Source of the DNA: a virus
Taxonomy: Duplodnaviria; Caudoviricetes
DNA length: 52,070 nucleotides
Strand: one strand, 5' to 3'
IMG/VR virus record: IMGVR_UViG_3300036852_000324
Location: 1 to 52,070 of that record
Below the pieces are notes generated by a model. That model saw nothing but the letters and a program-made list of their open reading frames with translations, had not been told where the DNA came from and made no database searches. Below are positions 1 through 52,070 of the stretch, piece by piece (position 1 is the first letter of the stretch; each line of letters begins with the position of its first letter). Made by a program: the position numbers and the translations under genes.

Positions 1-51
1 CCGAGCGTCCCCTCACCACAAGTGGTACTCCAAAGAGTGTAGGATTTTCCA

Positions 52-74
52 ACATGTAACGTTTCGTTACATGT
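52..74. repeat. Perfect 10-bp inverted repeat ACATGTAACG-ttt-CGTTACATGT
   Basis: Read directly from sequence in the AT-richer non-coding left end. Confidence 0.9.
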
Positions 75-201
75 CGCGTTTTCCTACACGACATTTTTGT
101 CCGTATGGTCACGTAGTACTTTCTCTCAATATCCCTGATCGGATCCCGGTCGGTCCTGGCCTCAAATCCAGCTTTCTACTCTAACGTGACTTCTTCCCCC
201 T

Positions 202-239
202 TCTCTCTCTCCCACTCCCTTCAGGGTGGGAGAGAGAGA
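202..239. repeat. 14-bp inverted repeat TCTCTCTCTCCCAC-N10-GTGGGAGAGAGAGA
   Basis: Read directly; arms 202-215 and 226-239. Confidence 0.9.
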
Positions 240-377
240 GTCTTATTGTGCTAGACCTGAAGACCCTTGAGTACTATGTCAGTTATCTAGGATCATATCG
301 CCGGGTCATTTTTAGCCTTAACCCGTCATATCCAAGCGTATGACTTAGTATTGGAACAATCACTAGGCTGTTTTCTC

Positions 378-406
378 TTGATACGCTCGACTACCGATAC
401 TAAGGT
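378..406 (+). promoter_or_regulatory. Putative sigma70 promoter TTGATA-N17-TAAGGT giving a leaderless transcript for the HTH gene
   Basis: -35 at 378-383, -10 at 401-406, ATG 6 nt after the -10, no SD. Confidence 0.6.
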
Positions 407-412
407 GTCCTC

Positions 413-946
413 ATGGAATCCAAACCAAAGAGTGACTTCGCGAAGATGTGCCGGACGCTGCGTGTCCAGAAAGGCCTTAAACAAAGAGAGGTTGCGGAGG
501 GAATCGGCGTCAAGCCTTCGACCTACGGGAACATCGAGTCAAGTCCCTGGAAAGTCGTAGGTATCGAGAAGGTCGAGCGGATGATCCAGCTCTACGGATT
601 GGGGCCTCCGCGGTCCGATGAGCTGCGGGATGCCTGGTCCCGTGTTCCGCTTTCCGCCTACGGTGAGAAGCAACGTCAGACATGGGAGCGCCGCAATCGT
701 CAGCGCTCCAAGGCCAAGCACCACGACCGCCTCAAGCGATCGCTCTGCGAGGTTCTCGGTCTATTGCTGCCCGAGTACCCGCACACGGTCTGCGCCTGCT
801 CCTTCGACCGGGAAGAACCCTGCGAGGTCTGCATGGCATTCGAGAACCTCGGGCTTCCCCCGTTCAAGGACATGCCGACCGCGATCCGGGATCTCGCCAA
901 GCTGCAGGACAAGCTGGTCACTTCGGCATCGACGGAGGTGTCGTGA
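413..946 (+). CDS. XRE/Cro-CI family HTH transcriptional regulator with C-terminal Cys cluster
   Basis: LRVQKGLKQREVAEGIGVKPSTYGNIES is a classic HTH_3 pattern; C-terminal CAC...CEVC possible Zn site. Confidence 0.85.
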   Translation: MESKPKSDFAKMCRTLRVQKGLKQREVAEGIGVKPSTYGNIESSPWKVVGIEKVERMIQLYGLGPPRSDELRDAWSRVPLSAYGEKQRQTWERRNRQRSKAKHHDRLKRSLCEVLGLLLPEYPHTVCACSFDREEPCEVCMAFENLGLPPFKDMPTAIRDLAKLQDKLVTSASTEVS

Positions 947-1221
947 TGGCGGACGTCGACCAGGTCGAACTCGAAAGACTCGCCCTCGGGTATCCGCCAT
1001 CCAGATCGGACCACGAGGAAGTCATTATCGCCATCGCGAAGGAGCTGATCCGCCATCGCTCCGCCGTGGCCGCGGACAGGGAGCGGGTGATTCAGGTGGT
1101 GCGAGAGCAGATCACGAAGCAACGCAAGATTTTCGAGCACGGCTATCACACCACAGTCCACGAGATGGACGACGCCATCGCCATCCGCTCCGCTGATCAG
1201 CTCGCCGGGGCGGCGCCATGA
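946..1221 (+). CDS. Hypothetical protein (MADVDQVELER...)
   Basis: ATG overlaps upstream TGA; GGAGG upstream; start trimmed from track ORF 682..1221. Confidence 0.65.
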   Translation: MADVDQVELERLALGYPPSRSDHEEVIIAIAKELIRHRSAVAADRERVIQVVREQITKQRKIFEHGYHTTVHEMDDAIAIRSADQLAGAAP

Positions 1222-1433
1222 TCCAGGAGGTCGTGTACATGGAGTACGACACCGACGAAGGACCGACGGCTGATGTGTTCGACATCGATCCGCCGCTCGC
1301 CCCCGGAGAGTTCGAGATCAACACCGACTTCGATCTCGACCTGACGCCGCCCGATCTGTCTCGGCTTCCGACGAAGCCCATGGATCCGATCACGCTGAAC
1401 GACCTGTGCTCGTGGTGTCGAGGTGACGGATGA
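1218..1433 (+). CDS. Small acidic hypothetical protein
   Basis: ATGA overlaps on both sides. Confidence 0.6.
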   Translation: MIQEVVYMEYDTDEGPTADVFDIDPPLAPGEFEINTDFDLDLTPPDLSRLPTKPMDPITLNDLCSWCRGDG

Positions 1434-1597
1434 GCGATGTCATGGAGATGAACGCGATCGAGCAGGCGGTGTACGCAGCCGCTTTCGTCGATGCATTCAG
1501 GGTGATGTTCGAAGGTCGTCCACTGGAGGAACGAACTCGTCTGGCAAAGGCGGAGGCTGCGTTTATGATCCAATGCTTTCGCATGGGGCCGTCATGA
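1430..1597 (+). CDS. 55-aa hypothetical protein (MSDVMEMNAIEQAVYAAAFVDAF...)
   Basis: Translated by hand (below track cutoff); ATGA overlaps at both ends; resembles 43231..43425. Confidence 0.6.
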   Translation: MSDVMEMNAIEQAVYAAAFVDAFRVMFEGRPLEERTRLAKAEAAFMIQCFRMGPS

Positions 1598-1890
1598 GCC
1601 TCGGCGACGGAATCCTCTGTCCGGTCTGCTCCGGTCAGACCGGCGTCATCGAGACCCGCCCCCTAGTCGGCGAGATCCGGCGCCGCCGGCGATGCCTCGA
1701 CCGGGGATGTTCCGGGAGAGTCTCAACCGTCGAGAAATCCGTCGAATGGGTAGCGCCAGACATGGTCCTCGTGTCCCGTCGTGCCCTGAAGCGCCTCCGG
1801 CTGATCGTTAGCGAGCTGAATTCCTCGTCGGTCCTACGCGAAAGCTCTTGCGCATCACCGGAGGAGTCTGCTATTCCGGTGATCGAATGA
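1594..1890 (+). CDS. NrdR-like zinc-ribbon protein (no ATP-cone)
   Basis: CPVC...TGVIETR...IRRRRRC...C.GRVSTVE matches the NrdR N-terminal zinc ribbon/Arg-rich motif. Confidence 0.75.
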   Translation: MSLGDGILCPVCSGQTGVIETRPLVGEIRRRRRCLDRGCSGRVSTVEKSVEWVAPDMVLVSRRALKRLRLIVSELNSSSVLRESSCASPEESAIPVIE

Positions 1891-2375
1891 TCACGCTGGT
1901 TGCAGTCGACCCAGGGAACAACGAGAGCGCGGCCGTCGCCATGGAGGAAAGTCAGATATTTGACTTCGGAAAATTCCCAAACGAGGAATTCCTGAAAAAG
2001 CTGGACTACATCAGAATCAGCTCTACCGACCTCACCGTTCTTGTGATCGAAATGGTCCAGTCCTATGGGATGCCTGTCGGTGGCGAGGTATTCCAGACCT
2101 GTGTCTGGATCGGAAGATTCATCGAGCGCTGGCGGGGTCGTCACGACACCATATTCCGGCAGACGGTGAAGGCCAGGTTGTGTAATGACGTCAGGGCCAA
2201 AGACTCCAATGTCCGCGCCGCGATAATCGAGCGATACGGCGGCAAGATGGCCGCCATCGGTAACGCCAGGAAGCCCGGTCCGCTCCACGGCGTGACCGGG
2301 GACGTCTGGGCCGCCCTGGCCGTCGCTGTCACGTACCGCGCCGACGTTGGATCCGGCCTCGGGTTGCTCGCATGA
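1887..2375 (+). CDS. RuvC-like (RNase H fold) Holliday junction resolvase
   Basis: N-terminal VAVDPG, internal VLVIE, C-terminal DVWAALAVA acidic triad; ATGA overlap at 1887. Confidence 0.75.
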   Translation: MITLVAVDPGNNESAAVAMEESQIFDFGKFPNEEFLKKLDYIRISSTDLTVLVIEMVQSYGMPVGGEVFQTCVWIGRFIERWRGRHDTIFRQTVKARLCNDVRAKDSNVRAAIIERYGGKMAAIGNARKPGPLHGVTGDVWAALAVAVTYRADVGSGLGLLA

Positions 2376-2554
2376 TTTCTGACGAAACCCCGATTTCCGA
2401 CGAACTGGCGCGCTGGATGAGCGCCTCGGATGGGAAACTCGAACTCACGACGTCCGAGATCCGAAGGGTGGGTTTGGAGCTTATTACCCTGCGTAGGCGT
2501 GTGGCCGATCTCCAGTCAATAATCGATGAGCTTCGTAGCAGGTACTTGCCGTGA
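2372..2554 (+). CDS. Small coiled-coil hypothetical protein
   Basis: ATGA overlap with upstream gene. Confidence 0.55.
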   Translation: MISDETPISDELARWMSASDGKLELTTSEIRRVGLELITLRRRVADLQSIIDELRSRYLP

Positions 2555-2762
2555 GCTACCCAGTCGACGGAATTCTTCCTATTCCGAGATGTACCTTCGT
2601 CCTGGTCCACGGAGCTACCTCGAGCCGGTTCCGCCGGGTCGGTCCAAGGGGCGGCGGATTGAGCAATAGTCGTGCCCCGCGGAAGGGGAACCCAAATCGA
2701 TCCGCCCTCACCAAGCCTAGGCGCCGATCACGAACGGTCTCGGCCAGAATCCCCAAGGTCGC

Positions 2763-2993
2763 ATGAAGCGTCCCCCGGTCGGATCCGAGGAGTGGAAGCG
2801 TATCCACCGCCAGGTGATGGCGGAGCTGCGTGAATTCAGAAAGCTCGCAGGTGGATGCCGGCAATGCTCCCGTCCGGCCAAGATCGGAAGGGACGGAAAG
2901 CCGATGTCGGCTTGCCAATTTCATCTCGACGAGGACAAGGCCAGGGTCGCTCGCGCGGCATCGAAGGCCAGAAAGGCAAAGATCCGTGGATAG
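2763..2993 (+). CDS. Basic small Zn-finger-like protein (CxxC...CxxH)
   Basis: CRQC and CQFH motifs. Confidence 0.55.
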   Translation: MKRPPVGSEEWKRIHRQVMAELREFRKLAGGCRQCSRPAKIGRDGKPMSACQFHLDEDKARVARAASKARKAKIRG

Positions 2994-3147
2994 CTCGCTG
3001 GTTTCCGACGATGTCATCGAGGCGGCCGTTCGCGTCGTAATCGCCTGCTGGTACGCGGTAGCGGTGTCCGTGACCTACCGGGCGATGTGGGCGGATCAGA
3101 CCAGGGTCATTCCCCTCGCTATCGTCGTTCGGAGGTGGTTTCGATGA
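2986..3147 (+). CDS. Small membrane protein
   Basis: GTG start, one hydrophobic segment; overlaps neighbours. Confidence 0.4.
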   Translation: MDSSLVSDDVIEAAVRVVIACWYAVAVSVTYRAMWADQTRVIPLAIVVRRWFR

Positions 3148-3569
3148 GCAACGATTGCCAGAAGTGCGGACCGAATCCGCAGGAGTGTCCTGTTGTGCTG
3201 TGCTCCCCATGCGCGCTCAGTGAATCATCAACCATCAGCATCAGTGAGCTGGAGGCGCTGCACGCGGCGATGAGCGCTGGTGAGTTCCGCTATGTCGAGC
3301 AGACCGGACGAGTCGAGGCGACGAATACGACATCTGCCCTTCGGCTGCCAAAGGACATCTGCGAGATGGACATCTGCGAGATGTTCGTCGGAAACGCCTT
3401 CAACAACGCCCACGGCATCGTCGCCGAGCATAACGCCATGCCGGTACTGTTGGAGGTCGTGAAGGCGGCACTGGCGTGGCAGGAGTCGCGTCAGGATGCC
3501 GAGACTGATTATGAGGTTTCAGTGGCCGATGGAGAACTCGCCGACGCGCTCGCCAAGGTCCGGCCATGA
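3144..3569 (+). CDS. Hypothetical protein with N-terminal Cys cluster
   Basis: GGAGG SD, ATGA overlap; contains tandem DICEM duplication. Confidence 0.65.
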   Translation: MSNDCQKCGPNPQECPVVLCSPCALSESSTISISELEALHAAMSAGEFRYVEQTGRVEATNTTSALRLPKDICEMDICEMFVGNAFNNAHGIVAEHNAMPVLLEVVKAALAWQESRQDAETDYEVSVADGELADALAKVRP

Positions 3570-3757
3570 AGGTCATCGTTTGTAAAGACGAGGATGCCGT
3601 TGCTCTCATCGACAGAATGAAACTCAAAGAGCATGAACTCGTCAACATGTTCGGCCAGCAGGACCAACAGCAGCGTTACGTGGCAGTGGAAACCGTGCGC
3701 GGTCTGATGTTCGTGTTGATCGACTGGCTAAAAACTCAGGGGTTCAAAATCACATGA
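3566..3757 (+). CDS. Hypothetical protein
   Basis: ATGA overlaps both sides. Confidence 0.6.
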   Translation: MKVIVCKDEDAVALIDRMKLKEHELVNMFGQQDQQQRYVAVETVRGLMFVLIDWLKTQGFKIT

Positions 3758-3921
3758 CCCGCCTTATCCTGACCACCTCCGCCGCCCTCTGGCTCGCGCT
3801 CGCGTTCCTCGCACCGGGAGATCTGCTGCTCGTGCTGGGTATCGGCGTGGCGATCGGACTTGGCGTGATCGGCTGGGTGACCGGATGGAGCGATAGACCA
3901 GAAGACAGGAGGATGCAATGA
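3754..3921 (+). CDS. 55-aa two-TM membrane protein (MTRLILTTSAALWLALAFLAPGDLLLVLGIGVAIGLGVIGW...)
   Basis: Translated by hand; exactly fills the gap with ATGA overlaps. Confidence 0.6.
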   Translation: MTRLILTTSAALWLALAFLAPGDLLLVLGIGVAIGLGVIGWVTGWSDRPEDRRMQ

Positions 3922-4262
3922 GCGGTCAGTGCACAGCAACGCACAATTTCTCAGATGAGCCGATATCTTGTACTCGTCAATGCAGCCTTCAGCAGGGTCA
4001 CGATGGGACACATATCACCTACGACGATCGGTGGTGGTCAACGTTCGTGGCCCCACAGCCGGATCCGAAGCCCAACGGCAATCCCGCTATTGTCGATCTC
4101 GTTCTTGCTGATTTTCGCGAGCGCGATCGGATCGGACAACAGCGCTATGGCACCCGCCTGCAGGCGCGCAACGGTCGCGATGCCCTGCGTGATGCGTACG
4201 AGGAGGCGCTTGACCTGGCCATTTACCTTCGACAGGTGATCGCCGAGCGAGACGGAACATGA
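3918..4262 (+). CDS. MazG-like/all-alpha nucleotide pyrophosphohydrolase-like phage protein
   Basis: RDRIGQQRYGT...DAYEEALDLAIYL (EExxD) pattern; AGGAGG SD. Confidence 0.55.
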   Translation: MSGQCTATHNFSDEPISCTRQCSLQQGHDGTHITYDDRWWSTFVAPQPDPKPNGNPAIVDLVLADFRERDRIGQQRYGTRLQARNGRDALRDAYEEALDLAIYLRQVIAERDGT

Positions 4263-4408
4263 TCACCCTCCGCTCCCTCGAACCCCACCCACCGGCACCG
4301 CGCCAGCTCGTGTTGGCGTTCATGGCCGGGCTGTCGATGGCCGCGGGACTGTCGGTAGTCGCGGGGATGTATCTAGACGAGCTGATGGCGGAGATGGCTC
4401 CCGAGTGA
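4259..4408 (+). CDS. 49-aa single-TM protein
   Basis: Translated by hand; ATGA/GTGA overlaps. Confidence 0.5.
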   Translation: MITLRSLEPHPPAPRQLVLAFMAGLSMAAGLSVVAGMYLDELMAEMAPE

Positions 4409-4839
4409 CCTCGGTCCATGCTCCATGTATCGCCTGCGGCGGCTCCGGCGGACGCTATAGCCCGAACGTCTGGGACCGATGTGGATCCTGCGATGGAATC
4501 GGTCGTTCGTGGGCACCTGGCGCCCCGAGATACGGGTGCTCGATTCTCCTCTCCGACCGGGATCCCGGGGAGATCGTCACGCTCGGAAACGGAGACCGCG
4601 GCAAGATCCTTTGGCACATGCCGCGACGAAAAAAGAAGGTCATACCGCAGACCACGTTTCTTTCGCTGTTCGACGAATTCACCGAACGAGAAAACCATCA
4701 GCCGATCGCGTTCCCGTCATGCGTCGGAGTCGCCTCCGTCGATGTGGCGAGAACGATCGTTGACCGCGATATCCACGACGAAAAGAGCCTCGACTACAAC
4801 GATCCCGTGCACCGGCAAATGGCCGGCCGTCTGATGTGA
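4405..4839 (+). CDS. Hypothetical protein with DnaJ-type CxxCxGxG zinc finger
   Basis: CIACGGSG and CGSCDGIG. Confidence 0.6.
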   Translation: MTSVHAPCIACGGSGGRYSPNVWDRCGSCDGIGRSWAPGAPRYGCSILLSDRDPGEIVTLGNGDRGKILWHMPRRKKKVIPQTTFLSLFDEFTERENHQPIAFPSCVGVASVDVARTIVDRDIHDEKSLDYNDPVHRQMAGRLM

Positions 4840-4852
4840 CCAAGGAGCCACC

Positions 4853-5269
4853 ATGCCAAAGCCAGATCCAAGATTTCGCGCTCTCGGTGAACCCCGTATC
4901 GCCACCATTTCCTCGACCTTGACCGAATCCGAGATCGAGGCACAACGCCAACAGGTCTGCGTCATCCAGGACCGCCAGGACTCCCTGAAACGTGGCAAGG
5001 CGGCGGCCATGCAGAAGTTCAAGGCGCGCGCGGCCGAGCTGGAGTCGATGAAGGAAATCGCCCTTCGACAGGTTTCGACCGGAAAGCGCGATGCCGAGAT
5101 CCTGGTCCAGGACTTCATGACGCCGTCCAACGAGGTCGTTTCGATCCGGTTCGACAGCGAGAGCCAGGAGATCGTCGAGCGCCGGACGGCGACCGCTGAG
5201 GAGCTACAGGAGGAGCTGTTCGGCGCCGATTCGGAAGATCCCACCGGATTCGCCACCAGGCCGTCCTGA
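4853..5269 (+). CDS. Phage hypothetical protein (coiled-coil)
   Basis: AAGGAG SD; typical high-GC codon usage. Confidence 0.7.
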   Translation: MPKPDPRFRALGEPRIATISSTLTESEIEAQRQQVCVIQDRQDSLKRGKAAAMQKFKARAAELESMKEIALRQVSTGKRDAEILVQDFMTPSNEVVSIRFDSESQEIVERRTATAEELQEELFGADSEDPTGFATRPS

Positions 5270-5305
5270 CTCCGGTGTATGATTCCGAGATCGGAGGACC
5301 GCGAA

Positions 5306-5611
5306 ATGTCAAGACCTACCTGCAAGGACTGTCATCGGAATGTCGTGCTCGTTCGGGTCGGAGATGGACTGGTCGCGACCGACCCGGAGCTGATCATGGT
5401 GATACCCGCGAGCAACAGAGTTCCGTCTCAGGATACCGCGCAGGATCTTCCCAGGATCGTCATGGCGTCCCGGCAGACCTTCGCACGGCGGCTACATTCC
5501 GAGCTGTGTCAGTCCTATCAGGATCGCGCTCGCCGGGAGCGCATCGCCGACGAGCAGCGAGCGTACAACAAGAAAAACGGAAAATCACCGAGGAGGAACA
5601 GCGGTCTATGA
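5306..5611 (+). CDS. Hypothetical Zn-binding protein (CxxC...HxxxC)
   Basis: GGAGG SD before ATG 5306; CKDC and HSELC. Confidence 0.6.
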   Translation: MSRPTCKDCHRNVVLVRVGDGLVATDPELIMVIPASNRVPSQDTAQDLPRIVMASRQTFARRLHSELCQSYQDRARRERIADEQRAYNKKNGKSPRRNSGL

Positions 5612-5799
5612 TCACGGTAGTAATCGGATTTCTTCGGGAGCTATGTATCCAGCTGAACGTTCGCGCCGATGGCTGGGCGGAATCCGCGGGCCTCGCGGCG
5701 GTCTCCGGCATGGGCGAGCAGTTCGCGCTGCGCGCGTCGGTCCTTCGGGAGGTCGCCACCTCGATCGAGACCGCCATGAAAAAGACGCTACTCGCGTGA
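5608..5799 (+). CDS. Hypothetical protein
   Basis: ATGA overlap. Confidence 0.5.
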   Translation: MITVVIGFLRELCIQLNVRADGWAESAGLAAVSGMGEQFALRASVLREVATSIETAMKKTLLA

Positions 5800-6056
5800 G
5801 CGTCGCGGAGATGCAGGCCGAGGTCAAAGCCAGGGTCGACGCTTCCATGAAGCCCACCCTCGACCTCTATCGAGAGCGTTGCTGGCTCTGGCGCCTGACC
5901 TGTCTACTCGAGCTACGCGACCTAGAGCGCCTGAATGGAATCCTTCGCCGGTTGTCGGAGACCGACCTGAAACGCGTGGCCGCCTTCGCCGAGGGGCTTG
6001 CCGAATGGGCGGAACCGGTGTTACAATCACCGGATGCCAAGATCTCGGACGGGTAG
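5796..6056 (+). CDS. Hypothetical protein
   Basis: GTGA overlap. Confidence 0.5.
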   Translation: MSVAEMQAEVKARVDASMKPTLDLYRERCWLWRLTCLLELRDLERLNGILRRLSETDLKRVAAFAEGLAEWAEPVLQSPDAKISDG

Positions 6057-6522
6057 ACCGCGCGGACGTCCGCGAAAAAATCCACTACCCGCGCCGGATG
6101 ATGCCGGGTTCGGCTGGGATCCGAAGACCGATACCGAGTCCCAGCTGATTCCGGCGATGCCGTTCATGGGAGAGCAGCCGACCGCTCCTGACCCGGAGTT
6201 GGTCGCGCTCGGTCTGCCTCCGTCCGACGCCGCCGGCATCCAGAAGTGGAACTACCAGGTCCTGAGCACCATGGCCGCTCTGGTCCTGCGCAGCGACAAG
6301 ATCGGCGACGAGACGCGCATGAAGCGCGTGGCCGCGCTGACGATGGCCGCCGCCCGGCACTATCCCGAGGCCGCGAAATGGGACCTTGCCCAGAAGATCG
6401 CGGCCGATGCGGCCGAGGTCATGGGTCGCCGCCGCGCAAAGGCTGCAGCCAAGATGGAGCGTAGGCCAGCGGCGGGCGGGGCGAAGGTGATCCCGATTCG
6501 GCGCGATGCCCAAGGCAGCTGA
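6034..6522 (+). CDS. Probable terminase small subunit (AT-hook-like N-terminus)
   Basis: Immediately upstream of and overlapping TerL; GRPRGRPRK motif; TGtTACAAT extended -10 ending 6 nt before ATG. Confidence 0.55.
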   Translation: MPRSRTGRPRGRPRKNPLPAPDDAGFGWDPKTDTESQLIPAMPFMGEQPTAPDPELVALGLPPSDAAGIQKWNYQVLSTMAALVLRSDKIGDETRMKRVAALTMAAARHYPEAAKWDLAQKIAADAAEVMGRRRAKAAAKMERRPAAGGAKVIPIRRDAQGS

Positions 6523-8293
6523 GACCCGCGCGATCGAGCAGCGCCGCCGGCATGGCGACGACAGCGCAAACTTGGTCGATATGCGCCTCGACATGGAGCT
6601 AAACGATCAGCTCCTGCTGGCGTGCGGTGGGCGCTGGAATCGAAGGCTGAACGACTGGGAGGGCGATGTCGACGCCTGCGAGAACGCGGTTGTCGCGCGG
6701 CTGCACCCCGGTCAACTCAAGGCCACGCAGTGGTTCGCTGGATGGATCGGTGTTCACGCCGGCCGGCGCGACAATCCGCCGGGAGACGCCGAGCTGAACG
6801 ACGAGGACATCAGCACCGATCCCTTCGAGGTCTACTCCGCCCTGGTCGCTGGTGGCCGGCGTGGTGGAAAGACGTTCTGGGCGGCCGTCGCCGTCGTTGC
6901 ATACGCGGTCCAGTTCCCCGGTGCGATCATCTGGTGTGTCAGCCCGAGCCGTGGACGAGACGACACCAAGGCCGACGAGATCCGACGCTACATGGTCCCG
7001 CTGATCGCGCCGGAATGGATCCGGCGGCAGACCGTGGCGACGGGATGGGAGCTGATCAACGGTTCCACGATCATGCTCAAGAGCGCCCACATTGGGACGG
7101 ACTCCGACGCCATCAAGGAGGGTCAGGCGGACCTGGTGTGGATGAACGAGTCACAGAAGATGGCGAAGCGGGTCTACGTGGTCGCCCGCGGCGCGATCTC
7201 TGATAAGTCGGGGCTCGTGCTGTGCTGCGCCAACCCGCCGGTCGAAGCCAAGGATCAGCAGTGGGTCTCGGACTTCGCGGCGGACACCGATTCGGGACGC
7301 CGCGCGAGCGTTCACCTCCCGTTCAATCCCCTCGACAACCCCCACATCGACCGGCGCGCGTTGCTCGCGATGGCCGCCGAGCTGGACGAGCGAACATTTC
7401 AGATCGAAGTGCTCGGCATGTTCATGCCGGCGATCGACTGCGTCGCATACAACTGGCTGCGCAAGGAGAACGAAATCCGCACGCCCCAGCCGACGGTCGA
7501 CGGCCACCGGCAGGTCCCATGCCCCCGGACCGGGCTCGTAGACGTCACCGCCGAGTTTCTGCAAGGCGAGGAGGAGGGCGAGGGCATCACGAAGCTGATC
7601 GGTCTCGACGTCCAGCGCATCCCCTATATCGGGGGGCCGGTCTACAAGTTCTTCGACGAGCCTGGCAGGCGGCCGACCCGGGAAACCGTGTCCGCATGGA
7701 TCGTTGGCGAGGAGATCCTCGACGGCGGCGACGAGGAGGAGTGGTGCTACACGCTCCACGAGGCGAAGTACGATCCGACGAAGACCCTGATCGTGTGCGA
7801 CGCCACTGGCGAATATCAGCACAGCCGGCGCCGCGCGGCGGACAGCCCCCCACCGACCTGGACCGGGCGTGGAAGCTTCGATCTGATCCGCGGTGCGGGG
7901 TTTCGCCGGATCGTTCCCCCCTCGCGCCGGTTCCATCGCAAGAACCCGGAAATCGTCGACCGAATCCGGTCGTTCACGTCCATGATCTGCAACAAGCTCG
8001 GGGTTCGGCGTCTATTCGCCGATCCCGACCTTGCTCCGAAGACATGCAAGGCGATCCACGAGTGGAAGGCGATCAACGGCAAGCCGTCGCGCTCGCAGGA
8101 CGTGGCCCACCTGGGGGATGGGATCAGCTACCCGCTGATCCGCCTCTTCCCAAGAATCCTTCGATCTGGCAACACCGTACCTATGGATCCTGTGACAGAG
8201 CGCGTCGATCGCCCGCGGGCGGACGCCGGAGATCGATTCTTCGGAGCCCCGACGCCGGCGGCGCGCCGGCCTCCGCGAAACCGTGGGCTGTAG
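6506..8293 (+). CDS. terL: Terminase large subunit
   Basis: Walker A GGRRGGKT, Walker B-like LVWMNE, motif III CCANP, C-terminal nuclease region LIGLD...HLGDG; precedes portal. Confidence 0.85.
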   Translation: MPKAAETRAIEQRRRHGDDSANLVDMRLDMELNDQLLLACGGRWNRRLNDWEGDVDACENAVVARLHPGQLKATQWFAGWIGVHAGRRDNPPGDAELNDEDISTDPFEVYSALVAGGRRGGKTFWAAVAVVAYAVQFPGAIIWCVSPSRGRDDTKADEIRRYMVPLIAPEWIRRQTVATGWELINGSTIMLKSAHIGTDSDAIKEGQADLVWMNESQKMAKRVYVVARGAISDKSGLVLCCANPPVEAKDQQWVSDFAADTDSGRRASVHLPFNPLDNPHIDRRALLAMAAELDERTFQIEVLGMFMPAIDCVAYNWLRKENEIRTPQPTVDGHRQVPCPRTGLVDVTAEFLQGEEEGEGITKLIGLDVQRIPYIGGPVYKFFDEPGRRPTRETVSAWIVGEEILDGGDEEEWCYTLHEAKYDPTKTLIVCDATGEYQHSRRRAADSPPPTWTGRGSFDLIRGAGFRRIVPPSRRFHRKNPEIVDRIRSFTSMICNKLGVRRLFADPDLAPKTCKAIHEWKAINGKPSRSQDVAHLGDGISYPLIRLFPRILRSGNTVPMDPVTERVDRPRADAGDRFFGAPTPAARRPPRNRGL

Positions 8294-8296
8294 CTC

Positions 8297-9628
8297 GTGA
8301 GCGCCGCCCTAGCTGCCCGTCCGTATCTCCGTCAGCCGTCTCCGGCGTGCCTCCTCAACGAGAACGGTCGTCCGCTGCCAGCGTCTGGGCGCCGCCCGGT
8401 CGCGCCGATGGCCGTTGCGGCGGAGACCTACAACACGCACCCGGCCTTCGACCTGACGCTGGAGATGCTGCTGTCGTACTACCGTAACGCGGAGCGCGGT
8501 CAGCCATTGCGCCAGATGGATTGCTTCCACGACATCATCGAGATGGATCCGGATCTTCGATCGAAGATCAACGACCGCATCGAGAGCGTATCCGGCTGCG
8601 ACTGGGTTGTGATGTCGGGCGGAACCGACAAGCCGAGCGAGATGGCGGCGGCGGAGCTGAACTATCGCCTCCAGAACCAGATCAAGTTCCGCACGTATCT
8701 GACGCACCAGCTGACCGCGGTCGCGTACGGCTTCGCTCCAACCAACATCGTTTGGGATATGGAGGAGGGCGTCGTTTGCCCGTGCGACTTCGTGAATCCC
8801 GCTGCGCGCCGCTTCGCGTCACCCGGGTCCGATCGCGCGGCCGAGCTGTGGCTGTTCGACCCGGATCGCAGCCAGCTGATCGAGCTGACGCCGGGCCTGT
8901 GGTCGACCAGCATCTACCGGAACATCCTGTCGAGGAACCCGTATGCCGGCGGGCTCATGCGGTCGGGCGCCGTGTGGGCGATGTTCAAGAGATGGGGGGT
9001 TCGCGACTGGCAGATCTTCGCGGCCATGTTCGGGATCCCGATGGCGATCGGGTACTACGAGGAGGGCGCCGGCGGAGAGTCTCGGCTGGCACTGGAGAAC
9101 GCGGTTCGATCGATCGGCCAGGACGGCTACGCGATCCTTAGCGCGCTGACCGAGGTCGTGGTCAAGGAGACCGCGCGCGGCGGAGATTCCTCGACGGTCT
9201 ATCCACAGATCATCAAGCTCTGTGAAGAACAGATCGCGAAGCTGTTCACGGGCGGCACGCTCAACACCGACGTGGCCGGAGTCGGCTCGTACAACGCGGC
9301 ATCGGTCCACGAGAGCCGGTCGTACGCCCAGAAGTGCTACGACGCGCAGATGCTGCAGGAGACGTTCACCGCAACGATCGCCTGCTACTTCAATGCGTGG
9401 AACGGCTACGACCGCGCGGCGCCGCCGCGCCTGAAGATCAAGATCCGCCGGGATGCCCTGCAGTGGGCGCAGACCCTCGAGATCCTCGGGATGGCCGTCC
9501 CTCTGTCGAAGTCCCAGATCCAGGAGGACTTCAACCTCCGCGAGCCCTCGGGTCCCGACGACACCGTGAAGTTCGAGGCGACCAAGCCACCCGACCCGGG
9601 TCACGCTCGGGAGGAGAAGAAGCGATGA
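8297..9628 (+). CDS. Portal protein, Mu gp29/DUF935-like
   Basis: DWQIFAAMFGIP, QIAKLFTGGTL, SYNAASVH motifs typical of DUF935; position after TerL. Confidence 0.85.
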   Translation: MSAALAARPYLRQPSPACLLNENGRPLPASGRRPVAPMAVAAETYNTHPAFDLTLEMLLSYYRNAERGQPLRQMDCFHDIIEMDPDLRSKINDRIESVSGCDWVVMSGGTDKPSEMAAAELNYRLQNQIKFRTYLTHQLTAVAYGFAPTNIVWDMEEGVVCPCDFVNPAARRFASPGSDRAAELWLFDPDRSQLIELTPGLWSTSIYRNILSRNPYAGGLMRSGAVWAMFKRWGVRDWQIFAAMFGIPMAIGYYEEGAGGESRLALENAVRSIGQDGYAILSALTEVVVKETARGGDSSTVYPQIIKLCEEQIAKLFTGGTLNTDVAGVGSYNAASVHESRSYAQKCYDAQMLQETFTATIACYFNAWNGYDRAAPPRLKIKIRRDALQWAQTLEILGMAVPLSKSQIQEDFNLREPSGPDDTVKFEATKPPDPGHAREEKKR

Positions 9629-10950
9629 GCCGATCCGAGAGTCCCAGGATTGTTGCGTGCCGAGGAGACGAGGAGCTACTCGTCGAGCGCACGGCCGGCG
9701 GATTGTCGTTCCTGTCCGATATCGAGATCTATGGGCAAGCGCCGCCCGTTCGCGAACTTAAGGCCGGCGGCGGCGAGGACGTGAATGCTCATCGGCTGGA
9801 GGTCATCCAGGCGGTCTCGGACGGAAAGCGCCTCGAGCTGGTCGTGAAGCGCGCGCTGGCGTACCGGCAGCCCAAGGGCAAGCCAAACCGCAGACATCTG
9901 CGGTTTGCTGAGGATCAGCTCGAACCGAACGCGTCGAGCTGGAAGGGCCAGCCGTTCCTGGTCGACCACAACACCTACGAGCAGTCCGCTCGGAAGGGGT
10001 CGATCCTGACCAGCGAGTTCGACCTCGACGGCAAGGGCGCCCCGGCGCTGTTCATGGGGTTCTCGGTCGTGAAGCCCGACGCCATCATCTCGGTCCTGGA
10101 CGGAACCATCGACCGGTTCTCCATCGGCTGGTTCTCTACCGGTCCGGTTCTTTGCTCGGTCCACGGCTGCGACGTGAAGTCCGCCGATGCCTGTCACTGC
10201 TGGCCCGGAGATTCGGTCAAGCTTGACGGGAAAGAAAAAATCGTCGAATACGAATACCAGGCCTTCAAGGGCAAGGAACTTTCAGCCGTCAACGTCCCCG
10301 CCGTCATCGGCACCAGGATCGAAGAATTTCATGCGGCGCTGACCGCCGAGCTTGACCTACCACCCCGCAGAACGACGACACCCAAGGAGAGATCGATGGC
10401 ATTCAACAAGCTCGCGGCGGCCCTGGCGCTGACCGCATTGGCCGAGGGTCCCGACGAGGACCGCGCGGTCACCGCAGTGGAGGGCCTGCGACAACGCGCC
10501 TCCGCCGCGGAGCTGGACGCCGGCACCCTCCGCAAGGAGAACGAGCGTCTTACCGCGGAGCTGGGGATCCAGACCGCGCTGGCCGCTCGCGCCGCCACCG
10601 AGGCTGTCGACGCCTTGATCGCTGACGGCTACAAGACCGGCAAGCTGTCCTACGGCAAGGACGCCGAGGGCAAGAACACGCCAGACGCCCTCGAGCCCCT
10701 CCTTCGCGACTACGGCAAGGCCGCGGGTCGAGATGCCCTGGCGGCGAAGCTGACCGCGATGCGGTCGGTCGTCCCCATCGGACAGCGCCCGCTGGAAGGC
10801 GTGTCCGAGCCCGCGAAGACGACGCTCTCGTCGGTCCCGAGCGATGCCCAGCTCGCCGCAACGGCCGCGCAGCTCAACGTACCGCTCAACGACCTCCGCG
10901 CCCAATACGGCCTCGCCCCAGTCGGTCAGGTCGCAGGGGGTGCGCGATGA
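9625..10950 (+). CDS. Prohead protease/scaffold protein
   Basis: FLVDH, RFSIGW, ELSAVNVPA protease motifs; Ala-rich helical C-terminal scaffold with an internal SD+ATG at 10396. Confidence 0.8.
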   Translation: MSRSESPRIVACRGDEELLVERTAGGLSFLSDIEIYGQAPPVRELKAGGGEDVNAHRLEVIQAVSDGKRLELVVKRALAYRQPKGKPNRRHLRFAEDQLEPNASSWKGQPFLVDHNTYEQSARKGSILTSEFDLDGKGAPALFMGFSVVKPDAIISVLDGTIDRFSIGWFSTGPVLCSVHGCDVKSADACHCWPGDSVKLDGKEKIVEYEYQAFKGKELSAVNVPAVIGTRIEEFHAALTAELDLPPRRTTTPKERSMAFNKLAAALALTALAEGPDEDRAVTAVEGLRQRASAAELDAGTLRKENERLTAELGIQTALAARAATEAVDALIADGYKTGKLSYGKDAEGKNTPDALEPLLRDYGKAAGRDALAAKLTAMRSVVPIGQRPLEGVSEPAKTTLSSVPSDAQLAATAAQLNVPLNDLRAQYGLAPVGQVAGGAR

Positions 10951-11372
10951 CCGCCACCACGGTCGACCGCTCCACCAAGGAGTCATGGTCGGACGGCATG
11001 ATCTGGCCGATCCCACTGACGGCCTCCACGAAGATCCCGCGCGGCGTGATCGTCATGGTGATCTCGGGGACTGGTACCGCGCTGAACGGCGCCGACACGG
11101 CGAACGGGATCGTGATGGGGATCTCGACCCAGCTGGTCGATACGGTCCTCGGCCATACCGTATGCCCGGTCAAGAAGGGTCGGTTCTGGTTCGCCAACGA
11201 CGGGACGGTCCTGGCGGCCAATATCGGCCAGCAGGCGACCGTTCTGGACAACCAGACCGTATCGATCGCGGCGACCACCACGAACGACATCATCTGCGGT
11301 GTCATCCTGGCGGTGGACTCCATCGACGGGGTCCTGATCGACATGGCCGGCAACAAGATCGGAGCGGTGTAG
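10947..11372 (+). CDS. Head decoration/cement protein
   Basis: ~140-aa beta-rich protein between protease and major capsid, as in Mu-like phages. Confidence 0.65.
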   Translation: MTATTVDRSTKESWSDGMIWPIPLTASTKIPRGVIVMVISGTGTALNGADTANGIVMGISTQLVDTVLGHTVCPVKKGRFWFANDGTVLAANIGQQATVLDNQTVSIAATTTNDIICGVILAVDSIDGVLIDMAGNKIGAV

Positions 11373-11375
11373 CTC

Positions 11376-12500
11376 ATGGGCATGCAACTCCAGGATGAGA
11401 TCGTTCGCTCCGGCCCCGCGCTGCGTCCGGTGTTCCGTCGCGCGCTACTGGGCCACGGCGGATCGGCGCTCGACCTCGCATCACAGCGACTTCCGGCCAG
11501 CCTCCCCCAGCTCGCCGACACCACGGTCAACACCGGCATCCGCATCGGCGGCAGCTCGCCGGACGAGCAGAAGGTGGAGGCTGCGTATGTCGGGTTCAAT
11601 ACCCGACTAAACGGCCGGATGCAGACCTACGAGAGCTTCTTCGCGAAGCTCGCGACCGTGGTCGACTCCCCCAATCTGATCGACCGGACGATCTGGCTCA
11701 ACGCGCTGCCCGTGATGCGCCTGTGGACCGGCCCGAAGGTCGTCGACCGGGTCTCGGCCGAGTCACATCCGATCGTGACCAGGCCGCACGAGGCGTCGCT
11801 CGGCATCGGCAAGGGCACGCTGCTCAACGACCAGCTCGGTCTGTATGGCCGCGCGATCGATGGTCTCGCGGACGCGTATCCCAACGCTCTCGATGATCTG
11901 GTCGTCACGATGCTCTGCGCCGGAATTCAGGGAACGGCGCTGGGCGCCACCTACGATGGGCAGAACCTGATCGACACCGATCACACGTTCCGCTCGGCGG
12001 ACACCGGCGTGGCGGCGTTCCAGTACTCCAACAAGGAGACCGGGGCGTTCTCGGCGGCGGTGTTCCAGTCGGCCGTCAACAAGTACAAGCTGCTGAAGAA
12101 CGAGAAGGGGATCCCGGTCAACGTCGGCAAGGGCCAGATGATGCTGGTCCACGGTCCGGCGAACCGCATCCCGGTCCGCAATGTCCTGAAGCAGGACATC
12201 GCCACCGGCCTGGTCCAGAACCTGGACAAGGACACCGCGATCCCGGTCGAGGTCCCCTGGATCCAGGCCCGCACGACCCGCGTCCTCGGCACCAGCGTCA
12301 CCCTGACCGGGCTCGAGTGGTTCCTGATGCCAATGGGATCGACCGCTGTCATCCTTCAGCGCAAGCGGGCCGTCGAGTTCCTGTCGGTCGAAGAGGGCTA
12401 CCAGGCCTTCATGACCGGCGAGTACTACTACGGAATCGAAGCGGAATTCGGCGCGGCCTACGGACTTCCGCAAGAGATCGTGGGCGGTCCCGGCTCGTAG
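11376..12500 (+). CDS. Major capsid protein, Mu gpT-like
   Basis: MRLWTGPK, NDQLGLY, YDGQNLIDTDH and AAYGLPQ match Mu-like gpT motifs. Confidence 0.85.
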   Translation: MGMQLQDEIVRSGPALRPVFRRALLGHGGSALDLASQRLPASLPQLADTTVNTGIRIGGSSPDEQKVEAAYVGFNTRLNGRMQTYESFFAKLATVVDSPNLIDRTIWLNALPVMRLWTGPKVVDRVSAESHPIVTRPHEASLGIGKGTLLNDQLGLYGRAIDGLADAYPNALDDLVVTMLCAGIQGTALGATYDGQNLIDTDHTFRSADTGVAAFQYSNKETGAFSAAVFQSAVNKYKLLKNEKGIPVNVGKGQMMLVHGPANRIPVRNVLKQDIATGLVQNLDKDTAIPVEVPWIQARTTRVLGTSVTLTGLEWFLMPMGSTAVILQRKRAVEFLSVEEGYQAFMTGEYYYGIEAEFGAAYGLPQEIVGGPGS

Positions 12501-12584
12501 TCATTACTGGTCAAAAAACCTGAAGTGACCGCGTATTTTTGAGGGCGACCCGACATACAAGCGAAGCGGTATAACCGGAGCACC

Positions 12585-13154
12585 ATGAATCAATTCGTCC
12601 AAGTAGAAGTGCTCGACCCCGAGGAGGCTGCCCGTCGCCTGGCCGAGCAACAGGCCGCCCAGGAGACAAGAGAGCGCGCCCGACTCGCCGCCGAGAATCG
12701 CGCCAAGGGATACGCCAAGCCATCGCCCGGCGACCACCTGTACGTCATGTCGGCCCGGGGAATTCCGCAGCGTTCGCGCGCGGGCTGCACCTTCAACCAC
12801 GACAAGCGCGTCGAGGTCGTGGTGGTGGAGGACGGTCAGCCGATCGGTCCCACGATGGACGGCGCGACCCACACCGGTGGATACTCGGTCGACGTCAACG
12901 GCGCAGAGATGATCCTCGCCGACAACGCCCTGTCAGTGACGACACAGGGCGCCACCGAGTTCGATGCTAGCGAGCTGCGCAAGCAGCTGGCAGCCAAGGA
13001 CGCCGAGATCGAGCGCCTCAAGGCTACCCACGCGCGCGAGCTGCGCGATGCGCGGATGGGGGCGAAGGACACCGGAGACGGCCGGCCCGCGCGGCTCGAC
13101 GCCGCCCGCAAGGTCAAGGGCGGGACCGATCCCGACTTCGGGGCGGACAAGTAG
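12585..13154 (+). CDS. Hypothetical virion-associated protein
   Basis: GGAG SD; between capsid and gp36-like gene. Confidence 0.65.
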   Translation: MNQFVQVEVLDPEEAARRLAEQQAAQETRERARLAAENRAKGYAKPSPGDHLYVMSARGIPQRSRAGCTFNHDKRVEVVVVEDGQPIGPTMDGATHTGGYSVDVNGAEMILADNALSVTTQGATEFDASELRKQLAAKDAEIERLKATHARELRDARMGAKDTGDGRPARLDAARKVKGGTDPDFGADK

Positions 13155-13160
13155 TTCACC

Positions 13161-13607
13161 ATGGCGTACTGCACGCAGGCGGACGTTCAGGTCGCGGTGG
13201 GCGGAGCGATCAAGCTCGCCCAGCTGTCGGACCAGGACAACCTGCTTGCGGGCGGCGTCAATACGTCCGCGGTCTCCGCCGCGATCGCCGAGGCCTGCGC
13301 GGAGATGGACTCGTACATCGGTCATCGCTATGCGGTCCCGCTGTCTCCGGTTCCGCTGACCGTCGCCTCCAAGGCGGCGGCGTGGGCCGCTCGCGTGCTC
13401 CGGCGTAACGCATACAACGGCCAGCCGCTCATCGACGACATCGACCGGGAGAAGATCGATCGCGAGTGGCTCGATGGCGTCGCCGACGGGACCATTTCGC
13501 TCGGCATCGAGCCGACGCCAGTCAAGGCCTCGATCGTCAACGACAAGGCCGGCCTACGAGACCCGACCCTGATCGTCTCTCGCCTGCGCCTCCGGGGATA
13601 CGCGTGA
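13161..13607 (+). CDS. Head-tail adaptor, Mu gp36/DUF1320-like
   Basis: MAYCT..D, MDSYIGHRYAVPL, WLDGVADGTISLG. Confidence 0.85.
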   Translation: MAYCTQADVQVAVGGAIKLAQLSDQDNLLAGGVNTSAVSAAIAEACAEMDSYIGHRYAVPLSPVPLTVASKAAAWAARVLRRNAYNGQPLIDDIDREKIDREWLDGVADGTISLGIEPTPVKASIVNDKAGLRDPTLIVSRLRLRGYA

Positions 13608-14086
13608 GGCTGGCCGATATCAGGGCCGTGGTCCGATTCGGTTCGGTCCTGAACATGTTCGATCGCCTGCGCAAGGTCGACATCAAGGACGCGTTCCTCG
13701 AGCTGCGCGGCCCCGCGGTCTTCGATCAGCGTCATCACTGGCGCAAGGACGAAGCCCCCGACGGACGATGGCCGGGACTGGCCGCCAGTACCCTCGAGAG
13801 ACGAACGCGCAAGCGGGGCCGGGCGAAGAACGGGAGACAGCAGAGCTGGCCAAGGAAGCTCCTCGGCCGGTTCCCCACGGCCATGCAGTCGATCGCGACC
13901 ACGAGGTCCCTGATCGTGCGCTCGCGCGTCAAGCGCTTCTCGATGGTCCACCAGGAGGGCGGTCGGGCCGGACACGGAGCGCGCATCCCGCGCCGCCAGT
14001 ACATGTGGATCTCGGATTGGCTACGCGCTCAGGCGGTTGAGCGATTCAAGAAGGCCCTCGTGCTCGCCGCCCGACGGGGGACTTGA
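13604..14086 (+). CDS. Phage virion morphogenesis protein (Mu gpG/P2 gpS-like)
   Basis: PDGRWPGLAAST, VHQEGG, IPRRQYM motifs. Confidence 0.8.
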   Translation: MRLADIRAVVRFGSVLNMFDRLRKVDIKDAFLELRGPAVFDQRHHWRKDEAPDGRWPGLAASTLERRTRKRGRAKNGRQQSWPRKLLGRFPTAMQSIATTRSLIVRSRVKRFSMVHQEGGRAGHGARIPRRQYMWISDWLRAQAVERFKKALVLAARRGT

Positions 14087-14757
14087 TGTCCCACCAGTTC
14101 GATACCGCGGCACTCCGTCCGCAGCGCACGCGGATCCAGCAGGGCGCCGTTACCACGCTGGCGGGACTGAAGAAGTCCAACGGCGGATACCTCGTCGAGG
14201 TGATGCCGTTCCCGATCACGCTGCACCGCGACAGCCACCCCGAGGAGGTCGCCCAGTTCGTCCTCGCGCTCAGTCGGGCCCCGTCGATTGCCGTTGCCTT
14301 GGGCGACCGGGATAGTCAGGTCCGATCGATCGGTGGTTACAGCGAATGGGGCGACATCTCGGTGCACGTCTACTTCTCCTCGACCAACGCCCGCAACCCG
14401 CAGGTCGGTCGCCAGGAGACGGACACCGCCGGCCTGGCCAACGACCAGGCCGACCCGGGGTTGCACGTCATCCTCGACCACGCCAAGGAGTTGCTCATCG
14501 GTCAGCGCTTCGCCGCCGGCACGGACATCAAGCAATGCCGTCCGCACATGGAACGGCAGCTCATCAGCGAGCAGCAGATCACGATCTGGGAGCAGATCTA
14601 CAAGGTCGCGGTCATGGTCCAGATCTCGGAATTCCGCACGGTCTCGCAGCTGCTGACATCTCTCCGATTCCGTACCGCCATTGAGCCGACCGAGGTCCCG
14701 CTTCCCGCGACCAAGATCGATCACGCAACCGTCGACATCAACGTGGACCTCACGTAG
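14083..14757 (+). CDS. Tail completion/terminator-like protein (Mu gp37 position)
   Basis: Synteny upstream of sheath; size and composition. Confidence 0.55.
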   Translation: MMSHQFDTAALRPQRTRIQQGAVTTLAGLKKSNGGYLVEVMPFPITLHRDSHPEEVAQFVLALSRAPSIAVALGDRDSQVRSIGGYSEWGDISVHVYFSSTNARNPQVGRQETDTAGLANDQADPGLHVILDHAKELLIGQRFAAGTDIKQCRPHMERQLISEQQITIWEQIYKVAVMVQISEFRTVSQLLTSLRFRTAIEPTEVPLPATKIDHATVDINVDLT

Positions 14758-14764
14758 GAGCACA

Positions 14765-15130
14765 ATGCCTGCCCCCGAATACATCACCGTCACTGCGCCG
14801 CCTGGCCGCCAGACCCCGGTCCACAAGTCCGACGGCGTGGAGTTCGGCGGAGGAGGTCTGCTCTACGTGATCGCTGGCCAGGTCGTCCGGGTCCGCTACG
14901 CCAAGTCACAGACCATTCGCCGCTCGATCGGTCGCGGCGACCTCATCCCATGCGACATGAACGGAGCCGCCTGTGGCGTCGAGCTGGCGGCGGCGCCCGA
15001 GGAGCTTCCCGATGGGAGGATCGTCCTGAACGAGAAGGAGCCCGCGACCGTCATGGCCGAGGAATTCACTCCGGCGCGGTCTCGCGCCATGGCTGATACC
15101 ATGTCCTCGACCGGAAGGACCCCGAAGTGA
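14765..15130 (+). CDS. Mu gp38/DUF2635-like small protein
   Basis: VTAPPGR...RRSIGRGDL pattern; AGGAG SD; directly before sheath. Confidence 0.55.
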   Translation: MPAPEYITVTAPPGRQTPVHKSDGVEFGGGGLLYVIAGQVVRVRYAKSQTIRRSIGRGDLIPCDMNGAACGVELAAAPEELPDGRIVLNEKEPATVMAEEFTPARSRAMADTMSSTGRTPK

Positions 15131-16599
15131 GCATCCAGACCAACGTTCCGAACAGCCTCCTGCGACCGCAGACGTTCCACACGTTCACGTTCCTCCGAGC
15201 ATCGGGCAAGCTGACCAACGTGCCCATCCGGGTCGCCCTGATCGGCGCGAAGCTCACGACCGGCGCGACCGCCACGGCCGGTGTGGTCTACGACATGACC
15301 GGTCTCACTGCGACCGACGGAGATGCGCTGTTCGGAATCAGCTCCGAGCTTGCGCTGATGCACCGCCAGTCGATCGCATCGGCAAGCCTTCACGGCGCTG
15401 GCCCGCGCGTGTTCTGCGTCCCGGTCGCCGAGTCGGTCGGTGTGGCCAACGTCCAGACGATCACGTGCGTCGGGACCGCCACCGTGGACGGAAACCAGAC
15501 GATCGTGGTGGCCGGACGGGTATTCATCGTCGGTGTCCCGAGCGGGACCACGCAGAACAACAACGCCGCCGCGATCTCGAACGCGCTCAAGGCGCGCGCG
15601 GCCGAGCTTCCGGTGATCGTCACGGTCGCCACCAACGTCGTCACGCTGACCCACGCCACCAAGGGCATCAACGGCGTGGACGTCAAGGTGACCGTGAACC
15701 AGCAGGTCACCGGCATCGTGGCGACCGTGGCCACCACGGTCTCGGGGACCTCCGTAACCGACCACCAGCCGGCGCTCGATGCGCTCGCGCCGCTGCGCTA
15801 CGACGGGATCGTGTTCGCGAACCACGCGAGCGCCGACATCACCGAGATCAACTCGGACATCCTGGTCCGCTGGGGTGCATCGTCCAAGACGTGGGCGATC
15901 TACTTCGTCGGAGAACCCGGCACCATCGGAACGGCGACCGCGCTCGCCGCGGCGGCCAACGACAAGGCCGTCCAGATCGCGAGCATGGAGGGATGCCTGA
16001 ACACGGCCGGCGAGATGGCAACCGCGCACTGCATGATGGTGTACTCGCGCGAGCGCCTCAACGCGTCGTACGACGGCGTGAAGGTCCCACTGTACCCGCC
16101 CGCGATCGGACTGATCTACACGCCAGCGGAGGTCGAGACCGCGCTCGCCGCCGGGCTGACGCCGTTCACGGCGGTCCTGGATTCGACCGGGTCCCTTACG
16201 CTGAACCGCGCCAAGTGCGAACGGGCCGTCACCTCGCACACCACGCAGTCCTCGCAGCCCGATGACAAGGTCCGAGATATCGCCATGCCTCGCACGGTCG
16301 TCGGAATCGCGATCCAGATCGACATCGCCGCGGAGGAGCGGTTCGGATCGGACGCTAACCCGAACGGGGTTCGCCAGAGCACGGACACCGACAAGCTCAT
16401 CAAGAAGATGTGGGCCGCTATCGCCCGTGCCGAGGCTGCCGATCAGGTCCTCGATCCCGACCAGGTCGAGGCTGACATCGCCGCCACCGAGGTCGAGCAC
16501 GACAGCGTCGTCGGAGGCCGTTCGAATACGGCGATCTTCTATCACATCCTCGGAAGCCAGCATCAAATCGTCTGGCAGCACAACGTCACGGTTCCGTAA
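15127..16599 (+). CDS. Tail sheath protein, Mu gpL-like
   Basis: N-terminal VPNSLLRP, ALFGISSELALM, ALAAGLTPF; 490 aa. Confidence 0.85.
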   Translation: MSIQTNVPNSLLRPQTFHTFTFLRASGKLTNVPIRVALIGAKLTTGATATAGVVYDMTGLTATDGDALFGISSELALMHRQSIASASLHGAGPRVFCVPVAESVGVANVQTITCVGTATVDGNQTIVVAGRVFIVGVPSGTTQNNNAAAISNALKARAAELPVIVTVATNVVTLTHATKGINGVDVKVTVNQQVTGIVATVATTVSGTSVTDHQPALDALAPLRYDGIVFANHASADITEINSDILVRWGASSKTWAIYFVGEPGTIGTATALAAAANDKAVQIASMEGCLNTAGEMATAHCMMVYSRERLNASYDGVKVPLYPPAIGLIYTPAEVETALAAGLTPFTAVLDSTGSLTLNRAKCERAVTSHTTQSSQPDDKVRDIAMPRTVVGIAIQIDIAAEERFGSDANPNGVRQSTDTDKLIKKMWAAIARAEAADQVLDPDQVEADIAATEVEHDSVVGGRSNTAIFYHILGSQHQIVWQHNVTVP

Positions 16600-16608
16600 A
16601 GGAGCAGC

Positions 16609-17028
16609 ATGGCCGGTCCAGTACCAGCGAACTTCGTTTCACAGGGCAAGATCTTCGTCGACATGCCCGGTCCGCGCGGCGCGTCCAAGCAGCTCCTCAC
16701 CGTCTCCAAGTTCGACGCCAAGGAGGACGGCTCGGTCGATGTCGTGACCACGATCGGCGTGAACGGCGGTGCCGGATGGCGTAAGAAACAGGGCGGTTTC
16801 AAGATCTCAATGACGTGCATCCGAACGGTCGGACAGGCCCCTGAAGTCGACTGGGACTACGCCAAGGAGACCGACAAGGTGTTCACGATCTCGACGGAGG
16901 ACGAGCTGGACGGCCGCATCAGGAACTACCTGTGCAGGGTCAGCAAGACCGACTCGTCCGAGGACGATCAAGGCGCGTTCGAGGATCAGATCGAGCTGGC
17001 GGCGCTCTCTCGAGTCAACGACCAATAG
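16609..17028 (+). CDS. Tail tube protein
   Basis: AAGGAG SD; 139 aa directly after sheath. Confidence 0.7.
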   Translation: MAGPVPANFVSQGKIFVDMPGPRGASKQLLTVSKFDAKEDGSVDVVTTIGVNGGAGWRKKQGGFKISMTCIRTVGQAPEVDWDYAKETDKVFTISTEDELDGRIRNYLCRVSKTDSSEDDQGAFEDQIELAALSRVNDQ

Positions 17029-17031
17029 CCC

Positions 17032-17610
17032 ATGACCCTCCTCGCCAGAAAGCAAGCAGAGGCCAAGGCCGCCGCGGTGACCGCGGAGCCCGAGACCATG
17101 CTGTCTCGCGCCCGCGCCACCACGCCGCGCGGCGAGCTGACGACCATGCCCCTCCTGGGTCCAGTCTGGATCGAGCTGGCCGGAGAGATGGTGGTCGACG
17201 AAATCGAAGGCGCCGTGTTCGCCGCCATGAAGGCTCTGGACCTCCCGCCCAATGGGATCAACGCGCTGACCTACGACAACCGGCGCACCGCGCTCACGCT
17301 CGCGTGGGCGGTCCGCGATCCCAACAACCACGAGGTCCGCGCCGGCACGCAAGAGCAGTGGACTTCGATGGACATTGATCTCCTGACCGCATGCGGGTTC
17401 GTCTACAACGACGTGCGCGAGCGGCTGAACCCGGTAGGGATGCCCACCCTGACCCGGGATCTTCTGGACCAGATCCGCTACGGGATCGAAAAAAAAAATC
17501 CAATGCTCTTGCGGTCTGTCGGCGTCGTTGCGCTGTCGCTCTATCTGCTTACTGGGGTCGACCCGCCTGCGAGCTTACCGACGATGCCGTCCTCGACTGG
17601 GGAATCGTAG
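17032..17610 (+). CDS. Tail assembly chaperone (G form)
   Basis: Between tube and tape measure; contains A10 slippery run at 17489-17498. Confidence 0.7.
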   Translation: MTLLARKQAEAKAAAVTAEPETMLSRARATTPRGELTTMPLLGPVWIELAGEMVVDEIEGAVFAAMKALDLPPNGINALTYDNRRTALTLAWAVRDPNNHEVRAGTQEQWTSMDIDLLTACGFVYNDVRERLNPVGMPTLTRDLLDQIRYGIEKKNPMLLRSVGVVALSLYLLTGVDPPASLPTMPSSTGES

Positions 17611-17729
17611 TCGGCGAGATCCCCACGGTCGCCGAGTCCCGCAAGGGTCGGGGATCGAGCGATGAGGAGCCTCCACCGGGCGTACGCCGGTTCATCAACA
17701 CGGCGTTCGACGGAATGGCTGGCGCATGA
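17032..17729 (+). CDS. Tail assembly chaperone GT form via programmed -1 frameshift
   Basis: A-AAA-AAA heptamer in GAA AAA AAA AAT; -1 frame open to TGA 17729 overlapping tape-measure ATG. Confidence 0.7.
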
Positions 17730-19504
17730 CTGACGCCAGAGCCCAGATCGAAATCACCGCGAGCACGGCACGGCTGCCGGCTACGCTGCGGACCGCGGTC
17801 AAGATGGTGGAGGGATTTGCCATCTCCGCCGGTCGCGCGCTGCTCGGTATCAAGGGCGACCGCGGTGACGAGAAGAAGGGCGTTGGGGCGTGGGGGCAGC
17901 ACGCCATGGGGCAGGTCGTTGGCGGACTGGCTACTCGGGGCATCGACCTCATGGTCAAGCAGGCGACCGACGTGATGGACTTCGAGCGCGAGCTGGTTCG
18001 ATTCGGCATCGACCTTCGCAAGATGCCAGGAGACATGCAGGATATCGGAAAGGGTATACGCGAGATCTCGAACCAGACTGGACTGGGCGCGATGGAGGTG
18101 CTCAAGGCCGGACGCGCGTACGCCGATCTGGCCGGCGCCGAGGCCTTCACGATGGAGAAGATGTCGCTGATCAGTCGCGCCGCGACAGCGTCCGGCGCCG
18201 ACGTCAAGGACATGGCGGAGCTTCTATTCACGCTGACCGAGAACATGAAGGTCCCGCCGGGCGAGCTGGAGAACACGATCGGTGGCCTGATCAACCAGGC
18301 CAAGGACGGGTCGATCCACTTCAAGGAGCTGTCGCATGAGCTGGTTGCGCTCGGTCCGGTCTACGCGCAGTTCGGCATCACCGGCCGGGAGGGCGCCATC
18401 CAGCTGGGCGCCATGATGCAGGTCGCGCGCCGCGGATTCGGATCGGCGTCCGAGGCGGGGACCGGCGTACTTCGAATTCTGCGATCGATTCCGCAGCACG
18501 CCTCGAAGTTCAGGAAGTTCGGTATCGAGGTGTTCCAGCCGGGATCGAAGACGAACCTCGACCAATTCCTGAACATCATCAACAAAATACGGGACCCCAA
18601 GAACAAGCTCTCCCTCGACCGGGAAGCCCTCATCAAGGCGTTCGGCCGGACCGAGGGAGAGCGCTTCTATCAGCTCCTCGTACAGAGCAACGAGCAGTTC
18701 ATGAAGCTGATCGACGCCGGCAGGGAGAACGGTACCGTCCTCAAGGACATGACCACCATGGTGACCTCTGCGCCTGGTCGATTCGATGTGGCCATCGAGC
18801 ATCTGAAAAACAAGGTGGCCGCTGCGTTCACCCCGGAGCGCATCGACAATTTCGTGACTGCCATCGAGGACGCCGCCCACAGCATCGAGCCATTGGTCAA
18901 GGCGGTGGGCTTCATCGGAGACGTGCTCGGCGGCATATACAACACCGGCAAGAAAATCCGCGGCGCGTTCACGCCCGACGACAGCAGGATCACGGCATTC
19001 AGCCCCGAGCAGATCGAGGCCGAGGCCAAGCAAAAGGGGATCTCTCCGTACGAGGCGATGATGCGACTCCAGGGTCGGCATGGCCGGTGGCTCGGTGCCA
19101 AGCAGGCGATCTCGGCGGCCATGGTGGACGACAGGACGACGCCGGCATCCGACAAGCTGGCAGTCGCCGCCGCGTTTGACGCGCGCGACGTGCACGGAGA
19201 GGGCGCCTCCTCGGCGGGTACCGCCTATATCGAGGCCGCTGGCCTAACGCCCGAGAGAGTCGCCGCGATATTGAAGCAGGTGGTCGCCGAGCGAGTCGAC
19301 GCCGACATCGCCAAGGGCAAGGGTCGGACGGCCGGTCAGGCGGACATGGTCGCCGCGTTCAACTCCGCCATCAAGGAGACGCTCGCGCCGGCAGTTAGCC
19401 GCGCCATTGTCGACGCCGTAAATACGCGACCCTCTGTCCTCCAGGTCGACGGCAACTCGATTGCGACCGCCGCCGGCAACGCGACCAACGCGAGGCGCAG
19501 GTAG
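17726..19504 (+). CDS. Tail tape measure protein (TP901-core-like)
   Basis: DFERELVRF...GSIHFKEL...ASEAGT motifs; helical Ala-rich; synteny. Confidence 0.85.
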   Translation: MTDARAQIEITASTARLPATLRTAVKMVEGFAISAGRALLGIKGDRGDEKKGVGAWGQHAMGQVVGGLATRGIDLMVKQATDVMDFERELVRFGIDLRKMPGDMQDIGKGIREISNQTGLGAMEVLKAGRAYADLAGAEAFTMEKMSLISRAATASGADVKDMAELLFTLTENMKVPPGELENTIGGLINQAKDGSIHFKELSHELVALGPVYAQFGITGREGAIQLGAMMQVARRGFGSASEAGTGVLRILRSIPQHASKFRKFGIEVFQPGSKTNLDQFLNIINKIRDPKNKLSLDREALIKAFGRTEGERFYQLLVQSNEQFMKLIDAGRENGTVLKDMTTMVTSAPGRFDVAIEHLKNKVAAAFTPERIDNFVTAIEDAAHSIEPLVKAVGFIGDVLGGIYNTGKKIRGAFTPDDSRITAFSPEQIEAEAKQKGISPYEAMMRLQGRHGRWLGAKQAISAAMVDDRTTPASDKLAVAAAFDARDVHGEGASSAGTAYIEAAGLTPERVAAILKQVVAERVDADIAKGKGRTAGQADMVAAFNSAIKETLAPAVSRAIVDAVNTRPSVLQVDGNSIATAAGNATNARRR

Positions 19505-20767
19505 ATGGCGAACGCTAACGAGCTTCTGGAGTGCAGCTGGGGAAGCATCCGGCTATTCGCGAGCCAGGTCCATACCGACAGCGGTCGAACCCAGGTCGTG
19601 CACGAGCTGTCTTCCGGCGATTCCCATCCGGTCCAGGACCGTGGCCTCCGTGTGCGCCGTGTTCGCGTCAGGCTGCAGTTCGACGACTTCCCGGGCGCCC
19701 CGGCACCCCTGGAGGCCGCGCGCGCCCTGGAGGCCGCCAAGAACACCGGGCAGACCGCGATCTTTCAGCATCCGGTGCTGGGTCGGTACCTGGCCTCGAT
19801 CGGCGAGTTCAACAGCGAGGTCGACGAAAGCTCGGTCATCAGCGCAGAGTGCGAGTTCATTCAGGAAGCTGCCGACCTGGGAGTCCTGCCGACCGGACCG
19901 ACGACCGGGGGATTCTCCGGAGAGGCCTCGGTCGCCGCCGCCGCCGCCGCGCTAGACGGCGAGCTGGCGAAGGTCGGCCAGCTCAAGATGTCCGGCGAGG
20001 CTGCGTCGACCCTGATGGCTCGGGTCCCCGGCGGGGTCTCGCTTTCCCGTGTCCGAGGAACCGTCGACCTGACCGCGGCCGAGGCCTCCGCCATGGTTGC
20101 TGGTCTGGCCAATTCGGTGAAGGCCAACGCGGACTCCCTTGCGACGGAGGCAGCGAGCATCGGATCTATTCCTATTACGACGGAATTTTCCTTCAACGGA
20201 GCGCTGGCAGCTCTCAGGCCGATCGCCGAGGGAACCTCCCAGCTGGTCACACCGCTCACGGTGCGGGCCGTGGATGTCTTCGCCGGGTCGTCCGGGGATC
20301 CGTCAACCAGCTTGGCATCGGTCGCCAGCTCGGAGGCGGAGGCCGGCCTGTTCACGGCGACCACCATCGACGCCCGGATCGCGGTCGCCAACTGGTCGGA
20401 GGGTGAGATCTCCACGCGTCAGATCATGATCGATGCTGCCAGGATCTCCACCAATATAGCTACGATGATCGAGGTTGGCGGTCTCGAGCTGGACCTGGCG
20501 TTGTGGCCGGCCTTCCGGGCCGCCATCATGCTGGGCGATGCGGTGCGCGCCGCTGCGGTCGCCGCCACCTCCGAGGTCCCCAGCGTGTTCGTGATGCGCA
20601 TCCAGGAGCGCACCGCGTTGCTGCCGTTGGCCGCCCGCGTGTACGGCGGCGCCGAGGCCATTGACCGCGCTCGCCAGATCGCGGCGCTGAACGACATCTC
20701 GACGCCGGGGTGGCTGTCGCCTGGCGACTACCTGGTACCAACCAGGCTCACGCCGGCGGCGTTCTAG
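19505..20767 (+). CDS. DNA circularisation protein, Mu gpN-like
   Basis: CSWGSI, GRTQVVHE, VQDRG, FQHPVLG N-terminal motifs; C-terminal LAARVYG...IAALNDI. Confidence 0.8.
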   Translation: MANANELLECSWGSIRLFASQVHTDSGRTQVVHELSSGDSHPVQDRGLRVRRVRVRLQFDDFPGAPAPLEAARALEAAKNTGQTAIFQHPVLGRYLASIGEFNSEVDESSVISAECEFIQEAADLGVLPTGPTTGGFSGEASVAAAAAALDGELAKVGQLKMSGEAASTLMARVPGGVSLSRVRGTVDLTAAEASAMVAGLANSVKANADSLATEAASIGSIPITTEFSFNGALAALRPIAEGTSQLVTPLTVRAVDVFAGSSGDPSTSLASVASSEAEAGLFTATTIDARIAVANWSEGEISTRQIMIDAARISTNIATMIEVGGLELDLALWPAFRAAIMLGDAVRAAAVAATSEVPSVFVMRIQERTALLPLAARVYGGAEAIDRARQIAALNDISTPGWLSPGDYLVPTRLTPAAF

Positions 20768-21910
20768 GTGGGGAATTCCCATGAGATACGCATTGTTACC
20801 AACGGCGCTGTGATCGGTGGATGGACCGGCTACCACGTCGAGGCCTCGATGCTCAAGCCGGCCGACTCGTTCGAGCTGCGCCGACCGTTCAGCTCCGAGG
20901 CCTGGAATATCATTCGTCGGGACGCTGACGTCCTGATCGAGATCGACGGAACGCCGATCATGCGTGGGTTCGTCGATAAGCGCGAGCGTCACGCCAAGGC
21001 TGGCACGATGACGATCACGGGTCGAGACCGGGCCGGCCGACTGGCCGACGAGCCGGCACCTTCGATCGACTACAGCGGCATGACGATCCTGCAGGCGTTC
21101 AAGCTGCTCGCTGATCCGTGGTTCCAGACCGTTACCCTGTCAGACGCTCGCAACCGTCGACTCCGGCGTGGCAGGGGTAAGCGGGTAGCGGCGACCTCCG
21201 AGCCGGTGGTCACGATCAACGTGCGAGTCCCGCGGCGGGGCCTGGTTCATCCCGGCGAGAAGCGATCCCAGGTCATGCACGAGATCGCGGCTCGGGCAGG
21301 TCTGATCTGGTGGTCGTCGTGTGATGGTCGGGAGATCTTCGTCGGAAAGCCGAACCACAACCAGGCCCCGCAGTTCACCTTGGCTCACGTCAAAACGGGA
21401 TCCGCCACCGTGGCCACGGTCAAGGACCTGACGATCACCGAGGACGACGGCGACCGCTACTCCGTGATCATGTGCGCGGGCGTCGGCGGAGCCACGCCGC
21501 ATGACTACGGCCGCAATGTCACCGACCGGCGAGGCGTGGTCTACGACAACATCGGGAACCGAATCAACGGGACCGGTCGGGACTTCATCCATCCCAAGCG
21601 CCTCTTCCTTCCTGAGCGCGACTTCGAGAGCTACGGCGATGCACAGCGCGTTGCCGAGAACGAGCGCGATCGGCGCGACTACAAGCGCCACCTGGTCAGC
21701 GTGAACGCGGCCAACCACGGCCAGTTCTTCGGAGGCGGTCCCGCCACGCTGTTTGCGCCGAACACGGTGGCTCGCGTGATAGACGAGGAGATGGATCCCG
21801 TCCTCGACGACACCTATCTGATCGTCAGCTGCGCGTTCTCGTCGAACCACGAGCAGGGCGAGACCACCACGATGCACCTGGTGCCGACCGGGACTCCGAT
21901 CATTCTATAG
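20768..21910 (+). CDS. Baseplate hub, Mu gpP (gp44)-like
   Basis: GWTGYHV...ADSFEL, ITGRDRAGRLAD, FAPNTVARV. Confidence 0.8.
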   Translation: MGNSHEIRIVTNGAVIGGWTGYHVEASMLKPADSFELRRPFSSEAWNIIRRDADVLIEIDGTPIMRGFVDKRERHAKAGTMTITGRDRAGRLADEPAPSIDYSGMTILQAFKLLADPWFQTVTLSDARNRRLRRGRGKRVAATSEPVVTINVRVPRRGLVHPGEKRSQVMHEIAARAGLIWWSSCDGREIFVGKPNHNQAPQFTLAHVKTGSATVATVKDLTITEDDGDRYSVIMCAGVGGATPHDYGRNVTDRRGVVYDNIGNRINGTGRDFIHPKRLFLPERDFESYGDAQRVAENERDRRDYKRHLVSVNAANHGQFFGGGPATLFAPNTVARVIDEEMDPVLDDTYLIVSCAFSSNHEQGETTTMHLVPTGTPIIL

Positions 21911-21920
21911 CGAGGAAAAC

Positions 21921-22496
21921 ATGGGCAGCTCCACCGACAACACGACGAAGGAATGGCGAGACGAGACCTCGCCCGAGCGGCGCGGAATGATGGGCTCGGT
22001 CCGGTACATGGCGGTCAAGTTGACCGAGGGGGCGACCTGGCAGGTGCTCGGCCATCTCCTGCCAGACGCCAAAACCCCGGAGGCCCGCCAGGCCCAGCAC
22101 TTCTCCGGGATCGGATTCTTCGCGCGTCCCGCCGCCGGCGCCAACGCGGAGGCCGTGGTGGTTTTTCCAGGCGGCGCCTCGAACCCGATCATCGTGGCGA
22201 CTCGCGACGAGGACGCGCGCAAGGCCATCGCCGAGCTGCCGCAGAACTCCACCGCGATGTTCAACCGCCTGACGATCGTCATCATCAAGCCGGACGGAAC
22301 CGTAGAGATCCGAGCATCCGGCGGCACGGCCTCTCCGCTCGCCACCAAGGCGGACATCGATGCCCTGAAGGCGTGGGCAGCCAGCCATACGCACGTCGTC
22401 GCTGGTATCACGGCGGGCGGCGCCGCGGTCACCTCGGCGACCCCGCTGCCGGTCGCCCCGGTCGCCGCGGGGACCACCGTCCTGAAGGCCCAGTAG
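21921..22496 (+). CDS. Baseplate central spike, Mu gp45-like
   Basis: GFFARPAAG..EAVVVF; C-terminal HTH (SHTH) metal-binding tip. Confidence 0.8.
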   Translation: MGSSTDNTTKEWRDETSPERRGMMGSVRYMAVKLTEGATWQVLGHLLPDAKTPEARQAQHFSGIGFFARPAAGANAEAVVVFPGGASNPIIVATRDEDARKAIAELPQNSTAMFNRLTIVIIKPDGTVEIRASGGTASPLATKADIDALKAWAASHTHVVAGITAGGAAVTSATPLPVAPVAAGTTVLKAQ

Positions 22497-22527
22497 ACCC
22501 TATCGCCGCGATCGAGTAACACGAAGC

Positions 22528-22962
22528 ATGCCCACCACATTCGGAAGCGGATACTCGTTCGCACCGGAGACTGGTCAGCTCGACCAGGTGATCGATCCAG
22601 TCTCGGGCGACTACGTGAGGAACGACGTGGGGGAGTGGGAGGAGGAGGGCGACTCCCGGACCACGGTTCTCCTGATGATCTCGATCGAGCTGGGCGCATC
22701 GCCGTTCGATCCCGACGATGGGACCACAATCGCAGCCATGCTCCGCGACGGAGACCCGGTCACCCCCGAGGACCTACGGGCGGAGACGCTGCGCGCGGTG
22801 GGAATTCTCCAGACCGCCGGCATTATCACCGACCTGGATGTCACCGTCCGGGACTCGTTCGGGGATGTCCTCCGCGACCAGTCCGGCCGGACCCTGGTGC
22901 GGACCAGCTGGCGGGACCTGGCCAGCGGGGCATCCGCCGATCTCATCCTCCAGCCAGGATAG
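22528..22962 (+). CDS. Baseplate wedge/sheath initiator, Mu gp46-like
   Basis: Synteny and size; RTTVLLMI...GT pattern. Confidence 0.6.
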   Translation: MPTTFGSGYSFAPETGQLDQVIDPVSGDYVRNDVGEWEEEGDSRTTVLLMISIELGASPFDPDDGTTIAAMLRDGDPVTPEDLRAETLRAVGILQTAGIITDLDVTVRDSFGDVLRDQSGRTLVRTSWRDLASGASADLILQPG

Positions 22963-22965
22963 TCG

Positions 22966-24510
22966 ATGCCATTCCAGATCCCATCAATGGACGAAGCCCG
23001 CGAGTTCATCGTGGCGCTCGGCAAGGCCCTGTTTCCGACGAGGAACTTCGGGTCTCGCCGGTCGTACCACGGTCGACGCGTCACGATTATCGCGGGTGCC
23101 ACCACGCAGCTCCACTCGCACGTGGACGGCGTTGCTCGAGATTCCCATCCGCTGACCGCTGGTCCAGGAAAGCCCATCCTGAACTGGGGCGAGGCCGCTG
23201 GAGTGGTCATCAAGACGGCAACGCCGGCGCGTAAGGCCGCCGCCGCGCGGGTTCGTGGCGCGGCGACCGCGACCGCCTCGATCGGGGACCTCCTCCGTCA
23301 TGAGTCCTCCGGGTTGCTCTACGAGCTGGCCAGCGCGGTGACCATCCCCGGTATCATCTCGGACCCGGACTCCTTCGTGGATGCCGACATCGTGGCGTCG
23401 GAGGCCAACGGATCTGTCGGGTCCCAGACCCGGCTCGACGTGGGTGAGACCCTGAACTTCGTCACCACGCCGGTCGGCATCCAGACCGCGGTGGTCCTTC
23501 AGCTCGCCCTGGACGAGGACGGGTTCGACGCCGAGCAGTTCGGCAGCTACCGGGCCCGCGTGCTCGCCACGTTCTCACAGTCCCCCTCGGGCGGGAACCA
23601 GAGCGACTTCGTGAAGTGGGCGCTCGCGAGCCTGAACACGGTCGCCGCTGCCTTCGCGTACCCGAATCGCGCTGGCCGCGGGACGATCGATGTCGTCGGG
23701 TTCTACAACGGAACCGGTACCGCGCGGTCTCTAACCCCCGACGACCGGGATACCGTCCAGGCGTATATCGAGACCCAGGCCCCGTTCAACATATCGGGAG
23801 ATGGCGGTGGCCTTCGGATCCTCACGACCGTGGCCGATCCGAGAAACGTCGAGATTCTCCTCGAGCCCAACGGTCAGGCCGCGTTCGCCTTCGACTGGGA
23901 CGACACCGTCGCCATGGTCGTGTTGAGCTGGACCGCCGCGACCCGCGCGCTTCGGTTCACCACGCCGCTTCCGGCTTCGATGCGCGCTGGCCATCGCCTG
24001 GTCCTGGTCGCCGTCGCCAGCGCACAGGACGGCACCGAGTACCGGATCGAATCGATCTCCTCGTCGGACACCGTGATCCTCGAGAAGACCCCGCCGATCG
24101 CCCCGGTCGCAACTGATCTGGTGTACAGCGGCGGACCGCTGGTGACCCCGGTCAGGGCTGCGATCGTGGCCCACATGAACGGCGAGATCGTCTACGCCGG
24201 GCGCGGCCTCACGCCGGTCCCGGCCAGCGTGGCGGCATCGAGCGGCCTATCGATCGTTGGCCTGGACATCCTGGCCGATGGCATCGGTCCGGCGAACCCC
24301 GGCGGCATCTACAACTCGACCAACGGCCCGCAGTGGAGCGGCGCCATCATCCGAGCCCAGCTATTCGGCATCGCGAAGTACAAGGCCGGCGTGCGGAACG
24401 TGACGATCGTGACGCCGGCTGCCGACTACGAGGCCGTGGACGACGCCTTCCCGAACGACTCACAGATCCACTACATCACGCCAGGCGCGGTCGTGGTGAG
24501 GAGCGCGTAG
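22966..24510 (+). CDS. Baseplate J/Mu gp47-like protein
   Basis: GFDAE..SYRARVL, SGGNQSDFVKWA, AFAYPNRAGRGTIDV. Confidence 0.85.
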   Translation: MPFQIPSMDEAREFIVALGKALFPTRNFGSRRSYHGRRVTIIAGATTQLHSHVDGVARDSHPLTAGPGKPILNWGEAAGVVIKTATPARKAAAARVRGAATATASIGDLLRHESSGLLYELASAVTIPGIISDPDSFVDADIVASEANGSVGSQTRLDVGETLNFVTTPVGIQTAVVLQLALDEDGFDAEQFGSYRARVLATFSQSPSGGNQSDFVKWALASLNTVAAAFAYPNRAGRGTIDVVGFYNGTGTARSLTPDDRDTVQAYIETQAPFNISGDGGGLRILTTVADPRNVEILLEPNGQAAFAFDWDDTVAMVVLSWTAATRALRFTTPLPASMRAGHRLVLVAVASAQDGTEYRIESISSSDTVILEKTPPIAPVATDLVYSGGPLVTPVRAAIVAHMNGEIVYAGRGLTPVPASVAASSGLSIVGLDILADGIGPANPGGIYNSTNGPQWSGAIIRAQLFGIAKYKAGVRNVTIVTPAADYEAVDDAFPNDSQIHYITPGAVVVRSA

Positions 24511-24513
24511 TCG

Positions 24514-26325
24514 ATGCAGAATCTGACCAGCAGACGCAAGCTCGTGATGAGCGGGACCAAGATCCTGGTCGTCGTAGGGCAGTCGAACGGGAACGGGTTT
24601 GCGTTCACCGCGAACCAGATCGCGGTTCCCAATATCAGCTTCCCATATGCGGCCGTGAAGGAGATCGACCACGGCGCCACCATCAACGGCGATCCGCTCG
24701 TGTGGACGTTCGATCGTCCGGTCACGCTCGGAAACACCCTGCCGTCTCCGGTGGGCGTGGTTCCCGTTTCGCTGTCTCCTCGCACCGGAGACGCGAACGG
24801 GGATTCGGGTGTCGAGCTGTCGCTTATGCGCCGGCTAGATCGGGCATGGCCGGGACGCTGGGCGCTCGCGAAAATGTGCATCCCATCGTCTTCGATGCTC
24901 AACTGGATCGCGCCGCCAGACACGAGCGCGTACCCGACCGCGACGCCGCACCTATGGGATCAGTGGCTCGCGTTCCTGACGTTCTGCGAGGTCGTGTTCA
25001 ACGGAAAGATTTGGGCAGTCAATGACCACCAGGGCGAGAGCGATGCCCAGACCGCGCCGCTCTCCTCGACATGGGAGGCGCGCAAGATCAACTTCATCGT
25101 TGGTACGCGCAACTTCCTAGCGCGAACTACTCCGTGGTTCCTGCCGAGACTGCACTCGACCTCTCCGGGCTCGTTCAACGCGACCATCCGTACGGCGACG
25201 GCGAACATCGCGAATAACACGACCGGTAATACGCCGCGCTGTAAGATGATCGACATCGATTCGGTTGGGGTCACGACGCTGCACTACACCGACGACCAGT
25301 ATGCGGTCGCGGGCGTGGTCGAGTCGCGGGATGTGATCTCGTTCCTCGATCTGACCGAGCCGCCGGCGTCGTTGTTCTCTTGGTCCTGGTCGGGGACGAC
25401 CGTCACGTTCACCGATGCGTCGGTGGCCGGCGTTGGTCGCACGATAGTCTCGAGACTATACGACTTCGGGGACGCCTCTACGAGCACATCGACGAACCCC
25501 GTGCACGTCTACAGCGTACTGGGGACCTACACGGTCACGCTCAAGACCACCGATGACCGCGGCTCGATCGATATCTGCACCCGCCTGGTGACCTGTGCCG
25601 CCGGCAACTGGACCGTCGATGCAAAGAGCGGCAGGGCGGTTCCTGCAACGTCCGGCGAGGTCGCTGCGCTTTTTGCTGCAGCCGGACTCGGGTTCTCTCC
25701 GACCTCGGCCTATCTACCTGGCACCCCTACAGCCACTCCGATAGCGGATATCGTCGGGGCGTTTCCGCTCACAGTCGCCGGAGCGACGGTCGAGTTTCAG
25801 TCGACGGTTCCGAACTGGAACACGAAGGCGCTTCGCACGATCAACAACGTGACGGACGGCGCGTCTACGACCGATGCAGCACTTCCAGATGTCCTGACGA
25901 CTTCATGCCTCGCGATCGTTCAGGCGGCGATCTGGACGACACCAACGTCTACCCGCGGCGTGGTCGCGATGGGAACCACGGAGACGCAGCTGAGTTTCAA
26001 CAACGCCAACCCGCCGCGTATGCTCGTCAGGTCGAACACGCAAAGCACGACCGGTACCGCGGACGTCAATAACGACGTGCATCTGTTGATGCTGCGCCAC
26101 AACCGAACGGCTTCGACGTGCAAGATGATCACAGACCTCGAGCCCCCGGTTACCTGCACGTTCGCCACGAGCGTGACCGGTAAGCGGTTCAGGATCGGTC
26201 TCACAAGCTCGGCATCGCCTGGCGCGCAATTTGTTCACGTCATGAGAATCGACGGCGCGAACTCCGAGCTGTCGGACGCGCAGTGCAAGACCCTCGGCAA
26301 TGTCATGGGCTACGTGATGCCATGA
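24514..26325 (+). CDS. Virion-associated SGNH/SASA-type carbohydrate esterase + PKD domain + LamG-like beta domain
   Basis: VVVGQSNG, HQGESD and TLHY catalytic blocks; PKD motif FTDAS...YDFGD...NPVHVY..GTYTVTL. Confidence 0.75.
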   Translation: MQNLTSRRKLVMSGTKILVVVGQSNGNGFAFTANQIAVPNISFPYAAVKEIDHGATINGDPLVWTFDRPVTLGNTLPSPVGVVPVSLSPRTGDANGDSGVELSLMRRLDRAWPGRWALAKMCIPSSSMLNWIAPPDTSAYPTATPHLWDQWLAFLTFCEVVFNGKIWAVNDHQGESDAQTAPLSSTWEARKINFIVGTRNFLARTTPWFLPRLHSTSPGSFNATIRTATANIANNTTGNTPRCKMIDIDSVGVTTLHYTDDQYAVAGVVESRDVISFLDLTEPPASLFSWSWSGTTVTFTDASVAGVGRTIVSRLYDFGDASTSTSTNPVHVYSVLGTYTVTLKTTDDRGSIDICTRLVTCAAGNWTVDAKSGRAVPATSGEVAALFAAAGLGFSPTSAYLPGTPTATPIADIVGAFPLTVAGATVEFQSTVPNWNTKALRTINNVTDGASTTDAALPDVLTTSCLAIVQAAIWTTPTSTRGVVAMGTTETQLSFNNANPPRMLVRSNTQSTTGTADVNNDVHLLMLRHNRTASTCKMITDLEPPVTCTFATSVTGKRFRIGLTSSASPGAQFVHVMRIDGANSELSDAQCKTLGNVMGYVMP

Positions 26326-26341
26326 GCGAAGGAGCGTAACC

Positions 26342-26908
26342 ATGCAGCGCATCAAGCAATCAGATCCCCGAGCGGCCTTCCGTCGCATTTACTTCATGTG
26401 CGTTGACGTCAACAACCTGCAGACCCGGCTGCAGGCGTCGGACATGTCGACGTTCACGGTCCGAATCAGCAAGAACGGTGCAGCCGCCGGCGCGGCAGCA
26501 GCGGCGGCCCCGACCGAGATCGACGCGACCAACGCCAAGGGGATGTTCTATGTGGAGCTTGCCGTGGCCGACATCGGGACCGCGGGTCACGCCGTCCTGG
26601 TGATCACCAACGCAGGCGGCACGAAGACGATGGAGCGCCTGGAGATCACCCTGGAGGTCCAGCAGGCGATCGTTGCGAGCGCGATAACGGGCACGCTGAC
26701 GACCTCGACGTTCACCACGGACCGGACCGAGGCCACCACCGATTACTGGAAGGACGCCCTTGTCCTATTCCTGACCGGTAATCTGGCCGGACAGGTCAAG
26801 GAGGTTGGCGCGTACAACGGGACCACCAAGATGTTCACGTTGACCTCCGGCCTGGTCTTCACGGCGGCGCCGGCCAACGGCGACGTGTTCGAGATCATCA
26901 ACCGGTAG
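26342..26908 (+). CDS. Hypothetical tail/virion protein (Thr/Ala-rich beta)
   Basis: AAGGAG SD; within baseplate region. Confidence 0.6.
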   Translation: MQRIKQSDPRAAFRRIYFMCVDVNNLQTRLQASDMSTFTVRISKNGAAAGAAAAAAPTEIDATNAKGMFYVELAVADIGTAGHAVLVITNAGGTKTMERLEITLEVQQAIVASAITGTLTTSTFTTDRTEATTDYWKDALVLFLTGNLAGQVKEVGAYNGTTKMFTLTSGLVFTAAPANGDVFEIINR

Positions 26909-26909
26909 C

Positions 26910-28910
26910 ATGTCGAGGATCCTCTTCAGGGCGTTCGGCGGAGCGCCTCTGGCTCCGGTCCCACTTCCACTTGCCGGCAGTGGGAAGATCATCGAATTCG
27001 ATCCGCCGGGTGCGATCGGTCTCCCGCTCCGTGATGCGGTCGTGCTGTTCCGGTTCGATGAGACTGACCTCGTCTCCGGTCCGGCCGATGCGGCGCGCAC
27101 CGTAGGGGACCTTCTACCGTTCTCCGGCGGTGTCATCCCGGTCGTGGGGGATGGCGTCTGCGGGCGAACTAGGGTGTTCGTGCCTTCGCCGGCCGCCGCA
27201 TTCATCGGAGATGACCTCGCCGACAAGTCCTCCCTGCTGACTCGGGACATGACCATACAGGTAATCCTGTCGATGGACGCCGCAGCGCAGAGCGCCTCCG
27301 GTCACGCCGGCATGGTTGTGGCCCGCGGGACTGGTTCCGCGGCTGCGCAGTACCGGTGCTATGGTCTCGAGATCGTAGTCGATAGTGCCACGTCCTTCCT
27401 GTTCACGATGCGGTGGGTCTGGCAGGACACCGCGGGCGTCGACAAGACGCAGACCGGCGCGCAGTTCTCGATGCCGCCGCCCCTCGGTACCGACTTCACC
27501 ATGCTCACCGCGACTCGCCGGTGGGTCTCGCCGACCGAGGTCGTACTTCGCTACTACATCGGGGACCTCTTCCTCGGCGAGGTCGTCAGCGCGGACGGCT
27601 CGATCGGCGGCGGCACCCTGGGGAGGTTCCTGGTCGGGGCGGCTCCGTCCTCCGGCAACAACCGGGAGTTCGCTGGCGCGATCGACGAGCTTCTGATCCT
27701 CGACCACGAGATCTCGCACGAGGAAGTGGAGGCCACGTGGCTGCGCATCACCAGGTGGCAACCCCTGGGATATCAGCTGATTAGAGAGCTTCACGACAAG
27801 GGGCACCCGAACAGTCCTGACCCGGGAACCGATGTCCAGCTCGACCTCCGCATGACCGGCAATGCGCTCGGCTACGCCGCCGCAAGAGCGGAGGACGTAC
27901 GCGCCAACATCCTTCCCCAGCGCGCCTACGGGTCTGTACTCGAGGACTGGGAGGAGGTCGTCCGGGTCACACCTGAGCCCCAGCAGGACATCGATACGCG
28001 GCGCGCGCGCGTCCTGGCCAAGATCCGTCAGCGCCTGGGCAGCTCGCTCCCTGGGTTCGGTGATGCGCTCGCGGGCCTACTCGGCGGCGGCGCCATCACC
28101 GACCTGGAATTCCTGGCGTTCTCCAACCAGATCGACACCGACTTCGCTACCATCGATCCCCTGCGATGGGACGAGACGCCTACCACGGCGTTCTCGGTCG
28201 TCTCTGGCGCGGCGTCCTGTCAGCCCGGTGCTGGAACGTTCCTGATGAACGGAGTTACGCGGACCTGGGTGACCCTGCGCCAGACGGTAGGCGGAGACGC
28301 CAAGCAGGCGCATGCGCTGACGAAGCTCGTGTTTACGACGCCCCAGTCGGTGGCTGAGGCCGGGATCTACTTCGAGAATGCCGGAGCGGGCAACTACCTT
28401 CTGCTCGGACTACGGGACGACGCGGGCTCGTTCAAGATCCAGACGGAGATATTCCTGGGCGGCGTCTCGCAGGGCCTGGTTCTCCAGGCGACCCTGGGCG
28501 CCAACCCGGCGGCGGTGTGGCTTCACCTCTACCAGACCGTGGTCGATGGTACGTGGAAGGCGGAGTGGTCGGTCACCAGCGGAACCACCGGCTTCACGTC
28601 CTCGGCAAACATCACGTTCCCGACCGCGGCGCACTGGACCGGATGCTATCTGCGCTCGACCGGGGCCATCGCCGCTCCGCGCGCCGACTTCGACGACCAC
28701 AAGCTCTACGAGCCGTTCAGCGGTCGGCCATTCAACGCGTACATCTTGCTCGATCGTTCGCTCGGTTTCTCGCCGGACATCGACGGCGCAAACGATGTCA
28801 TCTCCGCGATCAAGCACGGATTTGTGCATGGCGCGTTCATCACGAATCCGGTCCTTCTGGCGGACGATCCTGACGGCGGTGCGGATGTCGCACCTACCGG
28901 TGGGTACTGA
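26910..28910 (+). CDS. Baseplate wedge gp48/DUF2313-like protein flanked by LamG/ConA-like domains
   Basis: LFRFDE and FAGAIDELLI (LamG); LEDWEEVV...IDTRRARVLAK (gp48/P2 I-like). Confidence 0.7.
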   Translation: MSRILFRAFGGAPLAPVPLPLAGSGKIIEFDPPGAIGLPLRDAVVLFRFDETDLVSGPADAARTVGDLLPFSGGVIPVVGDGVCGRTRVFVPSPAAAFIGDDLADKSSLLTRDMTIQVILSMDAAAQSASGHAGMVVARGTGSAAAQYRCYGLEIVVDSATSFLFTMRWVWQDTAGVDKTQTGAQFSMPPPLGTDFTMLTATRRWVSPTEVVLRYYIGDLFLGEVVSADGSIGGGTLGRFLVGAAPSSGNNREFAGAIDELLILDHEISHEEVEATWLRITRWQPLGYQLIRELHDKGHPNSPDPGTDVQLDLRMTGNALGYAAARAEDVRANILPQRAYGSVLEDWEEVVRVTPEPQQDIDTRRARVLAKIRQRLGSSLPGFGDALAGLLGGGAITDLEFLAFSNQIDTDFATIDPLRWDETPTTAFSVVSGAASCQPGAGTFLMNGVTRTWVTLRQTVGGDAKQAHALTKLVFTTPQSVAEAGIYFENAGAGNYLLLGLRDDAGSFKIQTEIFLGGVSQGLVLQATLGANPAAVWLHLYQTVVDGTWKAEWSVTSGTTGFTSSANITFPTAAHWTGCYLRSTGAIAAPRADFDDHKLYEPFSGRPFNAYILLDRSLGFSPDIDGANDVISAIKHGFVHGAFITNPVLLADDPDGGADVAPTGGY

Positions 28911-28925
28911 AGCATCATGATGCAC

Positions 28926-28955
28926 TTGACATCAAAAGATGCAATTGTTAACAGT
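28926..28955 (+). promoter_or_regulatory. Putative sigma70 promoter (TTGACA -35) for first lipoprotein-like gene
   Basis: TTGACA at 28926, weak -10 (TAACAG/AACAGT); GTG start 36 nt from the -35. Confidence 0.5.
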
Positions 28956-28961
28956 GTGCAC

Positions 28962-29636
28962 GTGAAGACCTCTCTCGTCGTGTTACTTGCCGTGTTGTCA
29001 TCCTGCGGAGATGACCTCATTGGGCATCCCGATTCCGCTTTACCGACCGAAGATGCGGTCATCGACAACTCTGTCGAGCAAGGATGCATGGGTAATCTAC
29101 CGACGAGTCGCACTGTGACCATCAACCCGGGGGATCCGATCCCCGGTACTATCATAAACGAGCTTCAGGACATGGTGGTCGGAGGACGACGCCCTTCCTA
29201 TACGGTCAAGATCCCGTTCAGGTCCCTGGTGCAGACCTCCTCCACTGGAGCCCTTACAGTGGTCGACAATCCATCTGGAGGGACACAGCCATTTCAGGTA
29301 GTGAAATTCATATCCCCTGGATCCCTGGGTTGTCGAATAGCTCTACCGTTCACGATCGGGGATACGCTAACGGCGTTCTCCATGGACGTATACGGTAACG
29401 GTGTGGTCGACTCCAACGCGGATCTCGAGGTCAGGGACCAGGCCGGCGCATCCGTTGCTTCCCTGGCTACGGTATCCTCAGGCGCTCTACCTGCGTCTTG
29501 GTCGGTCATATCGGTCGCAACATCCTCCACCCTTCCCAGGGTCATGCTGATCACCGATGTCCTCGTGATTCGTCCATTTACTGCAGCAGCCGGAACCCTG
29601 CACTACGGACACGCCTACCTGACCTTCAGGAGATAG
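28962..29636 (+). CDS. Lipoprotein-signal-bearing tail-fibre-like protein (paralogue 1); possible internal start 29088
   Basis: MKTSLVVLLAVLSS-C lipobox-like; IPGTIINELQDMVVG resembles tail-fibre N-terminal attachment motif; occupies Mu gp49 slot. Confidence 0.6.
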   Translation: MKTSLVVLLAVLSSCGDDLIGHPDSALPTEDAVIDNSVEQGCMGNLPTSRTVTINPGDPIPGTIINELQDMVVGGRRPSYTVKIPFRSLVQTSSTGALTVVDNPSGGTQPFQVVKFISPGSLGCRIALPFTIGDTLTAFSMDVYGNGVVDSNADLEVRDQAGASVASLATVSSGALPASWSVISVATSSTLPRVMLITDVLVIRPFTAAAGTLHYGHAYLTFRR

Positions 29637-29644
29637 TTAGCAAT

Positions 29645-29672
29645 ATACGTACCCAATTACATGGGTACGTAT
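29645..29672. terminator. 11-bp inverted repeat ATACGTACCCA-attaca-TGGGTACGTAT (terminator or operator)
   Basis: Perfect stem just after the stop of paralogue 1; no clear U-tract. Confidence 0.5.
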
Positions 29673-29685
29673 GTGCAATAGGTAG

Positions 29686-29715
29686 TTGACGCCACGCACA
29701 CCGCAGTACTAGGTA
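29686..29715 (+). promoter_or_regulatory. Putative sigma70 promoter (TTGACG -35) for second lipoprotein-like gene
   Basis: TTGACG at 29686; ATG 36 nt downstream; no SD. Confidence 0.45.
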
Positions 29716-29721
29716 TCAGGC

Positions 29722-30459
29722 ATGCCAGCAAAATACCTAGTAGCCATGTGCGTGGCGTCCTGTTCTACATATCAATCATCATCACCGGACGCAAGGGTCG
29801 GACCGGTGAGGGGGCTAGATAGAGCCGAGACCGACTGCGGGATAGTTCCCTGCTGTTGGCCGGGAGGTCCACCGGACGAGGGCAACTGCCCTCCTCGTCC
29901 TGCCAATGCGTACGTGCCGAACCTTCCCGACGGAAGAAGCGTCACCCTGAATTCGGGAGATCCGATCCCGGTCGAACTTCTCAACGAGCTTCAGGACATG
30001 ATCGTAGGATCGAGGAGGACCACATTTGTATCCAGGATACCGATGCGGTCCCTGGTCCAGTCCTCGCCTGACGGCCGGATTACTTTGGCGACCAATCCAG
30101 CCGTAGGGGCATCCGCGCAGGTTGTGAAATTCACCACCACGGGAGGCGAGTTCGAGAGAGTTTGCATCCCGACCGAGGTAGGCGACACCATCATGTCCGG
30201 CGCGATCGAGGTCTGGGGCAACGGAGCGATGGATCCGCTCATAGACCTGAAGGTCAGGGACAAGAACGACGCCCTCGTTCAATTCGTTGCCCAGTCCAGC
30301 TCATTCAACCTCCCGGCTTCGTGGACCAACGTGTCGATAGTCAATCAGGTGTCCACCAGAACCCTGCTGGCTACCGATGTTCTGTGTCTTGACTTCGGTT
30401 TCACCACTTCACCGGGATCGCTTTACCTCAACAATCTGTATCTTACGTTCGTCCACTAG
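29722..30459 (+). CDS. Signal-peptide/lipoprotein-like tail-fibre paralogue 2
   Basis: MPAKYLVAMCVAS-C; NLPDGRSVTLNSGDPIPVELLNELQDMIVG and the rest align collinearly with paralogue 1. Confidence 0.6.
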   Translation: MPAKYLVAMCVASCSTYQSSSPDARVGPVRGLDRAETDCGIVPCCWPGGPPDEGNCPPRPANAYVPNLPDGRSVTLNSGDPIPVELLNELQDMIVGSRRTTFVSRIPMRSLVQSSPDGRITLATNPAVGASAQVVKFTTTGGEFERVCIPTEVGDTIMSGAIEVWGNGAMDPLIDLKVRDKNDALVQFVAQSSSFNLPASWTNVSIVNQVSTRTLLATDVLCLDFGFTTSPGSLYLNNLYLTFVH

Positions 30460-30510
30460 GGCGGAATCTTCTTCTTGTGCCTACCGTCCGGTGCATGTAA
30501 CCAGGATGGG

Positions 30511-30975
30511 ATGGCTCACCGATCCCGCACCCCACCAATAGGGATGCCCGTCTCCATTTCACCGGTCGGACCGGATGACCCGGTGGAGACGATGCGCATC
30601 CTCACTCGCAGATCTCACGACACGCAGCGCAACACCGAGACGACGCTCGACCGGGTAGACGGTCTTCGAATCGAGCTAGGTGGACGCATCGACCAGCTCG
30701 ATGCGCAGATCGCGGAGGTCGCGGTCGGTAGCGCCAGGGTCGAGGGCAAGCTCGACATCCTGGTCGGCGCCGTCAGCCGATCGCTTGACGCACAAAGCCA
30801 GGGCCACATTTCAGCAATCACGGCCAGGATCGAGATGGAGCGAACTGACCAGCTGGCATCCATCAACGCCCGCAGGGAGCGTTGGAAGCTTGCCCAAAAC
30901 GTAATCATCAAGGCCATCGCCGGCATTGGTGTAGCGTGGGCCGCAATTGCCACCGCCATCGCGAAGGGATGCTGA
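30511..30975 (+). CDS. Coiled-coil protein with C-terminal TM (lysis-associated/holin-like)
   Basis: C-terminal hydrophobic helix; first gene of lysis cassette. Confidence 0.5.
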   Translation: MAHRSRTPPIGMPVSISPVGPDDPVETMRILTRRSHDTQRNTETTLDRVDGLRIELGGRIDQLDAQIAEVAVGSARVEGKLDILVGAVSRSLDAQSQGHISAITARIEMERTDQLASINARRERWKLAQNVIIKAIAGIGVAWAAIATAIAKGC

Positions 30976-31442
30976 TGCTGTTCGAGATCCTAGCTGGCGT
31001 CGGCGCAGTCGGTACCGCGGCAGGATGGCTATTCGCCTGGAGATCTCGCGGAGAAGCTCTGGCGGCCCGCGGCGATGCCAACGCGGCAGGTGAGCGGGCC
31101 AGGATGGCCGAGGTCAAGTCCGCCGCCATGGAGCAGCAAGCCCTCGACGCGGAGTCCCGTGCGGCCGTCGCCGTCATTCAATACAAGTCCACAGCGACCG
31201 ACCTCGAGATCACACAGCAGGACCTCCTTCGGGAGCGAATCCTAAGAGGAGATCTACTTGATAAGCTTGCAAAACTTGGCGCTCCTGTCGGCGATGAGCT
31301 GCTGGACAGCACCATCCGCCGGCTGTACGAGAACCGTCACCGTCCGGGAAACGCAAACAGTCCGAGTCCCGGTGCCGGTGGAGATCTATCGGGTGTGCCC
31401 AGCGACCCTGCCAAGCCTCCCGCCGCCACCGGAAAGAGCTGA
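30975..31442 (+). CDS. Inner-membrane spanin (Rz-like)
   Basis: N-terminal TM followed by coiled-coil; overlapped by a lipoprotein ORF in +1 frame. Confidence 0.65.
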   Translation: MLFEILAGVGAVGTAAGWLFAWRSRGEALAARGDANAAGERARMAEVKSAAMEQQALDAESRAAVAVIQYKSTATDLEITQQDLLRERILRGDLLDKLAKLGAPVGDELLDSTIRRLYENRHRPGNANSPSPGAGGDLSGVPSDPAKPPAATGKS

Positions 31443-31581
31443 TGGCGTTCGCTGTACGGAAGCGTTCGGCAAGGGGTCGGCTTGCTATAACCCCGAGGGC
31501 TCCATTCGCATGGCGGCCCTCCTGATGGTCCTGACCGGGGTGTACGAAGCCCGCGAGGCCTGCGGCACTGCCAAACCGTAG
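31258..31581 (+). CDS. Outer-membrane lipoprotein spanin (Rz1-like)
   Basis: Hydrophobic leader with Cys (AMSC or SAGC), Pro-rich mature part; GAGGAG SD; overlaps Rz-like gene. Confidence 0.65.
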   Translation: MISLQNLALLSAMSCWTAPSAGCTRTVTVRETQTVRVPVPVEIYRVCPATLPSLPPPPERADGVRCTEAFGKGSACYNPEGSIRMAALLMVLTGVYEAREACGTAKP

Positions 31582-31621
31582 ACTGGACTCCGACCACCGG
31601 ATCGTGGCAACACCGGAGTAC

Positions 31622-32059
31622 ATGACCAAACGAATCCTGCAGTCACTTGGAGTACTCGCCGTTCTGGCCCTGTACGTGGGAACCGCGCTGGCCGCCGATG
31701 CCCCACCGAGCCCGGACGCTGACGCCGCCGGATGGATCAAGGCCCTCTACGAGGCGGTCACCAGTAAGAACTGGGGCCTCGTGGCCGGCGTGGTCCTGAT
31801 CGGCCTGGTGTATCCGCTGCGCCGGTTCGGTCCGTCGATATTCAAGACGGGATTTGGCGGGATTGTTCTGGCGTTTCTGACGTCTCTGGCCGGCACGTTC
31901 GGCATCGCCCTGGCCGCGGGAGCGAAGCCCAACCTGGCCATGATCGTAACCGCCGTAACCACCGCGGCGACGGCCGCCGGGTTATGGCAATGGATCAAGG
32001 ACCACATCCCTGGGATGCAGGAGGTCGCCGACAAGGCGGTCGAGAAGAAGGCGTCGTGA
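31622..32059 (+). CDS. Holin-like multi-TM protein
   Basis: 3-4 hydrophobic segments; directly upstream of endolysin. Confidence 0.65.
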   Translation: MTKRILQSLGVLAVLALYVGTALAADAPPSPDADAAGWIKALYEAVTSKNWGLVAGVVLIGLVYPLRRFGPSIFKTGFGGIVLAFLTSLAGTFGIALAAGAKPNLAMIVTAVTTAATAAGLWQWIKDHIPGMQEVADKAVEKKAS

Positions 32060-32793
32060 AGATCGATCCACTGTTCATCGACACCTACGCGGGCGATAGG
32101 CCCTGCGACTGGGCGCGTTTTATCGCCGCGGGTCCGCCCTGGCATGGCGCCATCTTCAAGATGTCCGAGGGCCTTCGATACGAATACGCGGCCTGGGTCA
32201 GTCGACAGCGCGCCCTGTTCGTGGCCAGCGAGCGCTATGGCGTCGACCTGTTCGACGGGCTCTACCACTACCTCGACATTGGCGCGAGCGGAGCCATGCA
32301 GGCGGAGTGGTTCTGGTCCCTGACGCAGAACGCCGGCGGAGAGAAGATCGGAACCCTGTGGGGGATGGTTGACGTGGAGCGCTCCGGGCAGCGCGTTCCG
32401 TTGACCAGGTCCCGGGTCACCGACTGCATCGGATCCTTCGCAAACCGGTACGAGCAGCTCGCGGGCCGCAAGGCCACGCTGTACGGCGGAGAGCTGCTGC
32501 GCGCGATCGGCGCGCAGGGCCTGTACGGCTGCGGGCGTTCGGCGGTTGCCATGTACTCCACCGAGCTGCACGGCAAGGGCGAGTCAACCGAGCACTTCCT
32601 ACGCCGAACGGGAACCGACCTGGCGCACCTGCTGTTCTGGCAGTACGACGGCACCGAGGCTAGCACTGGCCCGGTCGGGTACCCGCGCGCGGCTCCCGGA
32701 TGCCCGAATGTCGACATCTCGGCGCTGGTAGTGCCCCAGGGAATTGCGGGGCTGCGTTCTATGATCTGGCCTGAAGATCCCGCGGGCCGCTAG
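32056..32793 (+). CDS. Endolysin, GH25 muramidase-like
   Basis: FIDT, IFKMSEG, GLYHY, MVDVE, LFWQY, NVDIS match GH25 (DxE catalytic motif). Confidence 0.8.
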   Translation: MKIDPLFIDTYAGDRPCDWARFIAAGPPWHGAIFKMSEGLRYEYAAWVSRQRALFVASERYGVDLFDGLYHYLDIGASGAMQAEWFWSLTQNAGGEKIGTLWGMVDVERSGQRVPLTRSRVTDCIGSFANRYEQLAGRKATLYGGELLRAIGAQGLYGCGRSAVAMYSTELHGKGESTEHFLRRTGTDLAHLLFWQYDGTEASTGPVGYPRAAPGCPNVDISALVVPQGIAGLRSMIWPEDPAGR

Positions 32794-33210
32794 CTCCGCC
32801 CTCTTCTTCTGAATCCTGGCCCTCCGCAGATCGTTACCGCGCTGTTTCACGTAGCGTATATACGTATCCGGGTCGGCCGCTTTCATCTTCGCCGCTTGGT
32901 GGTCTGGATGATATCGACGGTCGGTTCCGGGCATGCCGCACTTGGAGCATCGAATACGACCGTCAATGGGGGGAATTACGGCCCCCCTGACCCGGATATA
33001 CCTGCGTTCTCCAATAAACTTGGCGCCCCGGAACGTCACGCATCCAACATCAATCAGCCACGCCAGTACATACCAACACTGACGCTCACCATAGGATCCG
33101 TAGTCCGATCGGAAGTCCTCGAAGATCTCGTGGGCCGTCTTTCCGAACCGGTCGACGTGTTCGAGCATGATCTCCCGCTTCATGCGGGCCTCACTACGGG
33201 TCGGCATCAT
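32599..33210 (-). CDS. Hypothetical nucleic-acid-binding protein (wHTH-like + CxxC knuckle)
   Basis: Last gene of the coupled - strand operon; CSKCGMPG; 3' end overlaps endolysin antisense. Confidence 0.55.
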   Translation of the reverse strand: MMPTRSEARMKREIMLEHVDRFGKTAHEIFEDFRSDYGSYGERQCWYVLAWLIDVGCVTFRGAKFIGERRYIRVRGAVIPPIDGRIRCSKCGMPGTDRRYHPDHQAAKMKAADPDTYIRYVKQRGNDLRRARIQKKRAELAARGIFRPDHRTQPRNSLGHYQRRDVDIRASGSRARVPDRASASLGAVVLPEQQVRQVGSRSA

Positions 33211-33533
33211 CCCTCCACGATCTGGATGACGCTAGCTCCTGCATCCTGTCGGAGGCGATCGATCTCCCTTTCGCATCGAGCGAGCGCCTTGACCAGGGCT
33301 CCGATCTGGTCCCCTAGATCCTGAACCTCCCAGTCGAGGGAGTCGATCAACTCACTGGCCATGCGCTTCTCGATCTTGGCGGACTCGAGTGACCGATGAT
33401 ACATCTCCTCGAACAGGTCAGCGCTGGCGGCGTTCTCGACTGCGACCGAGGACCAGTTCTCGGCGATCTCTGTCAGGGCTTGGTGCTGTTCCGCGAGTTC
33501 ATCAAGAAAATGTGGGCCGATATCGTCGCTCAT
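33207..33533 (-). CDS. Acidic coiled-coil hypothetical protein
   Basis: ATGA overlaps. Confidence 0.6.
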   Translation of the reverse strand: MSDDIGPHFLDELAEQHQALTEIAENWSSVAVENAASADLFEEMYHRSLESAKIEKRMASELIDSLDWEVQDLGDQIGALVKALARCEREIDRLRQDAGASVIQIVEG

Positions 33534-33958
33534 CTCGGCCTCCGCTCTGAGGCCGCGATGACGGCGGAGATGGCGGCGGCCACCTCTTCCTCGGACTTCC
33601 ATAGGGGATGGTGGTTCTCTCGGTCCACGGTTCCGAATGCGTTTCTCAGTCGGGCGATATCCGCCGCCCGCTTGGCGCGCATCGCAAGCCATCGTCTTCC
33701 GGCGTCGATCACGGTGACGACTGGACCGAGTAGCATGCCGAGATCGTTCAGGGCGCTCTGGGAGATTTCAAGCTGCCGTGAGTCCTCGGCGTGCATCTGC
33801 TCGAGGGTCTTGATTCTCTTCTCTGTATGCTCAAGGCACTTCTCGGTGGTGTGCCCATCGAAGACATGCTTGGCGATGGCTCCGTCGACAACGCACGTCA
33901 TCTCCAGGATCGCCTGGCACAGTGGGCAGCGCTTGCGACCGATCGGCGTCGTGCTCAT
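33530..33958 (-). CDS. Hypothetical protein (CxxC...HxxxxC)
   Basis: AGGAG SD, ATGA overlaps. Confidence 0.6.
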   Translation of the reverse strand: MSTTPIGRKRCPLCQAILEMTCVVDGAIAKHVFDGHTTEKCLEHTEKRIKTLEQMHAEDSRQLEISQSALNDLGMLLGPVVTVIDAGRRWLAMRAKRAADIARLRNAFGTVDRENHHPLWKSEEEVAAAISAVIAASERRPR

Positions 33959-34155
33959 ACCGGACTCCTGAATGCGCCGGTTCCCGTCGGACGCACGAGA
34001 GACATCTCCTCGGGCACGACGATGATCCGCACGAGCCTTGCGCCCTTGCCCGGAGGCGTGATGGTGGTTTGCAGTTGCGTTATCTCTCCGCTCGTCGCGG
34101 CGTCCAGCATCGCGGCGATCAGCAGAGATTCGAATTCCTGGGCTGCTGTGCTCAT
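33955..34155 (-). CDS. Hypothetical protein
   Basis: GGAG SD, ATGA overlaps. Confidence 0.55.
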   Translation of the reverse strand: MSTAAQEFESLLIAAMLDAATSGEITQLQTTITPPGKGARLVRIIVVPEEMSLVRPTGTGAFRSPV

Positions 34156-34397
34156 GGTCTCCGCCTTATGCTGGGAACCGACCACCAGTCCTGCGCCATC
34201 CGCCGCTTACCGGTGATCCGGATACGATCGATAATCCGGTCCGCGTAGTCGTTATTGCTCTCGCCGGGCCACTTCCCGACGCCGAACTCCCTGCCCAGCT
34301 TATCGAGCGCCTTGGTGCGCGAGGCGTGCCGCCATGCGATGAGGGTGCACAGCCCGGAGATCGCCACCAAGAGGCAAGCAATGGCGATGCCGATCAT
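34152..34397 (-). CDS. Single-TM protein with baseplate-wedge-like LDxxG...GExxxxYxxRI motif
   Basis: N-terminal TM; LDKLGREFGVGKWPGESNNDYADRI. Confidence 0.55.
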   Translation of the reverse strand: MIGIAIACLLVAISGLCTLIAWRHASRTKALDKLGREFGVGKWPGESNNDYADRIIDRIRITGKRRMAQDWWSVPSIRRRP

Positions 34398-34738
34398 TCT
34401 GACCCCTCCCTGTCTGGAGTCTCTGAGTAGTTGCTCTGACCGAACATCATCACGCGGATACTCTGGCGATCTCGAGCAGTCGAACATTCTTCGACCGGGA
34501 TCAGGAGGTTCACCGAGAAGATCTCGATGCGCGCCACGGTCAGGCCATCACTCGGTTCATCGAGCGCTACCGCATGACAGCCAGCTGGAACCACCAGGTT
34601 GGACTTCAGGATCTCCCGAACCGGAGACGGCCTGAGGACGCGGTCTAGCGCCTCGATCCGGCCGGCGGTCTCCGTGATGGTCCCCGTGCGGCCCTGGTGC
34701 TCGCCGCGGGCGATCTTGACGCGGTCTCCGACCTTCAT
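34394..34738 (-). CDS. KOW-motif protein
   Basis: MKVGDRVKIARGEHQGRTGTI. Confidence 0.7.
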   Translation of the reverse strand: MKVGDRVKIARGEHQGRTGTITETAGRIEALDRVLRPSPVREILKSNLVVPAGCHAVALDEPSDGLTVARIEIFSVNLLIPVEECSTARDRQSIRVMMFGQSNYSETPDREGSE

Positions 34739-35001
34739 CGCAGACCATCCAGCAGCTGGCGAGCGAAATTTCCGATAGCCTCCGGCGGTCGGTCGCTGAT
34801 GGCGGCCTCCATTCGGAGTGCGGCCTCGAGCTTGCGCAACCTGGGAAAGCTCTGCACGGCATGCTTCGCATAGGCCCCGATCTTGACGGGTACCCCCGAC
34901 CCAGCCAGGTCCCGGCGGTCGTGCTCCAATGGCGCGATCTCCTCCCCCGTGAATCGTAGGGTGATGGCCTTGGCTTTCTTCTTTGGTTTCTTTTGTGGCA
35001 T
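34735..35001 (-). CDS. Small DNA-binding regulator (ribbon-helix-helix-like)
   Basis: Basic N-terminus, ITLRF beta-strand then helices; first gene after TTGACA promoter. Confidence 0.55.
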   Translation of the reverse strand: MPQKKPKKKAKAITLRFTGEEIAPLEHDRRDLAGSGVPVKIGAYAKHAVQSFPRLRKLEAALRMEAAISDRPPEAIGNFARQLLDGLR

Positions 35002-35064
35002 GAGATGACTATGTATTCACATTGCATCAAATGTCAACACTCGCATCTGTGGTACGCTGACGCC
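35002..35064. promoter_or_regulatory. Divergent promoter region (TTGACA on - strand at 35037-35032; TGgTACGCT extended -10 on + strand at 35050-35058)
   Basis: AT-rich intergenic gap between divergent ATGs at 35001 and 35065. Confidence 0.55.
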
Positions 35065-35259
35065 ATGTCCTACGTCCTGCCTCCCAACAACGCCATCGCC
35101 GCCATCACGGACCTGAACCAGCCGGAGTCCGTTCGCCGGGCGATCTATGAGACCGATCTCGAGCTGCAGCTCGCGGACTACAACAACACGCCGGAGGGAT
35201 CCGGTCCGGTGCGTGGGTGGGGTGGCCGTGGCCACCGGACTGGAGCGCATCGCCGATGA
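35065..35259 (+). CDS. Small hypothetical protein (MSYVLPPNNAIAA...), possibly truncated
   Basis: Typical codon usage in first ~45 codons, then degenerates. Confidence 0.45.
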   Translation: MSYVLPPNNAIAAITDLNQPESVRRAIYETDLELQLADYNNTPEGSGPVRGWGGRGHRTGAHRR

Positions 35260-35455
35260 AGGCCGTAGGCATGCTGGCGGTCCTCGCTGGATGCCTTTTG
35301 GTCGTGCTTCAGATCTGGGCGATGTTTCAGTAACCTGCAACGATGTCCAGGATCCTGTTCAAGGCGTTCTCGGTGACGCTCGTGTCTCTTCCGGCTGGCC
35401 TGCAGGCTACGGTCACCGCAAAGGCCAGCTACCCTCTGACGATCAGGGCAAAAAT

Positions 35456-35827
35456 ATGAATGTGTACCTGCAGTTGTACCGAGGAGAGACCCGCGTCATC
35501 CGCCTGTCGGTGACCGACACGGACACCGGGCTGGCGGTCGACCTGACCACAGGGGCCTGGGAGATCGACGCCATCGAGTGGCAGATGAAGACCCAGCTGG
35601 GCGGCGCCGACCCCGGCGTCCTGACCAAGGCGCTCGGCACTGGCATCACCATTCAGTCGGGCGCGGTCGCTGACCAGATCGCCATCACCCTCGACCCGGC
35701 GGATACGTCGGCCCTCGCCCTCGGTGGCTACATGCACGATTGCGTGGCCACCTTCGCCTCTGGCCCCCGGCTGTACCTGATACAGCCCAGCGGCGCGCAG
35801 CTCCTCGACGTTGTGAACCAGCTGTAG
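35456..35827 (+). CDS. Virion structural beta-protein (BppU N-terminal-like)
   Basis: LYRGETRVIRLSVTD...VDLT...ITLDPADT..L..G.Y..D pattern. Confidence 0.6.
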   Translation: MNVYLQLYRGETRVIRLSVTDTDTGLAVDLTTGAWEIDAIEWQMKTQLGGADPGVLTKALGTGITIQSGAVADQIAITLDPADTSALALGGYMHDCVATFASGPRLYLIQPSGAQLLDVVNQL

Positions 35828-35857
35828 CCCGCGGCCGTTCTGCGGTAACACCGATCC

Positions 35858-36457
35858 ATGAATGAAGAATTCGACGGTCAGGCATGGTCGGTCACAGGGT
35901 CGACCGGGACCATGGCGGCGTCCCTGGCGCAGGATGCGATCGTGTTCGCGATGGGGGCCATCGCTGACGATGCCACCAGGCCGAACCTGCCACCGAGGGC
36001 GCCCCTGGAGATCGAGGGCCTTCGCCTGACCTTCACATGCATCGTGGCCTCCGCGGCGCCAGCGACCGCCGGGCGCGCGCTGCGCCTGTTCAAGGGCAGC
36101 AACAACACGCAGGCGATGCCGACCGGCGGGACAGCGCTGACGCCCCTTCCGAAGCGAACCCTGGACGCCGGATCCGACACGGGCCTGACTGGGGGCGTGG
36201 CCAGGATCTCCACGACCGCGGGCCTCACCGCCGGCACGTTCACGCGGGGCACGGTCCCCCTGGCTACGTTCGACCTGGTCGGCGGCGGCGCGGCCAAGGA
36301 CCGCCTGTAGTTCGAGCTGTTCTCGCTGTCAAACGGGGCCTCCCTCTGGCTCGACCCGGGGGAAATCCTGGTCGTGTCCAACCCGGCGGCGTTAGAGGCC
36401 ACGATGACCTGGCAGCTGACCGTCAACGTCGACTACCGCCGCCGCGACAACCGCTAG
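35858..36457 (+). pseudogene. Jelly-roll-like virion protein interrupted by in-frame TAG at 36308-36310 (nonsense allele or readthrough)
   Basis: Frame stays open after the TAG (FELFSLSNGASLWLDPGEILVVSN...LTVNVDY) to TAG 36455-36457, which overlaps the convergent gene's stop. Confidence 0.65.
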
Positions 36458-36663
36458 TTGTCCTGCCAGGGTCGGCCCTGAAAGTACTCGGCATCTTCTG
36501 TGGTCATCGACGCGCAGATCTCGACGTGAATGGCCCGGAACGACCGCGACTGTTCCTCGATCCTGACGAAGACTCGGACGTTTTCCAGGCCTGAGATCTC
36601 CGCCTCGGCCTTGGTGGCGTCCGCGATCCGCGCGCGCAGCGCATCGAGGTTGACCCAGCTCAT
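36454..36663 (-). CDS. Hypothetical protein
   Basis: ATGA overlap; GAGG SD. Confidence 0.6.
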   Translation of the reverse strand: MSWVNLDALRARIADATKAEAEISGLENVRVFVRIEEQSRSFRAIHVEICASMTTEDAEYFQGRPWQDN

Positions 36664-36866
36664 CGCGGAACCTCATGGCCGCAGCCGGGGTGCCAGAAGG
36701 TCCACGCGCCAGACGATCTGACGTATTCTTCACGGGAATCCCACCCGTCAGCCCACGCCTGACACAGCGCCGCGGCCACGGCCAGATTGCCGGCGAGGTA
36801 GCCGGCCCAGAGGATGCCGTCGATCCATTGCTCTTCGGTAACTGGGAGATGGATGACCTCGATCAC
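36660..36866 (-). CDS. Trp-rich hypothetical protein
   Basis: GTGA overlap with helicase stop. Confidence 0.5.
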   Translation of the reverse strand: MIEVIHLPVTEEQWIDGILWAGYLAGNLAVAAALCQAWADGWDSREEYVRSSGAWTFWHPGCGHEVPR

Positions 36867-38161
36867 CGCGTCACCGCCCGCCATCGCCCCGCAGCACGCT
36901 CGACGAGGCCAGCCTGTTCCAGCTCTGCGAGGTTCTGTAGGAGCCCGGCACCACGCGAGATGCCGCGGAGGTCCCGCATCGCATACTGCGCCAGGCCGGT
37001 GGCGCCGGCGCGCGTGATGAGCTTGAGCAGCTCGGCCCGGCGCTTCGCGTCCTCGGTACCCGCGCGACCGGCGGACAGCTCGGCACGGATCTCGACCTTG
37101 CCGCGCGCCGGGGCCGTGCGGTTCTTGTCCTTCTTCTCGGCCTCCTCGGCGGCCTTGACCTCGCCGGGGGTCGGAGGGAGGTGGCCGGTCTCCGACCACA
37201 CGCCACCCGGCTTGCTGTACTCCGTCCCGACCTGGCCCTCTGCGCCGGTCCAGCGCGCCTTCGCAATGAGGTCTCGTCCCTGTAGCACCATGGCATCGTC
37301 CTCCTTGTACAGCTGCGAAACTATTACGTTGCTGCACACCTGCTGCATGATACTGCTCTCCGCGGCGGCGCCGATCGCGTCGGCCGCGCTCTCGATCTCG
37401 ACCTTCCCGGTCAGGAGCTGCTGCCCCGACTTCGTACCCTGCGCCAGCAGGAGGCCCCAGCACTTTGTCTCGAGGGCGATCTTCTCGAACCTCTTGCCGT
37501 AGCGCAGCATCTCACCGCGGATGTTGTCGCTCTCGCAGATCAGCTGACCGATGTGGTCGACGACGAAAAGCGGCGGCAGCCGGTAGATGCGCCAGGTCAC
37601 CTCGATGCAGTCCCGGATGGCGGCGATCTGCACCTCCGGGTCGTCGTACCTGTCGACGAAGTGCCACATGTCCGTGACGGCGGAGATCTGGTGCCGGATG
37701 CGGCCCTCGTCCCATTCGTCCAGAACATGCATCGCGTGCTCCCCGTTCATGTTGCCGAGGATTCTCGCGATCAGCTGCTCCTTGCCCAGCTCCAGCGGGG
37801 CCCAGATGACAGGCAGCCCCGCCCCGGATACCGCACGGGCGAGCTGAATTCCGCGTTGCGTCTTGCCGCCGCCGATCGATCCGACGAACGCGTTGCACTC
37901 TCCCACGTAGGTCCGGCAGCGCCGCGCCAGCTCGGGCCACTCCGCCGGCCACGGCATCTTGGGCATACCGCGCATCTTGACGAGCGCGTCCACGACATCC
38001 GCCGGCGAGACAAACTGGTGCTTGGTCTGCGCCTTGCGATTCGAGGCCTCGACCTCGCGCGCCCACGCCTCGGACAGCTTCGCGTTGGGCCGCATCGACG
38101 GGAACGGGATCACGTTGTCGGGCGCCGGGTCCGCTCCGAACAGGCCGTCATCATCGGGCAT
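36863..38161 (-). CDS. DnaB-like (SF4) replicative helicase with C-terminal wHTH
   Basis: Walker A GSIGGGKT, PLE, Walker B FVVDHIG, LLLAQ, KAR arginine-finger region. Confidence 0.8.
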   Translation of the reverse strand: MPDDDGLFGADPAPDNVIPFPSMRPNAKLSEAWAREVEASNRKAQTKHQFVSPADVVDALVKMRGMPKMPWPAEWPELARRCRTYVGECNAFVGSIGGGKTQRGIQLARAVSGAGLPVIWAPLELGKEQLIARILGNMNGEHAMHVLDEWDEGRIRHQISAVTDMWHFVDRYDDPEVQIAAIRDCIEVTWRIYRLPPLFVVDHIGQLICESDNIRGEMLRYGKRFEKIALETKCWGLLLAQGTKSGQQLLTGKVEIESAADAIGAAAESSIMQQVCSNVIVSQLYKEDDAMVLQGRDLIAKARWTGAEGQVGTEYSKPGGVWSETGHLPPTPGEVKAAEEAEKKDKNRTAPARGKVEIRAELSAGRAGTEDAKRRAELLKLITRAGATGLAQYAMRDLRGISRGAGLLQNLAELEQAGLVERAAGRWRAVTR

Positions 38162-38652
38162 CACCGGGATGGCCCCAGGACGCACATCAGCGCTTTCCGC
38201 GCTGCGACCTGGATTCCCGGCTCCCTGCTCTCCCTCGGTCCAGCCACGTTCAGGCAGTAGATCCGATTGACGTTGAGCCAATCGGATGCCACCTGCCACG
38301 TGTACGGAGACACGTACTCGCCAGCCTTGGCGACCATGATGTGCAGTATCGGCATGCCAATCTTTCGCGCCGTGATCGCGGTCAGCATGGAACCGCTGTC
38401 ACGGGACAGCTCACCGAACGAGATTATCAGCGTGCCGTCGGACTTCATGATGTTCTGGACCGTCCTCACCTTGTAGGTGGGAGACTTCGTCTCTCGCATA
38501 CCAACGCGATAGACCTCGGGGATGATGCCGTCCTCGGCGCGCCATCCGTGAGGGGCCCATCCACCGCGCTCGATATGGAGGTCACCGGCGGCGTCCAGTC
38601 CACCGCGGTCGGCCCCGGTCTGGCCGCCGGATATGATCTTCTGGACGATCAT
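38161..38652 (-). CDS. SLOG-superfamily protein (putative molybdenum-carrier/cpYpsA type)
   Basis: KIISGGQTGADRGGLDAA...GGWAP.G, RT..N...SDGTL, LNVAGPRES. Confidence 0.85.
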   Translation of the reverse strand: MIVQKIISGGQTGADRGGLDAAGDLHIERGGWAPHGWRAEDGIIPEVYRVGMRETKSPTYKVRTVQNIMKSDGTLIISFGELSRDSGSMLTAITARKIGMPILHIMVAKAGEYVSPYTWQVASDWLNVNRIYCLNVAGPRESREPGIQVAARKALMCVLGPSR

Positions 38653-39857
38653 GGAAGCTCTACCCACCATTTCGCCATCGCTCGCGTGATGTCGGCGCCG
38701 CGCCGGCGGAATAGGTCGTTCAGGTCCTTGAGTTTGACTTCGCCGTCCTTGCAGAACAACCATCCGACCCGCTTTGGACCGAGTATGCGCACCGCCACCT
38801 TGGTGGCCGCGTTGACGTCCTCGTTGACGCTGCGGTCCGCGGCAGCGCCGGCGCCGTCGTTCTGCTCGACGATCAGGAGCTTGCCACCGGGGTAGTCAGC
38901 GAGCCCCCGCGCGGCGTGGGCCGCCACCAGGTTCAGGGTACCGGCGTCGACTGCACCGAGAACCTGGGCATCCGGCCACACACAGAGTCCGGTCAGGTAG
39001 TCCATTGCACCTTCACAGACGACCACCATACGACTGGGTCCGGGGTCAATGCAATGCGGGTTTCCGTAGCACCCCACCAGCTGGCGCGGCCTGCCGCCCT
39101 CCGCGGGCCCGGCAGTGACTCCGCCAAGCATTCCAATGATCTTTGGCTGGCCATCTCTGGGCTCGAATCTACGGACTCGGACGTCGACCAGTTCCCCGTC
39201 CAGGATATGGCGCACGGGCAGGGCAACTCCCGGGGTCGCGAACATGAAGGACAGCGTCTTGAGGTCCGCGCTCTTGCAGCTCTCCTGCGGGGTGATGCGC
39301 ATGGGGGTCTCACGCAGCTCCTCGAGCTTGCGTAGGACGACAGGGTCGAGTCCGCGCTCCAGGGCCAGGTAGGAATCGGCCACCGACTTGCGTCCTGGCT
39401 GCCCCCATTCGGTAGTACGTGCCATGTCGTCCCACTTGAACAGCCTGCTCCACACCCATGCGGCGCGCTTCTTCGCGAGCGCCACGCGCTGGGCGAGCGG
39501 AGGGACCGGAGGCAACGGATCGCGCGCCTTGGCCGGTGGCTTCGGGCTGGCGCCAAAGCTCTCCTCGTCGTCTACGCCGGCGATGGCGGCGGCGATCTCC
39601 AGGATGCGCGGGAAGTCCGCGCGCATGTCGAGCTTCTCGCCGACCGCGACGAGTCGCAGAAGGTCGCCGCCCTTGTCGCAGGCCCAGCAATGCCAGTGCC
39701 CGTCTCGAGCTATTCCGAACGCCTCGGTGTCGTGGTCGCCCAGTGCACAGCGAGACGAGCGCAGCCAGCGCCCGCGCCACTGCCCCGGGATCGCGAAATG
39801 CTGGGTAACATCCTCGGCCCTGAGAGCAGCCAGGACCGTCGCGCGGTCGAGGGTCAT
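38649..39857 (-). CDS. DNA primase (Zn finger + TOPRIM)
   Basis: CxxxxH...WHCWACDKGGD zinc-binding domain; VVVCEGAMDYL TOPRIM. Confidence 0.8.
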   Translation of the reverse strand: MTLDRATVLAALRAEDVTQHFAIPGQWRGRWLRSSRCALGDHDTEAFGIARDGHWHCWACDKGGDLLRLVAVGEKLDMRADFPRILEIAAAIAGVDDEESFGASPKPPAKARDPLPPVPPLAQRVALAKKRAAWVWSRLFKWDDMARTTEWGQPGRKSVADSYLALERGLDPVVLRKLEELRETPMRITPQESCKSADLKTLSFMFATPGVALPVRHILDGELVDVRVRRFEPRDGQPKIIGMLGGVTAGPAEGGRPRQLVGCYGNPHCIDPGPSRMVVVCEGAMDYLTGLCVWPDAQVLGAVDAGTLNLVAAHAARGLADYPGGKLLIVEQNDGAGAAADRSVNEDVNAATKVAVRILGPKRVGWLFCKDGEVKLKDLNDLFRRRGADITRAMAKWWVELP

Positions 39858-40759
39858 TACGACCCGAACTCCGGCTCATTCTCCGTGCTGGCGGCCATCT
39901 CCGACATCGTTCCGTCGTGCACGACCGAGGTCGATAGCGCCACCATCCTGATCTTGAGGAGCGCGGATCGAGCCTCCACAAATGTCGGGCTCACCCCGGT
40001 GTCGTTCAGGATCTTCTCGATCGCCCTGATGCGCTGCGCTGGAGTCTGCACCGGCGCCTTTCCGTTGCCCTCGCGGATCTTGTTGGTGACCGCCCGAGCC
40101 GTGGGCTTCGCACCGTCCGCCGTGATGAGGGCGATCTTGGCGACCTGCTCCGACCGGGGAAGCTTCGCGAGCTTCGCCGCCGCGCCGACGGCCATTCCCT
40201 TCTCGACCAGGCGCTGCACCTTGGGGTCCAGCGACAGCAACGAAAGCCACTCGCGCATCGTGGGTAGCGTGACCCCGAAGGCGATGGCGGCCTCCTCCTC
40301 GCTGCGACCCATGTCGATCAGGCGCTGCGCGTTGCGTGCCTGCGCCATCGGCGAATCGTCCGGGCGGTGCGTGTTGGCGGCGCGCGAGACGCCGTACAAC
40401 ATGGCTCCGTCGCCGCGCTTCGGGATTCCGGGAACGACCAGAACCTCCTCGCCGGCGGCCTTTTGTAGCCTTGCGGCGCAGCGAGCCCATCGGACGCGCG
40501 TGCGACCATCGACGACTAGTATCCGATCGCCGTCGCGCTCGAACAGAATCGGCTTGAGCACGCCGAACGTGCGGACGTTGGCGATGTTGGCCGTGTCCTT
40601 CTCGGCCGGGTGCTCGTTGCTCTCCGGGTCGAACAGCGGATGGGACCGGTCTGCCGTGGTGTCGATGCCGACGATGATGACCTCGAACGGGTCGAACACG
40701 AAATAGCTTCGCCGCGTGCCCTCGGCCTGGGACCCAGACTTCTTCTTTGCCTTGCTCAT
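39857..40759 (-). CDS. ParB/Srx N-terminal domain protein with HTH
   Basis: GVLKPI...LVVDGRTRVR; ANTHR; IAFGVT...WLSLL. Confidence 0.8.
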   Translation of the reverse strand: MSKAKKKSGSQAEGTRRSYFVFDPFEVIIVGIDTTADRSHPLFDPESNEHPAEKDTANIANVRTFGVLKPILFERDGDRILVVDGRTRVRWARCAARLQKAAGEEVLVVPGIPKRGDGAMLYGVSRAANTHRPDDSPMAQARNAQRLIDMGRSEEEAAIAFGVTLPTMREWLSLLSLDPKVQRLVEKGMAVGAAAKLAKLPRSEQVAKIALITADGAKPTARAVTNKIREGNGKAPVQTPAQRIRAIEKILNDTGVSPTFVEARSALLKIRMVALSTSVVHDGTMSEMAASTENEPEFGS

Positions 40760-41064
40760 GCTCCGAGCCTTTCCAATACGGCGGTCACCGCCGCGATTCT
40801 GAATTCTTCGTTGTCCAGATCTTCAGGATTCCACTGGATGTCATGGAAGTTGCCATCCCGATCGATGACCCCCTCATCCATGTCCTGGCCCGCGAGTCTG
40901 GCGCCGATCAGTTCAGCGCGGAGCGCCAGCCTATCCCATCGAGCGCGCCACTCATCTCGCTTCGATGCGAGCAGGAGATTTTCTGCGACCTTTGACTCTG
41001 CGATTTTCATCCTGGCCGCGTGTCCAGCTTGGTACTCGCAGATCTTCCCCTCGTCGGCCATCAT
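40756..41064 (-). CDS. Hypothetical protein
   Basis: Coupled overlaps. Confidence 0.55.
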   Translation of the reverse strand: MMADEGKICEYQAGHAARMKIAESKVAENLLLASKRDEWRARWDRLALRAELIGARLAGQDMDEGVIDRDGNFHDIQWNPEDLDNEEFRIAAVTAVLERLGA

Positions 41065-41330
41065 CGCCTCACGATCAGTTGGCTGGTTCTGGTCTCCAGG
41101 AGTAGAACGATCAGGCGGTCTAGGGTGCCGCCTGGGAGCGATTCGACCAGGGCATCGCGTATCGCGCGCGCCTCGAAGTCGAAATCGATACGATCGACGA
41201 TCTTCGGTGGATCGTCCGGTGGATTGATTCCCACCAGTAGCGGGTTATCAAGTCCCACCTGTATTGTAGTAGTTGGGATATTCTGGTGACCGATTGGTTC
41301 CGCCTTGTGCACCCTGACGATGGCAATCAC
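41061..41330 (-). CDS. Hypothetical protein
   Basis: Coupled overlaps; GAGG SD. Confidence 0.55.
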   Translation of the reverse strand: MIAIVRVHKAEPIGHQNIPTTTIQVGLDNPLLVGINPPDDPPKIVDRIDFDFEARAIRDALVESLPGGTLDRLIVLLLETRTSQLIVRR

Positions 41331-41584
41331 GGAATCACCTCGAACCTTCCATCTTTGTTGCGCAGCACATAGCCCTTGCTCTCGGCCGAGAGCAGTGCGC
41401 TACGCACCGCGGTGTTGCTGCGCGGGGGTCGACACAGCGCTGCGAGCTGGTCGCAGGTCGGCGCCTCCTTGCGGTACTCGTACCATCGCATCAGGACCAG
41501 CATGTAGTACTGCTCTCGACGAGAAAGCGTCTCGCGCGCGGGCCGAGGGGGCGGCGGGATCTTGGGTAGCGTCGGATTCTTCAC
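41327..41584 (-). CDS. LexA-type winged-HTH DNA-binding domain protein (no peptidase domain)
   Basis: LSRREQ...APTCDQLA...SNTAVRSALLSAESKGYVLR resembles LexA N-terminal domain. Confidence 0.65.
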   Translation of the reverse strand: MKNPTLPKIPPPPRPARETLSRREQYYMLVLMRWYEYRKEAPTCDQLAALCRPPRSNTAVRSALLSAESKGYVLRNKDGRFEVIP

Positions 41585-41718
41585 TTGCGGTAGCTCCTCC
41601 TTCCCTCCCTGAATGCAATTAAGAAGTCTCGCCACATCCACTGTGGCCACCAATAAATGCACATCGGGATCGCGAGAGCGAACACGGCGATTGTGCGAAG
41701 CCTCGTCTTGCGGTCCAT
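41581..41718 (-). CDS. 45-aa single-TM protein
   Basis: MDRKTRLRTIAVFALAIPMCIYWW...; TTGACG 38 nt upstream. Confidence 0.45.
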   Translation of the reverse strand: MDRKTRLRTIAVFALAIPMCIYWWPQWMWRDFLIAFREGRRSYRK

Positions 41719-41782
41719 GCTAGAAAAGTAGTACACAGCTTTCACGCGGACGTCAACCACCGCAACCTGGAGCACCGAGATC

Positions 41783-43234
41783 GTGACCACACCGAACGAG
41801 TCCAACCCCTCAACGTCGCTCGCGCTTTCCGAGCGAAACCAAAAACTGCAACACGTGCGCGATGAGATGGCGCCCGGCGCGCGTCCTGGCGCGATCGTGC
41901 CGCGCTCCTTCGCGGAGCTGGAGCTGATGTGCAAAGCGCTGGCTGCCGCTGACCTTGCGCCCAAGCACCTGCGCGGAAAACCGACGGACATGGCGCTCGT
42001 CATCATGACCGGCGCCGAGGTCGGACTTCCCCCGATGGCCTCCCTGCGGCTTTATACGACCTGGGACGGCGTCCCCCGGCTGATGGCCGAGGGCATGCGA
42101 GCCATCATCCTGGCCCACCCTGAATGCGAGTGGTTCCGTCGGGTGCGCGGGGACGAGACGCAGAGCGTGTGGTCGACGAAGCGCCGCGGGCAGCCGGAGC
42201 AGACCGTTACGTGGACGATCGAGCGGGCCAAGCGCGCGGGCCTCCTCGGCAAGGAGAACTGGATGAAGTACCCCGAGGACATGCTTTCCGCGCGCGCGTC
42301 CATGCAGCTCGCTCGGCTCGAGTGGCCGGATGTCGTGGCCGGCATGGTGTCGCGCGAGGAGGCGTTCGACGGAGACTTCATCGACGTCACGGAGTCCCGG
42401 TCGAACGGGCAAGCATTCACGGCACCGATCGCCATGGCCCCGTCGGTCGACAGCATGGAACTTCGCGCTGCAGTGGCGCAGCTTCCGAAGGACGCGGGCC
42501 GGATTGTCGCGGAGCCGGCGCCGGTTCAGGTCCATGCCCTCGGGGTCGCTGGTCCGGTGGGAACCACGGCGCCGACGCCCCAGGAGGGCGTACCCGTCCA
42601 GAAGGGCAAGCGCGCCGCGACCCCTACTCCGCCGGCGACCTCGAGCGCACCCTCCGGTTCGCCGGCTCCCTCGTCGTCTCCTGCCTCAAGCGCCTCGGCG
42701 TCGACCCCGGCAGCTGCCGCATTGTCCGCGGCGACGGCGACACCTACGACATCGTCGCCGAGTAAGCTCGAATCGGCCATCGCGACGGTCGAGGCGAAGG
42801 ACCGATTCGGGCAGACGATCGCGGTGGACCCTACGCCGCCCGGTTCGAGCACGGGGCCTACGCCGTCGACCGGATCGGCATCACCATCGACCGGGAATCC
42901 TCCCTCTGGTGCCGCCCCGGGCCCCGCATCTGCGCCGACTGCCCCAACAACCTCTCTTGCTGTCGAAGACGAGGGCGGATTCGCCGATGACCCGGAGGAC
43001 TCGGCACCGCCGGTGGATGCCCAGGTTCCGCTCGGGAAGCTCCTCGTCGATTTCCACAAATGGCTGGCGGAATGCAAGACCCAGCGAGATCTCCAGGCCG
43101 GCTTCCCGAAGTGGAAGCTGTGGACCAAGGAGCGGGTCCAGCAGCACAACGACGACCGCTTCACCAAGGAGGGCGCCGGTACGGAGATGATGCAGGTTGC
43201 TTATGCGACCAGAAAGAGCCAGGTTCCGGCATGA
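41783..43234 (+). CDS. RecT/Redbeta-like single-strand annealing protein with long Pro/Ser/Thr linker
   Basis: PKHLRGKPTD..LVIMTGAEVGLPPMASL; WTIERAKRAGL..KENWMKYPEDML.AR. Confidence 0.75.
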   Translation: MTTPNESNPSTSLALSERNQKLQHVRDEMAPGARPGAIVPRSFAELELMCKALAAADLAPKHLRGKPTDMALVIMTGAEVGLPPMASLRLYTTWDGVPRLMAEGMRAIILAHPECEWFRRVRGDETQSVWSTKRRGQPEQTVTWTIERAKRAGLLGKENWMKYPEDMLSARASMQLARLEWPDVVAGMVSREEAFDGDFIDVTESRSNGQAFTAPIAMAPSVDSMELRAAVAQLPKDAGRIVAEPAPVQVHALGVAGPVGTTAPTPQEGVPVQKGKRAATPTPPATSSAPSGSPAPSSSPASSASASTPAAAALSAATATPTTSSPSKLESAIATVEAKDRFGQTIAVDPTPPGSSTGPTPSTGSASPSTGNPPSGAAPGPASAPTAPTTSLAVEDEGGFADDPEDSAPPVDAQVPLGKLLVDFHKWLAECKTQRDLQAGFPKWKLWTKERVQQHNDDRFTKEGAGTEMMQVAYATRKSQVPA

Positions 43235-43425
43235 CGCTTGGAGAGAAGATGGTATGGGCTGTTGCGTTTGTGAGCGGCTGCCGGGACAGCTATCTGCATC
43301 CCGGCGACGCATGTGATCTCGCGGATTCCCTCGTCGCAAAACTCCGGTTTGGAGGACGCGGGGATGGCTGGTCTGAGATGGTCGAGACCGCGGATGCGGC
43401 CTCAGATCGAGGGGATAAGTCATGA
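43231..43425 (+). CDS. Hypothetical protein (MTLGEKMVWAVAF...)
   Basis: ATGA overlaps both sides. Confidence 0.55.
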   Translation: MTLGEKMVWAVAFVSGCRDSYLHPGDACDLADSLVAKLRFGGRGDGWSEMVETADAASDRGDKS

Positions 43426-43907
43426 CCCGTGCCGTCCTATACATGGCGCATGCGCTCCGCCCGTCAGAGGACGAGATCAAGGCGCAGGAGTCCATACTCG
43501 CGCCAGATCGCACCCCCGACCGGGCCATCGAGATGGCGTACGAGGCCAATATCCGACGATCGATGAGATGGCTCACCTGGCTCCGCCGGAGCTTTCCGGA
43601 GACCACGTTCATAGCTCCGTGGATCGCAGCGGTTCAGTCCGGCGAGGATGACTCCGACACAGCACAGCGCGAGTCTGGCCTCGTGGACGCGTGCGCCGTC
43701 ATCGAGCGCTGCGACGGGATCGTGCTGTGCGGAGGTCGGATCTCGATGGGGATGCGGAGAGAGATGGAGCACGGCACGAAACGAGACGAGGAAGATCGTG
43801 TACCGTTCGAGGTCTACGACCTGACACGGTGGTCGATGATCGATCCCGGTCCTCCGCTGCGTCCGGCGATAGACTTCGCTCAGTGGTATAGCGAGTTCGG
43901 GTCATGA
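43422..43907 (+). CDS. Nucleoside 2-deoxyribosyltransferase-like (DUF4406-type fold) protein
   Basis: LYMAHAL, IAPW, IERCDGIVLCGGRISMGMRRE motifs. Confidence 0.6.
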   Translation: MTRAVLYMAHALRPSEDEIKAQESILAPDRTPDRAIEMAYEANIRRSMRWLTWLRRSFPETTFIAPWIAAVQSGEDDSDTAQRESGLVDACAVIERCDGIVLCGGRISMGMRREMEHGTKRDEEDRVPFEVYDLTRWSMIDPGPPLRPAIDFAQWYSEFGS

Positions 43908-43980
43908 GGGTGAAGATCTTCGGATACCTCGACGCCTGGCAGAGCGTGCGGAACCGCATGCGGCATCGGTGGAGCTGGGC

Positions 43981-45252
43981 GTGAGGATCACGGGATCTAA
44001 GGTCCACCGCGTATGGAAGTGCCAGGCCTCCGCCGTGCTGCCTCAGCTCGAGACCGATGATAGCCGGTTCGAGCCCGCAAGAAACAAGGGCAAGGCGATC
44101 CACGCGTTCCTGGAGACGGTAAAAACGCTGGGGAGATCCGGGGCGCTCGCCGCTGCCCCCGAGGATCTCCTGCCGCTGCTGGAGGCGCTGGATCTGGAAG
44201 ACCTCCCGGTCGGCCTGGCTTGCGAGGTCGCCTTCGCCTGGAACTGGCGAGACCACACCGCGCGCGAGCTGGGGCGAAGCCCGAATCTTCCGAGGCGAGT
44301 CGACGGCGGGGTCGACTACGACGCCATGGGCGTGAACTGGGGGTGCGAGATCCCGGGGACATACGACGTGGTGGGGGTACAGGGCGAGTTCGGCGAGGCC
44401 CAGACACGCGGATACCTCGGAGACTACAAGAGCGGGCATTCGAAGCATCCCGCGCCTGACATGTTCGGCCAGACCCTACTCGGCGCGCTGTGCGTACGCG
44501 CCGTGTACGGCTGCGACGCTGTGGTGGTCGAACTGATCCATATCCACGACAACGGCGGCCACTACAAGGCACGCCGGACCGTCAACGAGTGGGACCTCGA
44601 CATCTTCGCGCGCGAGATCGAGAACGCCATGTCCCCGTACGCTACTCCGACTCCGCGCGAGGGACCGCACTGCGACTACTGCCCGGCTTTCAAGGCGTGC
44701 CCCGCGAAGATCGGACTCGTTCGGAGCATCCCGGAGAAGCTTCTCGAGCTGGGTATCCGACCGGGGTCCGTCGTGGACGAGGCCGGCGTCGAGCAGAATG
44801 CTCTGGTCTTGACGCCGGGCATGCTGACGATCCGCAATGCCGCAGCGGCCTGGATGACGCTCGAGCTGATCGCGGACGTCGTGAACCGGGCCAAGGACGA
44901 GGTCATCGGAATCGCGGCCATGGAGGAGATCCCGTTGCCCGACGGACGAGTCATCGGTCGCCTGGTGACCGAGAAGCGGTCGGTCGACGGCAGGATCGCG
45001 GCCGAGGTCCTCGAGTCACGCTACGGACGGGAGACCAGGGACGAGTTCGTAGAGCCGCACGTGACCATGACCTCGTTGAGACAGGCGGCGGTCAAGAACA
45101 AGGCTGCTTCGGAGAAGATCGCGACCAAGAACAAGACGGGAGCCTTCGACAAGCTACTGCTCGCGATCGAGCAGAAGGGGGGCGTCCAGGTCAACGTGAC
45201 CGACGCGATCAGGCCCCACGTCCCGAAGAAAAAGCGGCTGACGGGCGGCTAG
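43981..45252 (+). CDS. PD-(D/E)XK exonuclease, Cas4/RecB-like with probable Fe-S cluster
   Basis: GKAIHAFLE, GTYD...GDYKSG, N-terminal Cys plus CDYCPAFKACP; partner of RecT-like gene. Confidence 0.8.
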   Translation: MRITGSKVHRVWKCQASAVLPQLETDDSRFEPARNKGKAIHAFLETVKTLGRSGALAAAPEDLLPLLEALDLEDLPVGLACEVAFAWNWRDHTARELGRSPNLPRRVDGGVDYDAMGVNWGCEIPGTYDVVGVQGEFGEAQTRGYLGDYKSGHSKHPAPDMFGQTLLGALCVRAVYGCDAVVVELIHIHDNGGHYKARRTVNEWDLDIFAREIENAMSPYATPTPREGPHCDYCPAFKACPAKIGLVRSIPEKLLELGIRPGSVVDEAGVEQNALVLTPGMLTIRNAAAAWMTLELIADVVNRAKDEVIGIAAMEEIPLPDGRVIGRLVTEKRSVDGRIAAEVLESRYGRETRDEFVEPHVTMTSLRQAAVKNKAASEKIATKNKTGAFDKLLLAIEQKGGVQVNVTDAIRPHVPKKKRLTGG

Positions 45253-45446
45253 CCGTCGATCCCGCAGCTCGATGCGCAGCTGCGCTGGATGCTGGTGTTG
45301 GATGGGCACCAGTAGACGATCGATTCGATCTCGGTATTGGTGACGACGTCCCCGTCGCCTCCGACCACTACTCTGAGCTGCGCCGCCGACAGGTCACGAA
45401 TCGTATCGCTCGTCAGGGCCAGCCTTGCCACCTTGGTCTTTTTCAT
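45249..45446 (-). CDS. RiPP (lanthipeptide-like) precursor peptide with double-glycine leader
   Basis: Leader MKKTKVARLALTSDTIRDLSAAQLRVVVGG; 35-aa core with 3 Cys and 8 Ser/Thr. Confidence 0.7.
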   Translation of the reverse strand: MKKTKVARLALTSDTIRDLSAAQLRVVVGGDGDVVTNTEIESIVYWCPSNTSIQRSCASSCGIDG

Positions 45447-45468
45447 GCGTCGGCATGTTGCCACCGAC

Positions 45469-45783
45469 CTACAGCATTGGTCGACAGCGCCATGCGGCAA
45501 TCTGATCCCGATAGGGAACGTCGAGACTCCTTAGCCAGATCGCGGACTTACCGACCGCCATAGGCGCGGGGCCGACCACCCAGTGCTCGCCGCGGGCCAG
45601 TCCATCTGCAATCTGGTCGACCGGGGCTCCGTTGTGCCACCCGATCAGTACAGGCCAGCGCTCGTAAATCGGTAGCGCCGGCGTTCGTAGCGTGTGGTCG
45701 TAGATCCGTGTATTGACCCGTGGGGCCTGAACTGGATCATCTTCGTAGTCGTATAGGACTGGCAGCCTGGACGTCCTAGCCAT
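45469..45783 (-). CDS. Hypothetical protein
   Basis: AAGGA SD; overlap with upstream gene. Confidence 0.5.
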   Translation of the reverse strand: MARTSRLPVLYDYEDDPVQAPRVNTRIYDHTLRTPALPIYERWPVLIGWHNGAPVDQIADGLARGEHWVVGPAPMAVGKSAIWLRSLDVPYRDQIAAWRCRPML

Positions 45784-45958
45784 TGGCCAATCCTTTCAGA
45801 TCCTGAGGGATTACAATCTCTGCGATTCGACGCGCCTCCATGGAGATCTGATTCATGGAATATTCAGAACCTGTGGACTTTAGTAAAATATGGCAAGCAT
45901 GAGATAGAAGGTCTGCGCACAAGCGAACCTCTGTTATCTGAGCTGGGGTTAGTTTCAT
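45776..45958 (-). CDS. Hypothetical protein (AT-richer than surroundings)
   Basis: AAGGAG SD, ATGA overlap. Confidence 0.55.
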   Translation of the reverse strand: MKLTPAQITEVRLCADLLSHACHILLKSTGSEYSMNQISMEARRIAEIVIPQDLKGLANG

Positions 45959-46164
45959 GGCGACTCCTTCGCGGCGCGGGCGTTGATGATGTCGACACAC
46001 CTCCGCCGGTTTGCTTGCTTGCCTCGTTCGGTCCGCGACCACAGCGCGCGATGGGCAATGACGTGAATCGGGATCCCCCGCCACAACTCGCGCCTGAAAT
46101 CAGACTGACCAAGATTCCGCACCATCGCGTCCGTCAGCGTCTCCGGTGTGACTGGCCTACCCAC
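45955..46164 (-). CDS. Hypothetical protein ending INARAAKE
   Basis: GGAGG SD, GTG start. Confidence 0.55.
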   Translation of the reverse strand: MGRPVTPETLTDAMVRNLGQSDFRRELWRGIPIHVIAHRALWSRTERGKQANRRRCVDIINARAAKESP

Positions 46165-46196
46165 GGTCCACCTCCTTCGCGGCGCGGGCGTTGATG
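45964..46196. repeat. Exact 25-bp direct repeat CTCCTTCGCGGCGCGGGCGTTGATG at 45964-45988 and 46172-46196
   Basis: Read directly; encodes INARAAKE plus the SD of the next gene. Confidence 0.9.
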
Positions 46197-46375
46197 CGAC
46201 CAGCCTCGGCGCCGATCTCATCTGCGATCGCGTCCATCCGATCTGCATCGGCACACAGCGACGCGATTCCCTCTGGGTCGTGTCCCTTGTCGTGGCGGTA
46301 CATGTCGGCGTGGTCGTAGATCGCCGATGCAACTGCCCCGGCGAGGTCGATCGGTATGGCGATCGTGACCTTCAC
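46157..46375 (-). CDS. Hypothetical protein ending INARAAKE
   Basis: GTGA overlap. Confidence 0.55.
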   Translation of the reverse strand: MKVTIAIPIDLAGAVASAIYDHADMYRHDKGHDPEGIASLCADADRMDAIADEIGAEAGRINARAAKEVDRG

Positions 46376-46499
46376 TGCCACACCATGTATAGCTGACGCT
46401 GCGCCCATGCCATATACGCGGCCCTGCGAACTGGCTCTCCTGCGTATTCGGTAAGGTTATCGATGGCCACCCACAGGCAGCCGGCAATGAAGTCTGTGA

Positions 46500-46503
<4 letters not shown>
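46372..46503 (-). CDS. 43-aa hypothetical protein
   Basis: GGAG SD, ATGA overlap. Confidence 0.45.
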
Positions 46504-47080
<577 letters not shown>

Positions 47081-47089
47081 GAATCCTCT

Positions 47090-47128
47090 TTTGACTTGTG
47101 CAATCAAGCACATGGTTTGGTTGACGAT
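47090..47128. promoter_or_regulatory. Conserved upstream motif TTTGA-N12-AGYACATRGTTTG (copy 1; others near 47677-47706 and 49761-49799)
   Basis: 21/22 identity between 47107-47128 and 49778-49799; each lies just upstream of a - strand start. Confidence 0.6.
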
Positions 47129-47181
47129 CTGGGGTCTGTCGGGAATCGGAGTCGGACTCCGGTGCCCTGCAGGCTACGAGT

Positions 47182-47496
47182 TCAGTCGATGCGATTCGGC
47201 CGTGCCGCGCTGCGTAGATCCTCGATGTACACGCGGCCAGCCTCGGTGATCTGACGGGCGTATGGGTCGTACTGGTTTCCGCGCGGCTTGGACGTGAGAC
47301 CCTTGGCGTCGAGCGCCTTGATAGAGGCGACAACACCGGCTCCGTGCACGTAGAAATCAGCCACGCTGCCGTCGATGGCGATGTAGCGCTCGGTGCGCTC
47401 CCTTGGTACCCAGTAGCGCTTAACGATTCCATCGTCCCACAGAGTGGCCTCGTCGATTATGCAGAGCATGGCGAGCTGATTCGGCGATAGCTTCAT
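47182..47496 (-). CDS. Winged-helix-like hypothetical protein
   Basis: MKLSPNQLAML...IKALDAKGL...ITEAGR; GAGGAG SD. Confidence 0.6.
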   Translation of the reverse strand: MKLSPNQLAMLCIIDEATLWDDGIVKRYWVPRERTERYIAIDGSVADFYVHGAGVVASIKALDAKGLTSKPRGNQYDPYARQITEAGRVYIEDLRSAARPNRID

Positions 47497-47657
47497 GGCT
47501 CCTCGCATTCACCGTCGTTGTCCTCCGGCGTGAGGTCCCGGTCGTCCAGGCAATCCCGGTAGTCCTGCAGCGCCTCCGCGCGGGCCATCTGCGCTGGACT
47601 CGGTCTCACCGGTGCCGGGTACAGCAGGGCAAGTATCATAGCTATCGACTTACTCAT
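47493..47657 (-). CDS. Small putatively exported peptide with two Cys
   Basis: Hydrophobic N-terminus; DCLDDR...C. Confidence 0.5.
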   Translation of the reverse strand: MSKSIAMILALLYPAPVRPSPAQMARAEALQDYRDCLDDRDLTPEDNDGECEEP

Positions 47658-47768
47658 CGCGTCCACCCTATCCTGGTTTGATGTCAGAAAACTAGTACAT
47701 AGTTTGTCTTGCGTTGGTCCAGCGCCGGAAGAGTTCCGGCGCTCGATTGGGCGCAAGGCCCGGGTCGG

Positions 47769-47990
47769 CTACGGCTTGAGGATTCCTCTCCTCAGGTAGA
47801 TTGGTCGGCAATACTCGTGAGCATCGTCGGCCGAGTTTCTGCCAATCCGCCATTTGCGGCGGATCAGATAGCCACGCCGATACAGCGCGGCCAGCGTGAC
47901 GCGCTGTCCATTTCCCTCCGCCCGGTGCCATTCGCCGGTCGCATTGGTATGCCCGACCGAATACAACACGGATGCCATTCTCGCGGTCAC
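47769..47990 (-). CDS. Small basic wHTH-like protein
   Basis: RVTLAALYRRGYL; GTGA overlap. Confidence 0.5.
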   Translation of the reverse strand: MTARMASVLYSVGHTNATGEWHRAEGNGQRVTLAALYRRGYLIRRKWRIGRNSADDAHEYCRPIYLRRGILKP

Positions 47991-48983
47991 AGCACGCCTC
48001 CCGCGCGTTTGCGGTCAAGCTCGATCTCGTCCCACACCCCGGAGAACCGAGCCGAGATCCCGCTGTAGTCATCCCCGAGCACGGTCTCCAGCTCGATGAC
48101 GGCCTGGCGAACCTGCTCGCGAGCGCTGGCCACGCGCTCCTCTCCGAGGACCTCACCGTAGGCCACGATGCGGGTCCCGACGGCGCGCAGGTCCTTCAGG
48201 AAGGTCTGCGCACGTTTGGGGCCAATGTCGCCTGCCGGTGGATCGCCGTGGGTTCCGGCTCGGATGAATTCGACGCGAGCGGACCGGGCCGGCGCACGCT
48301 CGGTCTCCAGACGTGCCATCAGGGTATCGACCTCGTCGACCAGGCCACGCACGATGCCGTCACGAAGCTGGTCGCTAGTCGCGACCGGGAGCGCCGGGAC
48401 AATCCAATCCGTGCCCCAGATCTGTGACACCGCCCCACATAGCCGGCCAGCGGCCTCGGAGTGCCGTGCGGGGACATACCATCCGACACCGAATCGCACC
48501 GCGTCATAGGCGGACATGAGCGTGCGTCCGAGCCACCCGGTGACGTCAGCGGCCTGGTAGATCTCCTGGTCGACGGCCAGGCGGTATTCGGTCAGCACGC
48601 GAACTCCGATCGCTGCGTTGCCGTCGTACGTCAGCTCGCCGCTGGAGGAGAGCGTGGCGCGCATCTCGACCGAGCCCAGCTCGCTGCCCACGAGCGACTT
48701 GTGGTTGACCTTTCCGACGGTCCACGAACCCCTGCGCCGTCAGCGCCGACATGCATCGACCAGCCTGCGACCGAGCCGATGCCGCCGGCGGAGCCTTGAT
48801 TCCCGTTCCCTCGAGCGCCTCGACCAGGGAGCCACGGGTGATTACTACGTTGATGTGCTCGTACTGGTCGTATAGGGCCAGTCGGGCAGCTTCCTGGTCG
48901 GCCCCATGGCGCTCGACGATGAAGCGCTGCTTGACGCCGATTCCACCCTTGCGGCGAGCTTCGATGTTGAACCGGAAGCGCAT
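47987..48983 (-). pseudogene. Frameshifted/chimeric gene (frame change near 48722-48732)
   Basis: Frame A reads ...MSALTAQGFV then degenerates; frame B opens after a TGA as SWTVGKVNH... and runs to 47987 without a good RBS. Confidence 0.55.
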
Positions 48984-48985
48984 GG

Positions 48986-49282
48986 CTATTCCCCCTCATG
49001 AGCGAAGTAGTAAGACTCACCGGACCAGATGCGCGTACTGCCCTGATAGCGCCCGTCTACGATGTTGGGCCTGTGATCCACGAACTCGACGCGCAGGTCG
49101 CCGCAGTAGTTGCCGATGTGACCAGACGGCTTCGCAATATCGAACCCCAGGCTTGCGGCGACGCGCTCCGCGAACGCGCGGCAATTCATCTTGGTATCGC
49201 CGTCCAGGTTCTCGGTGTAGTACACGATTCCACTGTCGGGGCCTTCGTTGCAGTACACGATGACGTGCATATCGGACAGCAT
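48986..49282 (-). CDS. Hypothetical protein
   Basis: Bounded by junction repeats. Confidence 0.6.
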   Translation of the reverse strand: MLSDMHVIVYCNEGPDSGIVYYTENLDGDTKMNCRAFAERVAASLGFDIAKPSGHIGNYCGDLRVEFVDHRPNIVDGRYQGSTRIWSGESYYFAHEGE

Positions 49283-49284
49283 GG

Positions 49285-49452
49285 CTACTTGCCCTCCAGG
49301 TTGATGCGGTACTTGGGGTCACACTTATTCCAGCACTCGAGGCACACCGCCCCGACGTACATCAGGCGATGCTTCCCGAGGGCCGTCCGGTTGCAGCCAC
49401 GCTCGCCGTGGTCGCAGGCCAGGTTCTCGCAGTTGCACTTACTGAGCGCCAT
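49285..49452 (-). CDS. 55-aa Cys-rich (7 Cys) putative metal-binding protein
   Basis: MALSKCNCENLACDH...C...CLECWNKC; bounded by junction repeats. Confidence 0.6.
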   Translation of the reverse strand: MALSKCNCENLACDHGERGCNRTALGKHRLMYVGAVCLECWNKCDPKYRINLEGK

Positions 49453-49454
49453 GG

Positions 49455-49745
49455 CTACTTGCCCTCCGTGACCGGGGCCCGGAACCACGCGCGGTCCGCC
49501 GGGAGGAACAGCTCGGCATCGGCCAGCCAGCTGCGCGGCAGGAATCGGCCGAGACCGTCGCGGGGCTGTGAGCGCACGCCGTCGACCCACGACATGCTGG
49601 GCTGTGCCAGGATGCGGCCGACGAGGGCGGCATTGGCAACCTCGGCAATGGCCATCTTGCGGCGAGCGGCAAAGGCGCGCTCGTAGTCGGCAATGTGACG
49701 GACGGTCGGGAGCGCGGTGAGCACGGATGGGGGCAGGTTGCGCAT
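49455..49745 (-). CDS. Hypothetical protein
   Basis: AAGGAG SD; QPRDGLGRF motif. Confidence 0.55.
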   Translation of the reverse strand: MRNLPPSVLTALPTVRHIADYERAFAARRKMAIAEVANAALVGRILAQPSMSWVDGVRSQPRDGLGRFLPRSWLADAELFLPADRAWFRAPVTEGK

Positions 49746-49859
49746 GGGGTCTCCTTTGGGTTTGACATGCTCGAAAGAGCACATGGTTTGGTAGACGATG
49801 GCTGTTCGCGGGACGGAGCGAGTCGTACTCCGTGCCACTGGCCGGCATCGGCTGGCTAG

Positions 49860-50153
49860 CTACTCTGCTGTCTGCTCTGCCAGCTGGTCGGCCACGCCGT
49901 TGACCAGCTCCCTGGATAGTTCAGTCAGCGTGTTGTCATCGGCGTTGGGATTCAGCTCGATGGCCTCGCATGCAGCGCCATGCTGGGTGTCGTACTGGAC
50001 ATCTCCAGTGGCGAACCACAGCTCGCCGTCGGCGTTGGCGACGAGGCGAACATCGAGCGGTCCGCCGATATCCTTGCTTAGTATGCGCAGCACAGTCTTT
50101 ACCCGTATGGCATTGCGCTCGATGCTGTCTGGATTGGTGTGGTCGAGGAGCAT
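49860..50153 (-). CDS. Hypothetical protein
   Basis: GGAGG SD in junction repeat. Confidence 0.6.
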   Translation of the reverse strand: MLLDHTNPDSIERNAIRVKTVLRILSKDIGGPLDVRLVANADGELWFATGDVQYDTQHGAACEAIELNPNADDNTLTELSRELVNGVADQLAEQTAE

Positions 50154-50155
50154 GG

Positions 50156-50539
50156 CTACTTGACCTCCGGGTTGATGGCCTGTTGCAGGTCGGGATCGGA
50201 TGCCAGCTCCGCAGCGCTAGGCACCTCGAGTTCGCAGATGGCCAGGGCTTGCTCGACGGAGACACCATCGACCGGTCCGTTGCGCTCGTCTACGCAGTCC
50301 GAGATCCACTGCTCGAGCTGGAGTCGAGCGAGCGACTTGGCGTACGACGCGCGGGCCTTGGCGAGCTTGAGGCGATGTGAGGCCAGCTTCGCAGCGGCGC
50401 GTGCCTTGACCACGTCAGCCCTGGTTGACTTGACCGAGGCAGTAGCGGATTTGACAGACACACTGGCATCGTGGCGCGGAGAGGCCAATGCAGCGGACGG
50501 GGCTAGGAGTGAGAGCACGAGGGCGAGGCGGGACAGCAT
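50156..50539 (-). CDS. Secreted protein with Sec signal peptide and C-terminal two-Cys domain
   Basis: MLSRLALVLSLLAPSAALA-S; AAGGAG SD. Confidence 0.65.
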   Translation of the reverse strand: MLSRLALVLSLLAPSAALASPRHDASVSVKSATASVKSTRADVVKARAAAKLASHRLKLAKARASYAKSLARLQLEQWISDCVDERNGPVDGVSVEQALAICELEVPSAAELASDPDLQQAINPEVK

Positions 50540-50652
50540 GGTGGGTCTCCTTGTTGATGGACGTGGCGTCCGGCGAGGCGGCAGAGAGACGCGCCAGTCG
50601 GGCCCGACTGGATGCTCCCTGTAACCTCGACGGGCACAGCGGCCCTCGTGCG

Positions 50653-51075
50653 CTACCGCATGCCCGGGTTGGCAGAGCGGATGTCCTCGGGGCTGATGTA
50701 ACAGCCCTCTGCCTCGTACACGCGGCTCTTGAGCACGCTCTCGGTTGCGTCCCTGTCGAGGAGCCACTGCTCGCACATGCGCCACGCCGTGAGGTCGCGG
50801 TGCGCGGCGCCGGCGTAGTGGACCAGCTCCTCGCGGCCCGCGGCGCGCATCTGGTCGACCATGGCGTTGACGGTCGGGTGCATCACGTTGGTGGGGCGGA
50901 TGCTGAGGTCGGTTCCCACAGGGCCGGAAACTCGGATCTCGCACGGCTGGCACACCAGGCCATAGGCTGGGTTGCTTGCGTCAAGCTCGGAGTTCCCACA
51001 GTTTCCGCATGCCTTGTAGGCGTCGCCGATGCGGGAGGAGGTGGCGTGGTCAACGGTGTAGGTCTTGGTGGTCAT
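50653..51075 (-). CDS. Hypothetical Zn-ribbon protein
   Basis: CGNC...CQPC; AAGGA SD. Confidence 0.6.
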   Translation of the reverse strand: MTTKTYTVDHATSSRIGDAYKACGNCGNSELDASNPAYGLVCQPCEIRVSGPVGTDLSIRPTNVMHPTVNAMVDQMRAAGREELVHYAGAAHRDLTAWRMCEQWLLDRDATESVLKSRVYEAEGCYISPEDIRSANPGMR

Positions 51076-51096
51076 GGTCGTGGTCCTTTCGTGGGT

Positions 51097-51198
51097 TCAG
51101 TGGGTGACTGCGTAGACGAACAGTGCGATGCAGGGCGACATGGCGGCCAGGGCAGTGGCAGCGGAGAGCAGGTAGTCCTTGATGGTTGGCTTGGTCAT
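51097..51198 (-). CDS. 33-aa single-TM peptide
   Basis: MTKPTIKDYLLSAATALAAMSPCIALFVYAVTH, translated by hand. Confidence 0.45.
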   Translation of the reverse strand: MTKPTIKDYLLSAATALAAMSPCIALFVYAVTH

Positions 51199-51271
51199 GG
51201 TCGGTATCCCTGTGTGGTTTGACTAGGTGGCTACTGTAGTGGTTTTGACAGGTAGTGATTACTGTGTAGGG

Positions 51272-51463
51272 CTAGATGGTGATACCCACGGTATCGATCC
51301 CTAGGTACCGCATGCGCTGCGTGTCCATGCGGAGTGCGTCCTGAAGGTGGCACTCCGCAATCTCCTGACCCTCGTGGTGCCAGGCCGCCAGCAGTGCGGC
51401 GGTGAGCGTGAGCGTCTGTGCCAGCAGGGGGAGGGAAGCGTCGAATGCGGTCGGGGTAGGCAT
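51272..51463 (-). CDS. Hypothetical protein
   Basis: AGGAG SD. Confidence 0.5.
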   Translation of the reverse strand: MPTPTAFDASLPLLAQTLTLTAALLAAWHHEGQEIAECHLQDALRMDTQRMRYLGIDTVGITI

Positions 51464-51469
51464 GGGGTA

Positions 51470-52070
51470 TCTCCTGGTGATTCCCGGGAATCTCTCCGGT
51501 GATTTCGAGACTGTGCGAACCGCGTGCCAGACGGGAAATCGCGAGGTTGCGCCTCGGATCCGGTCGGATCCCGTGCCGCCGGTTCACACTGCGACATGTA
51601 GGTGTGAAAATCCTGCCTCGGATCGACCGGCCGGGCCGATCGCCGGCCGAGGATCGCGGCCCGATTTTTCGAGGATCTGAGTCGCGCGATCCCCCGGCTA
51701 CGGAGCCGGAGATACCTGCCCGTCGATCGCGCGATGCCCCTGCCATCGCGCGATCCCTGCGTGTGGGCCGCAGTGCGTACCGCAGTACGTACCGGCATGA
51801 GCTCCCAGGAGATGCGCTCTGCGAGTTCGAGGCTCGGATCGGCCCCAACGTGCGCCCTCGCTCGCTGAACGCGATTCTAGGGCAAGCCAGGCGCGTTTTC
51901 AGGCCTGTTAGGCTGCGATGTCTCGGGCCGTGCGGATTGAAGCTCGGTTCGTAGTGGGTCGCAGTAAGTAGTTCAGTGTGTACTGCACAGAGGCTGCACT
52001 CCTACCGCAGCCTACATGGCTACCGTGTAAGCCGCAGTAAATATTGGGGGGTACACCCAGGACAGCCGAG
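51470..52070. other. Non-coding right end with short repeats and palindromes (candidate origin/packaging/control region)
   Basis: No convincing ORF; TCGCGCGAT x3, CCGCAGTRCGTA tandem, CGCAGTA recurrences. Confidence 0.45.

Follow-up and report, generated by a model that had tools for sequence, protein, structure and literature searches.

Cor of phi80 and N15 is a phage lipoprotein that blocks the receptor of its own phage. To our knowledge, Llp of T5 (which has no sequence similarity to pb5, the binding protein of that phage) and Cor have no kinship to the binding protein of their own phage and must co-evolve with it separately. Among other known systems, bor and lom of lambda are morons of temperate phages, S105/S107 of lambda is a dual-start gene, and the tail fibres gp49 (S) of Mu and gpH of P2 follow the gp48/gpI wedge gene. 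LdtA of Legionella, a DGR target, is a lipoprotein displayed at the cell surface whose fold is that of a phage receptor-binding protein. Llp is described as a periplasmic lipoprotein that jams FhuA allosterically and presumably prevents superinfection as well as adsorption to lysed cells (PMC9586334). Endolysins with internal translational start sites have been described as well (PMC12203907).

The locus compared here with these systems comes from a soil phage and was analysed within a window of 52,070 nucleotides (that is, the whole stretch of DNA under analysis). Its features are as follows:

26910..28910, + strand: gene for a gp48-like baseplate wedge protein of 666 aa that contains a Laminin_G_3-like (ConA-like) insert, assigned from Pfam, phrog_203 and synteny
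28926..28954, + strand: promoter-like element of paralogue 1, made up of TTGACA (28926-28931), 14 nt, TGt (28946-28948) and TAACAG (28949-28954)
28962..29006, + strand: lipoprotein-type signal of paralogue 1, with a GTG start, Lys2, a hydrophobic run and L-S-S-C (Cys15 codon at 29004-29006)
29007..29087, + strand: linker or tether of paralogue 1 (PD.A ... DA ... G-C), predicted to be disordered and ending in AAGGA (29080-29084) plus TGC
29088..29636, + strand: core of paralogue 1 (182 aa), an N-terminal module plus a CBM6/36-like beta-sandwich, from homology and a structure model
29645..29672, + strand: perfect 11-bp hairpin between the paralogues (arms 29645-29655 and 29662-29672), without a T-run
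29686..29691, + strand: TTGACG of paralogue 2, located 36 nt ahead of its ATG, without TGnTA and without a clear -10
29722..29913, + strand: lipoprotein-type signal and longer linker of paralogue 2, with Lys4 and V-A-S-C (Cys14 codon at 29761-29763)
29914..30459, + strand: core of paralogue 2, from homology, with GTG 29914 at the former start position
30448..30465, + strand: terminator-like stem with a T-rich tail, from a pattern scan, overlapping the stop of paralogue 2

The 666-aa gene matches the Pfam family Phage_Mu_Gp48 above its cut-off (E = 6.4e-13) as well as phrog_203 (baseplate wedge), while its match to Laminin_G_3 is weaker and falls just below the cut-off (E = 1.4e-5; 25.7 versus 27.6 bits). 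Directly 3′ of it, and adjoined by lysis genes, lie the two collinear paralogues that the initial annotation had described: BLASTP aligned residues 60–237 of the first (ORF 28917-29636) to residues 67–243 of the second (ORF 29722-30459) with 81 identities in 179 positions (45%; E = 2e-48). The N-terminal extensions, called unrelated in that annotation, gave no alignment to each other, and the in-frame ATG 29088-29090 of paralogue 1 does fall exactly where the homology begins. These two are the only family copies in the 52-kb record. The comparison with Mu-like phages made in that annotation applies to the gp47/gp48-type wedge genes, which were matched; beyond the baseplate genes no likeness to Mu was found among the families searched. 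Tyrosine integrase and resolvase families had no match in the phage, and its replication region matched ParB-HTH, RecT, PD-(D/E)XK and Toprim. The window also holds extra tail genes that its relatives do not have, as well as a second candidate receptor-binding protein, encoded by a 603-aa esterase-like/PKD gene. No RNA sequencing run containing the stretch was found; a single DNA run, perhaps its source, did contain it.

Using a 15-row alignment as query, the order of gp48-like gene, family gene and lysis cassette, always with one family gene, was found in 10 related loci (L003, L004, L005, L006, L007, L010, L011, L012, L016 and L017), with a gp47-like gene preceding the gp48-like one wherever the contig reaches. 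The slot after the gp48-like gene is thus a fixed home of the family. The gene in it takes one of two forms: (i) the short form, which starts exactly with MGNLP; (ii) the long form, in which a signal peptide, a lipobox Cys, a PDA-rich linker and a further Cys precede MGNLP. True short forms (five distinct loci) are located directly behind the gp48 stop or overlap it, with GGAGG upstream. As the initial annotation implied, relatives do start at the internal Met: 70–84 of those in the databases begin at the residue of ATG 29088, some of which may be long ORFs whose gene call was placed at the internal ATG. The lipoprotein extension is found in 9 of the 14 distinct family genes with DNA sequence, and about 40% of family members among the matches listed carry it. 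On a family tree from a quick IQ-TREE search, long and short forms are interleaved, and supported branches force at least eight switches between them.

The family counts 162 relatives at E≤1e-3, all metagenomic. Neither paralogue belongs to any Pfam family (E≤0.1) or PHROG family (E≤0.01), those of Llp and Cor included; a tblastn search of 50,697 phage records and a PDB sequence search gave no match, and none of the sources searched held a name for the family or, in the literature, a description of it. With paralogue 2 as query, a word-indexed protein search returned solely the window's own shortened gene call, which in the public record begins at Met108. Among 251 Methylomirabilota genomes one held the family, and the single match in the genome collection is a MAG contig.

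The core opens with a conserved N-terminus of about 33 residues (MGNLP...LNELQD, with a helix at 20–32) and continues as a CBM6/36-like beta-sandwich. In the AF2 model of the core (pLDDT 89.9; pTM 0.84), residues 35–182 match modules of the CBM6, CBM36 and CBM35 families in a structural superposition (Z = 11.6; rmsd 2.7 Å over 123 residues) and resemble C-terminal domains of the tailspikes CBA120 TSP4 (Z = 9.9) and Kp32gp38 (Z = 9.2). Foldseek agreed with this fold and, in BFVD, pointed to tail fibre and tailspike proteins (E about 1e-4; TM 0.3–0.5). The modelled core appears to have its fold in common with known receptor-binding domains, a likeness that does not by itself imply kinship. In L005, L016 and L017, and likewise in several database matches, only the first ~30–40 residues are in common and the C-terminal domains differ, those of L016 and L017 matching phrog_3398 (‘virion structural protein'). 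The family is best read as one of modular small tail receptor-binding proteins, whose ~33-residue N-terminal module probably docks to a gp48-type baseplate wedge; a complex predicted between the core domain and the gp48-like protein (score 0.00; mark 0.32) counts neither way.

Both extensions had been taken for lipoprotein signals. From GTG 28962, paralogue 1 passes a PROSITE-type lipobox rule at Cys15, whereas paralogue 2 fails the strict length and charge rule because its signal is one or two residues too short, a length that fits the very short signals usual in the family. Among the long forms, 40 of 65 pass the strict rule and most of the others fail on length only, mostly with the Cys at 11–13. 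Paralogue 1 has alternative in-frame starts at ATG 28917/28920, 7 nt after the gp48 stop; its homologues start at a Met aligned with 28962. An AF2 model of the precursor places a helix at residues 3–13, then a disordered tether (pLDDT <50 at residues 24–28 and 30–45), then the folded core. The linker of paralogue 2 passes from PDA/DRA into a Cys/Pro-rich stretch, a type shared by P0013, P0032 and P0079, in which the internal Met is also absent; a search of viral contigs returned no locus for P0013 or P0079. Pairing of the linker Cys with one fixed core Cys found no support, as the core Cys columns are scattered.

Could these extensions be untranslated, with ATG 29088 and GTG 29914 as the real starts and the upstream frame serving as promoter or leader DNA? 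Many relatives begin at that Met, the public gene call shortens paralogue 2, and the apparent ‘HLTS' peptide before the signal is more plausibly the TTGAC box itself. Such a reading is nevertheless very improbable given the conservation of the extension: no long form has a break in the frame, in 48 aligned long forms the lipobox Cys never varies and M1, D24, D35 and C42 are at least 90% conserved, the lipobox rule is passed or missed on length as described above, and GTG 29914 has no Shine-Dalgarno sequence (+1.2 kcal/mol). Homologues starting at the internal Met, with upstream sequence that is not conserved, had been named as what would speak against the initial annotation. Short forms do start there, but in the long forms what lies upstream is conserved, so that these starts do not refute it. 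By this conservation the lipoprotein extension is real coding sequence, and the paralogue products would be exported and lipidated.

As first noted, each of the two starts has a TTGAC box exactly 36 nt upstream (at 28926 and at 29686). The pentamer itself occurs 97 times on both strands of the window (about once per 1,070 strand positions). Of the composite TTGAC-N15-TGNTA the window has a single copy, versus 0.03 expected. Compared in ungapped register, lipoprotein starts are located 7 nt after TTGAC-N15-TGnTAnnnn in five of nine loci (the window, L007 and L012 and, with one -35 mismatch allowed, L004 and L011). In paralogue 1 the start codon 7 nt downstream of the promoter-like element amounts to a leaderless geometry, and the lipoprotein starts are without Shine-Dalgarno sequences (0.0 in the window, +1.9 in L004, +1.5 in L007 and +0.6 in L011). 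As to the assertion that each paralogue has its own promoter, the TTGAC spacing is conserved in other phages together with an extended -10-like TGnTA, but a strict sigma-70 scan of 26000-33500 returned 0 promoters. The -10 hexamers lack the final T. A leaderless GTG start, as in paralogue 1, is unusual. The arrangement suggests leaderless transcription from an own promoter, against which it counts that ATG 28917 could also start the pre-lipoprotein on a late transcript.

The 11-bp hairpin reported between the paralogues has perfect arms and is strong (ΔG −23.5 kcal mol−1; z = −3.6); the stem at 30448..30465 folds unexceptionally (z = −1.1). The paralogues are indeed AT-richer than the tail genes, with a G+C content of 0.55–0.59 in 28600-30599 versus 0.65–0.675 in 26800-28799. 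Since the whole family is low in G+C, short forms included, this is no mark of lipoprotein conversion; as a mark of a foreign insert it was ruled out, the short forms being equally low.

At a little short of an even chance, we tentatively favour the reading that an export cassette has been placed on a receptor-binding gene, with paralogue 1 giving rise to two isoforms and paralogue 2 to a lipoprotein, and with the tethered copies acting on the phage's own receptor. The cassette in front of the old start codon would consist of a housekeeping-type promoter, a short lipoprotein signal and a flexible PDA-rich tether ending in Gly-Cys. The mRNA from this promoter would begin at or beside the start codon, and from this leaderless message an exported pre-lipoprotein would be made. 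Its lipidation, at Cys15 in paralogue 1 and at Cys14 in paralogue 2, would anchor it in the envelope and leave the binding domain free. Ribosomes on the long late transcript of the tail genes would instead use the retained ATG 29088 of paralogue 1, and the resulting cytoplasmic form of 182 aa would join the baseplate; paralogue 2, having lost the internal start, would yield the lipoprotein only. Paralogue 1 is probably a two-isoform gene for a virion protein and a lipoprotein, and paralogue 2 is read as lipoprotein-only. The tethered copies would most likely act on the phage's own receptor, the outcome being superinfection exclusion or progeny spared adsorption to infected cells and debris. 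The initial annotation had likewise proposed one locus for a virion fibre and receptor-masking lipoproteins; the slot, the short forms and the conserved extension agree with it, but the promoter scan and the internal start of paralogue 2 do not.

Use of the internal start is suggested by the residue at the former start position: of 60 long forms, 51 have Met there, five Val, two Leu and two Thr, as against an overall Met frequency of 1.5%. The second residue of short forms is G/A/T/P in 80 of 84, and methionine aminopeptidase removes the initiator Met before such residues; the internal Met would therefore have no structural role. GGAGGA precedes the internal ATG in three of eight loci (L007, L012 and L013; −9.5 kcal/mol, where 3.3% of background positions reach −8 kcal/mol), and the Gly codon before the linker Cys is GGA in five of six loci versus a usage of 17.8% (P about 9e-4, if the loci are independent). 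In L004, L006, L007, L011 and L012 the slot holds the long form only, with no other family copy and with no additional tail gene between gp47 and the lysis cassette, so that any virion copy there must use the internal start. The dual start as first proposed for this locus thus keeps the conserved Met in its favour; on the other side, paralogue 2 has only a GTG, the Shine-Dalgarno sequence at 29088 is ordinary (AAGGA, 3 nt upstream; −5.2 kcal/mol, equalled by 21.5% of the background, with real gene starts of this phage at +0.4 to −9.2), and the mRNA structure is relaxed around the internal ATG in one of six loci, being no weaker than elsewhere in the other five.

Such observations bear on a second account, in which both paralogues are lipoprotein-only accessory genes (morons), the internal Met and Shine-Dalgarno sequence are leftovers of a cassette inserted beside the old start, and virion binding falls to the 603-aa esterase-like/PKD protein or to the C-terminal domains of the gp48-like protein. 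The window's internal Shine-Dalgarno sequence is weak and too near the ATG, the mRNA is not relaxed there, and the Met is lost in paralogue 2 and in the relatives with Cys/Pro linkers, all of which fit this account. So do the linker end (GGAGGATGC...ATG), which resembles a copied gp48 3′ end plus start (GGAGGATAC TGATG), the window's extra tail genes and the interleaving of the two forms, as would follow from frequent cassette exchange that carries the Met along. Because of its 603-aa candidate, the window phage may need no virion copy of the family. We nonetheless regard the moron account as doubtful, as the Met persists in the long forms despite cores that are ~25–45% identical and linkers that are barely alignable, nearly all of its replacements are Val or Leu, the GGA codon is favoured, and the five loci with a long form only have neither a second family copy nor an extra tail gene.

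Quite improbable, in our estimate, is that the exported forms serve some role other than receptor masking, be it as a surface lectin or adhesin, in binding nascent polysaccharide in the periplasm, or as an accessory of the adjacent lysis cassette. The CBM-like fold and the adjoining lysis genes agree with such roles; the nearly invariant Asp residues and Cys of the tether suggest more than a passive spacer, and the N-terminal module is retained even in lipoprotein-only forms. No match to lysis or adhesin families was found, however, and the same domain occupies the tail slot of short-form relatives. Moreover, L005 encodes, besides its short form, a lipoprotein of 312 aa in convergent orientation; the C-terminal domain of this lipoprotein resembles the short form's binding domain (35% identity; E = 3e-10), which suggests a role connected with the phage's own receptor. 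Two points count against the favoured masking reading: a carbohydrate-type domain would need access to an abundant surface glycan, and T5 Llp, the known model, acts otherwise, allosterically and from within the periplasm (PMC9586334).

Overall, the theme takes several shapes: fusion in one gene that keeps the internal start, copies in tandem (the window), a separate convergent lipoprotein gene (L005) and longer fusions (L013 and L015). That an unnamed, widespread family makes two topologically opposite products from one frame, a virion protein from the late transcript and a lipid-anchored copy from a leaderless mRNA, we consider rather unlikely. If the two-isoform reading is true, one gene would link host-range evolution with self-exclusion, and a host-range swap would update the specificity of self-exclusion automatically because mask and key share one domain; it would also provide a clean case of promoter-dependent leaderless versus Shine-Dalgarno-led initiation. 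Should the lipoprotein be the sole product, the repeated recruitment of a tail protein to the envelope would still open up a new source of candidates for exclusion or adhesion.

Compared with the known systems, the paralogues resemble Mu gp49 and P2 gpH in their position after the wedge gene, a conserved N-terminus and exchangeable C-terminal binding domains. They differ in having no sequence similarity to those fibres and in comprising about 175 aa with a single CBM-like domain; neither a fibre shaft nor an assembly chaperone gene was seen with them. As in bor/lom-type morons, a unit of promoter-like element, gene and hairpin is located between late genes, deviates in G+C and has a predicted envelope product, whereas here the site is never empty in relatives, only the extension (promoter, signal and tether) and a second copy are added, and the low G+C belongs to the family and not to an insertion. 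As in dual-start genes, two in-frame starts would yield products of two lengths that differ in role; the candidate products here, however, differ in compartment and may stem from different transcripts. LdtA likewise displays a phage-type receptor-binding fold as a lipoprotein, but its fold is that of a C-type lectin, a retroelement diversifies it, and it lies outside a tail gene slot. With Llp, the paralogues have in common a small phage-encoded lipoprotein whose gene lies near the receptor-binding gene. They differ in that the lipoprotein here has the domain family of the tail protein and may come from the same gene: it would be the binding protein itself with an export cassette in front.

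Between the gp48-like baseplate wedge gene and the lysis genes, a position referred to here as the slot, the window carries two collinear genes that the initial annotation had described as tail-fibre paralogues converted into lipoproteins. They and the genes around them are as follows.

Features of the slot and its surroundings in the window
22966-24510: gp47/J-like wedge gene
24514-26908: 603-aa protein (PKD; weak SASA-esterase match), then 188-aa protein, between the gp47-like and gp48-like genes
26910-28910: 666-aa gp48-like wedge protein (weak Laminin_G_3 match, just below the cut-off)
28917-29636: paralogue 1
29722-30459: paralogue 2
Downstream of both paralogues: 166-aa protein, overlapping spanin-like pair, holin-like gene and GH25 endolysin
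30975-31442 region: i-spanin-like, with N-terminal hydrophobic segment
31258-31581: o-spanin-like small Pro-rich protein with G-C-T-R-T

The paralogy was borne out: the two ORFs have 81 of 179 residues in common (E 2e-48), from residues 60 and 67, respectively, to the end, their N-termini are unrelated, and the in-frame ATG at 29088 of paralogue 1 lies, as had been proposed, at the first aligned residues. The lipoprotein-like signal of paralogue 1, taken to start at GTG 28962 (a codon aligned with the Met at which homologues begin), has Lys2, a hydrophobic run and L-S-S-C (Cys15), and it passes a PROSITE-type lipobox rule; for paralogue 2 the proposal held in part, in that V-A-S-C with Cys14 is present and the strict rule is failed on length and Lys4. 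The TTGAC 36 nt before the start of both paralogues (one of 97 TTGAC occurrences in the window, both strands counted, in each case), the perfect 11-bp hairpin between them and the lower G+C, falling to 0.55-0.59 at both genes, were also found as described. In addition, a perfect 13-nt inverted repeat (29688-29700 and 29747-29759, 46 nt apart) places the start codon of paralogue 2 in its loop, and pairs the −35 region of that gene with codons 9-13 of its signal peptide; it could fold on a read-through transcript, but not on a transcript beginning at 29722.

Neither paralogue matched Pfam, PHROGs, PDB sequences or 50,697 phage records. An exhaustive phmmer search returned 162 relatives at E<=1e-3 (the best 150 of 162 listed); those looked up were all from metagenome assemblies and were unnamed or 'hypothetical', and the ESM Atlas neighbours were unnamed viral clusters. 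Among the matches listed, two forms were recognized: short forms of ~165-190 aa, whose first residue aligns with Met58 of paralogue 1 (M-G-N-L-P, the residue encoded by ATG 29088), and long forms of ~210-260 aa, in which a short lipobox signal, a Pro/Asp/Ala-rich linker and Gly-Cys precede M-G-N-L-P. The 150 matches listed were first sorted into 84 short, 63 long and 3 unclassed, and a stricter motif test gave 70, 60 and 18 among 148 listed matches, the window's own two calls being left out. The public gene call for paralogue 2 (P0001; 30043-30459, 138 aa) begins at Met108, and so leaves out signal and linker as well as the N-terminal module that the family conserves; some of the database 'short forms' may be similar miscalls. 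The signal peptides of the family (P0003-P0150) are unusually short, with the lipobox Cys often at position 11-15, because of which 25 of 65 long forms fail the strict lipobox rule. The tether (29007-29087) is not a random spacer, as Asp24 and Asp35 (PDA/DA motifs) and the pre-Met Cys are at least 90% conserved in 48 long forms.

Scans for related loci yielded 3 viral, 1 genome and 11 metagenome loci. L009 duplicates L003, L008 duplicates L007, and L014 duplicates L005 over the part read, which leaves 14 distinct family genes with DNA, window genes included. One family gene directly follows the gp48-like gene, ahead of the same lysis genes, in L003-L007, L010-L012, L016 and L017. Five of these are true short forms (L003, L005, L010, L016 and L017), the ATG of which overlaps the gp48 stop or lies 1-3 nt after it, with GGAGG or GGAG upstream. 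Low G+C is common to short forms (0.546 in L003 versus 0.621 for its gp48 gene; 0.525 in L010). In L005, L016 and L017 only the first 30-40 residues are common to the family, with other domains thereafter, those at the C-termini of L016 and L017 matching PHROG 'virion structural protein'; such a layout is typical of proteins in which a constant attachment module is combined with exchangeable binding domains. The lipoprotein extension was found in nine genes: both window genes, L004, L006, L007, L011, L012, L013 and L015. The long form is the slot's only family gene in L004, L006, L007, L011 and L012. A second gene in L005 (6525-7463, minus strand) encodes a convergent 312-aa lipoprotein beside the short form, without the MGNLP module, and its C-terminal domain has 35% identity (E 3e-10) with the short form's own binding domain. 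The genes of L013 (826-1920, 364 aa) and L015 (421-1467, 348 aa) encode longer lipoproteins in which an additional domain precedes the MGNLP motif, and both genes are convergent with the gp48-like gene rather than downstream of it; the additional domain of L013 bears weak likeness (E 0.004) to the first domain of the L005 lipoprotein.

Several features favour retention of the internal start. At the old start position the 60 long forms have Met (51), Val (5), Leu (2) or Thr (2), while Met makes up 1.5% of long-form proteins overall; both Thr cases and one Leu case have Cys/Pro-rich, paralogue 2-like linkers. In 80 of 84 short forms (among the matches listed) residue 2 is Gly, Ala, Thr or Pro, and methionine aminopeptidase cuts off the initiator Met before such residues, so this Met is not needed for the fold. 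Shine-Dalgarno energies were computed against an anti-Shine-Dalgarno sequence. The internal ATG is preceded by GGAGGA in L007, L012 and L013 (−9.5 kcal/mol, with −8 reached by 3.3% of background positions), by the weaker GGGA in L006 and GGA in L004, and by nothing of the kind in L011 and L015. Of 6 loci, 5 use GGA for the Gly that precedes the Cys, a codon with 17.8% usage (P about 9e-4, assuming independent loci). Other features speak against retention. ATG 29088 of the window has AAGGA only 3 nt away (−5.2 kcal/mol, a value matched by 21.5% of background positions), although real starts of this phage span values (+0.4 to −9.2) that include it. In 5 of 6 loci, mRNA folding near the internal ATG is no weaker than over the remainder of the gene; GTG 29914 of paralogue 2 has no Shine-Dalgarno (+1.2).

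Upstream of the lipoprotein start, an ungapped register was found of TTGAC(A/T/G), a 17-nt spacer, TAnnnn, 7 nt and the start, the last three bases of the spacer being TGn in five loci. The full pattern is present in paralogue 1, L007 and L012; L004 (TTCACG) and L011 (TTGATG) have one −35 mismatch, paralogue 2 has TTGACG without TGnTA, and the pattern was not found upstream of the lipoprotein start in L006, L013 and L015. The composite TTGAC-N15-TGNTA occurs once in the window (0.03 expected). A strict sigma-70 scan, in which the final −10 base has to be T, found no promoter, so the promoter call rests on conservation. The lipoprotein starts of the window, L004, L007 and L011 have no Shine-Dalgarno (0.0, +1.9, +1.5 and +0.6), and the geometry of the element would put the transcript 5′ end at the start codon. 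A conserved peptide, 'HLTS', in gene calls starting further upstream is best read as the TTGAC box.

Long-form linkers end in a sequence (GGAGGATGC...ATG) that is very similar to the short-form junction (GGAGGATAC TGATG), which consists of the last gp48-like codons (Gly-Gly-Tyr-stop) and the coupled start. The sequences look as if a cassette of promoter-like element, lipoprotein signal and tether had been inserted with duplication of the gp48/start junction. The junction likeness is seen at 28899-28920 of the window, at 1442-1470 of L007 and upstream of the start in L010 and L016; in L004 and L007 the lipoprotein ORF shares its frame with an ATG that overlaps the gp48 stop. On a core-domain tree (quick IQ-TREE), long forms are intermixed with short ones, the supported branches requiring at least 8 switches, and both window genes group with the database match P0004 (support 99), paralogue 2 being closer to P0004 than to paralogue 1. 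Therefore, the cassette was often moved or lost, and the second copy is no recent local duplicate.

The AlphaFold2 model of the core (101-row alignment; pLDDT 89.9, pTM 0.84) has an extended N-terminus, a helix at 20-32 and then a beta-sandwich. In structural superposition, residues 35-182 match CBM6, CBM36 and CBM35 modules (best Z 11.6; 123 residues at 2.7 A rmsd), and also Cry toxin domain III and tailspike C-terminal domains (CBA120 TSP4, Z 9.9; Kp32gp38, Z 9.2). Foldseek agrees (E about 3e-4 versus PDB and about 1e-4 versus viral models, tail fibre and tailspike proteins among them). The predicted core thus shows a carbohydrate-binding-module-like fold, a candidate only as to function. 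In the model of the full precursor a further helix spans residues 3-13 and pLDDT is <50 at 24-45, the appearance that a signal peptide and flexible tether would have.

The window is an entire virus record (52,070 bases, 98% complete), with gene order large terminase, portal, major head protein, tail sheath, tape measure and two hub proteins. Its other arm gave matches to ParB-HTH, RecT, PD-(D/E)XK and Toprim, and a family search of the window found no tyrosine integrase or resolvase; 'Mu-like', as the phage had been called, is therefore limited to the baseplate genes. The 24514-26908 insert, the 603-aa protein of which has a SASA acetylesterase match below the cut-off (E 4.4e-4), may be an added receptor-binding or receptor-modifying tail protein. 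In L004, L006, L010 and L011 (and, per ORF lists, L003 and L005) gp47 lies directly before gp48, without the 603-aa and 188-aa genes. The 166-aa protein (30475-30975), situated between the receptor-binding slot and the spanin-like genes, has a predicted coiled coil and a hydrophobic C-terminal tail ending Gly-Cys; it had no family match, and homologues occupy the same position in L004, L007, L010, L011 and L012. The overlapping pair at 30882-31581 resembles i-spanin and o-spanin, which implies a host with an outer membrane, and is kept in L004, L006, L011 and L016.

We read the short form as a small receptor-binding protein attached to the baseplate, and the long form as the same protein directed to the envelope as a predicted lipoprotein; both products probably arise from paralogue 1, and the lipoprotein only from paralogue 2. 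Because a binding protein accompanied by a lipoprotein copy of its domain recurs in four layouts, and given the precedent of T5 Llp, we infer by analogy that the tethered copies would act on the phage's own receptor. No description of a receptor-binding protein with a lipoprotein isoform was found in the literature searched, mostly at the level of titles and abstracts. To our knowledge, T5 Llp is unrelated to its phage's binding protein. Llp is reported to be periplasmic and to act allosterically (PMC9586334), whereas here the predicted lipoprotein carries the binding protein's own domain.

Follow-up and report, generated by a model that had tools for sequence, protein, structure and literature searches.

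A conserved lanthipeptide-type precursor gene in a soil phage that lacks recognisable maturation genes

A soil phage of roughly 52 kb with a Mu-like tail (Duplodnaviria; Caudoviricetes; IMG/VR record IMGVR_UViG_3300036852_000324, 98% complete) carries a small, conserved accessory gene for a peptide built like the precursor of a class I lanthipeptide, while none of the enzymes required to mature such a peptide was found in this phage or in 22 other phage records. Maturation by the enzymes of the host is inferred from these observations and is not shown by them. The gene first came to attention through a sequence-only reading of the window, by which we mean the whole 52,070-nucleotide stretch of DNA that was analysed, and that reading proposed a lone phage-encoded RiPP precursor acting as a substrate for host enzymes. 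The observation itself is confirmed by our analysis, whereas the interpretation placed upon it is only partly supported.

Results

The precursor gene and its locus

The gene, its subdivisions and its immediate neighbours are as follows.

45249..45446 (-): precursor-peptide gene (65 aa + stop), P0001.
45357..45446 (-): leader, residues 1-30, MKKTKVARLALTSDTIRDLSAAQLRVVVGG, ending in Gly-Gly.
45324..45356 (-): variable acidic linker, residues 31-41 (DGDVVTNTEIE).
45264..45323 (-): conserved core, residues 42-61, SIVYWCPSNTSIQRSCASSC.
45249..45252: CTAG in which the two convergent stop codons overlap.
43969..45252 (+): convergent PD-(D/E)XK exonuclease gene (PF12705, 29.2 bits).
45469..45783 (-): upstream co-directional gene (104 aa, unknown function).
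45455..45463 (-): TGGCAACAT, a weak -10-like element.

The open reading frame translates exactly as the sequence-only reading had given it, with a 30-aa leader ending in GG followed by a 35-aa segment containing three Cys, although this segment holds nine Ser/Thr (six Ser and three Thr) and not the eight that had been counted. The overlap of the stop codons was likewise confirmed, the peptide stop (TAG, 45251-45249 on the - strand) and the exonuclease stop (TAG, 45250-45252 on the + strand) both lying inside the CTAG at 45249-45252. The -10-like element named in that reading lies at 45463-45455 and ends 8 nt before the ATG, but by our own comparison its hexamer CAACAT matches TATAAT at only 3 of 6 positions, and a sigma-70 scan of 44800-46200 reported neither this element nor any other - strand promoter, and no terminator. 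The co-directional 104-aa gene, which had not been mentioned, ends only 22 nt upstream of the ATG, so that co-transcription is at least as likely as transcription from an own promoter. As had been stated, there is no good Shine-Dalgarno sequence, the nearest being GGTGG, 14 nt upstream. Of the sequencing runs, one DNA run, from a soil metagenome that is probably the source sample, holds the stretch and no RNA run is listed as holding it.

Several lines of evidence show that the frame is more than a chance occurrence. Its GC content by codon position is 0.50/0.50/0.82, like that of neighbouring real genes; the class I lanthipeptide leader model NF038153 (lant_leader_L1a, NCBIfam) matches it at 18.1 bits with E 2.5e-4 in a six-frame search of the 52-kb record; an in-frame degenerate leader pattern matches once in the window and 0 times in 100 shuffles; and conserved small homologues exist.

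A small family with a strongly conserved core

An exhaustive search of 1,835,955,588 protein representatives gave seven hits with E <= 1e-3, of which six are peptides of 53-75 aa sharing both leader (MKK..KLxLxxETIRxL..EL..V.GG) and core (S[IV][IV]YWCxxNxSIxRSC..C), two of these being seen on independent contigs at the DNA level. P0003, a 312-aa repeat protein, was left out of the family alignment. Across the seven members, mean pairwise identity is 79% in the core, 46% in the leader and 20% in the linker, which also varies in length, and the residues S42, Y45, W46, C47, N50, S52, I53, R55, S56, C57 and C61 are invariant. Three Ser and three Cys are thus invariant in 7 of 7 members, placed so that (methyl)lanthionine rings could form, with two of the pairs spaced Ser-x4-Cys.

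Other searches did not enlarge this family. A word-index homology search found only the query (1 of 1 candidate), scans of viral contigs with the peptide and with the family alignment gave 51 and 34 pattern matches respectively but no relatives, and tblastn against deposited phages and plasmids gave no match at E <= 1. In a metagenome scan seven loci passed tblastn, of which six (L009-L014) were discarded as spurious since they are identical AT-rich frames with no leader and no Cys pattern. The one other family member with usable flanks (locus L007) lies among an integrase, DUF5131, AAA_24 and PHROG genes, and its neighbour gene is 46-57% identical to genes of three relatives of this phage.

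The leader

NF038153 is the only NCBIfam model to match the peptide, but the score of 17.6 bits by hmmscan, like that of the six-frame search, falls below the curated cut-off of 22 bits, and Pfam finds nothing. A model built from the leaders of the family scores 28.6 and 26.2 bits on two precursors of a bacterial genome (G170) which lie directly upstream of LanC (134.6 bits) and LanB (525 + 215 bits). The cluster precursors of G170 and of a second genome, G039, score 22.1-31.1 bits against NF038153. A resemblance between the core and those of the G170 LanAs (CPSxx[ST]xxxxC) is seen by eye only and is not supported by HMMER, which aligns the leader alone. Class I LanAs with an LxLxKx5L leader ending in GG, and with C39 proteases in their clusters, have been described (Walker et al., 2020; PMC7268733); L9, L11, L19 and G29-G30 of this motif are present here, but position 13 is Ser, and K/R is found there in only 4 of 7 family members. 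An Atlas cluster named "class I lanthipeptide leader domain" (score 0.86) provides no more than a lead.

In leaders of the double-glycine type the GG (or GA/GS) cut site is preceded by hydrophobic residues at -4, -7, -12 and -15, and these positions are occupied here by V27, L24, L19 and I16. At the aligned site the family shows GG in 5 of 7 members, GA in one and AG in one. The LxLx..GG leader type is not exclusive to lanthipeptides, however, and the leader alone therefore does not fix the RiPP class.

Absence of maturation and export genes

Six-frame searches of the window for LanC, Peptidase_C39 and the LanB N-terminal domain found nothing, and a Pfam sweep of 74 ORFs gave 26 families, all concerned with phage structure, replication, recombination or lysis, or HTH, in agreement with the earlier reading that maturation and export genes are absent. 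About two thirds of these ORFs have no family, so that an unrecognised enzyme cannot be excluded. LanC and C39 (PF03412) were each found in 0 of 18 and 0 of 5 phage records, and the LanB N-terminal domain in 0 of the eight tested, namely the present record (G000), its relatives G001 and G002, and five further viral records (G437-G441), while G170 and G039, used as positive controls, gave the expected hits. In G170 the full-length C39 transporter lies on a different contig from the LanA-LanC-LanB cluster, which makes maturation in trans plausible. The metagenome-assembled genome G003, which carries family member P0006, has no LanC, LanB or C39 hit, although its completeness is not given and the contig may be mis-binned.

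Recurrence in other phages

The earlier reading had set as a test that related phages should carry a conserved leader with a variable core, and this pattern was found. The same leader type sits on different Cys/Ser/Thr-rich cores in G001, the nearest relative, and in G033, making 3 of 14 records scanned including the window's own, with the next best hit at E 0.3. In three related phages the leader-bearing peptide genes lie within about 1.7 kb of the 3' end of the exonuclease gene, which acts as a conserved anchor. The same leader type also occurs in five further viral records, two of them complete with terminal repeats, and the other phage peptides, those of G001 and G033 included, score 12.5-17.2 bits against NF038153. 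A hit in G002 (10.9 bits) was rejected, as it has no GG and lies in an 80-aa ORF of another kind. In all, the leader, GG and a short Cys/Ser/Thr-rich tail recur in at least eight distinct peptides in phages, each followed by a stop within 22-49 residues; a frame-shifted control pattern gave 0 plausible peptides among 3 hits, against 6 of 9 for the in-frame pattern.

Contrary to what had been expected, it is the core and not the leader that is the most conserved part within the peptide's own family. The gene is absent at this position in the nearest relatives and has no homologue in the 13 other records compared, whereas the flanking exonuclease has homologues in 11 of the 13, and the region g58-g71 is hypervariable. 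This is the behaviour of a variable accessory gene and not of a lineage-wide one. The 104-aa upstream gene occurs only in G000 and G001 among the 14 records, in both with an adjacent peptide gene. Three other homologues of it were found, one fused to a zf-HC2 domain; it has no Pfam or PHROG family, and its AF2 model (pLDDT 50.4) is unusable.

Searches bearing on the host

The suggestion of a myxobacterial or similar host rests on one weak Atlas lead only. The window has no tRNA genes, G002 is classed as a provirus but has phage genes at both ends, and TerL has roughly 200 relatives, but the closest cultured phages match it at only about 31% identity over 23% of its length. TerL relatives were found in 0 of 401 genomes of the phylum of G003, the one phylum sampled, but without a positive control, so that this shows little; NF038153-type precursors are rare in that phylum, being found in 2 of the 401 genomes.

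Discussion

The analysis establishes that the gene is real, that it belongs to a small family with a leader of the class I lanthipeptide/double-glycine type (albeit below the curated cut-off), that recognisable maturation genes are absent from the phage, and that the arrangement recurs in other phages. Every biochemical step that follows, including modification, export and expression, as well as the existence of matching host enzymes, is inferred. In the explanation that we favour, with moderate confidence, the gene is an accessory ("moron"-like) gene with which the phage supplies only the substrate, the leader recruiting a host LanB/LanC pair. These enzymes would dehydrate Ser/Thr of the core and close thioether rings, for which the most economical pairing is S42-C47, S52-C57 and S56-C61; an odd number of Cys fits three thioethers better than disulfides. 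A host C39-peptidase ABC exporter would then cut after Gly29-Gly30 and export the product, and the strongly conserved core would act on a specific target outside the producing cell or in its envelope, as an antimicrobial or a signal. Against this view stand the sub-threshold leader score, the Ser replacing Lys in the leader motif, the absence of a strong ribosome-binding site or promoter, the rarity of such precursors in the phylum sampled, the lack of LanC, LanB and C39 hits in G003, and the fact that no host LanB, LanC or PCAT has been seen.

A less likely alternative is that a host C39-ABC exporter cuts and exports the peptide without thioether modification, as a class II bacteriocin-like toxin or a signalling peptide, perhaps with one disulfide. 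The hydrophobic spacing of the GG leader would suit this, no modifying enzyme was found in the 23 phage records, some of the other phage-borne peptides (L093 and L099) have only one Cys, and unmodified GG-leader toxins, the bacteroidetocins, occur in Bacteroidetes (PMC6671954). However, the three invariant Ser alongside three Cys, two of the pairs with Ser-x4-Cys spacing, and the Cys that would be left unpaired argue against it, as does the finding that the best-matching leaders in a bacterial genome belong to LanC/LanB clusters, and no adjacent immunity gene is recognisable.

It is doubtful that the peptide is an intracellular decoy or inhibitor whose leader occupies host LanB/LanC or the exporter and so blocks production of a lanthipeptide that defends against phage. 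Class I lanthipeptide clusters with anti-phage, intracellular action exist in Actinobacteria (Shomar et al., bioRxiv 10.1101/2024.06.26.600839), the gene lies in the early, small-gene region of the phage, and the same leader type appears on unrelated cores in other phages. A pure decoy needs only the leader, however, whereas here the core is far more conserved, and the published anti-phage core motif TxDxCxxxCxxxC is not present. Equally doubtful is a small phage protein whose N-terminus merely resembles a RiPP leader and which acts unmodified inside the cell, for example as a regulator or a Cys-based metal binder. All scores of the phage peptides against NF038153 are below the curated cut-off, and the fusion of one homologue of the neighbouring gene to an anti-sigma zf-HC2 domain hints at a regulatory neighbourhood, but the recurrence of leader, GG and short tail in phages and the frame-shifted control speak against it, while the pLDDT of 0.31 of the Atlas model fits an unstructured precursor and not a folded domain.

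Modification by an unrecognised phage-encoded enzyme is more unlikely still. Most ORFs have no Pfam family, the 10 proteins tested with PHROGs around and including the peptide gave no hit, and the 104-aa gene accompanies a peptide gene in both records that have it; yet the ORFs of this accessory region are mostly short and are not shared between the three peptide-bearing relatives, G033 has the peptide but not the 104-aa gene, and the genes conserved across the lineage are structural or replicative. A chance ORF, as high-GC DNA produces in numbers and for which the lack of a strong ribosome-binding site or promoter might be invoked, is contradicted by the GC3 of 0.82 and the conservation data.

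A broader possibility, which we put forward only tentatively, is that phages of several unrelated lineages carry substrate-only RiPP genes, each with a leader that plugs into the class I lanthipeptide and/or PCAT machinery of the host and a virus-specified core, so that the infected or lysogenic cell is reprogrammed to make and export a viral natural product. Such biosynthetic parasitism of a secondary-metabolite pathway was found nowhere in the literature searched. No paper was found on a lone lanthipeptide or RiPP precursor in a phage, although the precursor lists of Walker et al. (2020) and the core variants of Shomar et al. (2024) could hold related sequences, and PMC11118758 concerns host-encoded RiPPs. 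RiPP genome mining starts from the enzymes, so that precursors living apart from any cluster, and in viruses, are invisible to it. If phages do supply only the substrate, host lanthipeptide machinery is a resource that viruses exploit, the chemical output of a bacterium can change on infection or lysogeny without any new enzyme, and viral metagenomes hold a pool of novel core peptides, here a rare, tightly conserved SIVYWC..N.SI.RSC..C scaffold and at least seven other cores.

Comparison with known systems

The closest counterparts are class I lanthipeptide precursors with an LxLxKx5L...GG leader (NF038153), described for Bacteroidetes LanAs (PMC7268733) and represented here by the two LanAs of G170, with which the peptide shares leader length, the L-x-L-x-(K/R)-E-T-[IL]-R-x-L block apart from Ser at the K/R position, the (E)L...V-x-GG end and a short Cys/Ser/Thr-rich core. 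It differs in its score below the family cut-off, in a core that forms a new family, and in lying in a phage in which no LanB, LanC or C39 transporter was found, whereas the G170 precursors abut LanC and LanB. With the double-glycine leader peptides exported by C39-peptidase ABC transporters (PCAT/AMS), such as LahT substrates (PMC6363468), it shares the GG cut site and the spacing of hydrophobic residues, but no transporter gene was found nearby or elsewhere in the phage, and it remains a putative PCAT substrate only. Sublancin of the Bacillus subtilis SPbeta prophage is likewise a RiPP whose precursor is carried by a temperate phage, but SPbeta carries the modifying enzyme, exporter and immunity genes as well, while here only the precursor is phage-borne. 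Arbitrium AimP (PMC12360287) is a phage-encoded small pro-peptide that depends on host secretion and processing, as is inferred here, but it has an adjacent receptor gene, none being evident in this phage, and is not a Cys-rich, GG-leader peptide. The "lanthiphage" clusters of Actinobacteria (bioRxiv 10.1101/2024.06.26.600839), some of which lie on prophages or plasmids, also tie class I lanthipeptide chemistry to phage-host conflict; these are complete host or prophage clusters with LanB/LanC-like enzymes and a TxDxCxxxCxxxC core, whereas the gene presented here is a lone precursor with another core.

The ORF and the phage that carries it

The minus-strand ORF was confirmed in a virus record from IMG/VR of 52,070 bases that is estimated to be 98% complete, and it translates to the same 65 residues that had been given in the sequence-only reading, whose observation holds apart from one count and the weight placed on an upstream element. 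The features of the locus are as follows.

45249-45446, minus strand: the 65-aa peptide ORF
43969-45252, plus strand: convergent 427-aa gene for a PD-(D/E)XK nuclease (PF12705, 29.2 bits)
45249-45252: CTAG within which the stop codons of these two genes overlap
45469-45783, minus strand: co-directional 104-aa gene ending 22 nt upstream of the peptide gene

The GC content by codon position of the ORF is 0.50/0.50/0.82, which resembles that of the exonuclease (0.67/0.44/0.86) and is the signature of real coding sequence in this 64%-GC genome. The core contains nine Ser/Thr residues and not the eight that had been counted. The proposed upstream element TGGCAACAT lies at the position claimed for it but is weak, and a sigma-70 scan found no minus-strand promoter or terminator in 44800-46200, nor is there a good ribosome-binding site. 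As the co-directional 104-aa gene ends only 22 nt upstream, the peptide gene is probably the last gene of the leftward small-gene operon. One of the few homologues of the 104-aa gene, P0135, is fused to a zf-HC2 domain of the anti-sigma-factor type (PF13490), which hints at a regulatory role.

PHROG and Pfam hits identified a large terminase, a Mu-type portal and major head, tail sheath, tape measure and baseplate proteins, a primase/helicase, a ParB-like protein, RecT and the PD-(D/E)XK nuclease, a GH25 lysozyme and an HTH regulator. The morphogenesis genes are Mu-like (Portal_Mu, gpT, Gp36, Gp48, GpP, DNA_circ_N), although no transposase or integrase was seen, and replication and recombination are represented by the primase/helicase, RecT and the PD-(D/E)XK nuclease. 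The RecT-family protein (41783-43234, plus strand) carries a long Ala/Pro/Ser/Thr-rich low-complexity stretch of roughly 200 residues after the RecT domain. A 105-aa ORF at 46500-46817 (minus strand) is dominated by GDG(H/Y)G repeats and matches TrAA12-like at 32.1 bits, probably through low complexity, while the opposite strand reads long PVPV and PSP runs. Cultured phages are only remotely related, whereas TerL has more than 200 metagenomic relatives, many on contigs of about 52 kb. The only sequencing run that holds the region is a soil metagenome, probably the source sample.

A rare peptide family with a conserved core

An exhaustive phmmer search of 1,835,955,588 representative proteins returned seven hits at E <= 1e-3, of which six are peptides of 53-75 aa. 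The seventh, P0003, was set aside; it is a 312-aa protein made of six near-identical repeats of about 52 aa, each holding ESC[IV/F]CW(C/R)PFGS.IRKA, which faintly echoes the ESIVYWCPSNTSIQRS core, and it may be a translated DNA repeat. Alignment of the six peptides with that of the phage showed M1, L9, L24, S42, Y45, W46, C47, N50, S52, I53, R55, S56, C57 and C61 to be invariant across the seven. Mean pairwise identity is 46% in the leader (residues 1-30), 20% in the linker (residues 31-41) and 79% in the core (residues 42-61), so that the core is what selection holds most tightly. It contains three invariant Ser and three invariant Cys, with two of the pairs spaced Ser-x4-Cys. Since N50 and S52 are both invariant, the family also keeps an N-x-S sequon in the middle of the core (N50-T51-S52, 45291-45299, minus strand), which might reflect glycosylation or just ring chemistry.

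The leader and its relation to class I lanthipeptide precursors

A search of NCBIfam gave a single hit, NF038153 (lant_leader_L1a, class I lanthipeptide), which covers residues 1-30 and scores 17.6 bits against a cut-off of 22; in a six-frame search of the record it scores 18.1 bits (E 2.5e-4), while Pfam gave nothing. Class I LanAs have been reported with an LxLxKx5L leader that often ends in Gly-Gly and with a C39 protease in the cluster (Walker et al., 2020; PMC7268733). The phage leader has L9, L11, L19 and G29-G30, but presents a Ser at the Lys position.

To examine what this type of leader accompanies in a bacterial genome, we searched 401 genomes of the phylum of G003, the one bacterial assembly that holds a member of the peptide family and whose record title names Microbacterium sp. 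NF038153 passed its cut-off in only two of the 401, namely G170 and the unpublished G039. In G170 two precursors lie directly upstream of a LanC (PF05147, 134.6 bits) and a LanB (Lant_dehydr_N 525 bits, Lant_dehydr_C 215 bits), with an S8 protease nearby, while the full-length C39 transporter is on another contig. A profile built only from the seven family leaders scores these two bona fide LanAs at 28.6 and 26.2 bits. The leader is therefore of the kind used by class I lanthipeptide clusters, although it fails the curated threshold. A resemblance in the core (CPSxx[ST]xxxxC) is visible by eye but is not supported by HMMER, which aligns the leader only.

Absence of recognizable maturation genes

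Profile searches for LanC (PF05147) returned no hit in 18 related or compared phage records, nor in five further records, and the same result was obtained for Peptidase_C39 (PF03412), with 0 of 18 and 0 of 5. The LanB N-terminal domain (PF04738) was not found in the present record, in its nearest relative G001 or in the compared record G002, nor in the five further records, whereas G170 and G039 were detected as positive controls. A Pfam sweep of 74 ORFs of the window gave 26 families, none of which is a RiPP enzyme, ABC transporter or peptidase. Most of the ORFs have no family, however, and an unknown enzyme is not excluded.

Recurrence of the leader type in related and other phages

Twelve records have a TerL that is at least 55% identical to that of the phage. 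A presence/absence matrix showed a conserved structural and replication core together with a hypervariable small-gene region, g58-g71 and g1-g9, in which the peptide gene sits, and the peptide has no homologue in the 13 other records compared. The leader type nevertheless recurs. NF038153 also hits G001 (17.2 bits) and a second related phage, G033 (14.1 bits), and when the family-leader profile was searched against 10,628 six-frame pieces of 14 records it retrieved G033 (E 7.9e-5) and G001 (E 3.9e-4), with the next best hit at E 0.3. Both are short ORFs with a leader that ends in GG, followed by Cys/Ser/Thr-rich cores unrelated to that of the window.

The features of these two relatives are as follows.

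L002:9006-9212, plus strand, which is G001:1834-2040, minus strand: 68-aa peptide, MRKTTKLILDRETLRSLETVRMQEVRGG followed by a 40-aa core with 5 Cys; a lone gene in reverse orientation inside the early operon, next to the homologue of the 104-aa gene at 45469-45783
L002:7383-8087, minus strand (G001): 234-aa protein whose N-terminus looks by eye like a signal peptide, with only a faint tailspike-C match
L043:14698-14925, plus strand (G033): GTG-started 75-aa peptide with the same leader type and a 6-Cys core
L043:12371-14701, plus strand (G033): 776-aa ORF of no Pfam family with a Cys-rich C-terminus, the end of which is overlapped by the 75-aa peptide

All three peptide genes lie within about 1.7 kb of the 3' end of the exonuclease gene, and this spot is thus a hot-spot for such cargo. 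In G001 the slot directly after the exonuclease gene, where the window has its peptide, is taken by the 234-aa protein.

Beyond this lineage, an in-frame degenerate DNA pattern for the leader, which matches the window once and 0 times in 100 shuffles, matched nine stretches in IMG/VR. Six of these are short ORFs starting M-K-(K/R) with the leader, GG and a short Cys-containing tail, comprising that of G001 and those of five new records, G437, G438, G439, G440 and G441, whereas the remaining three lie in long ORFs and were rejected as spurious. The same pattern shifted one base out of frame gave three stretches, none of them plausible. G438 (89.9 kb) and G440 (58.4 kb) have terminal repeats and are rated 100% complete, and G439 is rated 97%. 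G440 carries a second such peptide, the two (L096:5344-5544, plus strand, and L103:1399-1566, minus strand) being about 20 kb apart, with one leader ending in GG and the other in AG. None of the five records has LanC, the LanB N-terminal domain or C39.

The family member P0006, found in G003 at locus L007, lies on a 21-kb contig with a phage integrase, DUF5131, AAA_24, a DNA methyltransferase, an exonuclease VIII-like gene and a PHROG-only gene. Its immediate neighbour is 46-57% identical to genes of G024, G025 and G027, three relatives of the present phage, and its AAA_24 gene is 47% identical to a gene of G440. The peptide is absent from the 20 relatives of G003 that were searched, in keeping with accessory status. 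A further locus, L008, is a 1.5-kb fragment and is uninformative. Both contexts with enough flank (2 of 2) are phage or phage-like. G003 itself shows no LanC, LanB or C39 hit, although its completeness is not given and the phage contig may be mis-binned.

Interpretation

The interpretation offered in the sequence-only reading, that the phage may supply only a substrate for host enzymes, is partly supported. Our analysis establishes a real, conserved, phage-borne gene with a leader of class I lanthipeptide/double-glycine type, a core with invariant Ser and Cys, no maturation genes detected in the phage, and recurrence of the same arrangement in other phages. It remains an inference that host LanB/LanC modify the core, that a host PCAT cuts after GG and exports the product, and that the product has a specific target. 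The odd number of Cys and the invariant Ser argue against a plain disulfide peptide, and the high conservation of the core argues against a leader-only decoy, but neither of these alternatives is excluded. As to the host, the Atlas match to Myxococcota scores below 0.9 and is only a lead.

Comparison with known systems

A full-text literature search found no report of a lone lanthipeptide or RiPP precursor in a phage. The nearest themes are host lanthipeptide clusters that defend against phage (10.1101/2024.06.26.600839) and phage pro-peptides such as arbitrium (PMC12360287). A third is provided by complete clusters borne on prophages, such as that of sublancin.
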